A DNA stretch of 27,388 nt from an uncultured Candidatus Saccharibacteria bacterium (GTDB lineage: Bacteria > Patescibacteriota > Minisyncoccia > Phycocordibacterales > CAIZIN01), in contig CAZTQI010000001.1 in NCBI GenBank assembly GCA_964615805.1, positions 1-27,388 of the forward strand, given 5' to 3'. Of the stretch, positions 1-27,388 are shown piece after piece. Position 1 is the first letter of the stretch. Each line of letters begins with the position of its first letter. Both the position numbers and the translations under genes were made by a program. A model generated the notes under the pieces. That model made no database searches, was not told the DNA's origin, and was given only the letters and a program-made list of their open reading frames with translations.

Positions 1-349
1 TAAACACATCAATCCAATCAGAGTACGTTAGATCCATTAGCTCGCCTCTTTTTAATATACCAGCGTTATTTATTAACGTGTCAATTCTTCCTAAAACACT
101 TTCAGGGATATCTGAAATCGTTTCATTTAGCATTTTTTCATTACCCACATCTGCTCGAATAAACATGTAGTTATCATTTTCATTATATCCAAAGCTTAAT
201 AACTCTTCTTTGACTAAATGCAACTTCTTCCCTCCATTATAATAATTAACAATGACAAAACAATCCTCGTTTAGGTACTTTTTTACCATAGCAAGACCAA
301 TTCCTGAAGTACCCCCTGTTATGAATATTGCTCTATTATTTTTGTCCAT
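1..349 (-). CDS. SDR-family oxidoreductase, 3'-truncated by the window edge (absent from ORF track)
   Basis: Hand translation from ATG at 349: MDKNNRAIFITGGTSGIGLAMVKKYL...IRADVG...IDTLINNAGIL...DWIDVF, open to base 1. Classical SDR TGxxxGIG and NNAG motifs. Overlaps the 3' end of 319..954 by 31 nt. Confidence 0.9.
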   Translation of the reverse strand, partial: MDKNNRAIFITGGTSGIGLAMVKKYLNEDCFVIVNYYNGGKKLHLVKEELLSFGYNENDNYMFIRADVGNEKMLNETISDIPESVLGRIDTLINNAGILKRGELMDLTYSDWIDVF

Positions 350-954
350 AAATCTTCAATGTTTTTCTTTTTATTCTCAGTAATAATAAAACCATGCTTA
401 ATTAAATCTTTTTCAATATCGATTATATCTTTATTTAATATCTGTGGGTAAATATAATTGTCTATAAGCAAAAATGCTGACAGTTTCATCATTTTGTTGT
501 ATCTTAAAAAAAATTTATTTTCAGCATTTTTGTCAAAATATGATTTTCTTAAGACATATATATATTCCCTCATTCTATCTACAATAGATGTTTTTATATT
601 CTTAATTTTAGTTGGGGGGAATTTTGTAAAAAAGTTCTTCCCAATTAATATTTCCCCATCCCTCAATGATTCAACCAAATATTCTCCATGGCCACCAAAT
701 TTGAATTTTTTAGTATAGTCAATCTCTTCTCGCTTAATAAGAGAAACATCATAATTTTTTAGGGAATCATCCTTGCTTAGCAATTTTACAAAATCATCAA
801 ATCGTCCACGCCTTGTTATAACAGCAATATCTACATCGTTGGATGTAGAGCTATTATGCAAGGATGAACCAAAAAGAATAACACTTAGAATGATCTTTAC
901 ATCATATGCCTTCGCAAGAATACGTGGTAGTTTGAAATTTATATTATTGTTCAT
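319..954 (-). CDS. Nucleotidyltransferase-domain protein (Pol beta/MNT-like)
   Basis: ILFGSSL...SNDVDIAVI matches the GS...DxD signature, followed by a helical C-terminal region. Confidence 0.7.
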   Translation of the reverse strand: MNNNINFKLPRILAKAYDVKIILSVILFGSSLHNSSTSNDVDIAVITRRGRFDDFVKLLSKDDSLKNYDVSLIKREEIDYTKKFKFGGHGEYLVESLRDGEILIGKNFFTKFPPTKIKNIKTSIVDRMREYIYVLRKSYFDKNAENKFFLRYNKMMKLSAFLLIDNYIYPQILNKDIIDIEKDLIKHGFIITENKKKNIEDLWTKIIEQYS

Positions 955-975
955 AAATTAAAACGCAACATAATA

Positions 976-1004
976 ATTATACCAACAAACCTGTATGTTG
1001 TCAA
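976..1004 (-). promoter_or_regulatory. Sigma70 promoter for the nucleotidyltransferase/SDR pair
   Basis: Minus strand TTGACA (999-1004), 17-nt spacer, TATAAT (976-981) preceded by TGG; perfect consensus. Confidence 0.8.
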
Positions 1005-1081
1005 AGAATTTCAATAGCTATAATATAAGCGAATGGATAGCAAGAATTTACTTAACCATACTCTGGGTGCTTACTTCAAAA

Positions 1082-1840
1082 CTACCTCTTGTCTCTAAAC
1101 AAAGTCTTAATGTATTCAGGATAACACCACCAGTGTTTTCCATCGGCTTCATTTTGAGGTGTGAGTGGAACAATCAACGGCTTCACTCCAAATTTTTTCC
1201 AAACAAATTCAAAAGCTGGCAATAAGACTTCTTCGGTGAATTTTTTCTCTTTACTTGTGAGCAAATAATTTTCAAACAAAATTCCATTTCTAATATAAAA
1301 AGCAAAAATATACTTATAATACTCCTTTGGATTTTTACCGAGTTTATGATAATCCTCTGAGCCATCGTATATTTCAAGACCTTCATAAAAGGTTTTTAGT
1401 GCTCGATGATGAAAATCAACTAAACTTTCACCCCACAATGTTTCAACGTCTTTAATCTTCTTCTTTTCATTTTTTCCACAAAGATCAATTATGTGCTCAC
1501 TACTAGTTATCATTTCATTATTGTCATTTCTGCCATGATAAAATACCATCTTAGCTAAAGATGCTTTATCAAAATTTGTCGTAACAAAAAGATCATCGGT
1601 GTATTCAAAAACTAAGGGTTTCAAGTTTATATCCTGTGAAGCTTTCCAAAAGTGAAAAAATGCCCAGTTTGATGTTGCAACATGAAAAGTACACAAGGCC
1701 CTCGGCTCATCTTTCAAGGGTATAGGCAAATTATCACCCAAATATTCCTCCACTCTCCTTCTCAACTCAGTATCATTCCACCTTCTCTCAAGCTCAGCTT
1801 TTGCTTCCTGTAGTGGTGTATAAATATCGTTTACGTTCAT
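1082..1840 (-). CDS. Hypothetical protein X, full copy A (252 aa)
   Basis: Intact ORF with a same-length paralog at 8462..9220. Differences between the two are mostly synonymous, which supports coding status. No functional motif recognised. Confidence 0.85.
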   Translation of the reverse strand: MNVNDIYTPLQEAKAELERRWNDTELRRRVEEYLGDNLPIPLKDEPRALCTFHVATSNWAFFHFWKASQDINLKPLVFEYTDDLFVTTNFDKASLAKMVFYHGRNDNNEMITSSEHIIDLCGKNEKKKIKDVETLWGESLVDFHHRALKTFYEGLEIYDGSEDYHKLGKNPKEYYKYIFAFYIRNGILFENYLLTSKEKKFTEEVLLPAFEFVWKKFGVKPLIVPLTPQNEADGKHWWCYPEYIKTLFRDKR

Positions 1841-1846
1841 TGTGGT

Positions 1847-1880
1847 TTATATTATACAGCTTGAGGAAAATAAGTACAAA
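1847..1880 (-). promoter_or_regulatory. X-module promoter, copy A
   Basis: Minus strand TTGTAC-17 nt-TATAAT, with the -10 (1851-1856) 10 nt from the ATG. Homologous blocks near 3261-3298, 5173-5212, 9227-9260 and 11455-11495. Confidence 0.7.
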
Positions 1881-1891
1881 AAAATAGCAGA

Positions 1892-3007
1892 TTAATCGAG
1901 AAAATACTGTGGAGTAACCACTTGGGCTTTTGCTGTGGGATATAATTTCAAAAACTTATTAAATACAACATTTTCTTTTGTCCACTTACACTCAAAAGCT
2001 TGAATGTCTCTATTTTTCTGAACAATAAAATCAATTTCAATTTTCTCTGTTGTCCTCCAGAAATATATGCGCGGTGGAAAGGTTTCAATCTCACCAGCTT
2101 TTAGAAGCTCCAAAAAAAACATGTTTTCAAAAACCATACCCTTATCCTCTCTTCCAGAAAGATTATCTACATTGTCAGCTATAACATTTCTTATACCGAG
2201 ATCAATAAAAAAAACTTTAAATGCTTTTCTCAGCTCATTTCTATGATTATTTGAAAACGACCTTACTATTTTTATGATATATGATTGCTCCAAAAGTTTT
2301 AAATATTTTTCAACTGTTGTACGACTTGTTTTTAAACTATTAGCTAGTTCATTCACCGAAACGAGTTGCCCAATTTGAAGTGCTAACATTTTAATCATGT
2401 CCTCAAACAATTGCGGACTTCTGATTGATTCAAATATGTATATATCCTTGTATAAATAATTAGTGGTAATATTTTTCAAAAGATTCTCTCTTGTCATCCT
2501 ATCTTCTTCACCTACAATAGCTGGGTACATTCCAACTCTCATATGTTCCAGAATATCTACAGTATCTATTTTTTTTGTTTTTTTAATTTCAGAAATTGAG
2601 AGAGGATAAAGTATAAACTCAAAAGACCTACCAGTGAGAGGCTCGTTTATTTTGTTAGCTAAATCAAAAGATGATGAACCGGTAGCAATAATCTGCACTT
2701 CCGGATATTTATCAATAAAAATCTTTATGATAGTCCCTATATTTTGAATTGTTTGAGCTTCATCAAAAACTACTATTTTTTTATTTAATACAAGTTCTTT
2801 CAGCTGATCTGGGTCACCTACAATAAAATGCTTTCTTACGCTAATTTCCTCGCAATTAAAGTATGCTCCGAGCTCTCCAAAATCCTTGATAATTTTTTTA
2901 GCCAAGGTAGTCTTTCCGGCTTGTCTTGGTCCAAATATTAAAATTGCCCTCTTTTTGAAAAGAAGCTCCTTGATTCTAGGCTCTATATTACGATCAAATA
3001 TAATCAT
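1892..3007 (-). CDS. AAA_14/DUF4143-type ATP-binding protein
   Basis: Walker A GPRQAGKT, Walker B FDEAQ, ATGSS, and C-terminal YFWRT...EIDFIV...AFECKW (PD-(D/E)xK-like) typical of this family. Confidence 0.88.
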   Translation of the reverse strand: MIIFDRNIEPRIKELLFKKRAILIFGPRQAGKTTLAKKIIKDFGELGAYFNCEEISVRKHFIVGDPDQLKELVLNKKIVVFDEAQTIQNIGTIIKIFIDKYPEVQIIATGSSSFDLANKINEPLTGRSFEFILYPLSISEIKKTKKIDTVDILEHMRVGMYPAIVGEEDRMTRENLLKNITTNYLYKDIYIFESIRSPQLFEDMIKMLALQIGQLVSVNELANSLKTSRTTVEKYLKLLEQSYIIKIVRSFSNNHRNELRKAFKVFFIDLGIRNVIADNVDNLSGREDKGMVFENMFFLELLKAGEIETFPPRIYFWRTTEKIEIDFIVQKNRDIQAFECKWTKENVVFNKFLKLYPTAKAQVVTPQYFLD

Positions 3008-3018
3008 GTATATATTAT

Positions 3019-3046
3019 ATAATTTGCATAAAAAAATGCAAATTAT
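3019..3046. promoter_or_regulatory. Perfect 11-6-11 palindrome abutting the -10 of the AAA gene (candidate operator)
   Basis: ATAATTTGCAT-AAAAAA-ATGCAAATTAT; minus-strand TATAAT at 3014-3019, ATG at 3007. Confidence 0.6.
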
Positions 3047-3130
3047 TGAAAATCAAAATATATGGCTATAAATAAGGATATATTTTCTAAGCAAATGAGG
3101 GATTTTCCACCCTGAGAAGCCCTCCTTCTT

Positions 3131-3214
3131 TTATCTCAACCCAGGATCATTCCACCTTCTTTCAAGTTCAGCCTTTGCCTCCTGTAGTGGTGTGTAAATA
3201 TCGTTTACGTTCAT
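3131..3214 (-). pseudogene. X 5' stub, copy B (27 aa, MNVNDIYTPLQEAKAELERRWNDPGLR*)
   Basis: Hand translation. First 21 codons encode the same peptide as X. Premature TAA, then weak in-frame similarity (G..IPHLLR vs G..LPLPLR) for about 18 more codons. Confidence 0.9.
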
Positions 3215-3296
3215 TTTAGTTTGTTGTTAGTTCAGGATTACTATTATCTTTCACACCTAATATTATAAACCATTTTCACATTAAAACAAAAATTAA

Positions 3297-3860
3297 TTAT
3301 AAAATATCTAAATTTTTCATTTTCTTTAATGCTCTTGCAACATTTGAATCCGTACCAGACATGACATCTTCAAAGCTAACCCACTTATAATCAGATACTT
3401 CATTCTCATCTAAAATAACATCACTTGAATCAACTTTATAAACAAACATAAAATCGTGATGACTATGTTCCGATTCGTTTTTTTTGATATTTTCAGGAAT
3501 TATATGTGTATCAACCAATATTGGACACTTATTATCCAAGCACCACTTATGCAATTCAATATTGGATATTCCTGTTTCCTCCAAAACTTCTCTACGGGCA
3601 GAATCCTCTAGATATATATCACCCACCTCAACGTGTCCACCAGGCTGTAAATACTTTTGTAATTTATTATGAAAAATAACCAGTATTTCATTGTTAGAGT
3701 TAATTATTAAAGCACTCGCTGTAACGTGACCATTGAAATTCGATCTAGATAAAAGATCTTGTTCTTCAGAAATCTGATTTTTTAACTTTTCAAACAAATG
3801 ATTCTCTTCATTAAAAATTTCAAGATAACTATTTAAATTTTTTATTATATCGTTCAGCAT
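3297..3860 (-). CDS. NUDIX hydrolase
   Basis: Nudix box QPGGHVEVGDIYLEDSARREVLEETG, plus HVTASA and HxHHDF. Start moved from 3896 to the ATG at 3860, 2 nt after the upstream stop at 3863. Confidence 0.9.
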   Translation of the reverse strand: MLNDIIKNLNSYLEIFNEENHLFEKLKNQISEEQDLLSRSNFNGHVTASALIINSNNEILVIFHNKLQKYLQPGGHVEVGDIYLEDSARREVLEETGISNIELHKWCLDNKCPILVDTHIIPENIKKNESEHSHHDFMFVYKVDSSDVILDENEVSDYKWVSFEDVMSGTDSNVARALKKMKNLDIL

Positions 3861-3862
3861 AT

Positions 3863-4999
3863 TTATATATTTATTAATAAAAAGTACTTCAACCAAAGAT
3901 CTGCTATTCTAATCCTATCTAATTCGGAAGTTTTCTGTACACTACTGTCGAGCGTATTTTCATTCATGTACACAATCGAATCTATTATCTCCTTCTGCAC
4001 CAACAAGATAAAATCATCTACCACTGCACCATGCAAAAAATTGACCGCATTTCCATCATTAATAACATAAACACTATGAGTATTTTTCTCATACCTAGTA
4101 ATATAATCATTTATAATAAGCTTGGAATAATTATCTTTTAGATATTTAAGGTCTAATTCATCGTCTGAGGATGTTACCGAAGCAATAAATACATTATTTT
4201 TTAACAGTTTGTATTCATCATCCTTGAGTGATAAATTTCCACTTGAACAGAAAATAACATCTGAAATTTCTAACAGTATATTTTTAGTTACAATTTTATT
4301 TCCTCTTGAATATGCATGAATCAGGGTTATTGGATTAATATCATAAACTGAAACATCACAGCCTTTATCTCTAAGTGATGAAAGTATACCATTACCAATT
4401 TTACCAAAACCAATTATTCCAACCTTTTTATTGTTTAATAGAATACCTAACTCTCTAAATAAAGCATCAACAGAGAAAACTACAGCTTGACCAACAAGGT
4501 GATCTTCGTTTTCTTTTAGAGGACTCCTGGCTACAGAAAGCACTGGATGATTTAATCCTTTATTTAGGTATTTTTGATGTCCGTTTTCAGTATCCTCAAT
4601 CACCCCTAAAAACCTTTCACCGAGAACTTCTTTTATTTTGCTAGAGATATTTGAAAAATATCCTCCTATATCAACAATAACTAAATTATTATCTTTCGGA
4701 ATGTTATTAATTATTGGTAAAATAACACTGATATCTTTTAGCTCTTCACGAGTAATATTTAATATTTTATTTTTTGGATATAATTCTAAAAAAATTTTAT
4801 TTATTGATTTTTTCTTTGGTATGATACATTCTATTGAAAAATATTTGTTGAGAATGTTTATATACGGAACTCCAGTATCTATAACATGACTGACTACAAT
4901 CAAACTAATTTTTTTAGTGTTTTTAGCTTCAGAAATAAAATTATCATCAAAAAACTTTTCCCTTGTTTTTATTTTTTCTTTAGTAAGATAATTTATCAT
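3863..4999 (-). CDS. Divergent S-adenosylhomocysteine-hydrolase-like NAD-binding protein
   Basis: Rossmann motif GIIGFGKIG, VYDINP; SAHH-like segments IVDIGG, IEDTENG, SVARSPLKENED, SGN and GNAVNF. Confidence 0.75.
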   Translation of the reverse strand: MINYLTKEKIKTREKFFDDNFISEAKNTKKISLIVVSHVIDTGVPYINILNKYFSIECIIPKKKSINKIFLELYPKNKILNITREELKDISVILPIINNIPKDNNLVIVDIGGYFSNISSKIKEVLGERFLGVIEDTENGHQKYLNKGLNHPVLSVARSPLKENEDHLVGQAVVFSVDALFRELGILLNNKKVGIIGFGKIGNGILSSLRDKGCDVSVYDINPITLIHAYSRGNKIVTKNILLEISDVIFCSSGNLSLKDDEYKLLKNNVFIASVTSSDDELDLKYLKDNYSKLIINDYITRYEKNTHSVYVINDGNAVNFLHGAVVDDFILLVQKEIIDSIVYMNENTLDSSVQKTSELDRIRIADLWLKYFLLINI

Positions 5000-5037
5000 T
5001 TTATTTTGAGGAATAAAAATTTGATCAGCACCTTTTT

Positions 5038-5145
5038 CTAATTAAAATACTCCTCCACCCCCCTCTTCAATTCCTTATCCTCCCACCTCCTCTCAAGCTC
5101 AGCCTTTGCCTCCTGTAATGGTGTATAAATGTCATTTACGTTCAT
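5038..5145 (-). pseudogene. X 5' stub, copy C (35 aa, MNVNDIYTPLQEAKAELERRWEDKELKRGVEEYFN*)
   Basis: Hand translation. Promoter homolog at 5173-5212. Stop lies 38 nt before the SAHH-like ATG. Confidence 0.9.
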
Positions 5146-5249
5146 TGTTTGTGGTATTACTTAGATTAGTGATTATATTATACCGCCTACAGAAAATAAA
5201 CACAAAAAAAATATAACTAACATCTTAACAATATGGTAAAATATAGTAA

Positions 5250-5972
5250 ATGAAGACAAATGAGAATAAAATCACAAAAAAGCAAAGAGAAAAGGATGTA
5301 CTCGTAAAAACATCAGAATTGGCCAGTCGAGGGCAATTTAAAGAGGGCTTATTTTCATTAAATAAATACGTGAAAAAAAATCCAAATTATTCAGAAGATA
5401 TTTTGCTCTATAAAGCATTTCTTCTGTATCATCATGCGGCGAACGTTTTGTACTCAACCTCTAAACTATCGAACAGACTAAAAAATGATGCTCAGCCATA
5501 CTTCGATGAAGCGATTGTAATTTGCAAAAATATAATTAATAAGGAAAAAACAAATACTGTAAATTATTTAAATGCCAGACTATATCTAGCTCAAATATAT
5601 GTAATGAATGGTAAATACAAACAAGCTCTTAATTTTGCAAAAAACACTTTTAAATTAAAGCCCTCATCATTGACTGCTGAACGTATAGCCGACATTTACC
5701 TGCGCTCAAATGATTTTCTTAAAGCGATTACTTGGTATAGAAAGTCAATAAAAGAATCGAACAATCTAGCCCAAAAACTATTGGCACAAATTGCGATTGC
5801 TATTTGTTATAGAAAAATAAAAAGAGAGAAGCAGGCAAAAAAAGAAGCATTGTTTGCTCTAAATTTTTTAAAACGATCAAAATCAAAAAATAATTTGGAT
5901 AACATCCAAATCCTAGGTAAATCTCTCACGGATAATTTTCCTGAGATTATTAAGTCAGTCAAATTACTTTAA
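5250..5972 (+). CDS. TPR-repeat protein
   Basis: Repeated helical motifs (YLAQIY...G.Y.QAL..A; IADIY....DF.KAI.WY.KSI). TGG-TAAAAT lies 7 nt before the ATG. Confidence 0.7.
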   Translation: MKTNENKITKKQREKDVLVKTSELASRGQFKEGLFSLNKYVKKNPNYSEDILLYKAFLLYHHAANVLYSTSKLSNRLKNDAQPYFDEAIVICKNIINKEKTNTVNYLNARLYLAQIYVMNGKYKQALNFAKNTFKLKPSSLTAERIADIYLRSNDFLKAITWYRKSIKESNNLAQKLLAQIAIAICYRKIKREKQAKKEALFALNFLKRSKSKNNLDNIQILGKSLTDNFPEIIKSVKLL

Positions 5973-6809
5973 TTTAATCGGCTTCCTGAAAATTTCTAGC
6001 AAATCTGGATCATTCATGATTTTCATACCATGTTCATTATCAAAATTTCTTTTTTCTATTATTTCATCTTCAATTATCCTACAAATAGAAACCATATCAT
6101 TTAAAAATAAATTAAAATGTTTTTTCTCAGATCTGTATTTTGTAAACATATTGCAAAAATAGTCGAATGCTTTAATCTCTTTTCCATCTTCCTCAAAATA
6201 TATTTCTAATACATTATAATTCCCTACTATCATTTTTTCAAAACAATCTTTAAAATCATCTTGATAAACTAGTACAGGAGCAATCAATTCCTTAATAAAA
6301 TAATTCAACTTTTGACTTAATTCAATATTTTCCTTTTTCAAAATATCAAAAAAAATCATATGTGATATTTCATGTGCTGAAACTGCTAATACTTTTGGGT
6401 ATTCAACGACACCCTTTAATGAACCATATATTGAAAAGAAAAAGGTGTTTCCGTTAAATGGACACATTGGAAAAATTGTAGGTACTAAAATATAATCTTC
6501 AGCTTCTTTATTCCACTTATAATCCATTAAATTGGTCAGAATTTCTAAAGTTTTTTCACTTTTATTTATTACTTCACTTTCAATATATACGATTGATTTT
6601 TCAATATTTATCTTATTTTCTTCTCTAGTCTTATTTATAAATTCTACCAATACAGATTTTTCATCAACCCCTTCAAGCTCAAGTTTTTCTTTTAATCCTG
6701 GGTAGCTGGAAAAAATTATATTTCTATGTTGTGGATATTCCTTATTATTCAAAAAATTTTGAAAAATTTGCACTTCTGCATCAAGATCATTTTTTACTAT
6801 TATTTTCAT
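5964..6809 (-). CDS. Hypothetical protein with HExxH motif (possible zincin metallopeptidase)
   Basis: 281-aa ORF containing VSAHEISHMIF, with a downstream KELIA that could supply a third ligand. Confidence 0.55.
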   Translation of the reverse strand: MKIIVKNDLDAEVQIFQNFLNNKEYPQHRNIIFSSYPGLKEKLELEGVDEKSVLVEFINKTREENKINIEKSIVYIESEVINKSEKTLEILTNLMDYKWNKEAEDYILVPTIFPMCPFNGNTFFFSIYGSLKGVVEYPKVLAVSAHEISHMIFFDILKKENIELSQKLNYFIKELIAPVLVYQDDFKDCFEKMIVGNYNVLEIYFEEDGKEIKAFDYFCNMFTKYRSEKKHFNLFLNDMVSICRIIEDEIIEKRNFDNEHGMKIMNDPDLLEIFRKPIKLK

Positions 6810-6839
6810 ATTTATACTATATCACATATTATGGTCCTA

Positions 6840-6871
6840 TAAAAAACCGGCTAGTATTTCTACTAGCCGGT
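6840..6871 (-). terminator. Intrinsic terminator after the Cys-rich peptide
   Basis: Minus strand ACCGGCTAGTA-GAAA-TACTAGCCGGT: perfect 11-bp stem, GAAA loop, T tract. Confidence 0.9.
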
Positions 6872-6895
6872 AAATTTTGAATCAATTGGGATTTA

Positions 6896-7015
6896 TCAGC
6901 CCCAATCACACCAGCAGTCACAATTGCAACCTACACATTCACAGCCTGAACTGTATTCAGCCTGAAAACCTGAGGTCGTCATTGAGACAAAACCAAGAAC
7001 AAGTTTCTTTTTCAT
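6896..7015 (-). CDS. Putative RiPP precursor, 39 aa: MKKKLVLGFVSMTTSGFQAEYSSGCECVGCNCDCWCDWG (absent from ORF track)
   Basis: Strong SD AGAAAGGAG 5 nt upstream of the ATG. Starts 39 nt after the radical SAM stop and is followed by a terminator. Six Cys in the last 15 residues. Confidence 0.88.
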   Translation of the reverse strand: MKKKLVLGFVSMTTSGFQAEYSSGCECVGCNCDCWCDWG

Positions 7016-7054
7016 ATACACTCCTTTCTATGTTTATTGTTTATGAGACAGATA

Positions 7055-8350
7055 TTATGTAGCCAAACATATGACGTTTTGACTATATAAACCAGTAAAG
7101 AAGTTCCGTACAAGACCTAACTCAATATTATACTCTTTTGAAACATAATCAAGAGTAAATGTCTTTCCACGTAACTCCTTTAACAATTCAATAGAATCGG
7201 CATTGACGATGGATTTGAATGTACCATCGACTATTAAGGCAGTACCAAACTCCTCCGACCTTAGGTGGAGTCCTGAATTAACGATCAAGTCTTTGTTTGG
7301 ATCCAGAAGTACAACATCATTTGGTTTTCTTGGCACATACGCAAAGTCTTTTGAAGTTGCATATGGATCCATTGAACATATATTTCCGTAGTACTTGCAG
7401 TCCATTCGACAACCACCGCTACATTCAATGACGTATTTGCACTCTTTACATTCCTGAGGTAGCAGAGAGCCATCTCTCCAACTTTTTAGCCTTGGCCAGA
7501 TTTGAAGTAAAGACTCCTCAATTGCATTACCGTAAACATCATCAGAGTGACCACAGGGACGAACTTGTCCGTCGGAACCAATCGTACATCCTGTTTTCCC
7601 AGCGCTACAACTTCTTTTCGAAAGAAATTGGCCATAGCGACTCATGTCTTTGAGCAGACAGACTGGGTACGTAGTTAGTGAATCAACTTTGAGTCCGAAT
7701 TCGTCACGCAATTCAATGAGATTATCAAATATTCCAGCAATCTTCTCAGCTGGAAGCCTGATCTGTTCAAAGTTGGTAGACCCTTGAGCCGGGTGGACTT
7801 TTGTCGCACGAAAACCAGTAACACCCAAACTGTGAACAAACTTACCCGTCTCATGTATTTGATCAAAATTTGGTTGCATTACAACCATATTTGCACTGAC
7901 TGGAACCTCAAACTCACGCAGTATTTCAATTCCTTCAATCAATCTACCAAAGGAACCGCGCACAGTAGTGATGTTATCATGTGTATTTTTGTCATATGAT
8001 AATATCGATGTTAACACACCGATATCAAGCCTTTTCAGCTCTCTTGCAACTTCTGGAGTCATTAGGGTCAGGTTTGAGTTCAACGAACACTTCAAACCAA
8101 GACTTTTTGCGAATTCAAATGTAGACATCATCAAATCGGTATGCATCATCGGTTCTCCTCCGGTAATCAAAAAATTAGGAACCTCGCTGTCTGCGAGATT
8201 TTTGACAATTTTTCTTGCATCTTCCTCACTTAGAGTGACATCCTTTTCGGATGCTTTTCTCCAATGATTATAACAATGAATACATTTATGATTGCAAGCG
8301 GTAGTGAGTTCAAGTTGAACGGCTATGGGCGATTTCAGTTGTTTATACAT
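7055..8350 (-). CDS. Radical SAM/SPASM peptide maturase with C-terminal PqqD/RRE-like domain
   Basis: CNHKCIHC, ITGGEP, SPASM cysteines CSAGKTGC...RPC...CKEC...CSGGC, and C-terminal LRSEEFG followed by helices. SD GAAAGGA. Confidence 0.92.
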   Translation of the reverse strand: MYKQLKSPIAVQLELTTACNHKCIHCYNHWRKASEKDVTLSEEDARKIVKNLADSEVPNFLITGGEPMMHTDLMMSTFEFAKSLGLKCSLNSNLTLMTPEVARELKRLDIGVLTSILSYDKNTHDNITTVRGSFGRLIEGIEILREFEVPVSANMVVMQPNFDQIHETGKFVHSLGVTGFRATKVHPAQGSTNFEQIRLPAEKIAGIFDNLIELRDEFGLKVDSLTTYPVCLLKDMSRYGQFLSKRSCSAGKTGCTIGSDGQVRPCGHSDDVYGNAIEESLLQIWPRLKSWRDGSLLPQECKECKYVIECSGGCRMDCKYYGNICSMDPYATSKDFAYVPRKPNDVVLLDPNKDLIVNSGLHLRSEEFGTALIVDGTFKSIVNADSIELLKELRGKTFTLDYVSKEYNIELGLVRNFFTGLYSQNVICLAT

Positions 8351-8422
8351 AAAACTATCCTTTCATTTGTTGGATTTTTTCAAATAACAAACATTTTAGA
8401 ACACCTAAAATATCTAATGTAA

Positions 8423-8451
8423 ATAGTAGCAAGTTACACACCGAAAGTCAA
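8423..8451 (-). promoter_or_regulatory. Promoter of the rSAM-precursor operon
   Basis: Minus strand TTGACT-17 nt-TACTAT with a TGC extension; second TTTGAC immediately upstream. Confidence 0.7.
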
Positions 8452-8461
8452 ACTAGTCAAA

Positions 8462-15536: not shown

Positions 15537-16328
15537 ATGAATAGATCAACAACCAATAAAAATATAAACCTTATAATTTATTCTAAAGGTGAGGAATTTC
15601 TGAGTGGGGCTGAAAAAATTCAACAAGATACAATCAAATTTGGCAAACAATGTGAAATATATGAGATTGATGATTTTATTGAAAATATTAATGAAATAAT
15701 TAATAAAAATATAATACGTGTATATTTTCTTACCGGTGACTGCAGAATACAACAACTCGTTAATATTATCACAAAACAAAATCAATTAGTCATAAATAGT
15801 ACTTTTTTATCTTGTGAAATATTATCTTCAAAATATGATTCACTTATGAAGGTAAGTTTGTGTGGCGTACATATACCTGACAATTTACTTATTAATGACA
15901 ATAGTTTAAGTGAATTAAATAGATTTCCAATACCTTTATTTATTAAATCTAAAAGTCCAAGAGGAATAGTAACTAGAATTGAAAGTATTGATGAACTGAT
16001 AAGCAAATTAGAGATAGTAACAAAAAATGAAAGAAGCGAGATTTACCTCGAAAGAGATATCCTTACCGATGGATTTACTGAAATTAAACTTTATTATGTT
16101 AATGATATGGTTTATGTGTCCGATAGCGAAAATCTCATAATTATTCCCGAATGGTTAAAAGATATCTTACACAGAATATCAAGGACTCTAGAAATTGAAG
16201 TTTTTTCGACTGATTTAACTGTTAATTGGTCAAGCAGACAATATTATTGCTTTGATATAAATTATGCATCTTCATTTTTTATGTGTGCACCAGCAAGAAT
16301 TGAGTTTATAAATAAAATACTCATATAA
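15537..16328 (+). CDS. Divergent ATP-grasp (RimK-like) protein
   Basis: SKYDSLMKV...GVHIPDNL, FPIPLFIKS, YLERDI, EIKLYYV and STDL...YCFDINYASSF follow the RimK-type pattern (K.....L...G..P, P.V.KP, QE.I, D.R..V, G.D....EVN). Confidence 0.65.
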   Translation: MNRSTTNKNINLIIYSKGEEFLSGAEKIQQDTIKFGKQCEIYEIDDFIENINEIINKNIIRVYFLTGDCRIQQLVNIITKQNQLVINSTFLSCEILSSKYDSLMKVSLCGVHIPDNLLINDNSLSELNRFPIPLFIKSKSPRGIVTRIESIDELISKLEIVTKNERSEIYLERDILTDGFTEIKLYYVNDMVYVSDSENLIIIPEWLKDILHRISRTLEIEVFSTDLTVNWSSRQYYCFDINYASSFFMCAPARIEFINKILI

Positions 16329-16329
16329 T

Positions 16330-17010
16330 ATGAATTGGGCCGAAATGTATTTAAAAAAAATTAATAGGGCTGGTGGATTTGACGAATATCTAAGAAAAAA
16401 AGACAAGAGAGCAGCTGGCGCCCTTATTAAACGAATGTCTGTCAAGCTTCAAAAAGGTTCAAAAATTTTGGAAATAGGAACTGGAACAGGAGCAATTGGT
16501 ATATTGCTTTCAAAAAATGACTTCAATGTCGTTGCCATCGATAACAATGTTGAAATGTTTAATATTGCAAGTAAGTTCATAAACACACACAGTAAGAACT
16601 GTAGAGTTCTCCTGATGGATGCAAAAGACACACTAAGGGAATTTGGTAAGGATTCATTTGATTGCGTAATTTTACATGGAATATTACAACACTACTCAAA
16701 TTTAGAAATTATTAGACTTATCGATACCCAGCTTTCAGTAGCACCAATTGTGATCTTCACTGTACCAACAAAACATATGTCTAAAAAATATCGGTCTGAG
16801 GGATTTGGAGGAGAGAGATATATCTCCACAAGAGAACGGAAAGATATTATAAAAAGAAAATATGTAATTAGTGATGTCTATGGATTTGGTTTTAAAGAAA
16901 CAAATTTTATTCCAAACTTCCTAGAAAAATTTTTGAATAATAATGTTATATCAAAATTTTTTGCACCATTTTGTGCAGTTAATGAGTTCTGGATTAAAAG
17001 GTTAAAATAG
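16330..17010 (+). CDS. Class I SAM-dependent methyltransferase
   Basis: ILEIGTGTG, VAIDNN, LMDA and FDCVILHGILQHY. ATG lies 1 nt after the ATP-grasp stop. Confidence 0.9.
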   Translation: MNWAEMYLKKINRAGGFDEYLRKKDKRAAGALIKRMSVKLQKGSKILEIGTGTGAIGILLSKNDFNVVAIDNNVEMFNIASKFINTHSKNCRVLLMDAKDTLREFGKDSFDCVILHGILQHYSNLEIIRLIDTQLSVAPIVIFTVPTKHMSKKYRSEGFGGERYISTRERKDIIKRKYVISDVYGFGFKETNFIPNFLEKFLNNNVISKFFAPFCAVNEFWIKRLK

Positions 17011-17416
17011 CTTCTTTTATGATAGTTTTAATTTTTTTAAAATAATCCTTTAAATTTTTATAACTTAAAAGATCGATAACATCATCAATTGGTGTCCAAT
17101 TAATACCATCAGCAGGATGCTCTAATTTCAATAATGAGTCATCATTAGACTGTACAAGAAATATTTTTGTAGCTACAATATCCCCACCACTATTAACATA
17201 ATCTAAGTCAGGTAATTCCTTTAAAACACGAACATCTAGCCCAGTTTCTTCTTTAACCTCTCGTACCATTGCCTGAATTTGGTTTTCTCCTATTTCAACA
17301 TGTCCTTTCGGAAAAGACCAGTCTTTTTGTTTTCCACGATAAAGTAACGCTATCCTATTTTTATCTAAAGCACTCAAAATAATCGCGCCAGATTTTTGTA
17401 TTGTTTTACAGTTCAT
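16994..17416 (-). CDS. NUDIX hydrolase (Ap4A-hydrolase-like)
   Basis: WSFPKGHVEIGENQIQAMVREVKEETG. Confidence 0.9.
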   Translation of the reverse strand: MNCKTIQKSGAIILSALDKNRIALLYRGKQKDWSFPKGHVEIGENQIQAMVREVKEETGLDVRVLKELPDLDYVNSGGDIVATKIFLVQSNDDSLLKLEHPADGINWTPIDDVIDLLSYKNLKDYFKKIKTIIKEAILTF

Positions 17417-17422
17417 AATAAT

Positions 17423-17452
17423 AAAAAAGCCTCTCTATAATAACAGAGAGAC
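17423..17452 (-). terminator. Terminator after the kinase gene
   Basis: Minus strand GTCTCTCT-GTTATTAT-AGAGAGGC-TTTTTT. Confidence 0.65.
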
Positions 17453-17462
17453 TGTGAAGAAG

Positions 17463-18011
17463 TCAAAGCAGTGAAGGGTCTAGCTTACCTACTCGTACTA
17501 GGTGCCCAAACAATGCTTCGGCTTCCAAAGATCGCAATTCATGTGATGCAATTCCGCAAAAGGCCCATTCAACGTGAGAAAGGAGACATTCATCCCCTGC
17601 CTCACTGTGCCAATGGCGCTCCCTTCTTATATCAAGACTCAGATCCTCTGGAGTACTTCGTTCAAGTCTTAATTCTTTTGGAATATAGACACAAACCAGT
17701 AAACTGTTTGGATCAACCTCGGTAATCGCACGCCACTCGTCTGGAGTATGAACTGAATCCATAAGGATTACTGCATTTGAGCCACGACTATATCCCATTC
17801 GTTTTATCAGATGGTGCATTACCTTGTAACCCCCACTTGTACGATAAAGGTTTCGATACCATCTAATCCACGCGGATTCATCATCGCCCATTCCAGACCA
17901 ATCTTTCAACAAATCTCTCTTTATGACCCATCTCCATCCATACTTTAGTTCCAAATATTTACAGAGATCAGACTTTCCAGAGCTGTGAAAACCAGTAAAC
18001 CCAATGATCAT
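17463..18011 (-). CDS. P-loop NMP/dephospho-CoA-kinase-like protein
   Basis: MIIGFTGFHSSGKSD, MDSVHTPDE and ELRLER lid. Start moved from 18065 to 18011 because of SD GGAGG. Confidence 0.72.
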   Translation of the reverse strand: MIIGFTGFHSSGKSDLCKYLELKYGWRWVIKRDLLKDWSGMGDDESAWIRWYRNLYRTSGGYKVMHHLIKRMGYSRGSNAVILMDSVHTPDEWRAITEVDPNSLLVCVYIPKELRLERSTPEDLSLDIRRERHWHSEAGDECLLSHVEWAFCGIASHELRSLEAEALFGHLVRVGKLDPSLL

Positions 18012-18027
18012 ATTTTTTCCTCCAAGT

Positions 18028-19131
18028 TTAGGCAGGATCTCCACATCCCGACATGATGTTAGCAATACAATTTGTTAAGGGAATTTGGAGCCCTTTCCAA
18101 ATTGATGACAGTGTCTCAGCGCCCAAATTACCAACGCAAGGAACATTTAACGGCTCAAGAAAACCACACGTTGAAACACGACCGTCTGGATGAATTGCAA
18201 GGCCTCTTCGCCCAGCCTTGCATTTACACCAAGCAAAAGGAAGCCTAACTCTGGGAGTAATAACATCCTCTTTTAGGTAGTGACCACTCACTCCACTATT
18301 AGAGACAGAAAGAAATGTGTCGAGTTCCTTCCTCAAAAATACATAATCTTGTGCAGATAACATTTCCTTAACACTAGCTCTGCCAGATGGAATGAGACGT
18401 CTGATCATTATTTTTATTCCTCTGTCATGAAAATACTGAACAGTAGATGGAATATCTAATAAGTTACTTTTCATAGCAACAATATTCACCCTGACCGGAA
18501 TATCAAAACAATTCAACGACTCAATTCCACGAAGAACTCTGTTGAATGACCCTTTACCACGAATATCATCATGTTGATTTTCAAGACCGTCAACACTAAC
18601 AATGGCAACATTAAGGTCAGCTTCAGAGAGTTTTCTTGCAACAGTATCATCAACCAATACTCCATTAGTACCAATAGAGGCCCGTAATCCACACTTCCGA
18701 ATTTTAGAAATGTAACCAAAAATATCTTTGTTGAGCAATGGCTCACCACCAGTAAATCTAACTTCTTGAACCCCTACAGTACATAAATCATCAAGTAAAC
18801 CATCTATTTGCTCGTGAGTGAGTTCCAATAATAGCGATTTACCTGAATTATTCAAACAGTGAGTGCAGCGTAGATTACAAGCGCGCGTGAGTTCGAAAAA
18901 AATGATATCTGGCGCACTAAAATTATGCGACAACAACTCCGGTTCACGAATAATTACATCTGTGCAATTTGTGCGTAGCTCGATACAGAGTTCTTGTGTA
19001 ACTCTACCGCTACTCTTGATAGATTGAAATTCATCGTTGTTGATATAAATTCTCCTTCCAGAGACGGCATTTCCCAGCGTTCCGCCAAATGATTCTTTTC
19101 TCAAAAGTGATGATTTTTTATTAGTATTCAT
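18028..19131 (-). CDS. Radical SAM protein with short SPASM/twitch region and N-terminal RRE-like segment
   Basis: CNLRCTHC, FTGGEP, VSVDG...HDDIRG and CKAG...IHPDGRVSTC. Start moved from 19230 to the ATG at 19131 (SD GAAAGGGT; the promoter lies inside the longer ORF). Confidence 0.9.
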   Translation of the reverse strand: MNTNKKSSLLRKESFGGTLGNAVSGRRIYINNDEFQSIKSSGRVTQELCIELRTNCTDVIIREPELLSHNFSAPDIIFFELTRACNLRCTHCLNNSGKSLLLELTHEQIDGLLDDLCTVGVQEVRFTGGEPLLNKDIFGYISKIRKCGLRASIGTNGVLVDDTVARKLSEADLNVAIVSVDGLENQHDDIRGKGSFNRVLRGIESLNCFDIPVRVNIVAMKSNLLDIPSTVQYFHDRGIKIMIRRLIPSGRASVKEMLSAQDYVFLRKELDTFLSVSNSGVSGHYLKEDVITPRVRLPFAWCKCKAGRRGLAIHPDGRVSTCGFLEPLNVPCVGNLGAETLSSIWKGLQIPLTNCIANIMSGCGDPA

Positions 19132-19201
19132 TTTTACCCTTTCTTTTATTGAGTTCCTTTCAAATAACACATGCTTTAGAATTCCTAAAGCATCCTGGGT
19201 A

Positions 19202-19230
19202 AATCTAACAAACCACACAGTAAAAGTCAA
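19202..19230 (-). promoter_or_regulatory. Promoter of the second radical SAM operon
   Basis: Minus strand TTGACT-17 nt-TAGATT with a TGT extension; same tandem TTTGAC layout as 8444-8464. Confidence 0.6.
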
Positions 19231-19241
19231 ATATAGTCAAA

Positions 19242-19586
19242 TTATCCCCTCTTTACAACCGGGCTAAACCACTGTTCTTGAAAATTCACAACCTTCAAAA
19301 TATCCTCATCCGATATATTTTCAAAATCTTTCGAAACAACAATAAGTTTGTGGTCTCCCGTATCATCTGAGCGTTCTATGTATGCAACACATTTACCTGT
19401 AAAAGTTTCAAGTGGTTCATTAGGGCCAATCACATAAGCATCCAACTCCTCCCCATCACCCTGTATTGTATTTTCAATAAAACCGTAGTTTATTGGATAC
19501 GTCCAATCATACTTGTCATGTTTTGTTCCCAAAGGTCGATCCATTTTTACCTCCACTTCTTTTCCTATGTATTCGTTCGTTTTCAT
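19242..19586 (-). CDS. Small family I inorganic pyrophosphatase-like protein
   Basis: DRPLG, YPINYGFI, GDGEELDAYV and DHKLIV. Confidence 0.85.
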   Translation of the reverse strand: MKTNEYIGKEVEVKMDRPLGTKHDKYDWTYPINYGFIENTIQGDGEELDAYVIGPNEPLETFTGKCVAYIERSDDTGDHKLIVVSKDFENISDEDILKVVNFQEQWFSPVVKRG

Positions 19587-19655
19587 TTAAATTATTTATT
19601 TAAAAATTAATTCAATTACAACCTTATAATACCTAATGATATCTACATAATTATT

Positions 19656-20072
19656 CTACAAATAATTAACAGTTTCAAGTGGATAAAGAATTACTTCAGA
19701 ATTTTTTACTTTTTCAATGTCTACCCACTCTGCAAACGAATCGTCTTTATCTAGTATTTTAACAACTTCTTGATTATAAATCGTTTCTTCTAGTAAATCA
19801 CATTCATATAGAAATGTTATTTCGTGATATTTCTCTCCGTTGTATTCAAAGACATTTTCTATTGGACAAATAAATTTTTCATTAACTGTTGTTGAATCCA
19901 ATTCTTCCCTGATTTCTCTTTTTAGAGTGCCTAAGGATAGCTCACCAAATTCAACCCCGCCTCCAATTAATCTATAAAATTTGTCACCTTTTACTTTGTC
20001 CTCTGCCTTTATAGCAAGCACCTTTCCATTCTTTTTAATAATAGCTAGTGAATTTGGTCTTATTTTATCCAT
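19656..20072 (-). CDS. NUDIX hydrolase
   Basis: LIGGGVEFGELSLGTLKREIREEL, plus ENVF and HEITF. Confidence 0.9.
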   Translation of the reverse strand: MDKIRPNSLAIIKKNGKVLAIKAEDKVKGDKFYRLIGGGVEFGELSLGTLKREIREELDSTTVNEKFICPIENVFEYNGEKYHEITFLYECDLLEETIYNQEVVKILDKDDSFAEWVDIEKVKNSEVILYPLETVNYL

Positions 20073-20145
20073 ATATTTTATTGGTTTTTATATTTTTGAT
20101 AATCTCAATCCTAAATTAACTTAACATAATTTAATTATTTAACAC

Positions 20146-20940
20146 TTATTGTCCAAATGTCATAAAATTTGAACTTTCATAATTCTTAACAGCCCTCTTA
20201 AACAAAAACAAGGAAATCACAAACCAGAAAACAGACAACGCACCAACCAGCAATAATTTCTGGTATGACATATTTGTAATGGCCTCTACTGGCAAGGTAC
20301 CTATTACAAGCGATGGAAGTATAAAGGTGAAGATAAATCTTGTCATACCCTGAAAAGCCCCGCCGTGAAATAATGAAGGCGTAAAAAATAGTTCAAAAAT
20401 ACTTCTAGTCACAGAATCCGGATCCTGAAAATAAAAACTTATAGACTGCACCGAAACAACAACACCAGCAAATGCAATCGAAGAGAAAAATATTAATAAC
20501 AGTGTCATACAAACCTGCTGTATATTTGCACTGATAGTTATTAAATAAATAATTACACAAACAATACCATAGAACAAATCCCCAATTGCAGCAGAACTGA
20601 ATGATGATGTTGCTACACGCCCAAGTAAATTCTTTGGAGAAACTAAGAATTGATCGAAAATTCCTGAACTAACCAGCCTTGGCATTTCTCTTAATCCAGC
20701 ACCGAATGAAAAGACAAAACCATAAACAAGCGCAACAAAACCTTGCAACCCAACTACATCAGCCGATGTCCAACCCCCAATACTTCCAACTGTCTGAACT
20801 AGGGATACCCAAATAATTATAAAGACTATATTATTCAGCATCATTCCAAGTATATTAATTAAAAAACTCGCCCTCAGCTCCGCACTGCTTGAGAGATTTT
20901 TTCTAATTGAATATATAATAAAATTTACTTCGTTTTTCAT
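20146..20940 (-). CDS. ABC-2 type exporter permease (ABC2_membrane_6/DUF990-like)
   Basis: Six hydrophobic segments, G.FDQFL..P.N, FIFTFILP and C-terminal AVKNYES. Confidence 0.85.
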   Translation of the reverse strand: MKNEVNFIIYSIRKNLSSSAELRASFLINILGMMLNNIVFIIIWVSLVQTVGSIGGWTSADVVGLQGFVALVYGFVFSFGAGLREMPRLVSSGIFDQFLVSPKNLLGRVATSSFSSAAIGDLFYGIVCVIIYLITISANIQQVCMTLLLIFFSSIAFAGVVVSVQSISFYFQDPDSVTRSIFELFFTPSLFHGGAFQGMTRFIFTFILPSLVIGTLPVEAITNMSYQKLLLVGALSVFWFVISLFLFKRAVKNYESSNFMTFGQ

Positions 20941-20943
20941 AAA

Positions 20944-21744
20944 TTAGCCACCATTTACAGAAACCTTCTTATGTGCCCTATTAAACATAATATACACAAA
21001 TGTCCCCAAAATAATAACCCAAAGAACTTGAATACTGAACATCTTAACATAATTTATTGTCCATGATTCATATACAGTATGAGTAATAAATTGTGAGGCT
21101 CCAAAAGGACTCCATACCGCTATTTGATACATAGCCTTAGGAAATAATGCCACTGGCAAATATGACCCACCTAGTATCATCACCGCCTTATCAACAATCC
21201 AATATACGGGTTTTATATCCTCAATCCAAAATGATAACAATCCAACAATAGAATATATCAATAAGGACAAGACTACAGACAATATGAACACACAGGTAAG
21301 TGAAATTAAGAAAAAGGATGTAGTCATTGCTATTGGTACACCAACAAAAAACCACATTGCAATCGTTCCTAATAAAGTTATTACAAAAAATGGATAGATG
21401 CCTGCTCCAAATTGCCACCAAATGCGATACACTAAATAATTCATCGGCTTTGATAACAAAATTTCTACTGTACCTGATTTAATATCCTGCATAATTAGTG
21501 GGGCCAGATCTCTCAATCTTAAGGTAAGAAATGAGAAATATAAAAACATACTCCAGGCTGCAGCCTGAAAATCTACTCCACTTATTGAACCACCTTTGAG
21601 TCTAAAGATATATGAATAAAGAACAAGCAGTACGCCACATCTCGCAACTATGCCAAAAGTATCCAAAATTAATCTCCCAGGATATTGGATACGATCCCTA
21701 ATCATCATTTTTATTAGGCTTTTAGCTAGTCTTAGTTGTTTCAT
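20944..21744 (-). CDS. ABC-2 type exporter permease
   Basis: DIKSGTVEILLSKPMNY, LGGSYLPVALFP and WSPF; hydrophobic. Confidence 0.85.
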   Translation of the reverse strand: MKQLRLAKSLIKMMIRDRIQYPGRLILDTFGIVARCGVLLVLYSYIFRLKGGSISGVDFQAAAWSMFLYFSFLTLRLRDLAPLIMQDIKSGTVEILLSKPMNYLVYRIWWQFGAGIYPFFVITLLGTIAMWFFVGVPIAMTTSFFLISLTCVFILSVVLSLLIYSIVGLLSFWIEDIKPVYWIVDKAVMILGGSYLPVALFPKAMYQIAVWSPFGASQFITHTVYESWTINYVKMFSIQVLWVIILGTFVYIMFNRAHKKVSVNGG

Positions 21745-22711
21745 ACATTTCTCTTATTACGGCTTCAAGCTCCATGTTATACACATCAATATCCGAAACA
21801 GCAAAGTGTGGTAGGACTTTTTGTAAGGCATCTGAAACGGTATGCATTCTTAAATCGACAGTTAAAACAACCTTATCTTCAGTTTTTTCTTTATAAGAAA
21901 TGCCTTCGGGTAAAATTGGGTAATCAGCTATTGATTTTTCTAAGTATAAATCTATGTATTTTTCGTATACAAAAGATTTACCTAGTTCACTTGTAGGCAT
22001 ATCTGCAACAATTTGACCATTATTAATTATTACAGTTCTATCACAAAGAGACTCAATATCACCAACATCATGAGAAGTTAAAAAAATTGTTGTTTTTTCT
22101 GTCTCGTTTATTTTAATGAGCAACTCGCGTAAAGTTTTTTTTGCTACAACATCAAGCCCAATGGTAGGTTCATCAAGAAAAATAATTTTTGGTCTATGTA
22201 TTAATGATGTGGCTATTTCAGCTCGCATTCTTTGTCCGAGTGATAATTTTCGAACAGGCTGATCTATGAAACTTCCTAGGTCAAATTGCTTAATCAGTTC
22301 GGCTGATCGATTTTTAATCTCCTTTTTTGTTAAATCATACATAACACCAAAAAACTCAAAAGAATCTGTTATTGGGAGATTTGGGAATAATTGACTACGT
22401 TGTCCAAAGACAGTACCTATACTATAAGCCAATTTTTTTCTATCCTTAGCTGGATTTAATCCCAATACTGAAATTGAGCCACTGCTAGGATAAAGAATAC
22501 CGGTCAACATTTTAATTGTTGTTGATTTACCAGCACCATTTGGTCCAATGAATGCAATTCTTTCGCCTTCTTTAACCGTCAAAGACACATTATTAACAGC
22601 ACATATATTCTTATTTTTTGGGGAGAAAAAATTACCAATAATATTCTTTGTCTTTATTTTAAAAGAGAAATTTTTAGATAAATTTTCTACATTAATGATA
22701 TTTTTCTTCAT
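21722..22711 (-). CDS. ABC exporter ATP-binding subunit (DrrA-like)
   Basis: GPNGAGKST, LSLGQ, FLDEPT and TSHD. Confidence 0.95.
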   Translation of the reverse strand: MKKNIINVENLSKNFSFKIKTKNIIGNFFSPKNKNICAVNNVSLTVKEGERIAFIGPNGAGKSTTIKMLTGILYPSSGSISVLGLNPAKDRKKLAYSIGTVFGQRSQLFPNLPITDSFEFFGVMYDLTKKEIKNRSAELIKQFDLGSFIDQPVRKLSLGQRMRAEIATSLIHRPKIIFLDEPTIGLDVVAKKTLRELLIKINETEKTTIFLTSHDVGDIESLCDRTVIINNGQIVADMPTSELGKSFVYEKYIDLYLEKSIADYPILPEGISYKEKTEDKVVLTVDLRMHTVSDALQKVLPHFAVSDIDVYNMELEAVIREMYETTKTS

Positions 22712-23571
22712 GATTTATTTTTCTTTGCCTTGATTGATATTTTCTTATTTTTCCTTTGTTCCAAGAAATTACCTTTTGTTGTAATTTTCTTTCTAGTCTT
22801 GGTTTCGATTTCTTTCCTTGCATTTCCAGCGACCTCCCCACCTTCTTTTGAATCTTTTTTGAGTGAAGGAAAACCTTTCGAATTTCTTGTCTGTGATAGT
22901 TCTGTGGTTGTGGCTTCACCAAGCATAGTGAGAATCAATTCAAGTTCATTCATATGATCACGAGGGTTGTCTGGATTTGAAAGATTTTTATATTTCTTGA
23001 TCTGCTTCGCATTCATATCAAAAGTACCTTTATATATTTCATTAGTTAAAATTGCAAATTCAATTCCTTCTTTTGCTCCACGATCTTTCCACTCATCTGT
23101 GAGGGTATTTCGAACATTAATCCCTCGCATACGTTTTGCAATCCAGTCATCATTGTAACCCTTCTGCTCATATATTTTCTTTGCACGGATTATTGCTCGC
23201 TCCGGGTCTTGAATTTCCTCAATTCTCTCCTGACCTACTTTTGCAAGCCATTGTTTGAAGGGTTCGGCTTTTGGAGATGGAATGGATTGAATAATACGGA
23301 AAATACCTTCGAGATTAGACATTATTTCTGAACGCTTTTTACCATCTTTTGAGATAACTTCAAGTGGGGTACAAATTGTACCCCACTTGACAGACAGCTC
23401 ATTGTCTCGTGCCCTCATCTTTTTAATATATTGCTTAATATCATTTGAATTAGTAAGAGCTAGTACAATGTCAGATATAGAAAAATACCACTGTTCATTG
23501 TGCCACGTGCGACGAACTTCTTTTTCTTCGAAAATCGCGACTCGCTTTGTTATGTCCATTTGCTTTTTCAT
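22708..23571 (-). CDS. BRO-N family (phage antirepressor-like) DNA-binding protein
   Basis: VRRTW...WYFSISDIV, EGIFRIIQSIPSPKAEPFKQWLAKVGQERIEE and RDHMNELEL. Confidence 0.85.
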   Translation of the reverse strand: MKKQMDITKRVAIFEEKEVRRTWHNEQWYFSISDIVLALTNSNDIKQYIKKMRARDNELSVKWGTICTPLEVISKDGKKRSEIMSNLEGIFRIIQSIPSPKAEPFKQWLAKVGQERIEEIQDPERAIIRAKKIYEQKGYNDDWIAKRMRGINVRNTLTDEWKDRGAKEGIEFAILTNEIYKGTFDMNAKQIKKYKNLSNPDNPRDHMNELELILTMLGEATTTELSQTRNSKGFPSLKKDSKEGGEVAGNARKEIETKTRKKITTKGNFLEQRKNKKISIKAKKNKS

Positions 23572-23643
23572 TGTTTGAAAATAGTTAAGATTATTTCAAA
23601 ATTATACCATAATTATGGCGTTTTTAATTAACTTTTCCACGAT

Positions 23644-23812
23644 TGTCATTTCCAACTTTACTAGTCAAAAAATTCAGAACCTGGATTCACATATATTTTT
23701 CTGGTGAAAAATTACGCGAACCTGACTCGGCTCGTCAGCCTCCGTCTTTGAGTCTGATACCCATCAGACTCAACCCGTATTCGCGAGAATGACAGAAAAT
23801 GTAGGATGACAA
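23644..23812. repeat. Structured intergenic element with nested hairpins and REP-like ends
   Basis: TGTCATT at 23644, CTGGATTC at 23681, GAGAATGACA at 23785. Internal hairpins CTGAC/GTCAG (23722-23738) and TTGAGTCTGAT-ACCC-ATCAGACTCAA (23748-23773), enclosed by CGCGAA/TTCGCG. Confidence 0.45.
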
Positions 23813-23827
23813 CACACTAACCAACAG

Positions 23828-23865
23828 AAAAACAGCCAGAGGACATTAATCCACTGGCTGTTTTT
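23828..23865. terminator. ppdK terminator, potentially bidirectional
   Basis: AAAAACAGCCAG...CTGGCTGTTTTT 12-bp arms. Confidence 0.85.
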
Positions 23866-23880
23866 GATTTTACCTAAATT

Positions 23881-26643
23881 TTACTTCTTCGCCTTCTTCA
23901 CTACCTTCTTTGCAGGTGAAGTTTTCGCTGTTGCTTCGTCATCCAATGCTGCCTGAGCTGCTGCAAGCCTTGCCACAGGAACTCGATATGGTGAGCAACT
24001 TACATAAGTAAGTCCAAGCTTGTGACAGAATCGAACTGAAGCAGGGTCGCCTCCGTGTTCTCCACAGATTCCCATCTTCATTCCTGGTCGTGTTGTATTT
24101 CCCTTTCCAACTGCGATTTTCATAAGCTCTCCCACTCCAGTCTGATCAATTGAAGCAAATGGGTTCTGCTTAATGATTTCACTTTCTTGATATGCGGGGA
24201 TAAATGAACCAGCGTCGTCTCGACTCATACCCAAACATGTTTGTGTTAAGTCATTTGTTCCAAAACTAAAGAATTGTGCAGTTTGAGCAATTTCATCTGC
24301 TGTAATTGCTCCTCGAGGAATTTCAATCATTGTCCCCAACATGTAATCAATCTTTACTTTTTTTTCTTTCATCACTTCTTTTGCAATTCGGTGAACAACT
24401 TCTACCTGAAGATCAAGCTCCTTTTTAAATCCAACAAGAGGAATCATGATTTCAGGCTTTACCTTTATTCCAGCTTTCTGCACTTCCACAGCTGCTTCAA
24501 AAACAGCTCGCGCCTGCATCTCTGAAATTTCTGGGTGAACAATACCTAGCCTACAACCTCGGAAGCCAAGCATTGGGTTGAATTCATGAAGCTCTGCAAT
24601 TCGCTGTTTGATCTTATCAACTGAAATATTCATTTTCACAGCTAAATCTTTTTGAGCTTTATCTTCGTGAGGAAGGAATTCATGTAGAGGTGGATCGAGG
24701 AATCGGATAGTTGCCGGGAAGCCTTTCAAAGCTTTGAAGATTCCTGCGAAGTCTGCTTTCTGATATGGAAGAAGTTTTGCTAATGCTTTCTTTCTGTCAT
24801 CAATATTATCTGCAAGAATCATTTCTCGCATAGCGTCGATTCTATTTCCTTCGAAAAACATATGCTCTGTTCGCACAAGCCCCACACCAGTAGCACCAAA
24901 TGACAAAGCATTTTCTACTTGCTCTGGAGTATCGGCATTTGTTCGAACTTGTAGTTTTGTTGCTTTTGCACACCAATCCATAAGTGTCTTGTACATCTGA
25001 TATGTCTTACTGTCTTTTGGATCAAGAGTTTTACTCACCAAAACCTGCACGATTTCTGATGGGGCAGTTTTGATTGCTCCAGCATAAACTGTTCCTAATG
25101 TTCCGTTGATTGAGATAAAATCTCCTTCCTTAAATGTTGTATCTCCAGCCTTTAATGTTTTCTTATCATAATCAATTTGCAAAGCAGAAACTCCACAAAC
25201 ACAAACTTTACCCATTTGTCTTGCAACCAAAGCTGCATGTGAAGAAACTCCACCTTTCGCTGTAAGAATACCTTCTGCGGCAATCATTCCTCGCAAGTCC
25301 TCTGGTGTTGTCTCTGCTCGCACAAGCAAAACTTTTTCACCTTTTGCTTCTGCAATAACTGCTCGCTCTGCTGAGAAATAAATTTTTCCTGATGCTGCGC
25401 CTGGACCTGCCGGCAAACCTTTTGCAATAACTTTTGCATTCTTTTCTGCCTTTGTATCAAAGATAGGAGCGAGAAGCTGATCAAGCTGTTCTGCCGGATT
25501 TCGCTTTACCGCTGTTTTCCAATCAATAATTTTTTCTCTCACCATGTCCATAGAAATTTTCAAAGCCGCCATAGCTGTTCTCTTTCCATTTCGAGTTTGA
25601 AGAATGAAAACTTTTCCATCTTGAATTGTGAACTCTAGATCTTGCACATCTTTAAAGTGAGTTTCGAGAGTATTTCGAATTTTATTTAATTCCTTGAAAG
25701 CTTCTGGCATATAATTTACAAGATTTGCAACTGGCTCTGGTGTTCGCACTCCAGCCACCACATCTTCACCTTGTGCATTAATTAGGAATTCACCCCAGAA
25801 TTCTTTGTCTCCGTTTGCTGGGTTTCTTGTGAAGGCAACACCTGAACCAGATTTTGTTCCTGTATTTCCATACACCATGGCCTGCACATTCACAGCTGTT
25901 CCCCATTCTGTTGGAATATTATATTTTCGTCGATACACATTTGCTCGGTCGTTCATCCATGAACCAAACACTGCTCCAGTTGAACCCCAAAGTTGTTCCC
26001 AAGGATCCTGAGGAAAGGCTTTTCCTGTTCGCTTCTTGATCAAATCTTTAAATCGATTAACAAGTTTTTTCAAATCTTCTACAGTAAGAGCAGAGTCGTC
26101 GATATCTTTGTGATATATTTCATGCTTCAGTGTTTCAATCACAACTTCAAATGGCTCATGATCTTCACCTTCTCTCTTTTGCACTCCCATCACAACATCA
26201 CCATACATTTGAATGAATCTTCGGTAACAGTCCCAAGCGAATCGGTCATTGGCAGTTGCTTTAGCAAGAGCTTCCACAGTTAGGTCGTTTAGACCAAGGT
26301 TTAAAATAGTATCCATCATTCCTGGCATTGAGTCACGAGCACCAGATCGAACTGATACAAGTAGCGGAAGAGCGGATTTGTCTCCAAACTTTATTCCCAT
26401 GATTTTCTCAAGAGATGCAATACCAGCCTTCACTTCTGCTGTAAGGCTTTTTGGATATGTCTTCTTGTTGTCATAATAATATGTACAAACTTCTGTTGTA
26501 ATTGTAAAACCTGGAGGAACCGGCAAACCAATTCGGCTCATCTCAGCCAAGTTTGCACCTTTTCCACCTAGAAGTGGCTTCATGCTACCATTTCCATCAG
26601 CCTTTTTGTTTCCAAACAGATATACGTATTTTGTTGATTTCAT
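23881..26643 (-). CDS. ppdK: Pyruvate, phosphate dikinase
   Basis: [26 protein letters not shown], phospho-His motif [26 protein letters not shown] and [10 protein letters not shown]. Confidence 0.98.
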
Positions 26644-26764
26644 ATATACTTTTTATCGATTTCTACCGCCGATTAACGGATTACTTTTAAAATGTCGCTG
26701 AATTTTAACATACTTCTATTAGAATATTAAGAGTAAAGTCTTTTTAGACAATATTTCAACCGTG

Positions 26765-26794
26765 TTGTCATTCCCACCTCCGCGGGTATGACAA
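26765..26794. repeat. Short REP-like palindrome
   Basis: TTGTCAT-TCCC-ACCTCCGC-GGGT-ATGACAA; same TGTCAT/ATGACA ends as the 23644-23812 element. Confidence 0.45.
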
Positions 26795-26802
26795 AATAAA
26801 AT

Positions 26803-26828
26803 ACGCCACGAGAATCTTCTCGTGGCGT
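26803..26828 (-). terminator. Terminator after the PRPP-synthetase-like gene
   Basis: ACGCCACGAGA-ATCT-TCTCGTGGCGT 11-bp stem, followed by ATTTTATTTT on the minus strand. Confidence 0.85.
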
Positions 26829-26842
26829 TTGAATTCAGAAAC

Positions 26843-27388
26843 TCAAGTAGTTTCTGATTGCGGAGTTAGGATCGCACTTACGATCAAACCAGAAACATCA
26901 ATGTTGGAATCCTCACGACTGATACTGTTTGTGAGATAAAGGTGACTGAACAATGTCTTCACTCGTTTGATTCCCTCCACAAGCACACCGTGTGTAATTA
27001 CTGCAACAGTCCCCTTTGCATTACACTCTTTGCAAGCTTCAGAGAACTTCACCAAAGTCCCACCAGTCTCAACGAGATCATCGACGACGGCAACTATCTT
27101 CCCCGCGACCTTTGACTGGAATTCTTCATCCCAATTAATTTCGACGTCGAAGGAATTATGACGGCTTTTACTTGTGCCTGTGAGCTGAGTACGTCTTTGA
27201 GAACCAGCATCCGGAGCCATAAAAATCACATCTGGATAATCACGCCGAACAGTAGAGTACAAAAGTGCACCAGCTGAAACTTGTACTATTGGATAATCAA
27301 ATATCCATGTTTGGTTTGAAAAGTGAGCATCGAGTACATAAACCTTCTCAACATTATAATAGTTCACGAGTTTTGATACTATATCTCG
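26843..27388 (-). CDS. Ribose-phosphate pyrophosphokinase-like phosphoribosyltransferase, 5'-truncated by the window edge
   Basis: APDAGSQRR, VVDDLVETGGTL, THGVL and LTNSI. The frame stays open from 27367 to the edge (RDIVSKL-VNYY), so the true start is outside the window. Confidence 0.8.
   Translation of the reverse strand, partial: RDIVSKLVNYYNVEKVYVLDAHFSNQTWIFDYPIVQVSAGALLYSTVRRDYPDVIFMAPDAGSQRRTQLTGTSKSRHNSFDVEINWDEEFQSKVAGKIVAVVDDLVETGGTLVKFSEACKECNAKGTVAVITHGVLVEGIKRVKTLFSHLYLTNSISREDSNIDVSGLIVSAILTPQSETT

Follow-up and report, generated by a model that had tools for sequence, protein, structure and literature searches.

A stretch of 27,388 nucleotides from an uncultured Candidatus Saccharibacteria bacterium (contig CAZTQI010000001.1), here called the window, carries two genes for radical SAM (rSAM) enzymes. 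The second is followed by a gene for an NMP-kinase-like protein and not by one for a peptide precursor, which raises the question of whether this enzyme works on a nucleotide or on a peptide encoded elsewhere. Prokaryotic viperins (pVip), which have a single [4Fe-4S] cluster and no SPASM/twitch domain and convert an NTP to a 3'-deoxy-3',4'-didehydro-NTP, are often found beside nucleotide kinases, and eukaryotic viperin occurs together with CMPK2.

Gene structure of the rSAM-kinase unit

The unit and the genes that lie beyond it are arranged as follows.

19202-19230, minus strand: sigma-70-type promoter-like site 5' of the rSAM gene (TTGACT-17-TAGATT with TG)
19171-19193, minus strand: perfect palindrome/hairpin of 10 bp, lying after the -10 box and before the RBS in the predicted 5' UTR
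19131-18028, minus strand: rSAM gene (ATG 19131, TAA 18030-18028; 367 aa), with GAAAGG 5' of the start
18027-18012, minus strand: intergenic gap between the rSAM and kinase genes, 16 nt, with GGAGG inside
18011-17463, minus strand: kinase-like gene (ATG 18011, TGA 17465-17463; 182 aa)
17428-17466, minus strand: intrinsic terminator of the rSAM-kinase unit (stem 17453-17428, then a T-run) and nested Nudix promoter
16994-17416, minus strand: Nudix hydrolase gene (140 aa; intact Nudix box, GX5EX7REUXEEXGU; PF00293 2.9e-15, above the cut-off)
16330-17010, plus strand: class I SAM-dependent methyltransferase (MTase) gene (226 aa), convergent with the Nudix gene, 3' ends overlapping by 17 nt
15537-16328, plus strand: ATP-grasp enzyme gene (263 aa; RimK/LysX- and ITPK1-like), 1 nt upstream of the MTase gene
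14112-14647: two 37-aa GGGG/acidic peptides, about 0.9 kb from the ATP-grasp gene

The layout given in the initial annotation (promoter, rSAM, 16-nt gap, P-loop kinase, terminator) was recovered in all its elements on the minus strand. Its observation that the unit contains no small ORF also holds, as no credible one was found there and none inside the unit is conserved in homologous loci; tiny ORFs in the 5' UTRs of the cassette loci likewise showed no conservation. Longer TTG-started ORFs in the mechanical list (19230 and 18065) are unsupported as gene starts, because alignments of the homologues start at the ATGs. A TTGAC-type promoter is also present 60-100 nt 5' of the rSAM start in homologous CPR loci. 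The palindrome at 19171-19193 is a candidate operator or 5' stem-loop; it showed no obvious conservation when other cassette loci were compared, and an Rfam scan of the whole window, palindrome included, gave zero family matches.

The terminator has an 11-bp stem followed by the T-run (dG -15 kcal/mol, z -4.4). The TTGACT -35 element of the Nudix promoter lies immediately 5' of the stem, and TGTTATTAT, an extended -10, lies within the stem and loop. Of 16 CPR-type loci examined, 11 share this nested arrangement, where shuffled sequences would give 0.05; the Nudix gene has its own promoter in loci of this type. The rSAM-kinase pair, previously described as a self-contained unit, is not one: past its terminator the window continues (15537-17416) with the Nudix gene and then the convergent MTase and ATP-grasp genes.

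The encoded enzymes and their relatives

The rSAM protein carries the CxxxCxxC motif (C85/C89/C92) and a GGE motif in its core, and matched the Pfam models Radical_SAM (3e-25) and SPASM (8e-6, residues 304-347). It consists of a truncated RRE-like N-domain (about residues 8-62), the rSAM core and a C-terminal twitch-like domain. Of the six cysteines in the C-terminal part, family-wide conservation is limited to C304, C322 and C355 (invariant in 18 orthologues). A full SPASM domain, with seven cysteines and two auxiliary clusters, was rejected: the CxxCxxxxxCxxxC block is missing and just three cysteines are invariant. Judged by its sequence, the C-terminal domain is twitch-like. The first rSAM of the window (8350-7055) has the full SPASM cysteine set and a 41-aa Cys-rich ORF directly downstream, and is a bona fide RiPP rSAM; the earlier remark that the second enzyme has the shorter C-terminal cysteine set was therefore correct. 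The same is true of its exclusion from the pVip group, because the PADLOC pVip models cover only the generic rSAM core (profile positions 4-195 of 262 and 2-169 of 257; E ~1e-19) and the twitch domain is present.

The AF2 model of the rSAM has a pLDDT of 88.7. Its best Foldseek matches were SkfB (6efn, TM 0.74/0.71) and SuiB (5v1t, 0.73), followed by BlsE and MoaA; those to SkfB, SuiB and CteB span the full length, N-domain included, and viperins were also among the matches. Ranking by PDB profiles gave SkfB (2.9e-32), BlsE (3.6e-27) and MoaA (2.5e-19). An R/K-V-N motif on beta5 is shared with BlsE and MoaA but not with SkfB, and many invariant arginines occur in the barrel.

The N-domain was modelled at high pLDDT as three strands and two short helices (b8-13, b16-21, b27-30, a32-41, a46-51), and the third helix of a canonical RRE is missing. 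A search of ten N-terminal domains against Pfam and NCBIfam (E<=10) gave no RRE, PqqD or MftB match for the family, and MftB was matched at E=0.13 only, in two distant relatives. An LRxExFGG motif in the rSAM has a counterpart in the C-terminal RRE of the window's first rSAM (E=0.096). The combination of a CxxxCxxC core with a C-terminal auxiliary Fe-S domain is also that of RRE-dependent rSAM maturases.

The kinase has the Walker A sequence GFHSSGKS (pattern G-x-H-x-x-G-K-S), a Walker-B-like Asp (D85) and Arg residues in the LID region (R118 and R130), and its AF2 model (pLDDT 94) shows an NMP-kinase fold, with AMP-bound SSO1041 (3lw7) as the best PDB match (TM 0.74/0.78) and AK5, shikimate kinase, DPCK and UMP/CMP kinase as further structural matches. 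Invariant residues are G7, H9, G12, K13, K31, W51, D85, H88, E92, W93, R118, D127, R130, H135 and C142. As a single sequence it matched only AAA_18 in Pfam, weakly (6e-4); the family matched just the generic AAA_18, AAA_33 and AAA_17 models, and no match was obtained in NCBIfam, placing the kinase outside characterised subfamilies such as Adk, Cmk and CoaE. A search of 1.84 billion representative proteins recovered only about 51 clusters at E<=1e-30, and within the same order the kinase occurred in one of 201 sampled genomes. By these searches it forms a distinct, rare and dedicated family, found only in the context of the cassette.

The nearest solved relatives of the Nudix protein (invariant residues G38, E44, R52, E53, E56 and E57) are Ap4A hydrolase (3i7u), Ndx1, Dcp2 and MutT1. 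The MTase family of the window occupies the equivalent position in 10 CPR-type loci, and the cassettes of Tenericutes and Bacilli have a different MTase, fused to the rSAM or adjoining it. In the ATP-grasp protein the fold and the motifs of the superfamily are present (the ATP-binding Lys, E-x and the Mg-binding D...D/E-x-N), and K99, K137, E172, D226, D240 and N242 are invariant. Among family members, RimK was matched in Pfam by 8 of 20 and Ins134_P3_kin by 9 of 20; the window's own protein matched nothing in Pfam or NCBIfam, and its structure matched RimK/LysX clusters of the Atlas (TM ~0.8).

A conserved cassette and its spread

Orthologues were collected from 48 distinct loci in Patescibacteria, in gut Clostridia, Bacilli and Tenericutes MAGs and in Parachlamydiales, 43 of them with enough downstream flank. 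Of these 43, 35 have the kinase after the rSAM (30 of them directly adjacent); a Nudix gene of the Dcp2/Ap4A-hydrolase type lies beside the rSAM in 35 and a RimK/ITPK-like ATP-grasp gene belongs to the cassette in 39. Three kinds of gene fusion, rSAM with ATP-grasp (L054), Nudix with ATP-grasp (L033) and MTase with rSAM (P0117 and L057), tie the cassette enzymes together. Pairwise identities of the rSAM and the kinase were correlated over 33 loci (r=0.80; maximum of 0.19 after label shuffling), as were those of the rSAM and the ATP-grasp (r=0.81). The linkage of rSAM and kinase is far beyond chance. Around distant representatives of the kinase the cassette was found again in a new gene order, and the flanking genes vary from locus to locus, the cassette moving as a block; the short PPase-like gene and Nudix gene upstream (19242-20072) are not conserved with it. 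Together, the rSAM and kinase genes make up the opening transcription unit of a five-gene cassette that is conserved and has been scattered horizontally. A cassette with rSAM, kinase, Nudix and ATP-grasp is so far undescribed, and a full-text literature search found no description of one.

A large serine recombinase adjoins the cassette in 8 of 47 loci. Searches of IMG/VR and PLSDB for carriage by phages or plasmids recovered no orthologue of either the rSAM or the kinase, and metagenome reads gave low-depth contigs with ambiguous loose ends and no clean excision joint. The GC3 values of the rSAM (0.30) and kinase (0.36) genes are only modestly above those of neighbouring genes (0.18-0.30) and similar to that of PPDK, and were not relied on as a sign of recent transfer.

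Accessory genes occur in other versions of the cassette. A PezT-like kinase, accompanied by a small helical protein (about 70 aa), is present in 14 Firmicutes-type cassettes, including every kinase-less Firmicutes-type locus with enough flank, and is missing from the window and from CPR-type cassettes; one Moraniibacteriota locus (L025) has neither the kinase nor a PezT-like kinase within about 5.9 kb. Eight loci encode an SDR resembling NDP-sugar 4,6-dehydratase/UXS, and eight encode an RNase Z-like MBL protein. Together, these three genes point to nucleotide or sugar-nucleotide chemistry. The NDP-sugar and PezT genes, which are limited to the cassettes of gut Firmicutes, may have been carried along by chance on mobile DNA.

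When the small ORFs (15-70 aa) of 47 cassettes and their surroundings were clustered, no conserved precursor emerged, in agreement with the original remark that the second rSAM lacks one of its own. Just two clusters were obtained, each confined to subgroups of Firmicutes: a helical protein resembling a zeta partner, and a coiled-coil ORF (about 69 aa). Either a linkage that is not conserved or homologues with an adjacent precursor would have spoken against the initial annotation; the neighbourhood analysis found the linkage conserved and the homologues without such a gene.

Possible products and comparison with known systems

There is about an even chance that what the cassette makes or alters is a small phosphorylated molecule, akin to a nucleotide or sugar-nucleotide, and not a ribosomal peptide. 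The conserved linkage, the fusions, the lack of a precursor, the nucleotide-type partners and the BlsE/MoaA-like features of the rSAM suggest this. In such a pathway the NMP-kinase-fold protein would phosphorylate a nucleotide or a sugar/ribose hydroxyl, being replaced or joined by the PezT-like kinase in some lineages; the twitch-type rSAM would then catalyse the committed radical reaction at the sugar or ribose (a dehydration, decarboxylation or C-C bond formation), as do BlsE, MoaA and viperin. The RimK/ITPK-like ATP-grasp might attach an amino acid or a phosphate and the MTase decorate the product, and the Ap4A-hydrolase/Dcp2-like Nudix could cut a pyrophosphate link, either releasing the product or protecting the cell from poisoning. 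The earlier proposal of a nucleotide-modifying rSAM-kinase pair fits this context better than its peptide alternative did, although the pair does not stand alone. Against the nucleotide-type product, the modelled architecture of the rSAM (three-strand, two-helix N-domain, core and twitch) appears to match the peptide maturases SkfB and SuiB best, its LRxExFGG motif may correspond to the one that the first rSAM has in its C-terminal RRE, and ATP-grasp enzymes of the RimK/LysX type frequently act on protein C-termini.

These last features could instead mean that the substrate is a peptide or protein encoded elsewhere, either the C-terminal tail of a host protein or the product of a distant small gene, which the RRE-like N-domain would recruit, the rSAM cross-link or oxidise, the ATP-grasp extend with residues, the kinase phosphorylate and the MTase cap. 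The full-length structural matches to SkfB, SuiB and CteB, the b-b-b-a-a topology of the N-domain at high pLDDT, the motif-level likeness to the first rSAM's RRE, the MftB matches of distant relatives and the RimK/LysX-like structure of the ATP-grasp all argue for such a substrate. It is nevertheless somewhat unlikely, since no conserved small ORF lies in or beside the 47 loci and the N-domain lacks the third RRE helix and any match to a PqqD or RRE model. To our knowledge, Nudix proteins, NMP-kinase-fold proteins, PezT-like kinases and NDP-sugar SDRs have no established role in peptide maturation, and a housekeeping protein target would be odd for an accessory cassette as sporadic as this one. 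A narrower form of the peptide reading, put forward when the locus was first annotated, has the rSAM and the kinase acting in trans on the window's two 37-aa peptides, with the kinase as a tailoring enzyme. It is favoured by proximity and by one other locus (L020), where a 58-aa ORF divergent from the rSAM gene has a GGGG-acidic tail. However, tblastn searches within about 6 kb of some 47 other cassette loci gave only noise-level matches, and a composition scan found the GGGG-acidic tail only in the two peptides and the L020 ORF, four other flagged loci having unrelated ORFs. In the first reading of the sequence, the peptides belong to a separate unit that is bracketed by hairpins and also encodes an M16 peptidase and a GNAT. 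They do not accompany the cassette, which moves as a block between differing flanks; an action on them is very doubtful.

A special case of the nucleotide-type product is a viperin-like antiviral module, in which the kinase would provide an NTP, the rSAM would turn it into a nucleotide analogue that terminates chains or is otherwise toxic, and the Nudix would protect the host. Consistent with it are the sporadic distribution, the adjoining serine recombinases and PezT-like toxin kinases with their small partners, the PADLOC defence-candidate genes PDC-S01 (3e-121) and PDC-S13 (3e-108) in the window, the pVip profile matches of the rSAM core, the viperins among the structural matches of the rSAM, and the separate promoter of the Nudix gene. 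It remains improbable: the rSAM, with its twitch and N-domain, is no viperin, PADLOC has no match for the kinase, the ATP-grasp or the accessory genes, and the searches of IMG/VR and PLSDB recovered no orthologue. A broader proposal, also unlikely but less so, is a new mobile conflict system centred on the twitch-type rSAM. Together with the kinase and the ATP-grasp it would produce a nucleotide derivative that is toxic or acts as a signal, directed for instance at phages or competing cells. The separately transcribed Nudix would be the antidote or off-switch, and in some lineages a PezT-like toxin kinase could take the place of the dedicated kinase. That two unrelated housekeeping genes merely share an operon, as the weak single-sequence Pfam match of the kinase might have indicated, has a negligible chance and is refuted by the neighbourhood analysis: the linkage crosses phyla, the proteins co-vary, fusions occur, and the rare kinase family is restricted to this context.

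Conserved linkage and gene fusions connect a distinct rSAM family with a rare kinase family, a Nudix and an ATP-grasp in tiny-genome Patescibacteria and reduced gut Firmicutes. Enzymes of the rSAM type that act on nucleotides or sugar-nucleotides (viperin, MoaA, BlsE) are a source of antiviral molecules, cofactors and antibiotics. A new modified nucleotide as product would mean new chemistry, and possibly a new mechanism of defence or antagonism, in unculturable organisms; a protein substrate would imply an RRE-type maturase system with no local precursor, which is likewise unusual. In both cases the question lends itself to a direct test by heterologous expression, as the operon is co-directional in its Firmicutes versions.

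Several known systems resemble parts of the cassette. The pVip genes with an adjacent kinase likewise combine an rSAM gene with an NMP-kinase-fold gene and have a sporadic, island-like distribution, whereas the cassette rSAM lacks the viperin C-terminal extension and has a twitch domain, its Nudix and ATP-grasp partners are obligatory, and its kinase belongs to a distinct, rare family. SkfB and SuiB are RRE-bearing rSAM maturases of RiPPs with twitch/SPASM domains, and have the same order of domains (a small N-terminal b-sheet/helix domain, the core and a C-terminal auxiliary-cluster domain). In contrast to them, the cassette rSAM has no adjacent precursor in about 47 loci, a shorter, two-helix N-domain and three conserved auxiliary cysteines, and its partners are a kinase, a Nudix and an ATP-grasp instead of a peptidase and a transporter.

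BlsE, a cytosylglucuronate decarboxylase, and MoaA, a GTP 3',8-cyclase, are twitch-type rSAM enzymes acting on nucleosides and nucleotides; in MoaA the auxiliary cluster is held by three cysteines and GTP is bound at the free iron. Both share with the cassette enzyme the beta4-beta6 motifs, including R/K-V-N, and a single short auxiliary-cluster domain, but they lack the RRE-like N-terminal domain, identity is 18-23%, and the NCBIfam BlsE and MoaA scores are far below the cut-offs. PezT/zeta toxin kinases (UDP-GlcNAc 3'-kinases) with epsilon/PezA-type partners resemble the PezT-like kinase and its partner inside the 14 Firmicutes-type cassettes, where the kinase may be either an enzyme of the pathway or part of an addiction module, and have no equivalent in the window or in the CPR-type versions. 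The alpha-L-glutamate ligases RimK/LysX and CofF/MptN, together with ITPK1, have the fold and the catalytic K/E/D-x-N motifs of the cassette ATP-grasp, which at about 250 aa is shorter than RimK. In the HXS antiphage system, the rSAM enzymes HxsB and HxsC mature the HxsA effector, a defined repeat-protein substrate (PMC13128918). HXS lacks a kinase, Nudix and ATP-grasp, and no homology with the present cassette is claimed; as a mobile defence cassette that includes rSAM enzymes, it sets a precedent.

The radical SAM-kinase unit and its gene block

The second radical SAM (rSAM) enzyme of the window, P0001, is encoded together with a kinase, P0002, within a five-gene block, here called the cassette. 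Its genes and signals are:

19230-19202 (-): promoter-like TTGACT-17-TAGATT
19131 (ATG) to 18030-18028 (TAA) (-): rSAM gene P0001, 367 aa
intergenic gap (-): 16 nt, with GGAGG inside
18011 (ATG) to 17465-17463 (TGA) (-): kinase gene P0002, 182 aa
17453-17428 (-): terminator, 11-bp stem and T-run, dG -15 kcal/mol, z -4.4
17428-17466 (-): nested terminator/Nudix promoter, the layout shared with L005, L007, L008, L009, L013, L017, L019, L020, L021 and L001 (cassette loci)
17416-16994 (-): Nudix gene
16330-17010 (+): SAM methyltransferase (MTase) gene
15537-16328 (+): gene of a 263-aa ATP-grasp protein

The initial annotation had read the unit as promoter, rSAM gene, 16-nt gap, P-loop kinase gene and terminator, a description that is accurate, since all elements were located and the Pfam matches agree. 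P0001 matches Radical_SAM (3e-25), Fer4_12 and SPASM (8e-6), with no NCBIfam equivalog near cut-off, and P0002 as a single sequence matches AAA_18 alone (6e-4). Longer TTG-initiated ORFs are unsupported as gene starts; alignments with homologues start at the ATGs. Between the rSAM promoter and the RBS lies a perfect 10-bp palindrome of the type ATGCTTTAGG AAT CCTAAAGCAT (19171-19193, minus strand), a candidate operator or 5' stem-loop; the 8-codon ORF that overlaps it, MCYLKGTQ, is not kept in other loci. Immediately upstream of the promoter, a truncated inorganic-pyrophosphatase-like protein of 114 aa (PF00719, 1.7e-11; 19242-19586, minus strand) is encoded; no other cassette locus was found to have this gene alongside.

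All six rSAM homologues examined for neighbourhood (47-65% identity) showed the same block amid unrelated flanks: rSAM, a ~178-aa protein, a ~138-aa Nudix protein, then convergent genes for a ~225-aa methyltransferase and a ~250-aa protein. The window holds exactly these five genes, its 263-aa protein being the counterpart of the last. A survey of one genome per species yielded 80 loci, and profiles from the window's proteins, searched against all their ORFs, defined 48 distinct ortholog loci, 43 with at least 2.5 kb downstream. Among these 43, the ATP-grasp protein was present in 39, the kinase in 35 (directly adjacent to the rSAM in 30), Nudix in 35, and the window-type MTase family in 10. 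Pairwise identities of the rSAM correlated with those of the kinase (r=0.80) and of the ATP-grasp protein (r=0.81; label shuffles at most 0.19). In the reverse direction, the kinase profile retrieved only ~51 kinase clusters at E<=1e-30 from 1.84 billion representative proteins; three distant representatives again had the same partners alongside, and for one of the three the gene order was new (rSAM, ATP-grasp, MTase, kinase, Nudix). The rSAM-kinase linkage of the initial annotation is therefore conserved, and chance adjacency is ruled out. Fusions also link cassette parts to each other: rSAM with ATP-grasp (L054, 643 aa), Nudix with ATP-grasp (L033, 382 aa), and MTase with rSAM (P0117 and L057, ~560 aa).

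Cassette variants and transcription

Loci of the Patescibacteria (CPR) type have the order rSAM-kinase, Nudix, convergent MTase-ATP-grasp. In the gut Clostridia type, rSAM-kinase-(69 aa)-Nudix-ATP-grasp precedes an NDP-sugar 4,6-dehydratase/UXS-like SDR (8 loci). The third type, among gut Firmicutes, has an inserted PezT/zeta-like kinase of ~296 aa (14 loci: L027, L031, L033, L036, L038, L042-L044, L046, L049-L052 and L054) with a conserved, helical ~70-aa partner (11 loci). This kinase is present in seven loci that lack the dedicated kinase and have enough flank, which usually add an RNase Z-like MBL protein (found in 8 loci overall) and a RIO/Bud32-like kinase (in 7 overall). Only L025 (Moraniibacteriota) departs from this, with neither kinase within ~5.9 kb. 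The partners that recur are enzymes acting in phosphate, nucleotide and sugar-nucleotide chemistry.

A strong hairpin with a U-run is always present between kinase and Nudix genes in CPR-type loci, and in 11 of 16 a full promoter is nested in it, with TTGACx just 5' of the stem, a spacer of 14-16 nt, and TGnTAnnnT (extended -10) in the loop (shuffle control: mean 0.05 loci, maximum 2); the stem sequences vary between lineages. Judged from sequence, a transcript from the nested promoter would be missing the stem's 5' arm and read past the hairpin without terminating, so that rSAM-kinase and Nudix are predicted to be separate transcription units in these genomes. Genes of the Firmicutes versions are translationally coupled. 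Such nesting may be one way in which tiny genomes in general save space.

Distribution and genomic setting

The window derives from a 688-kb CPR-type MAG, 75% complete. Among 201 genomes sampled from its order, it alone was found to have the kinase, which marks the cassette as a sporadic accessory. Going by the titles of their records, hosts include Saccharibacteria, Zambryski-, Buchanan-, Gottesman-, Kaiser-, Uhr- and Moraniibacteria, gut Clostridia/Bacilli/Tenericutes MAGs, and Parachlamydiales. Searches of IMG/VR and PLSDB turned up no orthologues. Eight loci have large serine recombinases at their flanks. The window itself has the appearance of a variable or defence island, consistent with its matches to the PADLOC defence candidates PDC-S01 (AAA_14/DUF4143 ATPase, 1892-3007, minus strand; 3e-121) and PDC-S13 (BRO-N protein, 22708-23571, minus strand; 3e-108); its Nudix genes match PDC-S07 weakly. 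Four separate Nudix genes occur in these 27 kb of a ~0.7-0.9 Mb genome (3297-3896, 10020-10580, 16994-17416 and 19656-20072), only the third belonging to the conserved cassette.

Positions 12000-23000 are near-identical in more than 20 lake or freshwater metagenome runs, drawn from a wide range of studies. Relatives found alongside have contigs that part from the window at ~15365-15398 and ~19314, bracketing the five genes, and that also diverge at points within the block; none of these contigs showed a clean presence/absence joint. Two 151-nt contigs of one metatranscriptome map within the rSAM gene; as DNA carry-over is possible, they are weak evidence of expression. Upstream of the cassette (20146-22711, minus strand) are genes for an ABC ATPase and two ABC2_membrane_6 permeases. 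The same trio is near the cassette in L005 (1-1895) and, in Ruminiclostridium papyrosolvens (L063:9140-11753), adjoins a 3-rSAM cluster that is distantly related; this may be an exporter association or coincidence.

Substrate, role and relation to known enzymes

Clustering of 15-70-aa ORFs in and around 47 cassettes yielded only two helical proteins, each specific to a subgroup of gut Firmicutes, and nothing from CPR-type loci; no conserved mini-ORF was found in cassette 5' UTRs. The absence of a small ORF, noted initially for the inside of the unit, extends to the lack of a conserved precursor at these loci. Action in trans on the window's two 37-aa GGGG/acidic peptides had also been proposed, and the evidence is against it, as no counterparts occur near other cassettes save one ORF in L020 whose tail is of the GGGG-acidic kind. 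This 58-aa ORF (L020:2375-2551, minus strand), ending in GGTTGGGGYGEDANIDYD, is divergent from the rSAM gene of an Uhrbacteria cassette, ~230 bp upstream. A full SPASM domain, a C-terminal LRSEEFG-type domain and, immediately downstream, a 41-aa Cys-rich ORF distinguish the window's first rSAM (8350-7055), so the two modules represent different kinds of system. The evidence argues against a classical RiPP cassette.

Nineteen kinase orthologues share the Walker A motif G-x-H-x-x-G-K-S and invariant K31, W51, D85, H88, E92-W93, R118, D127, R130, H135 and C142. The top PDB match of the profile is the AMP-bound, adenylate-kinase-related SSO1041 (1.3e-9), to which the AF2 model (pLDDT 94) aligns with TM 0.74/0.78, followed by AK5, shikimate kinase, dephospho-CoA kinase and UMP/CMP kinase. 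The cassette Nudix protein has an intact Nudix box and is nearest to Ap4A hydrolase, Ndx1, Dcp2 and MutT1. The ATP-grasp enzyme (invariant K99, K137, E172, D226, D240 and N242) matches Ins134_P3_kin in 9 of 20 members and RimK in 8 of 20, with TM ~0.8 to RimK/LysX clusters in the Atlas.

We found no description of this cassette in the literature. Its context favours, at about even probability, a pathway acting on a phosphorylated nucleotide-type small molecule, because of the NMP-kinase fold, the Ap4A-hydrolase/Dcp2-type Nudix protein, the PezT-like kinase in most loci without the dedicated kinase, the NDP-sugar SDR in some loci, the Arg-rich barrel and three-Cys auxiliary site of the rSAM, and the closeness of its profile to BlsE and MoaA. 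The RRE-like N-domain of the rSAM, its resemblance to SkfB/SuiB and the RimK-like ligase speak for a less likely alternative, a peptide or protein substrate whose gene lies elsewhere. A role in conflict or defence is plausible, given the sporadic distribution with recombinase and toxin association.

The rSAM carries CxxxCxxC and GGE motifs, and its barrel strands contain many invariant Arg residues (R125, R191, R214, R244, R245, R251, R294 and R309). As only Cys 304, 322 and 355 are invariant in the C-terminal region, this domain is twitch-like rather than full SPASM. A conserved domain with LLRxExFGGT...G.R.Y spans the N-terminal 70 residues and is modelled as three strands and two short helices (AF2, pLDDT 88.7); in the model it resembles an RRE minus the third helix, with no match to PqqD, RRE or MftB models. 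This N-terminal motif recurs in a sister rSAM family (~30% identity; L060, L063, L064, L065 and L070), which occurs in clusters with a second small rSAM, a B12-type rSAM and Nudix, to which those in Clostridia add a GH94-like phosphorylase; clusters in cultured Anaeromicropila populeti and R. papyrosolvens are possible experimental handles. By Foldseek, the cassette rSAM ranks closest to SkfB (TM 0.74/0.71, 382 columns) and SuiB, then BlsE, CteB, anSME, MoaA and viperins, and by sequence profile to SkfB (2.9e-32), BlsE (3.6e-27) and MoaA (2.5e-19). Its beta5 motif R-V-N is common to BlsE (RVN) and MoaA (KVN), and not to SkfB.
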